Part shown: in pieces, positions 1 through 43,746 of the stretch
Layout of the letters: the number at the start of each line of letters is the position of its first letter
Position numbering within the stretch: position 1 is the first letter of the stretch
NCBI GenBank assembly: GCA_040219255.1
Contig: JAVJSW010000083.1
Location: 1 to 43,746 of the forward strand
Reading direction: 5' to 3'
DNA: 43,746 bases
DNA from: Sumerlaeia bacterium
Lineage (GTDB): Bacteria; Sumerlaeota; Sumerlaeia; SLMS01; JAHLLQ01
Translations under genes and position numbers: made by a program
Notes under the pieces: generated by a model
The model's database searches: none
The model's input: the letters and a program-made list of their open reading frames with translations, nothing else
Told to the model about the DNA's origin: nothing

Positions 1-60
1 GGTGTCGGCGAGATCGAGCCAGATGGTATCTTGGGAGCCTTGGGAAGGAGCGGTGGTCAT
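1..60 (-). CDS. Possible 5' end of a gene running off the left edge (MTTAPSQGSQDTIWLDLADT...)
   Basis: ATG at 60-58 on the minus strand, open to the window edge and divergent from the GH13 gene. Too short to assign. Confidence 0.3.
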   Translation of the reverse strand, partial: MTTAPSQGSQDTIWLDLADT

Positions 61-198
61 GGGGGGCAGCAGCGAGAAGGGGATGCCGGAACTCACGGCC
101 TGATGGCCCACAATGTCAAGTGGTACCTTGAGAAGGTCCTGGGCACCGTTCCGCACCGCTCAAAATGCTATTGACCGGGAGGGGGCGGAAAAGAATTG

Positions 199-212
199 TG
201 TAACCGTTTCCA
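199..212. promoter_or_regulatory. Candidate LacI-family operator TGTAACCGTTTCCA
   Basis: Imperfect palindrome fitting the TGnAAnCGnTTnCA LacI/cre pattern, 38 bp upstream of an alpha-glucan hydrolase. A TTGACC -35-like hexamer lies at 171-176. Confidence 0.45.
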
Positions 213-250
213 TCTGCATCCACAACACTCGTTTGAAAGGCCGGCCCGTA

Positions 251-2512
251 ATGTCTCGACTCAGGCCCCTAGTCTTTGCCAGCGCCCTCCTTGCGGCGTC
301 CCTCTGCTCCCAAGCCCCCGCCCAGGGCACCGCCAGCCTGACCCCTTCGGCGCCCGACCGGGGGACCCTGGCGACGGTGACCTTCGATGCCACCGGCGGC
401 CCCCTCGCCGCCGCCTCCCCCGTCGTGATGACGGTGGGGTTCAATGGCTTCCAGAACGCGTTCGATGTGACCCTGACAGGCACGGCGCCCAACTGGAGCG
501 GCACCTTCAACGTACCGAGCGACGCCACCGGCATCGACATCGTGTTCAAGAACGTCGCCGGGTCGATCTTCGACAACAACGGAGGCGCCGGCGTGGACTG
601 GCACTTCGTCGTGTCGGACGTCCTGGCCGAGGCGCTGGGCGTCACGAAGGTCCCGCCGTCGGAGGGTGGCGGCTACCTGTTCCGTCTCTGGGCGCCCGAT
701 GTGACCGAGGCCTCCGTGGTGGGCGATTTCAACAGTTTTGCGGGTGACGCGGACCTGATGGCGTTCGACAGCGCCAGCGGCGTCTGGTCCGTCCACGTTC
801 ACGACGCCGCCGTGGACGACGAGTACAAGTTCCTGCTGAAAGGCAGCGAGTTCCGCCGCGACCCGCGCGGGCGGATGGTGCGAGGCGCCTTCGACAATTC
901 CGTCATCGTCGATCCCACCACCTACACCTTCACCGAGAGCCGGCCCGGCACCGCCGCGGACTTCCGCGATTGGGTCGTTTACGAGATGCACATCGGGACC
1001 CTCGATCCGGCCGGCGGAATCGCCCCCGGCACCTTCGGCGACCTGATCCCGGCGCGGCTGGATTACATCGCCGACATGGGCTTCAACGCGGTGCTGGTGA
1101 TGCCGGTGAACGAATTTCCGGGCACCTATTCTGGCGGCTACAACCTGACCGAGCCCTTCGCCATCGAGCGCGATTACGGTTCGCCCGACGACTTCCGCGC
1201 CTTCGTCGATGCCTGCCACGCCCGCGGCATCGCCGTCATCGTCGATGTGGTGCATAACCATTACGGCCCGGGCGGCTTGGATCTCTACGACTTCCAGGAC
1301 CTGAACACCAACGCCACCCGCGACGAACCGGGCATCTATTTCTACGACGGGCCGCCGGCCGAGCTGGCCGACAGCGGATTCGGACCCCGCCCGGATTACT
1401 CCGAACCGCAGGTCCGCGACTTCATCACCGACAACATCGCCATGTTCCTCGACGAATACAACGTCGATGGTTTCCGCTGGGATTTCGTCAAGGCCATGCG
1501 CGGCCTGGTGGATGGCTCGTTCGCCGTGACCTCGGATTTGCCCGATGGCATTTCGCTGCTCCAGGACATCAACTCCACCCTGCTCAATTCCAACCCGGAC
1601 CTGCTGACGATGGCCGAGGACCTGGGCGGCGACGCCCGCCTGACGGACCCGGTTTCATCCGTCAGTGGCGACCCGAACGACGGCTATGGCTTCGACCGCC
1701 AATGGGAAGTCGATTTCCACGGCATCATGGCGACGCAGCTCGCCACGACCGATTCACTCATCAACATGGTCGATATCGAGGCCGCCATCGATGGCAGCCC
1801 AGCCCGCGTCCATTACCTGGAATCGCACGATGAAGTCTGGGAGCTGAACACCAAAGACCGCCTGCCGCCCCGCATCGACGGCGCGGACCCGGAAAGCCTG
1901 AAGGCGCGCAAGTTGTCCGGCCTCGGTGCCGGAATTCTGATGACCGCCGCTGGCATGCCGATGGTGTTCCAGGGCGGCGAGCTGCTCGATATCGGCGGGC
2001 CCGATGCCGACAACTCCTGGGGCGAGGATGAAGCCATCGACTTCTCCCGCCTCGCGGACCCGGACATCGCCGGATTCAATCAGCTCTACAAGGACCTCAT
2101 CGGGCTTCGGCGCAACCTCGGCGGAGCCACCGCCGGCCTGCTCGGCGACACCACCAACGTCTTCCACGTCAACAGCGGCGCCAAGGCCATCGCCTACTCC
2201 CGGTCCAACGGCGGCTCGGGCTTTGGCGATACGGTGGTGGTCCTGGCGAATTTCTCGACCGGGTCCTTTGCCGGAGGCTACGACATCGGCCTGCCCCAGG
2301 CCGGAACATGGTTCGAGGTCTTCAACAGCGACGACACCGCCTACGGCACCGACTTCGGCGGCGTCGGCGCGGGCCAGACCGTCGCCACGACGGCCAGCGC
2401 CCTCCATGGTTTCCCGCAGCGCGGCACCGTCGCGATCGGGCCCCGCAGCCTGATCGTGCTCTCGCAGACCACGCCCTTCAGTTCGGTCGCCGATTGGTCC
2501 ATCATGGAATAA
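251..2512 (+). CDS. Secreted GH13 alpha-amylase-family enzyme (GlgB/TreZ-like core) with an N-terminal starch-binding module and CBM48
   Basis: Signal peptide MSRLRPLVFASALLAASLCSQAPA. CBM-like ...VFKN...FDNNGG.DWH and CBM48 FRLWAP..VVGDFN. GH13 motifs YEMHIG, DVVHNH, GFRWD (nucleophile), AED (acid/base) and ESHDE. Start placed at ATG 251 rather than 113. Confidence 0.88.
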   Translation: MSRLRPLVFASALLAASLCSQAPAQGTASLTPSAPDRGTLATVTFDATGGPLAAASPVVMTVGFNGFQNAFDVTLTGTAPNWSGTFNVPSDATGIDIVFKNVAGSIFDNNGGAGVDWHFVVSDVLAEALGVTKVPPSEGGGYLFRLWAPDVTEASVVGDFNSFAGDADLMAFDSASGVWSVHVHDAAVDDEYKFLLKGSEFRRDPRGRMVRGAFDNSVIVDPTTYTFTESRPGTAADFRDWVVYEMHIGTLDPAGGIAPGTFGDLIPARLDYIADMGFNAVLVMPVNEFPGTYSGGYNLTEPFAIERDYGSPDDFRAFVDACHARGIAVIVDVVHNHYGPGGLDLYDFQDLNTNATRDEPGIYFYDGPPAELADSGFGPRPDYSEPQVRDFITDNIAMFLDEYNVDGFRWDFVKAMRGLVDGSFAVTSDLPDGISLLQDINSTLLNSNPDLLTMAEDLGGDARLTDPVSSVSGDPNDGYGFDRQWEVDFHGIMATQLATTDSLINMVDIEAAIDGSPARVHYLESHDEVWELNTKDRLPPRIDGADPESLKARKLSGLGAGILMTAAGMPMVFQGGELLDIGGPDADNSWGEDEAIDFSRLADPDIAGFNQLYKDLIGLRRNLGGATAGLLGDTTNVFHVNSGAKAIAYSRSNGGSGFGDTVVVLANFSTGSFAGGYDIGLPQAGTWFEVFNSDDTAYGTDFGGVGAGQTVATTASALHGFPQRGTVAIGPRSLIVLSQTTPFSSVADWSIME

Positions 2513-2524
2513 GGGCGCGGCGGT

Positions 2525-4447
2525 TTACTCGCTGAAGAGCCCCTGCGCCCAGACGCGCTCGGCGGGTGCCATCGCGTAAAGCAGGCGCCCGCCTCCGTCC
2601 CGCCGGTTCAGACACCGCACCGCCGACGTCACCAGCCAGGTGCCGTCGAGCTGGCGCTGGTATTTCACTTCGAGCCACTGCAACTCCGCCGGAGCGCCAT
2701 TGAGGCTGGTCTGGAGGAAAAACTTCGCTGTCGCCGTGTTCGGATCCTCCAACGAGTGCTCGTGCCCCGTCAGGCGCGAAACCACCGTGTGGGTCAGGCC
2801 GTCGGCGGTGCCGAGCGTGCGCGGCTGGGCCACGCGGGGGGCGATGCGTCGCGCGTCGGTGGCCACGGCGGCGGCAAGGGTTTCCTCCGGCGTGAAGAGC
2901 CCTCCGCCGGCTGACTGCGCCGATCGATTTTCCGCGCCGGGGGCGGGCCGCTCGAAGGGATTGGGCAGGCCCGGGGGCGGCGTGCGCGCGGGCGTGGGCG
3001 CGGGCGTGGGTTCCGGTGTGGGCCCGGGGGCGGCTTCCACCACGGCGATCTCTCGGTCTTCCTGCCGGGACTTTTCGCGCTCGCGATGCGCTTCGTTTTT
3101 TTCGTACCAATCGCTGAGCGAATCCTGCCCGACGTGGCTCGTGTCCATCATCCAGTCAAAGGCCCAGCCCACAAAACCGAGGCAGCACAAAATCATCGCC
3201 ACGATGCCGGCGGGACCGGTCATCAGTGCGGCCAACTGACCCCGGCTCCTCGGCTTGCGCTTCTCCTTGCCGGTTCTCACCGTCCCGCCCAATGAGGAGG
3301 GTCCGGGCCCCATGGGGATGTTGGGCTGGGGAACGCTGGGGGCGCCCGGCGCGGGCAGCGCGGCCAGCCCTCGCGGGCTGTCTCCCCGCCCGGCGGGCGG
3401 AGGCAACGGCGGCGGCGGCGCGACTCCGGTGCGGGCGAAGATCGCGTCGTGGGAGCCGCTCGGCGGTGCGGGAGACTGGCGGGGGGCGGCCGCGCCGCCC
3501 AATGCGGACACCGGCACGGCGACCGAGGAGCGCGAGGGCGGGGGCGGGGCATTCGCGGCGAGAGGCGGCGCGATGGGCGGACCGCTGACGTGGGGCGCGA
3601 TTTCCGCCCGGGCCTCGGCGGCGTCCGCCTGCGTCGATCGCGAGGCGTCGATCAAGCCCAGGAGCCGCGCCCGCTCCTGCTCCGGCGCGTCCGGCATGGT
3701 CAGCAGCGCGGCGAGAATCGCCGCCGACGCCGCGCCCATTTCGCCCTGGATTTCCACCGGGGCGAGCGATTCCAGCAACCGGGCGCGGGCCCGGACAAAG
3801 GCTTCGCGGTCGCGCAATTCCCCCGCCTGACTCAGCCAAACCTCCGACAAAACCAGCGCGAAATCGTCGCCCGCACGGGTTGGCAAGTTCCCCAGCGTCT
3901 TGCCCAATTCCAGCAGACAGGTCGGCCACCCGCGCCGCAGCCCATCGGCGAAAGAGGCGGGAACCATGTGGGTGTATTCGGCGAGAACCTGGCAGGCGAC
4001 ATGACACCTGGCCGCCCAGTAAAGCGGCGACAAGGACCCGATGCCCTCCACGTGGCGCAGGTGGCGGTCGGCCGCTTCCGGCCGGCCCTGGGCCAGAGCG
4101 GCGAGCGCTTCCTGGGTGGCGGGGCCGAGAGGGCGATCGCTCGGCGGGGCGAACTGCACCGCCAGCAGCAGGCGCGACGCACACCACGACAGCATCGCCC
4201 GCGACGCGCCGTTCGAAGGTGGCGCGAACAGTTGAGAGCGCAACTCTCGACCGTATTCCAATGGCGACAATGGCGGCACGACTTCACCCGGCGTTAGGAT
4301 TAAAAGCGCGGCATGCGTGCCCGGAGGTTGCCCCTTGCCGTCGATCGAACGCAAGTCGAAGGGAGCAGGCACCACGCATTCCCCCAGGCCCATTACCCCG
4401 TCGCCGTGACTCGGGGAGGATTGGGAAGGCGCCGCCGGGCGTGGCAT
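2525..4447 (-). CDS. Hypothetical membrane protein: helical N-domain, long Pro-rich linker, one TM helix, exported C-domain
   Basis: Long ORF with TM segment GIVAMILCCLGFVGWAF and PTPEPTPAPTP repeats. True start uncertain, probably about 4190-4400. Confidence 0.6.
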   Translation of the reverse strand: MPRPAAPSQSSPSHGDGVMGLGECVVPAPFDLRSIDGKGQPPGTHAALLILTPGEVVPPLSPLEYGRELRSQLFAPPSNGASRAMLSWCASRLLLAVQFAPPSDRPLGPATQEALAALAQGRPEAADRHLRHVEGIGSLSPLYWAARCHVACQVLAEYTHMVPASFADGLRRGWPTCLLELGKTLGNLPTRAGDDFALVLSEVWLSQAGELRDREAFVRARARLLESLAPVEIQGEMGAASAAILAALLTMPDAPEQERARLLGLIDASRSTQADAAEARAEIAPHVSGPPIAPPLAANAPPPPSRSSVAVPVSALGGAAAPRQSPAPPSGSHDAIFARTGVAPPPPLPPPAGRGDSPRGLAALPAPGAPSVPQPNIPMGPGPSSLGGTVRTGKEKRKPRSRGQLAALMTGPAGIVAMILCCLGFVGWAFDWMMDTSHVGQDSLSDWYEKNEAHREREKSRQEDREIAVVEAAPGPTPEPTPAPTPARTPPPGLPNPFERPAPGAENRSAQSAGGGLFTPEETLAAAVATDARRIAPRVAQPRTLGTADGLTHTVVSRLTGHEHSLEDPNTATAKFFLQTSLNGAPAELQWLEVKYQRQLDGTWLVTSAVRCLNRRDGGGRLLYAMAPAERVWAQGLFSE

Positions 4448-4551
4448 CGGACGCCCCTTGGCTTGACCGCTCGGCTGGGTTGGCGCATACGCTTATGCTT
4501 CGCTCGGGCGCATGCTTCCGCGCCCGGGAATCTCGCTCCGGCCGTTCCCTC

Positions 4552-6306
4552 ATGTCCCCCCCTTCCGCTCGCTCCAAACGCCACGTTCTCAAGCGCTGGA
4601 CCCTCCAAACGATTTGCGAAGCCCGTTCGCGGGAACTCGCCCGGGCGCTGCGCCTTCATCCCGCGGTGGCGCGCTTGCTCGTCGGGCGGGGCTGGACCGA
4701 TCCCTCCCTCTGCCAGGAATTTATCGGTCCCCGCCTCGGTGCCATGCGCGATCCCTTCGACATGCACGACATGGACCGCGCTGTGGAACGCATCCTGAGC
4801 GCCATCCAGAAGGGCGAAAAAATCTGTGTCTTCGGCGATTACGACGTCGATGGTGTGACCTCCACGGCGCTGATGGTGCTGACGCTGCGTTTCCTCGGCG
4901 CCGACCCCGCCTTCTTCATTCCGCACCGCGTCGAGGACGGTTACGGCTTTGGCGTCAACCACGCCGAAGATCTCGCCCGCGATGGCGTTCAACTCCTGAT
5001 CACCGTGGATTGCGGCATCGGAGCCATCGCGCCCGTGACCCGCGCCAACGAACTCGGCATGGATGTCGTCGTCACCGACCACCACCTGGTGGGCGAGGAA
5101 CTGCCCCCCGCCCGAGCCGTCCTGAACCCTAACCGGCCCGACGCCCCCTATCCCGGCGGCATGCTCTGCGGCGCCGGCACCGCGTACAAACTGGCCCACG
5201 GGCTCCTGAAAAGCAGCGGCCGCCCGCCGGAAGACTGCAAGCCGTTCCTCCTCGACCTCCTCGACCTCGTCGCCCTCGGGACCATCGCCGACATGGTGCC
5301 GCTGGAAAACGAAAACCGCGTCTTCGCCGCCCATGGGCTCAAGGCCCTGCACCGCACCCAACGCCCGGGCCTGCGCGCCCTGATGCACGTCACCAATTGC
5401 CAGGGCGACCGCCTTTGCAGCGAAGACGTCGGTTTTCGCCTCGGCCCCCGCATCAACGCCGCCGGCCGCACCGATCACGCGGCAACGGCGCTCGAACTGC
5501 TCCTGACCGGAGACGAAAAGCGCGCCAGCGAAATCGCCGTCCACCTGGACGAACTCAACAACGTGCGCCGCGCCGAAGAGCGCGCCATCCTCAAAAGCGC
5601 CATGGAGCAGGCGGACGCCCAGATGGAGTCCAAACTCGACAACTTCCTCGTGGTCTCCGGCGCCGATTATCACATTGGCGTCGTAGGCATCGTGGCCTCG
5701 CGGCTGGTCGAGCAATTCCACCGCCCCGCCGTGGTCCTGCGGGAAGACCCGGACGGCGCCCGGGGCAGTGCCCGCTCCATCCCCGGCTACGACGTCCACG
5801 CCACCCTGAGCCATTGCGGCGCCCACCTGATCAAGTTTGGCGGACACGCGGCGGCGGCGGGGCTCGAGGTCGCCCCCCGAAACCTCGACGCCTTTCGCGA
5901 AGCCGCCAACGAACACGCCCGCGCCATTTTCGAGGAACGGGACCTCTCACCGGAAATCGCCGTCGACGCAGAACTGGCCCCGGACGACATGTGCTGGGAC
6001 TTCTACAACGACGTCCAGCGCCTCCAGCCCTACGGACAGGACAACCCTTCCCCCGTCTTCCTCCTCCGCGGCGTCTCCTGCCCCTCCCCTCCGACCGTCG
6101 TCGGCCAAACCCAGAAACACCTCAAAATGCGCGTGCGTTCGGGCAACCACACCTGGGGCGCCATCGGCTTCAACCTCGCCCACCTGCGCGACATCGCCGA
6201 CAGCTCCAGCCGCCCCTTCGACATCGTCTTCCGCCCCCAGGAAAACACCTTCCGCGGCACGACGAATCTGGAAATGGAAGTGGTGGATTTGAAACCAAGC
6301 GTTTGA
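4552..6306 (+). CDS. recJ: Single-stranded-DNA-specific exonuclease RecJ
   Basis: DHH-family motifs GDYDVDG, TVDCG, TDHH, LGTIAD, PRINAAGR, GSARS, GGH.AAAG and QPYGQDNP. Start placed at ATG 4552. Confidence 0.96.
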   Translation: MSPPSARSKRHVLKRWTLQTICEARSRELARALRLHPAVARLLVGRGWTDPSLCQEFIGPRLGAMRDPFDMHDMDRAVERILSAIQKGEKICVFGDYDVDGVTSTALMVLTLRFLGADPAFFIPHRVEDGYGFGVNHAEDLARDGVQLLITVDCGIGAIAPVTRANELGMDVVVTDHHLVGEELPPARAVLNPNRPDAPYPGGMLCGAGTAYKLAHGLLKSSGRPPEDCKPFLLDLLDLVALGTIADMVPLENENRVFAAHGLKALHRTQRPGLRALMHVTNCQGDRLCSEDVGFRLGPRINAAGRTDHAATALELLLTGDEKRASEIAVHLDELNNVRRAEERAILKSAMEQADAQMESKLDNFLVVSGADYHIGVVGIVASRLVEQFHRPAVVLREDPDGARGSARSIPGYDVHATLSHCGAHLIKFGGHAAAAGLEVAPRNLDAFREAANEHARAIFEERDLSPEIAVDAELAPDDMCWDFYNDVQRLQPYGQDNPSPVFLLRGVSCPSPPTVVGQTQKHLKMRVRSGNHTWGAIGFNLAHLRDIADSSSRPFDIVFRPQENTFRGTTNLEMEVVDLKPSV

Positions 6307-6342
6307 ACCACAGAGGTCCCAGAGGACAGAGGTTTCACAGGG
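6306..6342 (+). repeat. CACAGAG-type short dispersed repeat (family A)
   Basis: aaccacagaggtcccagaggacagaggtttcacaggg, nearly identical to the reverse complement of 22107-22146. Confidence 0.75.
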
Positions 6343-6596
6343 AACCTATTGACTGGGAACATGCGACACACTCGGCCTGAATAAATGGCTATCCGAGCCA
6401 AGGATAACGAAAAGTAAGGGAATTCTTGGTGTCTGGTCTCCTTGTTGGCTCATCCTTAGAAAGAACTGGCCGCCCAGCCCCATCACCCAGTCAGGAACCG
6501 GGAGATGCCAATGCTTCCGGTTAACTTCAAAAGCGCCGATCGTCTCTACGTTCTCCGCGCCATTTCTGCGGTGAAATCTTGAAGGATCAAGGCGCT

Positions 6597-8141
6597 TCAC
6601 AGTCCTGAAAACAAATCCCCCTGATCCGCCGCGCGCCACTCGGGGTGGAGGGCCCACGCGATTTCCGTCAGGGCGAGGGCCTGGGGCACGTTGCCGGTGG
6701 CGAGGGCCCGAATGGCTTCGCGGCGCAGGCGATGAAGCCCGCCAGGGTCGGCGCCGAGCGAGGATTCGACCGGCCACAGCCGCGCGGCGGGCCCCGCATA
6801 ACCCGCGCCGCCGCCCAGGCCAGCGGTTTTCTCGAAGGTATTGCCCCAGACCATGGCGGTGACGAGGACCTCGCGCCCGGAGGCGACTTGCGCGACGAAC
6901 CACGCGCGGGCCTCTGCGGACCGCGCGTTGCCGGGGGTCAGGAGCAGGCGCTCGCTCTGGGCGAAGGCCACGCTGTCGCCGTCCACCTCCAGAAATTCCC
7001 AGAAGAAAGCCTCGTCGGCGGGCGACTCGCAGAGCGGAAAAGCGGGTCCGATGGGCATCAGGCGCCATCCCTCGCCATGCCGCACGACGCGGCAGTCGAA
7101 CCCGGCGAGATCCGCCTGGCGCCGCCAGAAGTAGGCGGCGCGGCGCATCTCGTAGCCGATTTCGGCCAGTTGGCCGGATAACTCGGGCCGGGCGCCGTGG
7201 GGCCAGTCGGGCAGCAGCAGCGCTTCCGCGCGCCCGTCGTCCACGCCCAGGAGGCGACGCGCCGCATCCGCATCGCGAGCGAAAACCGCGACGGCGGCGG
7301 GGCTGCCGGCGGGCACGGCGCGCAGCAGCGCCATCCGCAGCCCGTTGGCCAGGGCGCCCTCCACGGCGTACTCCCAGCGCTCGGCGGGATCGGCTAGGTC
7401 AGGCGTCATCAAAGCCGGAGCCGCCGGAACGATCACCTGCCAGGGCCGGTCGGTGGGTGCCGCCTGAAGGCGGTCGCGGGCGTTTTCCACATCGGCGGGG
7501 GTGGCGGAGAAGGCGGAGGACCAATAGGGCTGGCGCGCCAGCAGGTCTTCGAGCCGCGCGGGCGGGGCGGCTTCCGGCCCTTCGGCCTCCGGCGGGGGAG
7601 CGGCGGGGCGGTCGGCGGGCAGTACGAACTCGTCCGCTTCCACCTCGATGGCCAGGTCCGCTTCGTCCTCCGGCGTGATGTGCCAGACGGCTTCGAAACC
7701 CTCGCAGGGCAGGGCGAGTTTGGCGATTTCCAACTCGCGGAATTGCTTCTCCAGGATCCGGGCGCCCACTTGGCGGTCTCGCTCCTGATCCCAGGCGAGG
7801 CAGCGTTCCAGCGGCGGATCGAGCACGAGGGCGTAGGCGGGGACATCGTGGCGGCGGGCGAGAGCGAGAAGCTCCGCGCGGCCTTTGCGGATCAGGCCGG
7901 TGCTGTCGGCCACCGTCAGGCGCCCCAGCCGCAGCCGTTCCTCGATCAGCAGGTAGAACAGCCGGAACGCGGGGGCGGAGCGCGCCGGATGGAAGTCGTC
8001 CGTGTCGGCCACCAGACGGCGGCATTCGTCGCTGCTGACTACCTGGGTTTCCTCAAAGTGGCGCCGGGCGAAGGTGGTCTTGCCGGCGCCCGAGGGGCCG
8101 GCAAGAACGACAAGGGCGGGATAGGGAAGTCGAATGCGCAC
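6597..8141 (-). CDS. Pnkp-derived protein: polynucleotide kinase (AAA_33) domain plus degenerate Pnkp ligase-like domain, no phosphatase domain
   Basis: Kinase motifs LVVLAGPSGAGKTTFARRHF, VSSDECR and LTVADST. The C-terminal half resembles the bacterial Pnkp ligase module (GSPAAVAVFARDADAARRLLGVDDG; AEARAWFVAQVASGREVLV). GTG start at 8141. Confidence 0.75.
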   Translation of the reverse strand: MRIRLPYPALVVLAGPSGAGKTTFARRHFEETQVVSSDECRRLVADTDDFHPARSAPAFRLFYLLIEERLRLGRLTVADSTGLIRKGRAELLALARRHDVPAYALVLDPPLERCLAWDQERDRQVGARILEKQFRELEIAKLALPCEGFEAVWHITPEDEADLAIEVEADEFVLPADRPAAPPPEAEGPEAAPPARLEDLLARQPYWSSAFSATPADVENARDRLQAAPTDRPWQVIVPAAPALMTPDLADPAERWEYAVEGALANGLRMALLRAVPAGSPAAVAVFARDADAARRLLGVDDGRAEALLLPDWPHGARPELSGQLAEIGYEMRRAAYFWRRQADLAGFDCRVVRHGEGWRLMPIGPAFPLCESPADEAFFWEFLEVDGDSVAFAQSERLLLTPGNARSAEARAWFVAQVASGREVLVTAMVWGNTFEKTAGLGGGAGYAGPAARLWPVESSLGADPGGLHRLRREAIRALATGNVPQALALTEIAWALHPEWRAADQGDLFSGL

Positions 8142-8283
8142 AGGTGAAAAATATGTCTTGAAGATGAATTTCGGAGACGCGAAAGCGAAGAAGGACAATC
8201 GGGACTTGCCCATGTGCGGACCGGGGCGCCACTCTATGGCCCGGCAAGCTCAGACCGCAATCGCAGAGAAAGGACCCGGCGCC

Positions 8284-9576
8284 ATGGCCAAGAAGGCGAC
8301 CTCGAAGAAGGCTTCCCCCAACAGAACGACCACCAAGAACTCGACGAAGGGCGCGAAGTCTTCGAAGAAAGTGGCGCAAGCCGCCAAGGCCAAGGTCAAG
8401 AAAACCGCCGCCGGCGGCACGACCCAGAAACAGGCCGCCGCCACCGAGACCACCGCCCTGGTCAAGTGGGCCCGCAAGCCCGTGCGCAGCATCGCCATCC
8501 TGACCGGTGGCGGCGATTGCCCGGGCCTGAACGCCGTGATCCGCGCCGCCGCCAAGAGCGCCATGTATGAGTACGACCTCAAGGTCTACGGCATCCACGA
8601 TGGCTTCCACGGCTTGATCTATCGCAACTGCGAGGAGTTGAAACCCCACCACGTCTCGGGCATTCTGACCCTCGGCGGCACGATCTTGGGCAGCAGCAAC
8701 AAGGACAATCCCTTTGCCCACACCATGAAGATCGACGGCGAGACCAAGCGCGTCGATGTGTCCGACGAGTGCATCGATTACATGAAGGTCATGGGTTTCG
8801 ACGCCCTGATCGCCATCGGGGGCGACGGCACCCAGAACATGGCCTACCAGTTCTACAAGAAAGGCGTCCCCGTCGTCGGCGTGCCGAAGACCATCGACAA
8901 CGACCTGATGGCGACGGACCGGACCTTTGGGTTTTCGACGGCGGTGGAAACCGCCACGGAAGCCATCGACCGCCTGCACACCACCGCCATGGCCCACCAT
9001 CGCGTCCAGATCGTCGAGATCATGGGGCGTTACGCCGGATGGCTGACGCTGCACGCGGGGGTAGCCGGCGGGGCCGACGTGATTCTGATTCCGGAAATCG
9101 AGTACGACCTCGACGTCGTGAGCGAGTACTGCCTGTCGCGCTCGCGCCATGGGAAGCGCTTCACGATCATCGCCGTTAGCGAGGGCGCCAAACCGCAAGG
9201 CGGCCAGATGACGATTTCGAAAGTCGTCGCGGACAGCCCGGACCCGATCCGGCTCGGCGGCATCGGCGGCGTCCTGGCCGAGCTGATCCAGAGCAAAACC
9301 GGCCTGGAAGCCCGCGCCACGACCCTCGGCCACCTGCAACGCGGGGGGTCGCCGGACGCTAATGATCGCGTTCTGGCGACGCGGTTCGGCCATCACGCGG
9401 TCGAGATGATTATGCGCGGCGAGTTCGGCCACATGGCCGCGCTCCATGGCAGCGACATCAGTTCGGTGCCGCTGGCCGATGCCATCAGCAAACTCAAAGT
9501 GGTCCAGCCCGGCATCGACCCGGTGGTCAAGGCCGCCCGGGCCGTCGGCACCTGCTTCGGAGACGAAATGCCGTGA
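8284..9576 (+). CDS. pfkA: 6-phosphofructokinase (group III-like) with a Lys/Ala-rich N-terminal extension
   Basis: Motifs ILTGGGDCPGLNAVIR, GGTILGS, IGGDGT, PKTIDND, EIMGR and LGHLQRGG. Confidence 0.95.
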   Translation: MAKKATSKKASPNRTTTKNSTKGAKSSKKVAQAAKAKVKKTAAGGTTQKQAAATETTALVKWARKPVRSIAILTGGGDCPGLNAVIRAAAKSAMYEYDLKVYGIHDGFHGLIYRNCEELKPHHVSGILTLGGTILGSSNKDNPFAHTMKIDGETKRVDVSDECIDYMKVMGFDALIAIGGDGTQNMAYQFYKKGVPVVGVPKTIDNDLMATDRTFGFSTAVETATEAIDRLHTTAMAHHRVQIVEIMGRYAGWLTLHAGVAGGADVILIPEIEYDLDVVSEYCLSRSRHGKRFTIIAVSEGAKPQGGQMTISKVVADSPDPIRLGGIGGVLAELIQSKTGLEARATTLGHLQRGGSPDANDRVLATRFGHHAVEMIMRGEFGHMAALHGSDISSVPLADAISKLKVVQPGIDPVVKAARAVGTCFGDEMP

Positions 9577-11162
9577 GCCAGGCCTTCGCCTCCGCCGCCG
9601 CCGAGGAAAGCCGCCAGCAATGGCTCGAAGCGCACGAGCGCTTTGGCGAGGATTTGCGCCGGCGCCTCGGCCGCGCGGCCACACCGGAGTGGGCCGAAGC
9701 CGTGGCGGAGGAAGAACCGCTGCCCCTCGACGAGCGCCTCGTCCAGGCCATCTGGAACGATCAGCTCCTCAGGGCCGACGAACTGCGCACCGCCAGCGGC
9801 AAGCGCCTGGAAGTCATCGAGCCGGGGCGCTGGAACACCTCGCGCGGGCCGGATTTCCTGGGCGGGCGCGTGCGCATCCTGGGCCAGGACGAACCGGGCG
9901 ACGTGGAAATCCACATCCGCTCGGCCGACTGGCGCAACCACGGCCACCATCAGGACTTCGAATACAACAACGTCGTGCTCCACGTTTCGCTGCACGCCAG
10001 CGACGACCGGCCTTTCGACGAGAAGCAGAACGGCGCCCGGCTCGAACGCCTGATCCTTGAGCCCTTCCTCGAACCCGACCTGGATACGATCCGGCGGACG
10101 CTGAACCCGGACGATTACCCCTACGGCCGCCCCGCCGAGGAGGGGCTCTGCGCGCGGCAGTTCCTGGCGCTGAAGGAAACGGACGCGCGGGCCTTCCTGC
10201 GCTCCGCCGGGCGCGCCCGCATCGAAGACAAAATCGCCCGCTTCCACGCCCAGCTCGCCTCCTCCGACCCGCTCCAACTCCTCTACCAGAGCCTCATGGT
10301 CGGCCAAGGCTTCAAATCCAATAAGACTCTCTACTTCCTGCTCAGCAAACGGGCGCCGCTGCGCGAGATGATGGACTACGCCCAGGACGTCGCGCCCCAC
10401 GAACGCCCGGACCTCTACCTGAGTATCCTCCTCAACGTCGCCCAACTGATCCCGCCGGGCGCCGATTTGCTGCCGGAAACGGACCCGGAGACGGCGGCTC
10501 TGCGCGAGCGCCTCGGGCGCCATTGGCGCCTCGTGCGCGGGTACTACGCCGACCGGCTCCTGCCCCCGACGAAGCGCTGGTACGCCGGCATGCGGCCACC
10601 CGGGTTCCCGGGCCGGCGCCTCGCGGCCATGAGCATCCTCCTGGGCCGCCTGGCGGACCCCGATGCGCCCCTCTTCGAGGTCTTCGCCAACCGCCTCGAA
10701 CGCCTCCCCCTCGACCTCGACGCCAAGGGCTGGAAGGCGTTCTTCGCCGAATGGACCGAGCAGTTGACCGTCGATGCGCCCGATCACTATTTCGCCACCC
10801 ACTTCACGATCGGCGGCAAGCCCGCCAAGCCCCAGGCGCTGCTCGGCGAACCGGCGGCCAAGTCGAACTTCTTCAACGTGCTGCTGCCGCTCGCCGTCCT
10901 CAAGGCCCGCGTCGAACGGCGCCGCGATCTGGAAAAACGCGCCTGGATGGCGATCCAGACCTACCCGGCGCTGACGGCGAATTCGGTGACGAAGTTCATG
11001 AAGAAGCGGCTCTTCGCCGAATCGGGCCGGGACCAAGCTTTCTTCCGCACCGAGCTGATGCAGCAGGCGCTTTTCAAAGTCTTCCAGGACTGCTGCGCCC
11101 ATAACGAGCGCACCTGCGAGGACTGCACCTTCCTCTGCCCGCCGTACCGGCCGCCGGGGTAA
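9573..11162 (+). CDS. DUF2851-family protein
   Basis: PG.WN...GPDF, GDVEIH..S.DW..HGH..D..YNNVVLHV and RP.GFP.RR, with a C-terminal Cys cluster. GTGA overlap with the pfkA stop. Confidence 0.85.
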   Translation: MSQAFASAAAEESRQQWLEAHERFGEDLRRRLGRAATPEWAEAVAEEEPLPLDERLVQAIWNDQLLRADELRTASGKRLEVIEPGRWNTSRGPDFLGGRVRILGQDEPGDVEIHIRSADWRNHGHHQDFEYNNVVLHVSLHASDDRPFDEKQNGARLERLILEPFLEPDLDTIRRTLNPDDYPYGRPAEEGLCARQFLALKETDARAFLRSAGRARIEDKIARFHAQLASSDPLQLLYQSLMVGQGFKSNKTLYFLLSKRAPLREMMDYAQDVAPHERPDLYLSILLNVAQLIPPGADLLPETDPETAALRERLGRHWRLVRGYYADRLLPPTKRWYAGMRPPGFPGRRLAAMSILLGRLADPDAPLFEVFANRLERLPLDLDAKGWKAFFAEWTEQLTVDAPDHYFATHFTIGGKPAKPQALLGEPAAKSNFFNVLLPLAVLKARVERRRDLEKRAWMAIQTYPALTANSVTKFMKKRLFAESGRDQAFFRTELMQQALFKVFQDCCAHNERTCEDCTFLCPPYRPPG

Positions 11163-11168
11163 AGGGGG

Positions 11169-12182
11169 CTACCCCTCGCCCCGAATCGCCCGCCGGTCCA
11201 CGCCGCCGGGTTCCGGCTCGCCCGCCGAGGTGCGTTGAACCTTCTCGCGGTACATGCGATGGTCCGCTTCGCGTAGCAGTACGTCCAACCCTTGCGGGTT
11301 CTCCGGATTGTAAAGCGCCGAGCCGATACTGAGCGACGCCATGTGCGTGGCGTCGCCATGGAGCTGATACTCCCGCAAATCTGCGTGGAGGCGCGCGATC
11401 AGTTCGTCGCCGTCTTCCGTCCCGTGAACCAGAGCGGCGGCGCCGAACTCGTCGCCGCCCAGGCGCGCCACCACATCGCGATAGCGCAGCGCCGACGTCA
11501 AGAAGCGGGCGGCGGCTTGAAGAGAGCGGTCCCCCGCCTCGTGGCCGAAGAGATCGTTCGTGGACTTCAACCCGTCCAGATCGGCGAAGAGCACCAGCAC
11601 CCGCTGGCCCTCGGCGTCGGCGCGCGCCTTCAACAGCTCATAGGCCCGGACGAATCCGCGGCGGTTGAACAGCCCGGTCAGTTCATCGCGAAAGGATTGA
11701 TGGGTCAGCCGCGCCACCGTGCGTTGGCGCCGCAGTGCGAAACGCAGACTGCGCGCCAGGCGTCTGGGAGTCAGTTCCTCCCAGATCAGCAATTCGTCGA
11801 TGCCGGTCTCGATGGCCAGTTCCTCGAGCGCGGCGTCCTCCTCGCGGCAGACCAGCAGAAATCCGCAGGCGTGCGAACGAGTCGAGACTTCCTGGATCGC
11901 GATCAGGAAATCGCGCGCCAACGCCGGATGCGTGCACCCATTATAGATGCAAAGGTCCCAGTGGCTTTGCTGCAAAGACTCCACCGCTTTTTTGATGCTC
12001 CAGACTTCTTGAAACACCATTTGGAGCCTGCCCGCCAGAGCCGAGAGCGGGTGCGCCATGCGATACAGATCGGAGGGAACCGGTTCCACCAGGAGCACCC
12101 TGGCGGCGGAGATCGGCCTCGCGTGCTCCATCGAACCGATTTCTGTGACAGCCGAAGCACCGTCCCCGAGAGGAACCCTCAT
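11169..12182 (-). CDS. Diguanylate cyclase with a degenerate receiver-like N-domain
   Basis: DELTGLFNRRGF, DLDGLKSTND.FGHEAGD, RxxD I-site (RYRD) and intact RLGGDEF. Start uncertain (12257, 12182 or 12131). Confidence 0.9.
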   Translation of the reverse strand: MRVPLGDGASAVTEIGSMEHARPISAARVLLVEPVPSDLYRMAHPLSALAGRLQMVFQEVWSIKKAVESLQQSHWDLCIYNGCTHPALARDFLIAIQEVSTRSHACGFLLVCREEDAALEELAIETGIDELLIWEELTPRRLARSLRFALRRQRTVARLTHQSFRDELTGLFNRRGFVRAYELLKARADAEGQRVLVLFADLDGLKSTNDLFGHEAGDRSLQAAARFLTSALRYRDVVARLGGDEFGAAALVHGTEDGDELIARLHADLREYQLHGDATHMASLSIGSALYNPENPQGLDVLLREADHRMYREKVQRTSAGEPEPGGVDRRAIRGEG

Positions 12183-12345
12183 CGCATCTCGAAGTCCTTT
12201 GGGCGAACTGGAGGTTGATTGCGGACGAGTTAAAAAAAGCAGCCGCGGCTGAGCCACGGCAAGGCAATTATTTATTGGAACGGTGGAAACTAAAGTTAAG
12301 AACGCCCGGCAATGTGGGATAACACCGAGGCGAATTGATGTTTAT

Positions 12346-13215
12346 TCATTCGACCTCGACGCGCGTCGGATATTCTTCTTCCACATCGACGCCCAGGCGC
12401 TCGAGCGCCAGCCGCGCCGTCATCCCCAGGGTCAACTGGTTCGCCGCGTCGTTGAGCTGCGCCTTGAAAATTTCCGACTGCCGCGTCTCATCCGTCGGCA
12501 TCTTCACCGGCACCAGACGGCTCTCCACGACTTCGCGGTAGAGCGCCCGGGCCTGATCAAGGCGGCCCTGGAATTCCGCGTTCCGCGCCATCGCCAGCTT
12601 CGCCTCCGCCGCGATGAAGCTGTCGCCCGCCACATCCTGCACTCGCTGGTAGGTATTCATCGCCTCGTTCAGGTAATCCACGTCGTTCGTCAGGAAGTAG
12701 GCGTTCTCGTTCGCATAGCCCAGCGCCAGCAGCCCCTTGGCCTCGCTGAAGTCGTCGTCCACCTCCGCCAGGTATTGGGTGTAGGCGCGGATGGCCGCTT
12801 CGGTGTTCGGGATGCCGCCGCCCTGAACGCCCGTCACCAGATCGTCGCCCTTGGCGTAATGCGCGTCGCCGATCAGGAACAACGCTTCGTCGCTCAAAGG
12901 ATGATCGGGGTACTGGGCGCGAAGGTCCTCCGCCAGGGTGACGACCTGATTCATCGCGGTGGCGCGCTCGGCGCTGCCCCATTCGGTCGTGGCGATACCG
13001 TTCTGGTAATCGCTCAGCGCCGCCGCGTAAATATCGTTCACCGCGACGATTTCGTTCTGCTTGCTTTGATGAAAGAAAGACCAGGCGGACCACACCAGCG
13101 CCGCGACGGCCGCCGCCACCAGGATCGGCGTCATCAGCGCCTTGATACGCTCCATGCCTTCGTCTTGCATCGTGTGGCGCTGGAGAGAGTCTTTTTCGAG
13201 TCGAATGTCAGCCAT
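12346..13215 (-). CDS. Membrane-anchored TPR protein (YfgM-like architecture)
   Basis: N-terminal TM (ILVAAAVAALVWSAWSFF) followed by TPR-like helices (YPDHPLSDEALFLIGDAHY; AKLAMAR..E.QG..DQARALY). The upstream ORF extension overlaps rnpB, so the start is set at ATG 13215. Confidence 0.75.
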   Translation of the reverse strand: MADIRLEKDSLQRHTMQDEGMERIKALMTPILVAAAVAALVWSAWSFFHQSKQNEIVAVNDIYAAALSDYQNGIATTEWGSAERATAMNQVVTLAEDLRAQYPDHPLSDEALFLIGDAHYAKGDDLVTGVQGGGIPNTEAAIRAYTQYLAEVDDDFSEAKGLLALGYANENAYFLTNDVDYLNEAMNTYQRVQDVAGDSFIAAEAKLAMARNAEFQGRLDQARALYREVVESRLVPVKMPTDETRQSEIFKAQLNDAANQLTLGMTARLALERLGVDVEEEYPTRVEVE

Positions 13216-13443
13216 GGTGATCGTGTCTTTGAGAGGCCGGTTGAACCGCGCATCGAAGCGGCAGGCGGCGGGATTGAAAGCAGTCCGGTACAAGGAGGCT
13301 TCGCGAGCCCTTCGGTACAAGGGCGCGAACGTTACGTCCGCCCCCTCCGCATCGGCAAGCCGAAAGCGGACGCGGACCCCGGCTTCTTTTGTTTCGCGTA
13401 ATTTTCTCCTTGCCTCCCGGCGCACCCTGGGCGACACTCCTTG

Positions 13444-13857
13444 CGAACGGTCGGGCGATGTGATCGCTCGGGGAGCCGCGTGCCTTAACCAGCCGTGGCC
13501 ATCCCCGGGAGGAAAGTCCGAACTCCACAGGACAGGGTGCTTGTTAACGGCAAGGCGGGGTAACCCGACGGAAAGTGGCACAGAAAACACACCGCCGATG
13601 GCTGGCCTTCGGGCCTTCACAGGTAAGGTTGAAAAGGTGCGGTAAGAGCGCACCAGCGTCCTGGCGACAGGGCGGCTAGCCAAACCCCACCCGGAGCAAG
13701 GCCAAATAGAGGGGCAGAGCCGGTCCGGCTCGCTAAGACCCCCGGGTAGGCTGCTCGAGATCCCCGGCAACGCGGATCCTAGAGGAATGATCACAGGCGC
13801 TGACGGTGCTCCACCACCCAGGCGTCACAAAATTCGGCTTATGAGGCCGGCCGTTCG
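13444..13857 (+). ncRNA. rnpB: RNase P RNA, bacterial type A
   Basis: Universal motifs GAGGAAAGTCCGAACTC, ACAGAAA, GGTGCGGTAAGAGCGCACC, AAACCCCACCCGGAGCAAG and ACAAAATTCGGCTTA. The ends cgaacggtcgg / ccggccgttcg pair as P1, followed by a T-run. Confidence 0.96.
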
Positions 13858-13885
13858 TTTTTTTTCTGTTTCAAAAGAAGGGTGT

Positions 13886-14308
13886 ATGCCTCAAACGCCT
13901 GTATTTCTCTACCGTGACGAGGATGGGACGGTGCCGTTGCTGGATTGGTTGCTTAGCCTTAAGCCAAAAGCCCAAATCAAGTGCCTCAACCAAATCGCCT
14001 CTCTCGCGCACTTCGGTCATGAATTGCGAAGACCGGCGGCCGACATCCTGCGTGATCGGATCTACGAACTCCGTGTGAAGCATGAGAGCGTCAACTTGCG
14101 CATGCTGTACTTTTTTGATGGCCGCGAGGCGGTACTGGTTTCTCACGGCTTGACGAAAGAAAAGCAGATTCCGCCGAAGGAGATTGACCGGGCGATACAG
14201 AACCGGGAAAATTACCTTGAGGATCGTGAGGGGCGAAGAGTCGGCAGGTCGTTCCTTGAGACTCTCGGTGCAGATTTCGCGAAGGAGCAAGCCGATGAGA
14301 CCGAATAG
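13886..14308 (+). CDS. RelE/HigB-type toxin (Gp49/DUF891-like)
   Basis: Y.DEDG..P..DWL..L, G..LRRP.AD.LRD.IYELR, LRMLYFF and HG.TK...IP.KEI.RA match the HigB/Gp49-like pattern. Confidence 0.85.
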   Translation: MPQTPVFLYRDEDGTVPLLDWLLSLKPKAQIKCLNQIASLAHFGHELRRPAADILRDRIYELRVKHESVNLRMLYFFDGREAVLVSHGLTKEKQIPPKEIDRAIQNRENYLEDREGRRVGRSFLETLGADFAKEQADETE

Positions 14309-14681
14309 CTTTTCCCTTCACAGATTGCTGGCACTCGCGATCGAAGACGCCACCGATACGGACGAACCCGGTTCCCAAGAACTCAGGCAAGAGTTCGAGA
14401 AGGGACGGCTGGCGATGGAACTCGACAAGGCCAGGGAAGCCAACCGCCTGACTTGGGAGCAAATCGCTGCAGGTGCCGCCCTTTCGGTGGAAGCCCTGCA
14501 CGACCTGGATGACGGCGACTACGACGGCCTGTCGCGGCAGGAACTGGAGCGCGCCATCGAATTCTGTCAGAAAGCGGATCGTCAGGGCACTGAGCCAAGC
14601 AGCTTGTGGAGCGGCGAACTGCCCGGATTATCCGCTCGCTTCGTCTGTGGACTGCTGGTTTCGGAAGGGCGTCGAGCATGA
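14295..14681 (+). CDS. HigA-like XRE/HTH antitoxin (divergent)
   Basis: Overlaps the toxin 3' end. LAMELDKAREANRLTWEQIA...LDDGDYDGLSRQELER resembles HigA HTH domains. Confidence 0.7.
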   Translation: MRPNSFSLHRLLALAIEDATDTDEPGSQELRQEFEKGRLAMELDKAREANRLTWEQIAAGAALSVEALHDLDDGDYDGLSRQELERAIEFCQKADRQGTEPSSLWSGELPGLSARFVCGLLVSEGRRA

Positions 14682-14911
14682 AAGTTATCAAGAAGGGACG
14701 CGATGAGGTTCTTGGCGAATTGGAGGAGCAAACGCGCCGCATCACCAACAGCAAACCGGGCGAGTATCTCCTCCTGCAAGATGACGAAGGTCAGGTTCTC
14801 CTCGTCGCGGCGGGCCGCATTTACACTCCTTTTACCGGGAAGTCTCGGTGGCAGGGCAATCGGCTTCAGGTTCAAGCGGGCTCTGTCGTGGAAGTAGCGC
14901 CCGCAGAATAG
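14678..14911 (+). CDS. Small hypothetical protein (77 aa), third gene of the TA operon
   Basis: ATGA overlap with the antitoxin stop. MKVIKKGRDEVLGELEE... has a beta-rich pattern. Confidence 0.6.
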   Translation: MKVIKKGRDEVLGELEEQTRRITNSKPGEYLLLQDDEGQVLLVAAGRIYTPFTGKSRWQGNRLQVQAGSVVEVAPAE

Positions 14912-14927
14912 TTCCGCTCCCCCTACC

Positions 14928-15476
14928 CTACCCCTTCACCTCCACCTTCACCCGCTTCACAGAAATCCCCCGCGGCAGCCGCACGCGCAGGATTCCGAAT
15001 TCATACTCCGCGCTCACCTGATCCTCGTCGATCTGCACCGGCAGGTCCACCGTCCGCAGGAACGGGCCGTCGGCGTACTCGCGCTTGTGCAACTTCGCCT
15101 TGTGGGTGCTCGGGCGGTCGCCCGAGATCGTGACCCGGCTCTTGGCCACGGAAATGTCGACCGACGCGGGATCGGCGCCGGGAATCGCCGCCTCGATCCA
15201 GAACGCCTCGTCGTCCTCGCTCACGTTCACCAGAGGCATCATCGAATTCGCCCGGTGACCCGCCGGCGGCGTGTGCACCTCCGGTGGTTCGGCGGCGTGG
15301 GGAGCCTCCGCCGTGCCGTTTCCGCGAGGCGAAGCCCGGTATTCCGGCGCCGGCGGAGCCCCCGCCCGGCCGCCCGTCTGCTCGCGCACCGACTCCTTGA
15401 TCTCATCCGCCACCGAACGCACGTTCTGATAAATGGCGTTCAGTTCCCGCAGGAAATCTTTCGTGTTCTTGTCCAT
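14928..15476 (-). CDS. Hsp20/alpha-crystallin small heat-shock protein
   Basis: PLVNVSEDDEAFWIEAAIPG, G.F.RTV.LP and A.YE.GIL.V.LP. GGAGGG RBS upstream. Confidence 0.92.
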   Translation of the reverse strand: MDKNTKDFLRELNAIYQNVRSVADEIKESVREQTGGRAGAPPAPEYRASPRGNGTAEAPHAAEPPEVHTPPAGHRANSMMPLVNVSEDDEAFWIEAAIPGADPASVDISVAKSRVTISGDRPSTHKAKLHKREYADGPFLRTVDLPVQIDEDQVSAEYEFGILRVRLPRGISVKRVKVEVKG

Positions 15477-15590
15477 AGGTTCGGTCCCTCCGTTGCCGCG
15501 GCCTGACGCGGCGCAATCTCTACGCCAGAAACCGTCGCCTATTCACGGCACTTTGACAATTCCGAAAGATTGCCGGGAGCCGCTCGAAAT

Positions 15591-15641
15591 CCCACACCGT
15601 TAAAACCCACAGGTTTAACCGCCGTTTGTCACGCGCCAACG
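15591..15641 (-). repeat. 51-bp dispersed repeat (family C), copy 1
   Basis: 46/51 identical (manual alignment) to the reverse complement of 41049-41099. Confidence 0.85.
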
Positions 15642-15714
15642 ATCCAGACTTCGCCTAGGCTGCCATCGAATTCCGACCCGGAAAGGGCAGCCACCCTCAT
15701 GGACCCCCACGCTT

Positions 15715-16893
15715 TCAGGTCCGACTGTTCGCCTTCAGAATCGCCAGCAGCAACCCATCCGATACCAACCAGCCCCGCGGCGTCAGGCGGGCGACCTCGC
15801 CTTCCCGGACCACGAAGCCCTCGCGCACGGCGGCCTTTCCGGCGGGGGAGTCCAGCCACGAGAAAAAGCGCTCCGCCGCCGGGGACTCGCCCTCGCGGAA
15901 CCCTTCCTCGCGCCGCAGGCCACAGAACAGCGCCTCCTCCATCGCCACCTCCGGCGAGAGTTCCTCGGGCGCCGTGCGGTAAAGCGCATCCGCGGCCAGC
16001 GCCTGCTGCCATCCCGTCAGGTCCTCGGGCACCGACCAGCGCCGCGCGCCCAGCGACGAATGCGCCCCCGGCCCGCACCCCACCACGTCGGCCCGGGTCC
16101 AGTAGCGTTGGTTGTGGCGCGACCGAAAACCGGGGCGAGCGAAGTTGCTGATTTCGTAGTGCTCGAACCCGGCGCCGCGCAGGAACTCGCTGCCCCACAG
16201 GTACATCTCGGCCTGTTCGTCGTCCTTCGGCAGGGTCAGCACCCCCGCCTCCGCCTCGCGGTGGAACGGCGTGCCTTCGTGCAGCGTCAGGCCATAGAAG
16301 CTGACGTGCTCGGGCGCGAGAGCGACGGCGGCACGCAGGTTCTCCCGCCACGCCGCCATGTCCTGACCCGGCAGCGCGAACATCAAGTCGAGCGACAGGT
16401 TCCCGAACCCGGCCGCCCGGGCGTTGGCCACGGCGCGGTGGATGGTTTCCGGCGCGTGAAGGCGTTCGAGGCGGGCGAGATCGCGCTCGGCGAAGGACTG
16501 GACGCCGATCGAAAGCCGATCAATCCCCGCGGCGCGCCACTTCGCCGCCCGCTCCGGCGTCAAATTCTCCGGGTTCGCCTCCAGCGTCACCTCCGGCTCG
16601 GCGGGCGAGGCGGGATGGCGGCTGCGGAGGAGCGCGATCAACTCCGCCACATCGGCGGGGCGGAGCGTGCTCGGCGTTCCGCCGCCGAAATAGATGGTCT
16701 CCAGCGGCCGCGCCGCCAACCCTGCCTCGGCATCGAGCAGCAGCAAGTGCTCACGAGCCAGCAGGCCCGGGTACTCGAGCCGCTCGCGCGAGGAACGGTC
16801 CCGCAACTCCAGCACGTAGAAGTCGCAGTAGGGGCAATGGTGTTTGCAGAAGGGAACGTGGAGGTAAAGGCCGAGTGTCATGGTGTTTTGCAT
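15715..16893 (-). CDS. hemW: Radical SAM heme chaperone HemW
   Basis: LYLHVPFCKHHCPYCDF (CxxxCxxC), YFGGGTPS, EANP, YEISNF and HNQRYW. Confidence 0.92.
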   Translation of the reverse strand: MQNTMTLGLYLHVPFCKHHCPYCDFYVLELRDRSSRERLEYPGLLAREHLLLLDAEAGLAARPLETIYFGGGTPSTLRPADVAELIALLRSRHPASPAEPEVTLEANPENLTPERAAKWRAAGIDRLSIGVQSFAERDLARLERLHAPETIHRAVANARAAGFGNLSLDLMFALPGQDMAAWRENLRAAVALAPEHVSFYGLTLHEGTPFHREAEAGVLTLPKDDEQAEMYLWGSEFLRGAGFEHYEISNFARPGFRSRHNQRYWTRADVVGCGPGAHSSLGARRWSVPEDLTGWQQALAADALYRTAPEELSPEVAMEEALFCGLRREEGFREGESPAAERFFSWLDSPAGKAAVREGFVVREGEVARLTPRGWLVSDGLLLAILKANSRT

Positions 16894-17028
16894 TCAACCT
16901 AAAGTGTAAAGGTGCGAAGGGACTGGGGCGAGAGGTGATGGGTGGGGAGAAAAACGTTTTGTGAGGATTCAGATTGTATTCTTATGGAAGAGTTCTTTTG
17001 ATTCATGTAACTTCTCTCGCATCAATCG

Positions 17029-17054
17029 TCTCTGTGTTCTCTGTGGCTCCGTGG
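17029..17054 (-). repeat. CACAGAG-type repeat (family A)
   Basis: tctctgtgttctctgtggctccgtgg is the reverse complement of ccacggagccacagagaacacagaga. Confidence 0.65.
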
Positions 17055-17096
17055 AGAGCTTTCTTGCGGGATCGGCCGACCGGCGCCGCTCCGTAA

Positions 17097-17223
17097 GTCT
17101 GTTTTGTCTGACAAGTGTATTATGTCCTTTTTGTTCCCGAAGCTCCACATGAGGGGACAAACCGACAGCCCTGTGTAACCCTTCCTCCATCACGCGTGAC
17201 CCACTAGGAACCACCCGCCATGA
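17097..17223 (+). repeat. About 125-bp dispersed element (family B), copy 1
   Basis: The first 66 bp are 60/66 identical to 29438-29503, including a 32-bp identical core. Similarity continues to AGGA..cccgccATGA. Confidence 0.88.
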
Positions 17224-17420
17224 AACGCACGTCTCCCCTGAAAACTCAGCGTCCTCTGCGACCCGGCGGGCAACACCCCAGCCGGCCCCCAAAGAACCAC
17301 TCAAACCCGGCCCTCCCCGCCGTGTCATCCCCCGCTTCCCCTTGCCCCGGCCCGGACCTTGCAGACCAAGGTGGACCGCATACACTCCCACTCCAAATGT
17401 GGAAAGAGGGATCACCACCC

Positions 17421-18641
17421 ATGAGCAAAAAACTTTCGGTTCGCGACATCGACGTGAAGGGCAAGCGCGTGCTTTGCCGCTGCGATTTCAACGTCCCGCT
17501 CGACGACAATCTCAACATCACCGACGACTCGCGCATCACCGGCGCGCTGCCGACGATCAAGCACATCCTCGACAACGGAGGCCGCCTCATCCTCGCCAGC
17601 CACCTCGGCCGCCCCAAGGGCGAAGCGAAACCCGACATGAGCCTCGCCCCCGTCGCCAAACGCCTCGCCGAACTCCTCGGCAAAGACGTCCCCTTGGCCC
17701 CCGATTGCGTCGGCCCGGAAGTCGAAGCCATGGCCGCCAAACTGCAAGACGGCGACGTCATGCTGCTGGAAAACGTGCGCTTCCACAAGGAAGAGGACGA
17801 AAAACCCAAAGATGGCTCCTTCAGCCCCGCCCGCCAGGAATTCGCCAAGAAAATGGCCGGCCTCGCCGATCTCTACGTCAACGACGCCTTCGGCACCGCC
17901 CACCGCGACCACGTCTCCACCTGCGGCGTGACTCAATTTCTGTCGCCCAACGCCTGCGGCTTCCTCATCGAAAAAGAACTCAAGTACCTCAAAGAAGCCC
18001 TCGACGAACCCCAACGCCCCGTCCTCGCCATCCTCGGCGGCGCCAAGGTCGGCAGCAAAATCGACGTCATCCGCGCCCTGCTCCAGAAATGCGATTACCT
18101 CTTCATCGGCGGCGGCATGACCTACACCTTTTTCAAGCAGATGGGCAAAGAAATCGGCAAGTCCCTCTACGACGCCGAAACCGCCGAGACAGCCAAGGAA
18201 CTGCTGCAAGAAATGAAGTCCGCCCCGGCCCAGGTCGTTCTGCCGGTGGACGTGCTGGTGACAAAGGATTTCGTGGCCGAGTCCCCCACCAAGGTCGTCG
18301 GCGTGGACGACATCCCCGCCGATTGGGAAGGCGTCGACATCGGCCCCGAAACCATCTCGAAGGTCGCGCACCTGATCGAAGAAGCCAACACCGTGGTGTG
18401 GAACGGCCCTCCCGGAGTCTTCGAGCGCGTGGCCTACGAAAAAGGCACCCGCTCCATCGCCGACAAACTGGCCGCGGCCCATCATGCCACCACCATCATC
18501 GGTGGCGGCGACACGGCGGCGGCGGTGATGAAGTACGGTCTTTCCGAAAAGATGAGCCACGTCTCCACCGGCGGCGGCGCCAGCCTCGAATTCCTCGAAG
18601 GCAAGGCCCTTCCCGGCATCGAAGCCCTCGACCGCGCGTAA
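17421..18641 (+). CDS. pgk: Phosphoglycerate kinase
   Basis: [43 protein letters not shown] and [15 protein letters not shown]. Confidence 0.98.
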
Positions 18642-18767
18642 ACGAACAACGGTGACACGGTGCGTCCCGCCCGTGGCCAGCGGCTCAAAGCCGGCGCCCG
18701 GACGTTTGGCGACAGCCGACTTGCAAGAGTCGAAACGCCGCCGATCATGGCCGGGACGGCCATGTTT

Positions 18768-19280
18768 TTAGCCGATCAAGTTCGGCAACCCCTGCATCCG
18801 CCTCAGCAGCGCCACCTGGCCGACGTGATAGACGTTGTGCAGGATCATGAAGTTCACGACGTCGTTCTTGGTCTTCATGAACTCCGGCACGGGGCCGGCG
18901 GGCGGTTCGTCGATCAGGGCCTCGTCGCTGTGGGCGGCGATGGCGGCTTTGGCGGCTTCGCCGATTTCTTCCAATTGATGCATCAGGATGTCTGGCGCGG
19001 GATAGGCCGCTGCCGCGTCGTGGCCGGTGCCCCGGCCGAACAGCTTGAGCTGCCCGTCCGAGAGCTTGCCGTGGCCCGTCAGACCGATCAGGATGCGGTT
19101 TGTCGAGCCCACGATGTGGCCCAGGGACCAGTGGATCGAGGTCGTGCTGTGGGGCGGGGTGAAGGCCAGATGCCCGGGTTGCCAGGGTTCGGTCTGGAGG
19201 CGCCGCAGCATCATCAGGCTCGTCTCCAGGCTCTTGATGTAGGCGGCGGCCATGGGGGAAATGGCGTGGGGATCACTCAT
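18768..19280 (-). CDS. DinB/YfiT-like family protein
   Basis: His motifs SIHWSLGHI and [12 protein letters not shown]. Overlaps the lpxK stop by 8 bp. Confidence 0.8.
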
Positions 19281-20469
19281 CGGGGGTGGACCTCTCGGGT
19301 TGGGGATGGGCGTATGGCGCCAGGGCTCGCTGCACAACCGAGGCCAACCGCTCCTCCATTTCCGGGGTGGCGAAGCGCATCGCGATGGAGAGGCTGGCGA
19401 GGGATTCGGGAAGGTCTCCGGCGGCGCCGCCAGTCAGTTTCACGGCGTCCTTTTCCGTGACCAGCACGGCGTCGGCGGCGAGGCGCAGGCGCTCCTCTTC
19501 CCAGAATGCCAGGTCCTCGGTGGTGTACTTCGCATGGTCTCCGCAGGCCTTGAGTGCGACAACTTGCGCCCCGGTTGATTCCAGGGTGCGGCGGAACCCC
19601 TCGGGATGGCCGACGCCGCAGGCCGCAATGACGCGCCGCCCGGCGAGGGCCGACGCCACCGGTTCGCGTCGGTCGGCCGCCAGCCAACGCACTTCGACGG
19701 GGTCGAAGCGGCATGCCAGCAGCGGAGTCTCCGGGTGGCGCTGGCTCAGGAAGGCGGCATTCTCTTGGGCCGAGGACAGGTTGTCGCTCCAGCGTGTCTG
19801 GAGAAAGACGTGGGCTCGGGAGAGGGCGGCGAGGGGTTCGCGCAGGGTTCCGCGGGGGAACACGCGCATGCGGGGGAGAGGCTTCGTGGCGTCGATCAGA
19901 ACGACGTTGAGGTCGCGGGCGAGGCGGTGGTGCTGGAAGCCGTCGTCGAGGAGCAGCACGTTCGCGCCGTAGCGGGCGATGGCTTCGGCGCCGGAGCGGG
20001 CGCGTTCGCTGCATGCGAGGACCGGCACATCGGCCAGTTCCCGGGCCATCAGCACCGGTTCGTCGCCGCCTTCCTGCGGGCCGGCGAGGAGGCGCTCGCC
20101 GTCGTGAACGACGGTGAGGGCATTTTCCTTTTGACGGCGATAACCGCGCGACAGGATCGCGGGGCGGAGTCCTTGCTGTCTGAGCCAGCGCGCCATCCAG
20201 ATCGTGACGGGTGTCTTGCCGGTGCCGCCGAGGCTGATGTTGCCGATGGCGATGACGGGGGCGGTCAGGCGGAGGGGGATTTTCGCGCCGGATTCATAGC
20301 GGCGCCGATTGCGCAGCGCGCCCCAGCCGTAGGCCGAAGAGAGGCCGGATAAACCGTGTTGGATCAAGCGTTCGGCGGAAGAATCAGGGGCGCCATCGTC
20401 CGCAAGCTGGTGAAAGAACCGTTCGAGAGACACGGGAGGGGGGAAGTGCTCCGGTAAAAAAAGAAACAC
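19273..20469 (-). CDS. lpxK: Tetraacyldisaccharide 4'-kinase
   Basis: IGNISLGGTGKTP, LSRGY, GDEP, LDDGFQH, P.G.LRE, DH..Y and TEKDAVK. Confidence 0.95.
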   Translation of the reverse strand: MFLFLPEHFPPPVSLERFFHQLADDGAPDSSAERLIQHGLSGLSSAYGWGALRNRRRYESGAKIPLRLTAPVIAIGNISLGGTGKTPVTIWMARWLRQQGLRPAILSRGYRRQKENALTVVHDGERLLAGPQEGGDEPVLMARELADVPVLACSERARSGAEAIARYGANVLLLDDGFQHHRLARDLNVVLIDATKPLPRMRVFPRGTLREPLAALSRAHVFLQTRWSDNLSSAQENAAFLSQRHPETPLLACRFDPVEVRWLAADRREPVASALAGRRVIAACGVGHPEGFRRTLESTGAQVVALKACGDHAKYTTEDLAFWEEERLRLAADAVLVTEKDAVKLTGGAAGDLPESLASLSIAMRFATPEMEERLASVVQRALAPYAHPQPERSTPDE

Positions 20470-20887
20470 CCGACGTCATAATCGGGAGTCGAGAGGCCAT
20501 TAGCTTTGTGAGGGACGAGGGGTAACTTGTATCGTCGTTCCCGAGACTGACACCGGCTTTGTGGGAAACCCGCCGTCGTGTTGCTCAAGTCATGGTGGGC
20601 GCTGCCCGGTGAAACATATCGTTCGGGAATGAGCATGCGGGATGGAATGATCCATACGCAAGGACAAAAAGGCGCGCGGTGTCATTTTGTCTGTGCGGGA
20701 TGCTTCACAATTCCAGCAATAGGGTTGCCCGCTGTCACCGTAACCGCTGAATTTGCATGGATTTGACCTCCCTGCGACGGTTTTCCCTGCCGAGGGATTT
20801 GAGCCTAGACAAGAAAGATGCCGAATTCCTGAGCGGCGTGTGCGTCTCGGCGTTGACGCCCGGATTTCCGGGCGCCAGCGTTGTGTC

Positions 20888-21907
20888 ATGATTGGCTTTT
20901 TCTTCAGACGGCTCCTGTTGGCGATCCCGCTGGTTCTGGCGGCGTCGCTGATTATTTTTCTGATTTTTGAACTGAGTAACGTCGACCCCGCTCAGCGTTA
21001 TCTGGGCGAACGGTCGCAAAACGAGGAGGTGGTGCAGCAGCTCCGTGAGGAGTGGGGGCTGAACGATCCGGCTCCGGAGCGCTACGTCCGTTTTGTCTGG
21101 AACGCGATGCGGGGCGATTTCGGCAAGAGCATCCGCACCGGCCGCCCGGTGGCCGACGAAATCCGCGAGCGTCTGCCGGCGACCATCGAGCTGGCGGGGG
21201 CGGCGCTGCTGCTGAGTACGATTTTTGGCCTCGTCAGCGGCATTGTCGCCGGGTTAAAACGCAACAGCATCTACGATTACACGGCGATGAGCATCGCGCT
21301 GCTGGGCGTGTCACTGCCGGTGTTCTGGCTGGCGCTGCTGCTGGCGTGGCTGTTCGGCCAGAAGCTCGGGTGGCTGCCGCTGGATCAGCGCTACAATCTG
21401 ATTTACAGCGGCACGGTGCCGACGCGCACCGGCCTTTGGGTGGTGGATGCGGCGCTGTCTGGGAATTGGGACGCGTTCAAGGATGGGCTGGCGCATCTGG
21501 TGCTGCCGGCGGTGACGCTGGCGGCGGTCAGCAGCGCCCTGGTGGCGCGGATGACCCGCTCGTCGATTCTGGAAGTGGTTCGCGCCGACTTCATCCGCAC
21601 CGCCGAGGCTAAAGGCGTGAGCCGCGCCCGCTGGCTGTGGCACGTGCTGCGGAACGCTCTGATCCCGGTGGTGACGATTATCGGCCTGGAAATCCCGGCG
21701 CTGCTGGGCGGGGCGGTGATTACGGAAACGATTTTCACTTGGCCGGGCATGGGGAGTCTGCTGATTGAGAGCATCCTCTTCGGCGATATCCCGGCGGTTC
21801 AGGGGCTGGTGATGTTTCTGACGGTGCTGTTCGTGGTGGCGAATATCCTGGTGGATATCACGTACGCGGTGCTGGATCCGAGGATTCGGGTGGGGAAGAA
21901 GGCGTGA
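20888..21907 (+). CDS. dppB: Peptide/nickel ABC transporter permease (DppB/OppB)
   Basis: GDFGKS, PATIELA, S.PVFW, EAA loop DFIRTAEAKG, HVLRNALIP and YAVLDPRIR. ATG at 20888. Confidence 0.9.
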   Translation: MIGFFFRRLLLAIPLVLAASLIIFLIFELSNVDPAQRYLGERSQNEEVVQQLREEWGLNDPAPERYVRFVWNAMRGDFGKSIRTGRPVADEIRERLPATIELAGAALLLSTIFGLVSGIVAGLKRNSIYDYTAMSIALLGVSLPVFWLALLLAWLFGQKLGWLPLDQRYNLIYSGTVPTRTGLWVVDAALSGNWDAFKDGLAHLVLPAVTLAAVSSALVARMTRSSILEVVRADFIRTAEAKGVSRARWLWHVLRNALIPVVTIIGLEIPALLGGAVITETIFTWPGMGSLLIESILFGDIPAVQGLVMFLTVLFVVANILVDITYAVLDPRIRVGKKA

Positions 21908-21922
21908 ATGGGGGACTTTTTA

Positions 21923-21996
21923 AATTCACCGCGGAGGCGCGGAGGGCGCGGAGATTTTTGAATTCACCACAGAGACACCGAGGGCACAGAGAGATT
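21923..21996 (+). repeat. Two tandem family A units (CGCGGAG and CACAGAG variants)
   Basis: aattcaccgcggaggcgcggagggcgcggagattt followed by aattcaccacagagacaccgagggcacagagagattt. Confidence 0.8.
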
Positions 21997-22106
21997 TGGT
22001 TTTGTTGAGTTTATCTTGTTTGCGGGAAGTAGTCGAGCAGCTATAAACCGGCGAATGCGGATGGTGTTAGGGTCCGATGAAGGCCTCCCAGATCATCCGA
22101 AAGATA

Positions 22107-22146
22107 CCCTCTGTGAAGCCTCTGTCCTCTGTGCATCTCTGTGGTT
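22107..22146 (-). repeat. Family A repeat, inverted relative to 21923-21996
   Basis: ccctctgtgaagcctctgtcctctgtgcatctctgtggtt. Confidence 0.8.
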
Positions 22147-22207
22147 GATCCATTCCTCGGCGGAATAGCGCTGGAACGCGGCGGCTTCGCGCGTTAGGTT
22201 GCGGCCC

Positions 22208-23473
22208 ATGGACACGTTGCGCGATCATTTGAACCAGCTTTCTTTTTGGCACCTGGACGTTGGTCCGGGGGATTTGCCCGTGGATGGGGATCCTCCGGCG
22301 CGGGTGAAGTGGCTGATCGTGGGGGCGGGGATGACGGGGGCGGCGGCGGCTTATCAGTTGGTGGCCGGTGGCGAGGACCCGGACGCCATCGCGGTGATCG
22401 ATGGGGCGCGGCCGGGGCTGGGGGCTTCGGGGCGCAATGGCGGGTTCGCCTGGCGCATTCCCTGTTGGGAGGAAATCGGTCCTTGGCGCGCGGCGCTGGG
22501 CGAGGCGGGCGTGCGGGATTTGCTGGAGGCGGGCGCCGAAAGCCAGGCCGCCGTGAGCGCCTTCTGCGAACGAGAGAATGTGCCGATGCAACGCGGCGGC
22601 GGATTCGACATCGCCGAAAGGCCAGAGGACCTCGGGGTGATGGAGCGCCACGCGGCGTTCCTGCGCGATGCGGGATGGCAGAGCATCGAGGTCCGCCCGC
22701 AGTGCCCCGGCCCGGACCCGGAGCTGGGGCCGGTGACCCACGACGCGGAGGCCTTTGGGGTGCAGCCGGCCATCTACACAGGGCGGCTGCTGCGCGCGTC
22801 CGGCGTGCGGGTTAGCGCGGATTGTCCGGCGCAGGCCAAGAACCTGTTCGTCACCGGTGGCGCGGTGCTGGTGAACACGCCCCGGGGTGGGATCGAGGCG
22901 GAGCGGGTGATCCTGGCGACGAATGCGTTTCTGTGGCTCGGCTTCCGCACCTGGGTCGGGGACTATCCGGTGATTCCCGGGCGGAATCAGGTCCTTCTGG
23001 CGGCCATCGCGGGCGAGGCGGACAACCGGCTCTGGGGCGACGGGACTTACAACCATGGCTTCGATTACTGGCGCCAATTGCCCGATGGAAACCTGCTGCT
23101 GGGTGGTGGCCGCGACCGCGACATGGACGGCGAGACGACATTCGCCCTGGGTCCGAACGATGCGGTGCTGGCGTATCTGGAAAACGAGAAGCTGCCGCGC
23201 CTGACGGGCGGGCGTCCGGCCGAGGTGCTCGCGCGTTGGTCCGGGATTCTGGGCTTCTCGCCGGACCGGCTGCCGCTGATGGGCGTGCTGCCGTGGAGCG
23301 AAGGGCGCATCGGCCTGGCCGCCGGGTTCTCGGGCCATGGGTTCCGCTACCACTGGAGCGCCACCCGCCGCCTGATCGCGGCGATGCGGGATGGGGACGC
23401 GGGGGCGCTGGGGGTGTTTCACGGGCGGCGGTTGGGGGAGCAAAACTCGCACGGCTCCCTTGACATTTCCTAG
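22208..23473 (+). CDS. FAD-dependent oxidoreductase, DAO/PuuB family
   Basis: IVGAGMTG, GASGRNGG, VILATNA, WSG..GFSPDRLP and GFSGHG. Confidence 0.9.
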   Translation: MDTLRDHLNQLSFWHLDVGPGDLPVDGDPPARVKWLIVGAGMTGAAAAYQLVAGGEDPDAIAVIDGARPGLGASGRNGGFAWRIPCWEEIGPWRAALGEAGVRDLLEAGAESQAAVSAFCERENVPMQRGGGFDIAERPEDLGVMERHAAFLRDAGWQSIEVRPQCPGPDPELGPVTHDAEAFGVQPAIYTGRLLRASGVRVSADCPAQAKNLFVTGGAVLVNTPRGGIEAERVILATNAFLWLGFRTWVGDYPVIPGRNQVLLAAIAGEADNRLWGDGTYNHGFDYWRQLPDGNLLLGGGRDRDMDGETTFALGPNDAVLAYLENEKLPRLTGGRPAEVLARWSGILGFSPDRLPLMGVLPWSEGRIGLAAGFSGHGFRYHWSATRRLIAAMRDGDAGALGVFHGRRLGEQNSHGSLDIS

Positions 23474-23536
23474 CCCCCCGCTGGCTCGACCTTCCTTGAT
23501 GAGGTCCTTCCATTTTCCCTGAGAGCCCGACTCGCT

Positions 23537-25024
23537 ATGGAAACTCAAGACAACGTTCAGGCGACGAGTCGGCCTTCGACAGGTCACCCCGACCGCCTCT
23601 TCCACGCCCTCCTGGCCCTGCTGCTGCTCGGCGCCGGGGCGTGGTACCTGTGGGTTCAGGTGACGCAGTTCCGGGCGTTGGAGGTTTACCTCGCCGATGT
23701 CGGATCGTTTGTGTCGGTGATTGCAGGGCCGGTGCATGGGGCGGGGTTGCAGACGCCGGTGGCGTGGCGGGTGGAGGGCGCGAACTATTTTGGCATTCAT
23801 TTCCAGCCCGCGTTGCTGGCGCTGACGCCGCTGTTTCTGGTGGCGAACCATAGCCTGACGTTCCTGGTGGCGCTGACGTTGGCGGCGGTGGGGGCGGCGT
23901 GGCCGCTGGCGATCTGGGCGCGGCGGGAAACCGGCAGCCGGGCGCTCGGGCTGGGGTTCGCGGCGCTGTATTTGGGGAACCACTTCGCGTTGTCGATGCA
24001 GTTGGCGAACCACCCGGAGAGCCTGGCGATGCCGGGGTTTTTCTGCGCGTTCCTGGCGCTGCGGGCCCGCCGCCCGGTGCTCTATGGGTTGGCGGTGCTG
24101 TGGGTGTTGATGGTCAAGGAAGACTTCGCGCTGGCGATGTTCCTGTTCGGCGGGGCGCTGCTGGCGCAGCGGGACCGGCGCGAGCTGTGGCCCTGGGCCG
24201 CCGCCACCATGGGCGGGACGGTGATCTGGGGCGCGTTCGCGGTGGCGATGATGGCGGCATGCGGCCATGCCGAGATGGCCGCCGCGGGGGCGACGGCTTC
24301 GGCGCGGTTCGCGAGCATGGGCGATTCGGTGCCGGAAATCGCGCTGTACGCGCTGACGCATCCGGGGGTTGTCGCCGCGCGGTTTTTCTCGTGGCCGTTG
24401 GTGCTGCTGTATTTGTCGGTGCTGGCGCTGCCGCTGGTGGATTGGCGGACGGCGTGGTTGCCGGCGCTGGGGGCGGCACCGGTGTTGATTTGCGACGACG
24501 CGCTGCTGCGGACGTTGCCGTATTATTACAGCTACCTGGCGCTGCCGTTCCTGTTCTACGGAGCCGTTCGCGGAGCCGCCGTCCTGAAGGCCCGTTTTCC
24601 CGGCCGCCCCGCGCTCGTGGCCAAGGGCTTCGCCGCTGCGCTCCTTGCCGCTGGCGCGGTGCAGAGCGCCCTCCCGACCCGCACCGACGGCCGCCGCCAT
24701 GTGCCCTTTGAGGTGACGGAGCGCGACCGCCTCGTGCCCGAGATCGTGACGCTGATTCCGGCGGACGCGACGGTGGCGGTGCAGTACGACCTGTTCCCCC
24801 AGGTCCCGCCGCGCGAGGTCCTCCTGCCCATGCGTCTCGCCTACGTGGATCAGGTCGAGTACATCCTGATGAACCAGCGCCGTTTTCCATCCGACCTGGC
24901 AGACAAAGGCGACGAATTCCAGCAGATGGTCGCCCGCATCAACGCGCTGGATTTCGAGGTGGCGTTCGAGGCGGAGGGGTTTGTGCTGTTGCAGCGGGGG
25001 GATTGGGATGGGGTTTCGAAGTAG
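23537..25024 (+). CDS. DUF2079-like polytopic membrane protein (possible GT-C fold)
   Basis: D.G.F, YFGIHFQP, HPE, VKED and multiple TM helices, with a C-terminal IP.DA.V soluble domain. Confidence 0.75.
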   Translation: METQDNVQATSRPSTGHPDRLFHALLALLLLGAGAWYLWVQVTQFRALEVYLADVGSFVSVIAGPVHGAGLQTPVAWRVEGANYFGIHFQPALLALTPLFLVANHSLTFLVALTLAAVGAAWPLAIWARRETGSRALGLGFAALYLGNHFALSMQLANHPESLAMPGFFCAFLALRARRPVLYGLAVLWVLMVKEDFALAMFLFGGALLAQRDRRELWPWAAATMGGTVIWGAFAVAMMAACGHAEMAAAGATASARFASMGDSVPEIALYALTHPGVVAARFFSWPLVLLYLSVLALPLVDWRTAWLPALGAAPVLICDDALLRTLPYYYSYLALPFLFYGAVRGAAVLKARFPGRPALVAKGFAAALLAAGAVQSALPTRTDGRRHVPFEVTERDRLVPEIVTLIPADATVAVQYDLFPQVPPREVLLPMRLAYVDQVEYILMNQRRFPSDLADKGDEFQQMVARINALDFEVAFEAEGFVLLQRGDWDGVSK

Positions 25025-25161
25025 CCCATCTCGCCCTTTCTTACCTGTATCCTGCTGAAAAAGGATGGCTCGATGAATTTTGCCTTTTCCAGAATCATCC
25101 TTGAATACCGCTGTCCCTACTGCGTACCATTTTCGATCTGCCTCCAGAAGGGAAACTTTGC

Positions 25162-26277
25162 ATGAATACCAGACTTCTAAGCTCTCTGATTGGCGTGGCC
25201 CTGCTGCTTTGCGTCGGCGTTCTGCCCCGTACTGCTCTCGCCCAGGATGGTCCCCAGCCCTTCGCTCTCATGCCCGCGGAATCAAATATGATCGTCCGTG
25301 TCGACCTGGCCGGCTTGCTGGAAATGAAGGTCGTGCAGCAAGTGGCCGCATCCATGGGCATCAGTGACAGCGGAGGGATACGCCAAGCATTGCTCAATAA
25401 GTTGACGGCGGACCCTGAAACCGAAGAGCCCGAGCTGCTTCAGTTTCTGATCGGTCAGGTGCAGGTTCTTGAAGTCGGCGACCTGCGGACTCTCACCACT
25501 GTTCAAGAGGATGCCGACGACGAGTCCATGGTGATCGTCCAGGGCCGGTACGACGCTCAGAAGTTTGCCGCCCTACTGAAACAATACAACTATGAAGTGT
25601 CTTCAAAGCACCACGGCGTGTCGATCTTCCGTTCGCAGCCAAACGAATACGGCACCATCAGTTACACGACGATGCTGAACAACTACTCCATCGCCGGTAG
25701 CGAGAGCGAAGCGGCTATCAAGCAACTGATCGATCAAGCCAAGTCGCCGGACGCCAAGTCGATTCCGGAAGCTCAAACACGCGTCACTCAGTTTCTTTTT
25801 GGTGCGAAAAATCCCATCTTCTTCGCGGCCCGTATCTCGCCAGAGGAACGGACAGAGATGGCGAAAGAAATGGCGGCAATGGCGCAGCAGCTCGGCCAGG
25901 CGAACTTCGATCCGCAACTGATGGCCGAACTGCATGCCTTTTCCATCGTGGTGAAGGAAGATGCCACAAATCTCAATCTGTCCATGTACGGTGACTTCGG
26001 CAGTCCGGAAGCCGCCGCCAAAGTCCTGCAGCAGGCGCAAACCTCTCTAAAGACCCAATTGGCACAACTGGAGCAGATGCTGGCCCAAGTCGGCAATTCT
26101 CCCCAGGGCGCTCAGTTCCAGATGATGTACAGTATCATGAAGGGCATCGACCTTCAGGCCAAAGGTTCGCTGGTGATGGTGAACCTGCCGGTGCCTCAGA
26201 TGGTCCTTTCAATGGCCGCTCCCATGCTGCTCTCCGCCTTTCAAAACAACCAGCAACAGCCCGCTGGAAATTACTAG
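25162..26277 (+). CDS. Secreted hypothetical protein
   Basis: Signal peptide ending ALA-Q. Gln/Met-rich C-terminus. Visibly lower GC than the flanking genes. Confidence 0.8.
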   Translation: MNTRLLSSLIGVALLLCVGVLPRTALAQDGPQPFALMPAESNMIVRVDLAGLLEMKVVQQVAASMGISDSGGIRQALLNKLTADPETEEPELLQFLIGQVQVLEVGDLRTLTTVQEDADDESMVIVQGRYDAQKFAALLKQYNYEVSSKHHGVSIFRSQPNEYGTISYTTMLNNYSIAGSESEAAIKQLIDQAKSPDAKSIPEAQTRVTQFLFGAKNPIFFAARISPEERTEMAKEMAAMAQQLGQANFDPQLMAELHAFSIVVKEDATNLNLSMYGDFGSPEAAAKVLQQAQTSLKTQLAQLEQMLAQVGNSPQGAQFQMMYSIMKGIDLQAKGSLVMVNLPVPQMVLSMAAPMLLSAFQNNQQQPAGNY

Positions 26278-26455
26278 ACGCGGTACAGTCCGATCCTGAG
26301 CATCATCGAAAGGCGTCTTGGAGCGCTCCCCGCTGCCGCCCGGACCCTTGCCCCTTGACAGGACCCGCGCCAGCCCCTGCTATCGAGGCATGCAACTGGT
26401 TTCACAGCCACGGTGCCGGCGCCCCCATTTCCCCTCGCTCAGGAGTTCCCGCCCC

Positions 26456-27343
26456 ATGACCCGACCCCTTCTCTGGCTCAATGGCGAACTGATGGATCTG
26501 GCCGATGGCCGCATCCCCATCGAAGACCGCGGGTACCAGTTTGCCGACGGGCTCTACGAGGTCATCCGCTTCGAGAACGGCCGGCCCCTCATGCTGCGCG
26601 AACACCTCGAGCGGTGGAAAGCCAGCGCCGAAGAACTGCTCATCGACATGCCCGGCACTCTCGACAGCCGCGAAGCCCTCGTCCGCGAACTGGTCGACCG
26701 CTCCGGCTTCTCCTTCGCCACCGTGTACGGTCAACTCACCCGGGGCGTCGCCCCCCGCAACCACGTCTTCCCCTCCGCGTCCACGCCTCCGACGGAGATC
26801 TGGATCGTGAAGCCTTGGAAGCCTTGGGCCGAGGAGCTTTACGAGACCGGCGTGTCCCTCTTCAGCCAGCCCGACGAGCGCTGGACCCGGTGCAACATCA
26901 AGAGCATTTCGCTCCTGCCCAACGTGCTGGCCAAGGAGAAGGCCAAGCGCGCCGGGGGGTTCGAGGCCCTGCTCTATCGCGAGGACGGCACCGTGACCGA
27001 ATGCTCGGCGGCCAACGCTTACTGCGTGTGCGGCGGAGTGGTGCGCACCCATCCGCTCAGCAACCGCATTCTGCCCGGCATCGCCCGCATGATGATCCTG
27101 GATGTCGCCCGCCAGATCGGTGTCCCGGTGCAGGAAGAAGCCGCCACGCTGGACGAATTCCGCGCCGCCGACGAAGTCTTCATCTCCTCGACCACGATGG
27201 ACCTGATGCCCGTGACCCAGATCGACGGCCAGGACATCGGCACCGGAGAGGTCGGCCCCGTCAGCCAACGCCTCCTCGCAGCCGCCCGCGACCGCGTGGC
27301 GGAGTTGACCGGCACGGCCGAGGCGGTGCGGGATTACGCGTGA
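26456..27343 (+). CDS. dat: D-amino-acid aminotransferase (class IV PLP)
   Basis: EDRGYQFADGLYEV, TRGVAPRNH.FP, RCNIKSISLLPNVLAK and ILPGIAR. Confidence 0.88.
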   Translation: MTRPLLWLNGELMDLADGRIPIEDRGYQFADGLYEVIRFENGRPLMLREHLERWKASAEELLIDMPGTLDSREALVRELVDRSGFSFATVYGQLTRGVAPRNHVFPSASTPPTEIWIVKPWKPWAEELYETGVSLFSQPDERWTRCNIKSISLLPNVLAKEKAKRAGGFEALLYREDGTVTECSAANAYCVCGGVVRTHPLSNRILPGIARMMILDVARQIGVPVQEEAATLDEFRAADEVFISSTTMDLMPVTQIDGQDIGTGEVGPVSQRLLAAARDRVAELTGTAEAVRDYA

Positions 27344-27536
27344 GAAGCTGGGCTATGCCCTTCCAACGTAACCGAGTTGCCCCGGTCTGACCAACCACGC
27401 GCCGAACGCCTCCGGCTGGCCGTGAACGGCGATAAACCTTGATCCATGAACGATCTGCCCGCTTCCTAAGGGAGGCGCCGCGGAGCCTTGTGCCGGTGTC
27501 CGGCTTCCGGCTGCGATGAAGGAGTTGAATCGGGAC

Positions 27537-28709
27537 ATGAAGTTCACACGCGTCGAGCTAAGAAACTGGAAGAATTTTCCAAAGGCGGATGTGAAGCTCG
27601 CATCGCGCGTCTTTATTATCGGGCCCAACGCGAGCGGAAAATCGAACTTCCTGGAAGCGTTCAAGTTCCTGAGGGACCTCGCTTTGCCCGGCGGAGGGCT
27701 TGCCGAAGCGTGTCGTGTTCGTGGGGGAGTTAAGCGGATCCGCAGTGTGTTCGCCCGCCGCAATCCCGAGGTTCAAATCAAAGTCGAGGTCGCCATGAAG
27801 AACGGAGAGCGTTGGAGTTACGATCTGGCGTTCACCAATCAGCCGAAGACGGAGACACCGGTCATCGTCCATGAGATTGTCAGGAACTTGAGTGCTGAGG
27901 AGCGTGGAGAGATCGAAGGCCCGATCCTGAATCGGCCCTCCGAGGAGGACGGGAACGACCCCGAACAACTGACGCAGACGGCGATCGAACAAACCACCGC
28001 GAACAAGGATTTCCGCGAAGTGGCCGAATTCTTCCGCACGATTCGCTATCTCCACCTCGTCCCCCAGGTCGTTCGCGAGGGTGCGAGCAAGCCGGACTCC
28101 GTCATCAGCGAAGACAGTATGGGGCGCGATCTGCTGGATCGCATGTGGGAAACACCGAAGAAGACGCGCGACGCTCGCTTGAAGCAGCTCCAAGAGGCGC
28201 TGGAAGTCGCCGTGCCCTCCTTTGAATCCCTTGAACTGATCAAGGACGACAGGGGGCGGCCCCATCTCCGGGTCCGATTCGCGCACTGGCGTCCGGCCGG
28301 AGCATTTCAGGACGAGACTCAGTTTTCCGATGGAACTCTTCGCCTCATCGGCTTGCTGTGGTCTTTGATGGAGCGATCGGGGCCGCTGCTGTTGGAGGAG
28401 CCGGAACTCTCCCTCCACTCCGCCTTGCTGACAAAGCTGGGTCCGCTCATTCACCGGGCGCAGAAATCGGCCAAAGGGCGCCAGATCATCCTTTCGACTC
28501 ACAGCGAGCATATGCTGCGGGACGAGGGTATCGGCCCCGAGGAAATCCTCTTCATCGAGGTCAAGGGCGAAGGAAGCACTATTGTGGAAGCGGCCAGCGT
28601 GCCCGACATCGTCGCCATGATGAATACCGCCGGGCTTACGGTGAGCGAGGCGGTGTTGCCGAGGACCAAGGCGCTTCAGGCGGACCTCTTCGACAAGGTG
28701 GGCCTGTAA
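27537..28709 (+). CDS. ABC-type (AAA_21/AAA_15) ATPase, defence-associated type
   Basis: Walker A GPNASGKS, signature FSDGTLR, Walker B/D-loop LLLEEPELSLH and H-loop STHS. No TM partner gene nearby. Confidence 0.9.
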   Translation: MKFTRVELRNWKNFPKADVKLASRVFIIGPNASGKSNFLEAFKFLRDLALPGGGLAEACRVRGGVKRIRSVFARRNPEVQIKVEVAMKNGERWSYDLAFTNQPKTETPVIVHEIVRNLSAEERGEIEGPILNRPSEEDGNDPEQLTQTAIEQTTANKDFREVAEFFRTIRYLHLVPQVVREGASKPDSVISEDSMGRDLLDRMWETPKKTRDARLKQLQEALEVAVPSFESLELIKDDRGRPHLRVRFAHWRPAGAFQDETQFSDGTLRLIGLLWSLMERSGPLLLEEPELSLHSALLTKLGPLIHRAQKSAKGRQIILSTHSEHMLRDEGIGPEEILFIEVKGEGSTIVEAASVPDIVAMMNTAGLTVSEAVLPRTKALQADLFDKVGL

Positions 28710-29335
28710 TGGCGCGGTTCCACCTTGCGCTGGTCGAGGGGCTCCTCGAGGAGCCCATGGCGCGGCGCCTGATGGCCGAGGCTGAGATCGAGACCGATGG
28801 ACTCGGCTTGATCGTAGCCGGCGGCTGCGATCCATTCTGGCAGCGCGCGCCGAATTACAACAAGGCCGCCGAGCACGTCGGCTACGTCTTTGGCCTGAGC
28901 GACTTGGAACAGCATTCATGCCCGTCGGGCTTAATTGCCGAGAAGATGCCTGGTAAGCTCCATCCCCGGTTTGTATTGCGCATCCAGGTTCGTGAACTGG
29001 AAAGCTGGCTCCTGGCCGATCCCGAGGCTTGGGCTGCCTATTTGAAGGTCTCCGCCGGCTTGGTCCCCAAAGACCCGGACACCCTCCCCGATCCCAAGCG
29101 GGCGCTCGTCAACCTGGTTCGGCGATGCAGGAAGAAGAGTCTTCGGGAAGACATCGTCCCCGAAGAAGGAAAACCCCGAGTCGTTGGACCGGGCTACACG
29201 ACCAGGATCGGCGATTTCATCACGGAGCACTGGAACCCCAGTAGAGCGGCACAGCGAAGCCCGAGTCTGAAGCGAGCCCTGCTCGCCCTCGAGCGAGTGG
29301 CCTCGGCCGTGGATTGCGGCGGCGAGAGCGGTTGA
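28709..29335 (+). CDS. DUF4276-like (TOPRIM-related) protein
   Basis: TAATG overlap with the ATPase stop. LVEG..E, SDLE, RELESWLLAD, DPK..L and RSPSL.R. Confidence 0.75.
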   Translation: MARFHLALVEGLLEEPMARRLMAEAEIETDGLGLIVAGGCDPFWQRAPNYNKAAEHVGYVFGLSDLEQHSCPSGLIAEKMPGKLHPRFVLRIQVRELESWLLADPEAWAAYLKVSAGLVPKDPDTLPDPKRALVNLVRRCRKKSLREDIVPEEGKPRVVGPGYTTRIGDFITEHWNPSRAAQRSPSLKRALLALERVASAVDCGGESG

Positions 29336-29437
29336 GCGCGGAACGACGGACAGGCCTCGGCCACGCACCCAATCCGCGTACCTCCGCAGTTTTAAACTCT
29401 TCCCTTTACTCGACTTACGGGCGCCCTTGTTGTTTTT

Positions 29438-29566
29438 GTCTGTTTAGTGTGACAAGTGTATCTTGTCTTTCTTGTTCCCGAAGCTCCACATGAGGGGACA
29501 AACGGCTGGGGCTGTGGGACCCTCTCTCCTGTTCGAACTCGAATCCCAGGAGAACCCCCGCCATGA
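29438..29566 (+). repeat. About 125-bp dispersed element (family B), copy 2
   Basis: 60/66 identical to 17097-17162. Lies between two convergent genes. Confidence 0.88.
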
Positions 29567-29592
29567 CTGCCCTTCCCATCACTGAACGAGTC

Positions 29593-30603
29593 CTACGCGA
29601 CCCGGATCACCACCTTGCCGACGTGCTTCTGGCTCGCGAAGTAATCGTACGCCGCGCGCGTTTCATCGAACCCGAAGACGCGGTCGATCACCGGTTTCAG
29701 GCCGTTGACGCCGATGGCGCGGTTCATGGCGGCGTGCTTTTCCACGCTGCCGACGTAAATGCCCCGCACCGTCTGGGCGTTCAGCAGCACCGGCAGGATC
29801 GAGGGCTGCTGCTCGGGCATGTCCAGCAGCCCGATCAGCGCGATGGTCCCGCCGACGCGGGTCGATTGGATGCTGCGCTCGAAGGTGCCCGGCCCCCCGA
29901 CTTCGACCACGATATCGACGCCTTCGCCGCCGGTGATCTGGCGCACGGCCTCGTGCCATTCGGAGTTCGCGCGATAGTTCACCGTGTGGTCCGCGCCCAG
30001 GTCCCGCGCCTGCGCCAGCTTGTCGTCGCTGCTACTGGTGACGATCGCCTCGGCGCCGAACATCTTGGCGAACTGGAGCCCGAACACGCTGACGCCCCCC
30101 GTGCCCAGCAACAGCACACGGTCGCCGGCCTTGATGCCGCTCGCCGTCAACGCGTTCCACGCCGTCAACGCCGCGCAGGGCAGTGTCGCCGCTTCCTCGA
30201 AACTCAGGTGCGCTGGGATGCGGACCCAGCTCTGCGCCGGCAGGGCCACGTACTCCGCCAGAACGCCGTCGATGCTGCCGCCGAGGCCGGTGTGCAGGGC
30301 GGCTTCGGAAATCGGCCCGGTGATCCAGTCGCGCAGAAAATTCGCCGCCACCCGGTCGCCGGGCTGAAAGGCCGTGACGCCCTCGCCGACGGCGGCCACT
30401 TCGCCGGCCATGTCGGACAGCGCGATCACCGGCAGTGTCTGGTTGCGCGGATAGCCTCCGTTGGGAATGATCGTGTCGCGGTAATTGAGCGATGTCGCCC
30501 GTACCCGCACCAGCACCTCGCCGGCCTTGGGCTCGGGCGTGGGGATGTCGATCAACTTGATGCCGTCGAAACCGGCGTGCGATGTGACCTGATATGCTTT
30601 CAT
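29593..30603 (-). CDS. NAD(P)-dependent medium-chain dehydrogenase/reductase (zinc-independent, quinone oxidoreductase-like)
   Basis: SLNYRD, SD.AGEV, AATLPCAALTAW, LGTGGVS and GKVVI. Confidence 0.92.
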   Translation of the reverse strand: MKAYQVTSHAGFDGIKLIDIPTPEPKAGEVLVRVRATSLNYRDTIIPNGGYPRNQTLPVIALSDMAGEVAAVGEGVTAFQPGDRVAANFLRDWITGPISEAALHTGLGGSIDGVLAEYVALPAQSWVRIPAHLSFEEAATLPCAALTAWNALTASGIKAGDRVLLLGTGGVSVFGLQFAKMFGAEAIVTSSSDDKLAQARDLGADHTVNYRANSEWHEAVRQITGGEGVDIVVEVGGPGTFERSIQSTRVGGTIALIGLLDMPEQQPSILPVLLNAQTVRGIYVGSVEKHAAMNRAIGVNGLKPVIDRVFGFDETRAAYDYFASQKHVGKVVIRVA

Positions 30604-30639
30604 CGAAATGATCCTTTGCGGAAGAGGTGGAATGAGACA

Positions 30640-30657
30640 GTTCGACAGTTATCGAAC
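30640..30657. promoter_or_regulatory. Candidate ArsR-family operator GTTCGA-N6-TCGAAC
   Basis: Perfect 6-bp inverted repeat in the 117-bp gap between the divergent MDR and ArsR genes. Confidence 0.6.
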
Positions 30658-30720
30658 AGTGTGCCAATCCGAGCGACAGCCTTCAAATTCCTTCTCCGTC
30701 CCCCCGAAAGGAGCCCGCCC

Positions 30721-31026
30721 GTGCGCCAGCTCAAGCACCCCGACATCGACGACGTTCCTCTGACGGCGGTTCTTCACGCGCTGAGCGACCCGGTGCGTCT
30801 GGCCATCGTGCGCATGGCGGCGCGCCAACCTGACCAGCCCTGCTCGGCGTTTCTCAGCCAGATTCCGAAGAGCACCCTTTCGCACCACTGGCGGGTCCTG
30901 CGTGACGCCGGTCTGATCCGCCAGGTCAGCGCCGGGCGGGAAAAGCTCAACACGCTGCGCAAAGACGAACTCGACGCCCGATTCCCCGGGTTGCTGGATG
31001 CGGTCCTGGCCTCCGCAGAGCATTAA
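30721..31026 (+). CDS. ArsR/SmtB-family transcriptional regulator
   Basis: GTG start after an AAGGAG RBS. HP....L..VLHALSDPVRLAIV, PKSTLSHHWRVLRDAGLI and RFPGLLDAVL. Confidence 0.9.
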   Translation: MRQLKHPDIDDVPLTAVLHALSDPVRLAIVRMAARQPDQPCSAFLSQIPKSTLSHHWRVLRDAGLIRQVSAGREKLNTLRKDELDARFPGLLDAVLASAEH

Positions 31027-31125
31027 CAGTAATTCATTTGACCTGCCAAGACTCTTAGTGCAGTTCTCGACAAAATTATCGGACTTAAGTCAGTCTATCT
31101 TCCTTTCGCAAAGGACGTCTTGCCC

Positions 31126-32961
31126 ATGACTTCTCGTCACCCCCTCCCCATTTTTGTGGCTCTCGCCCTGGGCTGCGCTGTTTCCGCGGCCGCCCAGATC
31201 GGCACCGAATTCACCTACCAAGGCTACCTCGAAGACGGCGGCACGCCCGTCGAAACCGCCGTGGACCTGCGCTTCACGCTCAAGGACGCCACCGACGCCA
31301 CCATCGGTTCGCCGATCACGGTCAATAACGAAACCTACCCCGGCGGCCTCGTGAACGAAGACCTCGATTTCGGCGATGTCTTCCATGGCGACCCCCGCTT
31401 CCTCCAGGTCGAAGTCGCCGATCCCTCCGGCGGCCCCTTCGTCGCCCTCACCCCCGACACGGAAGTCCAACCCGTTCCCTATGCCATGTACGCGACCGAG
31501 GCCGGGATGCTGACCTCCGAAGGTACCGTAATCACCGACCTGCCCACGACCATCACCGTCCCCGGCGCCTACTTTATCACCCAGGACCTGACCGGCCAGT
31601 CGGGCTTCGACGGCATCGTCATCGACACAGACAATGTGACGCTCAATCTGAATGGCTACACCCTTGTCGGCGTCGCGGGCTCCGACGATGGGATCAATAT
31701 TCTGACCGGATACACCTCCATCCGGATTTTCAATGGCACATTGACGAGTTGGGGCGATGATGGCGTCGACGCCGATGGCACGGCGGGTGGTATTATCCTT
31801 GTCGATATCCACAGTTTCAGCAACGGCGACTGCGGGTTCGACGGCAGCACGGAAATGACGCTGATTCGCTGCCAGGCCATCGACAACAGCGGCGACGGGT
31901 TCTTCAGCTTCGTCGACTCTCAATTTGTCGATTGTATTGCCGATTCCAATGGCGACGATGGATTCGACGATGTCGGCTCTTCGTCTCTCGAACGCTGTAT
32001 TGCCACTGACAACGATGAAGACGGTTTTGTCGATGTTCGCGACAGTTCTCTGCGCGGTTGCGTCGCCGACGGCAATACCTTCAGCGGCTTCTACGACTTC
32101 GAGGCCTGCACCCTCGAAAACTGCACCGCAAGCTTCAATGACGAAAACGGATTCGACAACTTTGTAGACTGCGCGATCCGAGGATGTGTTTCTACCTCCA
32201 ATTTTGTGTGGGGATATCTCGCTATTACTCACAGCATTCTTGAGTCGGTCACCGCCGGCAACAACGGCTCGGGCGGATTTAGCGTGACCACTTGCACCAT
32301 CAACGCATGCACTGCCACATTCAACGGCGGCCCCGGATTTTCAGGCTTGGCCATGACCCTCAACAACTGCTCTGCACTCGACAATGGCTCCGACGGGCTC
32401 ATCTCCCTCTATTCCGTCATCACCAACTTCAGCAGCTCCAACAATGAAGGTGCAGGACTCAATGTTATTTCCTCGAAAATCCACAATAGCATAGCCACCG
32501 GGAATGTCGGATTCGGTTACCAGCTCACCGGATCCTCCGCCTTCGAATGCCTCGCAGCGGATAACGATTTCGGCGGCTTTAGCCTATCGAATTCTGAAGC
32601 CAATCAATGCAAATCTTCTAGTAATGGGCGCATCCAAACGGACTTCAACGAAGCCTTCGAAGACCATGGTTTTCTACTGCAAAACGGCGCCATCGTCCGC
32701 AACTGCACCGCGCTGGACCACGATCATGGCTCCGGATTCGTCGACAACGGCGGCAGCCCCCTGATCGAAGGATGCTTCGCCTACAACAACAGCGGGAGTG
32801 GCTTCTCCGCCGATTCCGGCGCCATCGTCATCGGCAACCGTGCCCGCGACAACGGCACCGATTTCCTTATCTCCCTCGGAGCCACCTTAGGCGAAATCCT
32901 CGACTTCTCCACCGGTGGCATCATCACCTCGGGCAATCCGCACGCCAATATCCGCTACTGA
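31126..32961 (+). CDS. Secreted right-handed parallel beta-helix repeat protein
   Basis: Signal peptide, N-terminal FTYQG.L domain, TIT.PG.Y.....L cap, at least 13 tandem 20-21-aa C.A..N...GF repeats, and C-terminal NPHANIRY. Confidence 0.85.
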   Translation: MTSRHPLPIFVALALGCAVSAAAQIGTEFTYQGYLEDGGTPVETAVDLRFTLKDATDATIGSPITVNNETYPGGLVNEDLDFGDVFHGDPRFLQVEVADPSGGPFVALTPDTEVQPVPYAMYATEAGMLTSEGTVITDLPTTITVPGAYFITQDLTGQSGFDGIVIDTDNVTLNLNGYTLVGVAGSDDGINILTGYTSIRIFNGTLTSWGDDGVDADGTAGGIILVDIHSFSNGDCGFDGSTEMTLIRCQAIDNSGDGFFSFVDSQFVDCIADSNGDDGFDDVGSSSLERCIATDNDEDGFVDVRDSSLRGCVADGNTFSGFYDFEACTLENCTASFNDENGFDNFVDCAIRGCVSTSNFVWGYLAITHSILESVTAGNNGSGGFSVTTCTINACTATFNGGPGFSGLAMTLNNCSALDNGSDGLISLYSVITNFSSSNNEGAGLNVISSKIHNSIATGNVGFGYQLTGSSAFECLAADNDFGGFSLSNSEANQCKSSSNGRIQTDFNEAFEDHGFLLQNGAIVRNCTALDHDHGSGFVDNGGSPLIEGCFAYNNSGSGFSADSGAIVIGNRARDNGTDFLISLGATLGEILDFSTGGIITSGNPHANIRY

Positions 32962-33076
32962 TCCGGTCGGGAGGTGCATCGCCAAGGGACGACGGCAACC
33001 CGGATACGGATTCTCTTTGACCTATCGCTCGGCGCTTTGAGACAGTGGGGACATTCGACATCCGGAGAGTGAACCC

Positions 33077-34237
33077 ATGGCCCGTCTTCCTGTCCTCCTC
33101 CTGTTCGTGTGCCTGCTCTTGGCCAGTGGCTGCGGCACCCGTTACACCCCGCTCGATGTGGACGCCTCCCTTCGCCACGCGGAGTCCGTGGCCGATTATC
33201 ATCTGGAAGAAGGCAACGATTACGAGGCGGCCATGGTGGCCGACATGATCATGGGCATCGATCCGGATTCGTTCCTCGCGCAGGACATTTCCGACGACCT
33301 GCGGGATGTGGCCCGTCAACGCAACGCGCTCGGCTACAACAAGGGCATCCGTCCCGATTTCGCGCGGCCCTGGTGGGCGCACGTGCTGCTCTACCTGCCG
33401 GACCGGTTCCTGGATGGCGTCGATCTTGTCACCTTCGACCTCCACTTTGGGTTTGGCGCTTACGTGGACGCGCACGTCACCCACATGCTGCAGGCGATGC
33501 TCGGCGCCCGGGCCATTTCGGGCATCGGCTTGCATCAGGGCCGGTCCCTCGGCGTCGAGACCGCGGCCGAGTCGGGCATCGGGATTCTGCCCTTTGGCGC
33601 CCACACCATGGTCGGCTCGCGCGCCGGCACGTCGGGCGTCGCCACCGGGCAATACGGCGTTGCCGGCTTCATCAGTCCCTATGCGGAACGCTTTCAGTAT
33701 TACGAGGATTACTACGCCATCGGCGCGTCCGTCACGGCGGGCATTCTCGGCGTCAGCGTCGACGTCCACCCGGTGCAACTCGGCGATTTCCTGCTCGGGA
33801 TTTTCACGTTCGACTTTTTGAACGACGACCTGGCCCGCACGAGGGGCACGCGCTTCAGCTCGCTGGAGAAACGGTTGCTGCTCGACCTGACCCGCATGTC
33901 ACGCTCGCGCAAAAGCATCAGCAAGTACCGCGAGTGGAAAGTCACGAACACTTCGCGCAGCGCGCGCAAAGCCTTCCAGGACCGCCCCATGCCGGGCTAT
34001 GGGGGCCAACCGGCCTACGATCCCTATCGCGACCGACAATACGACAATCGCTATGGCGGCCCCGATTACGGGGGCCAAGGCTACAACAGTGGTGGGTACG
34101 GCCAGCAGGGCTACGAAGGATACGCGCCTGGGGGGAATTACCAGGGTGGGTCCTATGGCTACGAATCGGCGCCGCCTCCCGCCCAAGTCGATCCGAATAC
34201 CGGACGGCGAGGCGCCTACCAGCCGGAAAGTTATTAA
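33077..34237 (+). CDS. Lipoprotein with a Gly/Tyr/Gln-rich low-complexity C-terminal tail
   Basis: Lipobox LLASGC. Gly-rich amphipathic beta segments and a tail GYGGQ...GGSYGY. Confidence 0.75.
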   Translation: MARLPVLLLFVCLLLASGCGTRYTPLDVDASLRHAESVADYHLEEGNDYEAAMVADMIMGIDPDSFLAQDISDDLRDVARQRNALGYNKGIRPDFARPWWAHVLLYLPDRFLDGVDLVTFDLHFGFGAYVDAHVTHMLQAMLGARAISGIGLHQGRSLGVETAAESGIGILPFGAHTMVGSRAGTSGVATGQYGVAGFISPYAERFQYYEDYYAIGASVTAGILGVSVDVHPVQLGDFLLGIFTFDFLNDDLARTRGTRFSSLEKRLLLDLTRMSRSRKSISKYREWKVTNTSRSARKAFQDRPMPGYGGQPAYDPYRDRQYDNRYGGPDYGGQGYNSGGYGQQGYEGYAPGGNYQGGSYGYESAPPPAQVDPNTGRRGAYQPESY

Positions 34238-34291
34238 GGCGACGGATCGGGAAGTTCGGGCTACGCTCCGGCGGACCCGGCCTACTGAAGC

Positions 34292-35800
34292 CTAAACCGC
34301 CCCAGCGCCGGCGAGAACGCCGCTCTTCTCGTTGAATTCCGTGATGAGGCGGTCCAGCTCGGTGCGCTGGCGGGGGATGCCGGTCCAGTAATCGGCATCG
34401 TACCACTGCGCGTTCAGCTCCTCCGCCGTCTTGCCCTGCTGCTCGATCCAGGTGTAATACTTCAGGTTATGGACGCGCTTGCGTTCCGGGTAGGTCAGTT
34501 CCAGGCAGCCGCTCGTGTTCTCGCCCATCAGGTATCGGGCATAGGTCGCGGCCGCGGCGGCGTGGTCGAAGGCGCCGCGCTTGGCCGTTTCTTCCTCGAG
34601 GCGCGAGCCATAGAGGGCCATCGAGTCTGTGAACACCGTGGCCACGACGTCGTTTTCGCCGAGTTCGTACCACTTGGCGAGCTTGATGGCGCCGAGCATG
34701 TTGGCGATGCAGGACAGGGCGATTTCGTCGAGGCGCTCGACGATCTCCGGGTCGGCGCCGCACTTGTCCACCAGGTAGGCGCGGCCTTCCGGTTCGTTGA
34801 ACAGGCGCATGATCTGCACGGTCGCTTCGTCGTCGATGGCGGTTACGAAGTCGGTGTTCCGGACGTTGTGGATCCAGGGCACGTGCTTGTCGCCGATGCC
34901 CTCGATGCGGTGGCCGCCAAAGCCATTGAGGAGCAGCGTGGGGCATTGAATGGCCTCGCCCGCCGCGATCTTCAGGGTGGGTTCGAGGCCCTTCAGGTAA
35001 TCGCCCGCCGCCAGGGCGCCGCCGCTGCCGGTGCAGGCCACATAGGCCGCCAGCCGGTCGCCGGGCCGGGCGAGAGCGTTGAAGGCTTCCTCGAGGGCGC
35101 GGCCCGTGACCTCGTGATGCCAGAGGTAATTGCCGAATTCCTTGAACTGATTGAAGATCTGGATGTCGTCGCCGCGGGTCGCTTCCAACTCGTGGCATTT
35201 GTCGTAGATTTCCTTCACGTTGCTTTCGCAGCCGGGGGTGGCGATGACCTCGCCGGCGATGTTGCGGAGCCATTCGAAGCGCTCGCGGCTCATTTCCTCC
35301 GGCAGGATGCCGATGGCGTCGCAGGCCAGGAGGGCGCTGACGAACGCCCCGCCGCGGCAGAAATTGCCTGTGCTGGGCCAGACGGCCTTTTGCTTCGCGG
35401 GGTCGAACTCGCCCGTCACCAATCGCGGCGCCAGACACCCGTAGGCGCTGCCGACCTTGTGGGCGCCGGTGGGGAACCACTTGCCGACGAGACCGAAGAT
35501 GCGGGCTTTGACGCCGGTGATTTCGCGCGGAATCTCGATGAAGTTCACGGGGCCAAACCCGCCCCCGTGCTCCTTCATTTCATTGTGCCAGGTAATCCGG
35601 AACAGGTTCACCGGATCGATGTCCCACAGGCCCACCTGGGCCAGCCGCTGCGTGATGCTTTCGGGCACCGTGCCGCGCGGATCCATCATCTGCTCGAAGG
35701 TCGGCAGGACGATCTGGCGCCGGGCCGCGTGCTCCGAATTGGCACCGGACCGGGCGGGGTCCTTCGGCAGCGGTAGGGGTTCGTAACGGCGGGAAGACAT
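34292..35800 (-). CDS. PLP-dependent fold-type II enzyme (cysteine-synthase-like, PALP family)
   Basis: FPTGAHKVG (PLP lysine), PSTGNF, TGSGG and HRIEGIGDK. ATG at 35800. Confidence 0.85.
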   Translation of the reverse strand: MSSRRYEPLPLPKDPARSGANSEHAARRQIVLPTFEQMMDPRGTVPESITQRLAQVGLWDIDPVNLFRITWHNEMKEHGGGFGPVNFIEIPREITGVKARIFGLVGKWFPTGAHKVGSAYGCLAPRLVTGEFDPAKQKAVWPSTGNFCRGGAFVSALLACDAIGILPEEMSRERFEWLRNIAGEVIATPGCESNVKEIYDKCHELEATRGDDIQIFNQFKEFGNYLWHHEVTGRALEEAFNALARPGDRLAAYVACTGSGGALAAGDYLKGLEPTLKIAAGEAIQCPTLLLNGFGGHRIEGIGDKHVPWIHNVRNTDFVTAIDDEATVQIMRLFNEPEGRAYLVDKCGADPEIVERLDEIALSCIANMLGAIKLAKWYELGENDVVATVFTDSMALYGSRLEEETAKRGAFDHAAAAATYARYLMGENTSGCLELTYPERKRVHNLKYYTWIEQQGKTAEELNAQWYDADYWTGIPRQRTELDRLITEFNEKSGVLAGAGAV

Positions 35801-35901
35801 GTGGGGAGGCTGCTCCTTAGGCAATTCGTGAATCAACCAGGGAGTAGAGCGAGCCGCGATGGGATTGTCAACGGGCGTGTCGATGGAAGGGCGCTCCAAA
35901 G

Positions 35902-35976
35902 AAAAACCCCCGCTCTCTCCGGCGCCAGCGGCCGAGGGAGGGGGAGGCCGGGCGCGGGAAGTGGAGAGAGCGGGGG
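35902..35976 (-). terminator. Probable intrinsic terminator after hppA (long stem, large loop)
   Basis: 14-bp perfect inverted repeat cccccgctctctcc / ggagagagcggggg, followed by T5 on the minus strand. Confidence 0.5.
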
Positions 35977-36031
35977 AGCAGGCACCGGTCCCGGTCGCTC
36001 GGCGGGGCCGGTGGGAAGGCCTGCTAAGCCT

Positions 36032-38155
36032 TTAGCCGAGGCGGGCGAACAGGGGCGCCAGCACCAGCGAGACCACCGCCATCAGTTTGATGAGGATGTT
36101 GATGCTGGGGCCGACGGTGTCCTTGAGGGGGTCGCCGACGGTGTCGCCGATGACGCCGGCTTTGTGGGCGTCCGAGCCCTTGCCGTGGACGACGCCGTCG
36201 CTGTCGACGACCTTGCCTTCCTCGATGTACTTCTTGGCGTTGTCCATGGCGCCGCCGCTGTTGGCGCACATGATGCCGAGCATGAGGCCGCTGCTGAGGG
36301 ATCCGATCAGCAGGCCGGCGAGGGCCGCGGAGCCGAAGACGACGCCGACGACCACGGGGACGACGAGGGCGAGGCTGCCGGGCACCAACATGCCGCGGAT
36401 GGCGCCGTCGGTCGAGATGGCGACGCATTTGGCGTAGTCGGGTTTGGTCTCGCCGGTCATGATGCCGGGCATTTCTTTGAATTGGCGGCGGACCTCGGCG
36501 ATCATGGCGAAGGCCGCGCGGCGGACCGCGCCGAAGAGGAGGGAGCTGAAGAAGAAGGGGATCATGGCGCCGAGCAGGAGACCGAAGATGACGGTGGGGC
36601 GGGCGAGGCTGAGGTCGGCGACCTTCACGTTGGCGCTCAACATGAAGGCCACCAGCAGGCCGAGGGCCGCGAAGGCGGCCGAGCCGATGGCGAAGCCTTT
36701 GCCGATGGCGGCGGTGGTGTTGCCGACGCTGTCGAGGTTGTCGGTGATTTTGCGCACGCCGGGGTCGAGGCCGGCCATTTCGGCGCAGCCGCCAGCGTTA
36801 TCGGCGATGGGGCCATAGGCATCCACCGCCACGATCATTCCGGTGGTGGCGAGCATGCCGATGGCGGCCAGCGCGATGCCGTAGAAATGGGCGGCCCAGT
36901 AGGCGACCAGCAGCGCGAGGCCGAGGGTGATGACGGGCAGGGCGCAGCTCTTCATGCCGATGGCCAAGCCGTCGGTGACGGTGATGGCGGGGCCCATGCG
37001 GCAGCCGTCGGCCATGTGGCGGGTGGGCTGGAATTTGGAGGAGGTGTAGTATTCCGAGAAGAAGCCGACGGCTCCGCCGGCGACGATGCCGGCCACGGTG
37101 GACCAGAAGATGCCGAGCCAGGTGAAGGTCTTGCCGTTGATGAGGAATTCCTTGGGCGCGATCGTCGCGCACAGGATCAAGGTGCCGGCGATGGTCAGGC
37201 CGGCGGCGACGTAGGTGCCGTTCATCAGGGAGGCTTGGGGGTCCTGGCTCTTGGAGAGGCGGACACTGAGGATGCCGAGGATGGAGGCCACGATGCCCAC
37301 GGAGGCGATCATCAGCGGCAGGAGTTGCAGTTGGACGATGGTTTCGGCGGAGACGCCGGTTTCGGCGGCGCCTGAGAGGAAGCTGCCGAGGGTTCCCATG
37401 GCCGCGGCCAGGGCCATGGCGGCAATGATGCTTTCGACGTAGGATTCCATGAGATCGGCCCCCAGGCCGGCCACATCGCCCACGTTATCCCCCACGTTGT
37501 CGGCGATGGTGGCCGGGTTCCGGGGATCGTCTTCGGGAATGCCGGCTTCCACTTTCCCCACCAGGTCGGCGCCCATATCGGCGCCCTTGGTGAAGATGCC
37601 GCCGCCGCTGCGCGCGAAGAGCGCGACGAGCGAGGCGCCGAGGGCATACCCGTTGATTTGGGCCATTTGATCCAGACCCAAAATCCAGATGGTGATGACC
37701 AGGCCCAGCAAGGCGATGCCGACCACGCTCATCCCCATGACGGCCCCGCCGGAGATCGCCACGCGGAGCGCCCCGTGCAGGCCCTTCTTGGGGTCCTTTT
37801 CGTCTTCCACGCCGATGCGGGCGGCCTCCGCCGTGCGGCTGTTGGCCCGCGTGGCGATCTGCATGCCGATCACTCCGGCGAGGGCCGAAGCCCCCGCGCC
37901 CAGGAGGAAGGCGACACCGGTCATGACGCCGAGCATGGGCACGACGCTGAGGGCGATGAAGATGAGAACGACGAAGCCGCCGACATAGGCGAATTCGCGC
38001 TTCAGGAAAGCGGAGGCTCCGAGTTGAACGGCGTCGCTGATTTCCTTCATCTTGTCGTTGCCACGCGGCTTCGATATCACATCCCGAACCAAATACCCCA
38101 CGAATGCCATCGCTAGGATCGCGGCCAGTGCTGGCCAAACCAATTCCGCGTTCAT
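36032..38155 (-). CDS. hppA: Membrane-bound ion-translocating pyrophosphatase, K+-dependent type (probably Na+-pumping)
   Basis: [45 protein letters not shown] (Ala indicates K+-dependence) and [10 protein letters not shown]. Confidence 0.96.
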
Positions 38156-38370
38156 GTACAGAGCGCCTCCGGTGAAAATCTGAAAACGCCTGAGGGGAGG
38201 ATGAGGATTGAGAGAGCGAGATCCCGGGCCTCGTCAGGTGCTATGAGTGATATATGTTATCTGATTTATCAGGATCAAGCCTGATTTTCAATCCTTTCGA
38301 TTTCCCGCTGAAGCTTCTCATTTCTTGATTTTGAAGGGTTTGACCTAATTCCTAGCGGTCCAATAGGCGA

Positions 38371-38739
38371 TCAGGAGCCACTGAGGGCATGGCGCTTCAA
38401 GTCCGCCAGGGAGACGAATTCGAGGGTGGCGGCGTGGGTTGCTTCGAGAATCACCGGCGGGGCCATCCCGGCCTCCAAGGCTTCGGCCCAGCGGGAGACG
38501 CAGAGGCACCAGCGGTCTCCGGCGTGGAGGCCTGGGAAGTAGGGGCGTATGGGGGTGGAGAGGTCGTTGCCTCGGCTGGCGCTGAATTCCAGGAAGTCAT
38601 CGGTCATGATCGCGCAGACCACATGGGTGCCCACGTCGTCGCGGCCGGTATGACAGCAGCCGTCGCGATAGAACCCGGTCGTGGGGTCGGTGCCGCAGGT
38701 TTGGAGTGGTCCGCCGAGGACGTTTCTGGCTTGTGACAT
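38371..38739 (-). CDS. DUF2237-family protein
   Basis: NVLG..L..C..DP.TGFYRDGCC, H.VCA, GNDLSTP, PGL..GDRWCLC..RW and ATH. Confidence 0.9.
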   Translation of the reverse strand: MSQARNVLGGPLQTCGTDPTTGFYRDGCCHTGRDDVGTHVVCAIMTDDFLEFSASRGNDLSTPIRPYFPGLHAGDRWCLCVSRWAEALEAGMAPPVILEATHAATLEFVSLADLKRHALSGS

Positions 38740-38906
38740 GGGTGGGTTGGTTCTTTCTGGAGGGGATGGGGGCAGTTTTTGTGATGACGCGGAAATCGGG
38801 CCCAGCCTTCCGGTTGACCCTCCCAATGCGGGCCTTTATTGCCAAGGACAAGGAATCTTTCGCCGTCATACGAAAGACCGACTCTCACTGTCTCGTTGTT
38901 TTTTCC

Positions 38907-40925
38907 ATGCCTGTTTTTTCTTCCCTGGTCCGTGTCAGCGCGTTGCTCGCCGGACTTGCAGCCGTTCTACTTCCTGTGGGCCTGAGCGCCCAATCCGAGG
39001 TTTCCATGCCGCTCCTGCCGCAGCCCGCCACTGTGACGCCTGGCGAAGGCACCTTCGCCCTCGCCGGGGACAGCCGACTGTTCCTGCCGCCCGATATCGA
39101 GGACCCGGAATTCATGGCGGCGCGCCGCGTGCAGGAGGCGTTTCGAGAGACGTTCGGTGCGGCGCCGCAGCTCGATCGCCTGGGTCAGCGGGGCACGCCG
39201 AAGCCGGGGGATATTCTGCTGTCCATCGCGGACGAACCGACCACGGAGCCGGGGGCGCGGGATGCGTATACGCTGGAGGTCACGGCGGAGCGAATCGCCA
39301 TCCGGGGGGCGTCGAAGTTCGGGCTGCTGAACGGTTTGCGGACGCTGGAGCAATGGGTGCGGGCGCATCCGGAGGGCGTTCCCGCCGTTTCCATCGACGA
39401 CCAGCCGGCGTTTCCGTATCGGGGGCTTCACCTGGATGTGTCGCGGGGGCGGGTGCCGAAGGTATCGAGCCTGAAGTGGTTGATCGATTATTTGGCCCAG
39501 TACAAGGCCAACATGTTCCAGCTCTATGTGGAGCATCCGTTCGAGTTCCGTTTCGATCCGGAGATCGCGCAGAACGACGACGGCCTGACGAGTGAGGACA
39601 TTCTGGAGCTGGCGCAGTATTGCGCGGACCGGCGCATCGATTTCGTGCCGAGCATTCAGAGTTTCGGCCACATGGGCGGGGTGCTGAGCCTGCCGCAGTA
39701 CCGGCATCTGGCGGATGTGGAGCTGGAAGGCACATGGGAGGAGTTGACGTGGTATCAGCGGATGACGGGGGCGACGATCAATATGCGCGACCGGCGGGCC
39801 CTGGCGCTGCTGGGGCGGATGCACGATGAGTATATTCCGCTGTTCGACAGCGAGTTCGTGAACTTCAGCGCGGACGAGACGTACGCGCTGGGTAAGGGCA
39901 AGAACGCGGAGGAGGCGGAGCGCATCGGGGTCGGCAATCTGTATCTGGAGCACATCGACTGGCTGAACGAGCAGGCGAAGCGCTATGGCCGGCGGATGAT
40001 GTTCTGGGGCGATATCGTGCTGAAGCATCCGGAGAACATCCCGGACATTCCGAAGGATACGATTCTGCTGCACTGGGGCTATTCGCCGAACACGCATTAT
40101 GAGCGATCGAAGGAGTTCGCCGAGGCGGGGCTGGATTTCTTTGTGTGCCCGGGAACGAACGGGTGGAATCGGCTGCTGAACAATGTGGAATGGGGCGATG
40201 TGAACATCCGGCGGTTCGCGGCGGCGGGCGAGAAGTATGGGGCGCTGGGCGTGTTGAACACCGATTGGGGCGATCATGGGCATATCAATCCGATGGCGAG
40301 TTCGCTGCATGGGTTCGCGCTGGGCGCGGCGATGGCGTGGAATGTGGGCGAGCCGGGGCCGGAGGCCTTCGATCGGATCTGGACCACGCATGTGTTCGAT
40401 ACCTCGACGACGGAGGTGATTCAAAGCCTGCGCGATCAGTCGGTGGGGCTGAGCAATTGGGTGGCGTTCTACTGGCCTTTTCAGGTGGAGCCGCGCTATT
40501 CGTTCCACAGCATGGACGGCAAGACGGGTGCGCGCCTGATGGAGGAGGGTGAGAAGGGCGTCGAGCTTTTCAGCCGCTATGTGCGGGAGGGGATCGGGCC
40601 GAACTGGATCGCGGAGGAGCTGCTGCTGGGGTCGAAGCTGAATGTGCTGGCGGGGCGCAAGGCGCTGCTGCTCGAACGCTGGAACGCTGCGGAGGGTGCG
40701 GCGGACGAGGCTCTGGCGGCGGATCTGCGGACGTTCGCGGACGATCTGGAGGCGGCGCTGCAGGAGATCAAGCGGGTGTGGTTGATCCGCAATCGCCCAA
40801 GCGCGGTGCAGGATATCCTGGATGTGCTGGAGGACCTGGTGACCGAGGCGCGGGCTATGGCCGACGGTCCCGCCGGGCCGGAGACGCAGCCGGTCGAGAA
40901 AGGATCGGGCGAGGGCGAGGGCTAG
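38907..40925 (+). CDS. Secreted GH20 beta-N-acetylhexosaminidase
   Basis: Signal peptide, LLPQP, D.P.F..RGLHLDVSR, P..QSFGH, catalytic ADE, WGD and T.WGD.GH. Confidence 0.9.
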   Translation: MPVFSSLVRVSALLAGLAAVLLPVGLSAQSEVSMPLLPQPATVTPGEGTFALAGDSRLFLPPDIEDPEFMAARRVQEAFRETFGAAPQLDRLGQRGTPKPGDILLSIADEPTTEPGARDAYTLEVTAERIAIRGASKFGLLNGLRTLEQWVRAHPEGVPAVSIDDQPAFPYRGLHLDVSRGRVPKVSSLKWLIDYLAQYKANMFQLYVEHPFEFRFDPEIAQNDDGLTSEDILELAQYCADRRIDFVPSIQSFGHMGGVLSLPQYRHLADVELEGTWEELTWYQRMTGATINMRDRRALALLGRMHDEYIPLFDSEFVNFSADETYALGKGKNAEEAERIGVGNLYLEHIDWLNEQAKRYGRRMMFWGDIVLKHPENIPDIPKDTILLHWGYSPNTHYERSKEFAEAGLDFFVCPGTNGWNRLLNNVEWGDVNIRRFAAAGEKYGALGVLNTDWGDHGHINPMASSLHGFALGAAMAWNVGEPGPEAFDRIWTTHVFDTSTTEVIQSLRDQSVGLSNWVAFYWPFQVEPRYSFHSMDGKTGARLMEEGEKGVELFSRYVREGIGPNWIAEELLLGSKLNVLAGRKALLLERWNAAEGAADEALAADLRTFADDLEAALQEIKRVWLIRNRPSAVQDILDVLEDLVTEARAMADGPAGPETQPVEKGSGEGEG

Positions 40926-41048
40926 GCCGAGTTGCTCCCGCGGGTCCATATCCCAGTCGGGGATGTGGTCGAAGTTGTGATGCTGGGCGATCATGGGCGG
41001 GGGCCTCCGCGCTGTTGACTGTGGAGGCAGTGTAGGGGAGGGGGCGGG

Positions 41049-41099
41049 CGCTGGCGCGTGACAAAGTGCGGTTAAACTTATGGGTTTTAACGGTGTGGG
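41049..41099 (+). repeat. 51-bp dispersed repeat (family C), copy 2
   Basis: 46/51 identical to the reverse complement of 15591-15641. Confidence 0.85.
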
Positions 41100-41251
41100 G
41101 AATAGGCGGATCCGGCGTGGGGCGCGCAGAGGCGGGGGATGTTCGTCGTTTCCGCCTGCATCGGTTTCGCCTACGTTGATGCTTGGAGGGTGTAGTCTTG
41201 CCTGGCATCCTTCGCGGACTTTAGCCGCCCTGGCTCCGATGACCGGCCACG

Positions 41252-41287
41252 AAAAAAGACATTGGGCCCCGCTTGGGGCCCAATGTC
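41252..41287 (-). terminator. Intrinsic terminator downstream of the tRNA-Gly 3' end
   Basis: 13-bp perfect stem gacattgggcccc-gctt-ggggcccaatgtc, followed by T6 on the minus strand. Confidence 0.8.
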
Positions 41288-41323
41288 ATATCAGCGTAGA
41301 GTGCTGATTTTCCTGAACGAAAA

Positions 41324-41368
41324 TGGAGCGGGACACCGGGCTCGAACCGGCGACCTCCACCTTGGCAA
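41324..41368 (-). pseudogene. 3' half of tRNA-Gly(GCC), the attachment (att) site remnant
   Basis: The minus strand reads TTGCCAA GGTGG AGGTC GCCGG TTCGAGC CCGGT GTCCCGC T CCA: anticodon loop, T arm, acceptor 3' strand and CCA. The 5' half and D arm are absent. Confidence 0.9.
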
Positions 41369-41475
41369 TCGGCTCAGCCCCTTCCCGGCTTTTCCCTACA
41401 TTACTCAAAATGCTTAGCTTACGCTTTTTCTTCGACGGCTGATTTCCCGCCATTTCACCCCGTTTCCCGGGCTCC

Positions 41476-41494
41476 GTGGGGCATATGTGGGGCA
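41476..41494. other. Candidate tyrosine-integrase arm-type binding sites
   Basis: Direct repeat GTGGGGCA-tat-GTGGGGCA (11-bp period), about 110 bp inside the att core. Confidence 0.55.
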
Positions 41495-41825
41495 GGGTTT
41501 TGAATGTCAAATAATGGAGGGCCGCTGCGCATTCTTCCCCAGGGAGCGGAGCCTCTTGTCGAGGTCAAGACGCCTGCCGACCGTGACCAGGTCCAGCCAC
41601 TGATGTTTGGGAACTTGTCTCATTGCACTTAGCCTCCAATGCCGGTAACGTTCTCGACTATCTACGCGGGAAAGGACCGATTCTCGACAGAGCCCCCAGA
41701 GGGGACAAGTTCTTCATCCATGCAGACTCACAAAAAATTCTTTGCGAAGCCTCTTGACAAGCCGGGTGGCCTTGATGAACAGTCGCGCCGATCTAATGAT
41801 CGAACTAATTATTCGGTGAGTTTGC

Positions 41826-43214
41826 ATGGACGCCCAAAAACAAATCGCAATACAGGTCTCCCCAAGCCAGATCGGCTCCGCTGATTCCTGGCTGCCCGCG
41901 CTCCATTGTGGGCTGTCGGGCCGGGTGTCTGGGATTTCTGATGCGGCCTGGAAGTTGGGTGAGCGGGCGAATGTTTTTGAGGGATTCCGGAATCCAGCAG
42001 ATCCGAAGTCCGAGTGGCGCGACGTCGAGCATGCAAAGTCACCGCTGTACCGACAGGGAAACGTCTCAGCGTTCAGGATCGAGGTAGACGGCGATCATTG
42101 GCAGCGTCCGATCGTCTCCGGCGACTACTGCGTTCACCCTGACGACGTGCTGGTCTCGCGAATCCCGCCTGTGCGGGCGAGCATCGTCACGACCCGCCAT
42201 CATCGCCATCCCATCGATCCACAACTCTTTTGCGTGCGTGGGCTCTCGCTTGCTGAGGGGGTGTGGGCCACCACCCTGCTGAACAGCGCCGAGTACGAGG
42301 CCTACCTGGTTGCCAGTTCCGCCAGCCAAGCCCTCCCACGCGTATCCCTTAGGGCATTGCGAAAAGCTCCAGTCCCACAGGTTCCCGAAGTGGCGACGCG
42401 TTGGGCATCCAGCGTCCTCCTCGTTCTGGGGGAAATGGTGGCGAATCAGGAGCGCCTGTTCCGTCTCCAGGAGGAAGTGGAGAATGCTGTCGACGGTCTT
42501 GCCGCTGGAGTGGAATCAAAGGCCGGGACGCGGCTCTGGAGCCGCGTCCCGGCGCCAGCCCTCACCGCAGATTCCTGGGTGCCTGCTCACGTCGAGAGCA
42601 ATGCCGCCCTAATGGCGTTGGCCGATGCGGGCTGGTGCCCTCTTGTTGATCTTGTCCGCCAATCGCCCACCATTCGCCTGAAGTCATGGCCGCAAGAGGC
42701 ACAGGGACTATCGCTGGCCGATGTCTCCAGATACTTCATTCCTGAAGAGGAACAGTCGGCCCCAGGGACGCGACCTGGTCGGTACTACGCCACTCCGGTG
42801 AAACCGGGAGACGTGCTGATGTCCACATTGGTCAGCTCTCCCAAGGTCGCCTACGCCGACATTTCAACCCCCGCATATATCCATGCGGTGGACCTTTGGG
42901 CTCGATTGCAATTCCGGGAAACCTCCGGCGCCTACGCGCTGATGCTTGGGTGCTCGTCTGTCCGCGATGAACTGCGTCACCTGGCTGTGGGGACAGCCCA
43001 GCAGTTCGCCACCGCTTCTTCCCTTCTGAGACTTTGCCTCCCGCCTGTTGATCGTGAAACCCGTGAACGTTGGCACCGACGCCTCGAAGACGTGCTGCTC
43101 GAACGCCGCCGTTTGGAGAAACAGTTCCGCGATTTGCGGCTCGAAGGCCGCCGCATGGTAGCCGAAGCCCTGAACATCCCATGGTCGGAGATGAAAGCGA
43201 GGCCGATGAAATGA
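41826..43214 (+). CDS. HsdS-like (restriction-modification specificity subunit-like) protein with two TRD-type repeats
   Basis: Internal duplication ADSWLPA / ADSWVPA, PDDVLVS / PGDVLMS and SQALPRVSLRALRKAPVP / GTAQQFATASSLLRLCLP, each followed by a coiled-coil helix. Confidence 0.7.
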   Translation: MDAQKQIAIQVSPSQIGSADSWLPALHCGLSGRVSGISDAAWKLGERANVFEGFRNPADPKSEWRDVEHAKSPLYRQGNVSAFRIEVDGDHWQRPIVSGDYCVHPDDVLVSRIPPVRASIVTTRHHRHPIDPQLFCVRGLSLAEGVWATTLLNSAEYEAYLVASSASQALPRVSLRALRKAPVPQVPEVATRWASSVLLVLGEMVANQERLFRLQEEVENAVDGLAAGVESKAGTRLWSRVPAPALTADSWVPAHVESNAALMALADAGWCPLVDLVRQSPTIRLKSWPQEAQGLSLADVSRYFIPEEEQSAPGTRPGRYYATPVKPGDVLMSTLVSSPKVAYADISTPAYIHAVDLWARLQFRETSGAYALMLGCSSVRDELRHLAVGTAQQFATASSLLRLCLPPVDRETRERWHRRLEDVLLERRRLEKQFRDLRLEGRRMVAEALNIPWSEMKARPMK

Positions 43215-43591
43215 ACCGAGAACTGATCTCCGAAGCCCGCGCCGCGTTGGCTGCGGGACCCACCGACCTCAGCAAGGTCCACGATCGTCTGAAAAGGGCT
43301 GGCAGCTCCTGGAGCGCCGCCCAGCACCACCTGTTCTTCCTGGCGCATCCGACATTTTCGGTCGTAGGCGATCAGGTCACCATCCAAAGCCAAGGGGGAA
43401 GCGGCGACGATCACCTGCTTTCCGAAATCATCAAGATCGTCGAGGCCTCCAGTCAGCCCCTGCCGCCCAGGGAAATCCGCAACCGGCTGCCGTCCGGCAT
43501 GACCACAACCGACGAGCAAGTCAAAGCGCTCGCCAAGAAATCACCCGCCCTCGACGTTTTTGGGCCGGGGCTTATTCGACCTGGGAGGTAA
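43211..43591 (+). CDS. Small hypothetical protein (126 aa), possibly two winged-helix-like modules
   Basis: ATGA overlap with the upstream stop. Two about 60-aa helix-helix-helix-beta units joined by QGGSG (LLSEIIKIVEASSQPLPPREIRNRL). Confidence 0.65.
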   Translation: MNRELISEARAALAAGPTDLSKVHDRLKRAGSSWSAAQHHLFFLAHPTFSVVGDQVTIQSQGGSGDDHLLSEIIKIVEASSQPLPPREIRNRLPSGMTTTDEQVKALAKKSPALDVFGPGLIRPGR

Positions 43592-43593
43592 GC

Positions 43594-43746
43594 ATGACCA
43601 CGAAGACACTCAATATTTCCGAAGCAACACTTAGCTCCTGGGCAAAGGGGCCGGGACAGACCGAATCTGACAAGTGCGAGAACGCCGTACGGGCCATTCG
43701 TAAGGCCATCAACGCGAGTGCTGATCTTGCCAAGCTCGACATCACC
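43594..43746 (+). CDS. N-terminus (51 aa, truncated by the window) of a probable CdnE-like CD-NTase / SMODS nucleotidyltransferase
   Basis: GGGAGG RBS, then MTTKTLNISEATLSSWAKGPGQTESDKCENAVRAIRKAINASADLAKLDIT. This matches the recalled clade-E CD-NTase start (E..L..W..P.S.TE..KC.NA...I..A) that precedes the QGSY motif. Catalytic motifs lie outside the window. Confidence 0.7.
   Translation, partial: MTTKTLNISEATLSSWAKGPGQTESDKCENAVRAIRKAINASADLAKLDIT

Follow-up and report, generated by a model that had tools for sequence, protein, structure and literature searches.

The window analysed in this study comprises 43,746 nt and is the entire contig C83. At its right end three genes follow each other on the plus strand, encoding a protein of 462 amino acids (S462), a protein of 126 amino acids (P126) and the first part of a cyclase (cdnE), respectively (Table 1). 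The stop codon of S462 (TGA, 43212-43214) and the start codon of P126 (ATG, 43211-43213) overlap within the sequence ATGA, and the start at 43211 agrees with the sole possible start in the P126 homologues. P126 terminates with TAA at 43589-43591. After a gap of 2 nt (43592-43593), the ATG at 43594 opens a frame of 51 codons, which runs off the contig end. The first-pass annotation had described the three genes as coupled by the ATGA overlap at 43211-43214 and by the 2-nt gap preceded by a ribosome-binding site, and these coordinates were confirmed. It had also stated correctly that the third ORF is absent from the ORF track, as this frame appears only when open-ended frames are listed.

Table 1. 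Positions of genes and sequence features at the right end of the window
Feature	Position	Strand	Description
Terminator-like hairpin	41258-41287	-	13-bp stem and T-run; shortly after the tRNA fragment when the minus strand is read; from pattern scan
att-type direct repeat	41319-41368	-	50 nt; 3'-terminal 45 nt of tRNA-Gly(GCC) with the adjoining 5 nt; island to the right
S462	41826-43214	+	Divergent HsdS-like protein; two TRD-like halves, a long helix after each; first conserved gene of a long-form MADS-like operon
P126	43211-43591	+	Predicted tandem winged-helix protein; ATGA-coupled to S462; small conserved gene, elsewhere directly 5' of the MTase gene
GGGAGG ribosome-binding site	43583-43588	+	Within the 3' end of P126; separated by 5 nt from the start codon of cdnE
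cdnE, 5' part	43594-43746	+	Clade-E CD-NTase; 51 codons of 303, rest at C29:12-770; left border of the cassette

The remaining part of the cyclase was found at the start of contig C29. The 51-aa stub in the window matched positions 3-46 of the PADLOC profile PDLC00801 (295 positions; E 1.6e-11), and the part on C29 matched positions 45-295 (E 3.6e-107 to 3.4e-108). The ends of C83 and C29 overlap by 11 exact bases, which are in frame and unique among 166 contig ends. Furthermore, both pieces are colinear across the join with three full-length homologues of 302 aa (79-91% identical). Because of the in-frame overlap, the continuous profile positions and the colinear homologues, the two contigs were joined; the adjacency of C83 and C29 and the single predicted cyclase of 303 aa rest on these 11 nt and on homology. 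A metagenome contig of 151 nt from another sample (run X1) bridges the P126-cdnE junction with six differences and 31 nt on the cdnE side. One contig from X4 diverges from the window sequence for 181 nt from position 43588 onwards, which is only a hint of a variable slot after P126. Contigs of three lake-water runs left 43596-43746 uncovered, which is no argument for or against the junction. Close relatives of S462 (77-88% identical) and cdnE (77-91% identical) are known from short contigs only.

The frame on C29 opens with DITVFPQGSY...SDVDV and later contains IDADVV. Thereby the motif QGSY..SD.D, which the first-pass annotation had suggested looking for behind the contig end, was present, and we take the GS...[D/E]xD pattern with the downstream Asp to be the catalytic motif of a nucleotidyltransferase. 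The closest solved structures were 7x4f, 7x4a, 7x4c, 6e0m and 6e0k (E 5e-60 to 1e-26), all five of which are CdnE or CdnE homologues. Together with the PDLC00801 matches on both parts, this bore out the earlier identification of a CdnE-like CD-NTase, whose assignment to clade E follows its best matches and not a tree. For the 255-aa cyclase part no Pfam family was obtained, and a search of the genome did not yield PF18144; according to precomputed annotation, close full-length homologues carry PF26305 and PF18144. More than 2,500 proteins of the cyclase family have a length of about 300 aa.

Only 1 nt downstream of cdnE, a gene for a 219-aa protein with N-terminal hydrophobic helices begins. 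Residues 72-194 of this protein matched PF18153 (Cap15_CD_rec) with 75.3 bits (cut-off 31.2), and the PADLOC profile of the 2TM effector matched with E 1.7e-76. The effector gene anticipated next to the cyclase was therewith found in the form of cap15, which encodes a two-TM beta-barrel effector. No other CBASS-type PADLOC match (Cap2/Cap3, HORMA/TRIP13) was obtained among the three window proteins and 14 ORFs of C29, with which the assembled part of the island ends. Judged by their sequences, cdnE and cap15 constitute a complete two-gene type I CBASS. They are followed by a gene for a 207-aa protein (P207), for which Pfam, PADLOC and NCBIfam-type searches gave no clue. P207 has 46 homologues besides itself, all of them unnamed. 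In four IMG/VR loci no CBASS gene lies near the P207 homologue, one of which is located close to a phage head-tail attachment gene, and distant plasmid homologues also occur without CBASS. The cassette of cdnE, cap15 and P207 has a length of 2,200 nt and ends at C29:2058.

For S462, 12 homologues besides itself were retrieved by a search of 5.8 billion proteins, and its family comprises 190 cluster representatives in a library of 1.84 billion. Since homologues were found in both protein searches, S462 is a real gene. It matched the PADLOC profile Specificity_I weakly (E 3.4e-4), and its own profile reached Methylase_S proteins (library-wide E 4e-8 to 6e-5), eight of eight tested of which contain PF01420 above the cut-off. 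By these data the classification of the protein as HsdS-like was upheld. The best PDB sequence match to an S subunit was 7vru_C (E 0.03). The structural model had a low pLDDT of 51, its topology fitting the order TRD-helix-TRD-helix. In the Foldseek search of the PDB, S subunits made up eight of the top 12 rows, none of them at E<=0.001; the fold matches include HsdS of T. tengcongensis and the S subunits of EcoKI, PacII and BsaXI. In contrast to HsdS proteins, S462 remains below the Pfam gathering score of PF01420 and is always separated from the MTase by P126. No Pfam family was found at E<=1 for S462 and likewise for two deeper members of its family, and the hhalign comparison of its profile with the canonical HsdS of the same operon was not significant (probability 0.7%, E 0.086).

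The model of P126 (pLDDT 84.7) shows the element HHHEE twice, and its fold matches are tandem winged-helix proteins. The predicted structure therefore agrees with the tandem wHTH-like protein proposed earlier. P126 also resembles the product of a 128-aa E. coli gene located upstream of an HsdM-like MTase (hhalign probability 96.3%, E 1.5e-9).

Upstream of S462 no conserved gene was detected. The att-type repeat in this region is 100% identical over its 50 nt to C39:188882-188931, a sequence overlapping the tRNA-Gly gene at 188850-188926; contig C39 stops 193 nt past this gene. ARAGORN identified no tRNA in the window, and Rfam none in the region 40500-43746. The tRNA-integrated island that the first-pass annotation had postulated is hence supported in substance by the repeat, but not literally, as a whole tRNA gene is missing in the window. 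The adjacent hairpin is likely the native terminator of the tRNA-Gly gene, marking the chromosomal flank of the island; the pattern scan, which is weak by itself, yielded four such sites as compared to 2.4 expected. S462 was absent from all 60 relatives searched, while P207 and cdnE were each absent from all 74 other genomes of the phylum. This points to a foreign origin of these genes.

On C29, cap15 and P207 are succeeded by genes for an MTase, HsdS, a YhcG nuclease, a 432-aa ORF, a 443-aa ORF and a giant ATPase, and thereafter for a 272-aa protein, a NurA-like protein, HerA, a 205-aa protein and a Ser/Thr kinase. The first three of them were assigned by MTase_I (E 2e-256), Specificity_I (E 1e-104) and PDC-S02/YhcG (E 2e-123), respectively. 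HerA and the kinase could also be identified, the latter with TPR matches. The NurA-like protein (388 aa) was recognized by an Atlas feature score of 0.97 and TM values of 0.75/0.83. The giant P-loop ATPase is encoded by an ORF of 1,450 aa that gave neither a plasmid nor a PDB match; the lead BrxC_BrxD appeared on 20% of one Atlas cluster only. Of the N6-MTase or HsdR sought downstream, an HsdM-type MTase was present, but PADLOC disclosed no REase_I match in the locus, i.e. no HsdR.

To relate this organization to that of other bacteria, ten related loci were compared. S462, P126 and the MTase are adjacent in six of six genome loci and in all three informative metagenome loci; a fourth metagenome locus is cut inside S462 and is thus not informative for adjacency. 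The nine informative loci span Desulfobacterota, Verrucomicrobiota and Planctomycetota and, as L008, L013 and L015 belong to one lineage, represent about seven lineages. The P126 and MTase genes of the relatives overlap or are separated by up to about 120 nt, as opposed to 2,232 nt in the studied genome. None of the ten loci gave a tblastn match (E<=1e-3) to cdnE, Cap15 or P207. Where the loci could be extended, the whole operon through the kinase is colinear (3/3), and HerA homologues were found downstream in four of four genomes. In E. coli, the P126-like 128-aa gene lies directly 5' of the MTase gene in both loci viewed.

Because the borders of the cassette lie inside contigs and the cassette is missing in every related operon examined, the most plausible reading is that a type I CBASS together with P207 is an insertion, oriented like its surroundings, into the P126-MTase interval of a MADS-like operon, the distal operon of the tRNA-Gly-flanked island, and we consider this very probable. 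It corresponds to one of two possibilities raised by the first-pass annotation, a CBASS inserted into an R-M/MADS-like operon, which was strengthened by relatives that keep S462, P126 and MTase adjacent and have neither cdnE nor Cap15 nor P207. The nested arrangement is known from one lineage. In windows of 100 nt at the cassette borders, no direct or inverted repeat of at least 7 nt was present, and the GC content of the cassette (0.55-0.57) is within the range of the host-operon genes (0.49-0.64). The lack of a mobility signature and a composition like that of the host operon count against an insertion.

The intergenic gaps across the cassette amount to 2, 1, 3 and 30 nt without a plus-strand terminator, and scans for sigma-70 promoters found none. 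From the short gaps and the lack of a terminator, it may be assumed that cassette and host operon share a transcript. In the manner usual for CBASS, CdnE would upon infection synthesize a cyclic nucleotide, probably containing pyrimidine, whose binding by Cap15 would lead to disruption of the membrane and thus to abortive infection. Separately, the host operon would mark self DNA by N6-adenine methylation, its ATPase and nuclease modules attacking DNA that lacks the mark. In this scheme, S462 and P126 would work for the methylation system rather than for the cyclase.

Some alternatives to the insertion have to be considered. The draft genome consists of 83 contigs (92% complete, 3.3% contamination) and a contig end falls within the cyclase gene, as might be expected if the nesting had been created by a chimeric or mis-joined metagenome assembly. 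Such an artefact is extremely improbable, however, since both borders of the cassette are intra-contig (P126-cdnE in C83, P207-MTase in C29), a contig obtained from a different sample spans the P126-cdnE junction, the cyclase halves make up one 303-aa protein colinear with its 302-aa homologues, and C29 alone of the 166 contig ends shares the 11-mer. The second possibility of the first-pass annotation was that S462, by recognizing DNA, and the wHTH protein P126 form a sensor/regulator pair dedicated to the CD-NTase, i.e. a previously undescribed type of CBASS. Translational coupling of the three genes would be in line with this, and P126, which is predicted to bind nucleic acids, could in a trivial sense regulate the whole operon including the cassette. 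An MTase in place of a CD-NTase next to the homologues had been named beforehand as refuting the idea, and in nine of nine informative loci it is indeed the MTase, and in no case a cyclase, that comes after the S462 and P126 homologues, as it is for P126 in the two E. coli loci. Moreover, the whole downstream system accompanies S462 and P126 in different phyla, and the more than 2,500 members of the cyclase family face only 190 cluster representatives of the S462 family. The dedicated pair is highly improbable on these grounds, and the claim was abandoned.

It is also conceivable that the operon is a functionally integrated two-layer system, in which the cassette is a co-regulated backup and Cap15 aborts the infection if a phage blocks or escapes the methylation layer. 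Tight packing on the same strand without a plus-strand terminator makes co-expression likely, and other internal slots of the operon hold cargo, too. Yet the arrangement occurs in one lineage only and is shared by none of the ten related loci, CdnE and Cap15 are a known, self-sufficient module, no sequence feature ties the cyclase to the other proteins, and in islands defence genes lie together by default. This kind of integration is therefore unlikely, and no evidence was found for the functional hybrid R-M/CBASS system that had been suggested.

The insertion between P126 and the MTase is not the only variable site of the operon. Apparently there are three slots: one precedes P126, one separates P126 from the MTase, and one immediately follows HsdS. 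In E. coli, McrBC is placed in front of the P126-like gene. The slot between HsdS and the 432-aa ORF is occupied by the YhcG nuclease in the present operon as well as in the L008 lineage; L007 has a second HsdS at this site and Chthoniobacter a 277-aa ORF. Hence three positions of the operon carry differing cargo across lineages. On this basis one might speculate that the gaps of MADS-like operons are dedicated cargo slots which recruit unrelated immune modules, the nested CBASS, perhaps with P207, being wired as a co-transcribed abortive-infection tier. We rate this as unlikely; if true, escape from or inhibition of the methylation layer by a phage would trigger the CBASS, and the locus would be a two-tier immune operon instead of a chance co-location.

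With the insertion of the cassette as the preferred reading, the locus is a clear-cut case from nature in which a complete CBASS lies inside another multi-enzyme candidate defence operon with the same reading direction. The operon with and without the cassette offers a concrete construct by which co-expression can be distinguished from functional layering. The proposed sensor-regulated CBASS type is not there, so that a false lead has been stopped. In addition, the MADS-like systems gain a long-form member that carries a further HsdS-like gene.

Like type I CBASS, the cassette combines a predicted CD-NTase containing GS...DxD...D with an adjacent putative effector that has the Cap15 receptor domain. 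The nearest solved relative of the cyclase, 7x4f (E 5e-60), is a 'cyclic dipyrimidine nucleotide synthase'. Unlike stand-alone type I systems, the cassette sits within another defence operon and is followed by the 207-aa gene. The host operon can be compared with the MADS-like system madl1-madl11, which the accessible part of the preprint describes from Pseudomonas aeruginosa defence islands (bioRxiv 10.1101/2023.03.30.534895). Both are multi-gene operons with an N6-MTase but no HsdR, and the resemblance is one of general make-up. In the texts accessible, no experimental test of MADS-like systems was found. In E. coli, operon H5 keeps the gene order of the host operon (P126-like gene, MTase, S, 432-aa ORF, giant ATPase, 272-aa protein, NurA-like protein, HerA, 205-aa protein, kinase). 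Compared to the MADS-like and E. coli forms, S462, the 443-aa ORF, the YhcG nuclease and the CBASS cassette are extras.

Components common to the operon and MADS itself (mad1-mad8 of Pseudomonas aeruginosa SMC4386) are an MTase, a specificity subunit, a Ser/Thr kinase and a HerA-type ATPase whose nuclease partner is encoded upstream of it. PADLOC profiles of mad2 (E 8.5e-15), mad5 (E 2.2e-16), mad6 (E 5.3e-50) and mad8 (E 4.2e-26) gave matches in the operon, which were outscored by the generic HerA, kinase and type I profiles. The mad1, mad3, mad4 and mad7 profiles matched none of the scanned proteins; for the NurA-like 388-aa and the 205-aa protein, there was no mad7 match even at E<=1. In the MacSyFinder model of the authors, as given in the accessible part of the preprint, MAD6, MAD7 and MAD8 are mandatory and MAD3-MAD4 are accessory (bioRxiv 10.1101/2023.03.30.534895), so that, without a match to mad7, the host operon was not classified as MADS proper. 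The OLD-like MAD3-MAD4 ATPase-nuclease module belongs to MADS according to the accessible sections of another article (PMC13662399). As mad3 and mad4 gave no PADLOC match, this module was not found in the host operon, which has the giant 1,450-aa ATPase ORF instead. MANTIS/Gao_RL, as far as its description was accessible, BREX-related capture systems and DndFGH were likewise rejected, as their component sets differ and PADLOC gave no match.

Auxiliary and backup effectors have been reported across BREX and related systems in a BREX survey (PMC12839542). In the literature searched, in which one topic was only partly covered, we found no description of a CBASS nested in a MADS-like operon. As in the present operon, a second defence module of unrelated mechanism embedded in a methylation-based system is represented by PrrC, which lies within the EcoprrI type I R-M locus. 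Unlike this type of embedding, in which the guest is a single nuclease, the module embedded here is a complete CBASS composed of synthase and effector.

The three genes at the right end of contig C83, whose entire 43,746 nt (G000:C83) make up the window, had been read in the first-pass annotation as a coupled operon encoding an HsdS-like protein (S462), a tandem winged-helix protein (P126) and a CdnE-like CD-NTase. All junctions were re-read, and the ATGA overlap, the 2-nt gap and the ribosome binding site hold. Seven homologues share the start Met of P126, which fixes this start; three of them offer no other start after an in-frame stop. The 51-residue stub of the third gene matched positions 3-46 of the PADLOC cyclase profile PDLC00801 (E 1.6e-11), and positions 45-295 were matched by the opening sequence of contig C29 of the same genome (E 3.6e-107). 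C83 ends and C29 begins with an identical, in-frame stretch of 11 bases, and among 166 contig ends this 11-mer opens only C29. There the frame begins with DITVFPQGSY...SDVDV, so that the QGSY..SD.D motif predicted beyond the contig end lies exactly where it was anticipated, and three full-length homologues (302 aa, 79-91% identical) aligned without a break to both pieces. From this we concluded that the two contigs share a single predicted CD-NTase gene of 303 codons, cdnE. The best solved relatives of its product are all CdnE enzymes, headed by a 'cyclic dipyrimidine nucleotide synthase' (E 5e-60), which together with the profile matches affirms the CdnE-like call.

Features at the right end of C83 and on C29 (the listed C29 genes from Cap15 to the kinase all lie on one strand)
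Feature	Position	Strand	Remarks
S462	C83 41826-43214	+	stop overlaps P126 ATG
P126	C83 43211-43591	+	ATG at 43211 overlaps S462 stop (ATGA)
GGGAGG	C83 43583-43588	+	ahead of cdnE ATG
cdnE, 5' part	C83, from ATG at 43594	+	51-codon frame running off contig; 2-nt gap after P126
Cap15	C29 772-1431		PF18153; PADLOC 2TM effector profile
P207	C29 1435-2058		no family
HsdM-type methyltransferase (MTase)	C29 2089-4131		PADLOC MTase_I, E 2e-256
Canonical HsdS	C29 4135-5685		PADLOC Specificity_I, E 1e-104
YhcG/DUF1016 PD-(D/E)xK nuclease (PDC-S02)	C29 5682-6923		Pfam; PADLOC PDC-S02, E 1.6e-123
Two ORFs, 432 and 443 aa	C29 6874-9293		no family
1,450-aa ORF, P-loop ATPase	C29 9199-13551		Atlas record from residue 30 onward
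272-aa protein	C29 13548-14366		no family
388-aa NurA-like protein	C29 14359-15525		
HerA	C29 15544-17232		
205-aa protein	C29 17183-17800		no family
Ser/Thr kinase	C29 17800-19224		sub-threshold TPR matches

A second CD-NTase relic resides elsewhere in the genome (G000:C62, locus L005, 1393-1959, minus strand); its 187-aa ORF aligned to a different PADLOC cyclase profile (E 2.9e-47) over the profile's C-terminal half alone (positions 179-353 of 375), and its neighbours gave no PADLOC match.

The first-pass annotation had called for an effector and an N6-methyltransferase or HsdR to be looked for to the right. Cap15 and the MTase were found, but no HsdR is present among the C29 operon genes. 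P207 belongs to a family of ~47 unnamed proteins of ~207 aa with invariant D58, D60-D61, Y73-F74-G75, R145-N146 and H150. Members occur on four IMG/VR viral contigs and distant ones on Priestia and Pseudomonas plasmids, and no CBASS genes were found near these homologues. Past the kinase, the last 353 nt of C29 (19225-19577) comprise two tandem copies of a ~150-nt unit reaching the contig end, which probably explains why the assembly stopped there.

S462 matched no Pfam or NCBIfam family and the PADLOC type I specificity profiles only weakly (best E 3.4e-4). A profile built from ten family members retrieved 190 cluster representatives from a library of 1.84 billion, and for 88 of these E was <=1e-30. 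Ordinary S subunits make up the tail of this list: all eight tail matches scanned carry Methylase_S above the cut-off, which neither of the two deeper family members scanned does. Although of low overall confidence (pLDDT 51), the AlphaFold model displays two beta/alpha halves with a helix of ~40 residues after each; its PDB fold matches are weak, none at E<=0.001, and mostly S subunits. Because of these profile, tail-of-list and fold results, S462 is rightly called HsdS-like, as a divergent sister family of HsdS. Its coding region contains a near-perfect GC-rich palindrome (window 42522-42553; 14-bp stem, 12 G-C pairs, 4-nt loop). The tandem winged-helix call for P126 is likewise corroborated: its good model (pLDDT 84.7) shows a helix-helix-helix-strand-strand unit twice, and the fold matches, all with E above 0.001, are tandem winged-helix modules (Rpc5 tWHD2, RPC62, SelB, ESCRT-II).

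Two readings had been put forward, namely that CBASS was inserted into an R-M/MADS-like operon, or that S462 and P126 act as sensor and regulator of the cyclase. Gene neighbourhoods, which the first-pass annotation had made its key comparison, were therefore compared. Scanning the S462 alignment against one genome per species yielded six loci (three Desulfobacterota MAGs, Chthoniobacter flavus and two Planctomycetota). In all six, the S462 and P126 homologues are directly followed by an MTase homologue (62-79% identical), and tblastn disclosed no match for the cyclase, Cap15 or P207; this speaks for the insertion and against a sensor or regulator of the cyclase. The spacer between P126 and MTase ranges from an overlap to ~120 nt in related loci, as against 2,232 nt here. 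The remainder of the operon is present wherever the contig continues, colinear through to the kinase in three extended loci, with HerA homologues (70-86% identity) downstream in four of four genomes; no conserved gene was found upstream of S462. Nor was the cassette found in four metagenome loci: one adds the lineage L014, two repeat the L008 lineage and the fourth breaks off inside S462. Because the related loci lack it, the 2,200-nt cdnE-cap15-P207 block is an insertion confined to this lineage, although unassembled close relatives may share it.

The MTase gene was also matched in 209 of 5,426 complete E. coli genomes, and in the two loci inspected (L035, L036) the gene order agrees all the way between MTase and kinase. 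A 128-aa P126 homologue (hhalign probability 96.3%, E 1.5e-9) precedes the MTase there, itself directly preceded by McrB and McrC (L035 14235-18029, L036 2235-6029) in the place of S462. Since these E. coli loci keep the P126 homologue, with McrBC in place of S462, P126 is the conserved leader gene of the operon and S462 an optional long-form first gene. Just upstream of McrBC lies a gene for a phosphorothioated-DNA-binding restriction endonuclease. The slot that follows HsdS, ahead of the next conserved gene, varies as well: it harbors YhcG on C29 and, in the L008 lineage, a YhcG 71% identical to it; L007 has a second HsdS there, Chthoniobacter has a 277-aa ORF (L010 15339-16172), and in L012 the slot is empty. 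By eye, motifs of the 277-aa ORF (..TAAHV.., ..GMSGGG..) resemble a trypsin-like serine protease; no Pfam family matched it at E<=0.01.

The region had also been regarded as a tRNA-integrated island. No tRNA gene exists in the window, but positions 41319-41368 (minus strand) are a 100% repeat of the final 45 nt of tRNA-Gly(GCC) and 5 nt beyond, followed by a terminator-like hairpin; the tRNA itself is on contig C39, 193 nt short of the contig end. Integration into a tRNA gene typically leaves such a signature, and the island extends to the right of 41368. S462 was found in none of 60 relatives, and neither P207 nor the cyclase in any of the phylum's 74 other genomes. The whole-genome ARAGORN scan also called a tRNA with anticodon tta ('tRNA-Stop'; G000:C68 283041-283118) and several unusually long tRNA-Gly(gcc) of 95-96 nt.

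Both cassette borders fall within contigs, and one independent metagenome contig bridges the P126-cdnE junction. Tight spacing (gaps of 2, 1, 3 and 30 nt around and within the cassette) and the lack of plus-strand terminators suggest transcription by read-through with the host operon. From established CBASS knowledge, CdnE would make a cyclic nucleotide upon infection, and Cap15 would bind this via its beta-barrel receptor domain and disrupt the membrane. The MTase and HsdS most likely methylate self DNA, and the ATPase, NurA-HerA and kinase parts would attack unmodified DNA by analogy to MADS (bioRxiv 10.1101/2023.03.30.534895; PMC13662399). Judging from folds and position, a plausible guess is that S462 and P126 contribute DNA recognition or regulation to the host operon.

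Compared with known systems, the host operon matched the mad2, mad5, mad6 and mad8 profiles of MADS, but mad1, mad3, mad4 and mad7 had no match on the scanned proteins. The model in bioRxiv 10.1101/2023.03.30.534895 requires mad7, so this is not a strict MADS. The operon would fit the eleven-gene 'MADS-like' system mentioned there, as judged here by the E. coli colinearity. Our literature searches returned no description of a CBASS nested in a MADS-like operon. Recruitment of auxiliary and backup effectors is a general theme in a BREX survey (PMC12839542). That cassette and host operon stand in a functional backup relationship is quite improbable in our view. A new sensor-regulated CBASS or a hybrid R-M/CBASS system, as had been proposed, is unsupported. 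The evidence points to the insertion of an ordinary cassette, a standard type I CBASS, at a variable slot within a MADS-like operon.
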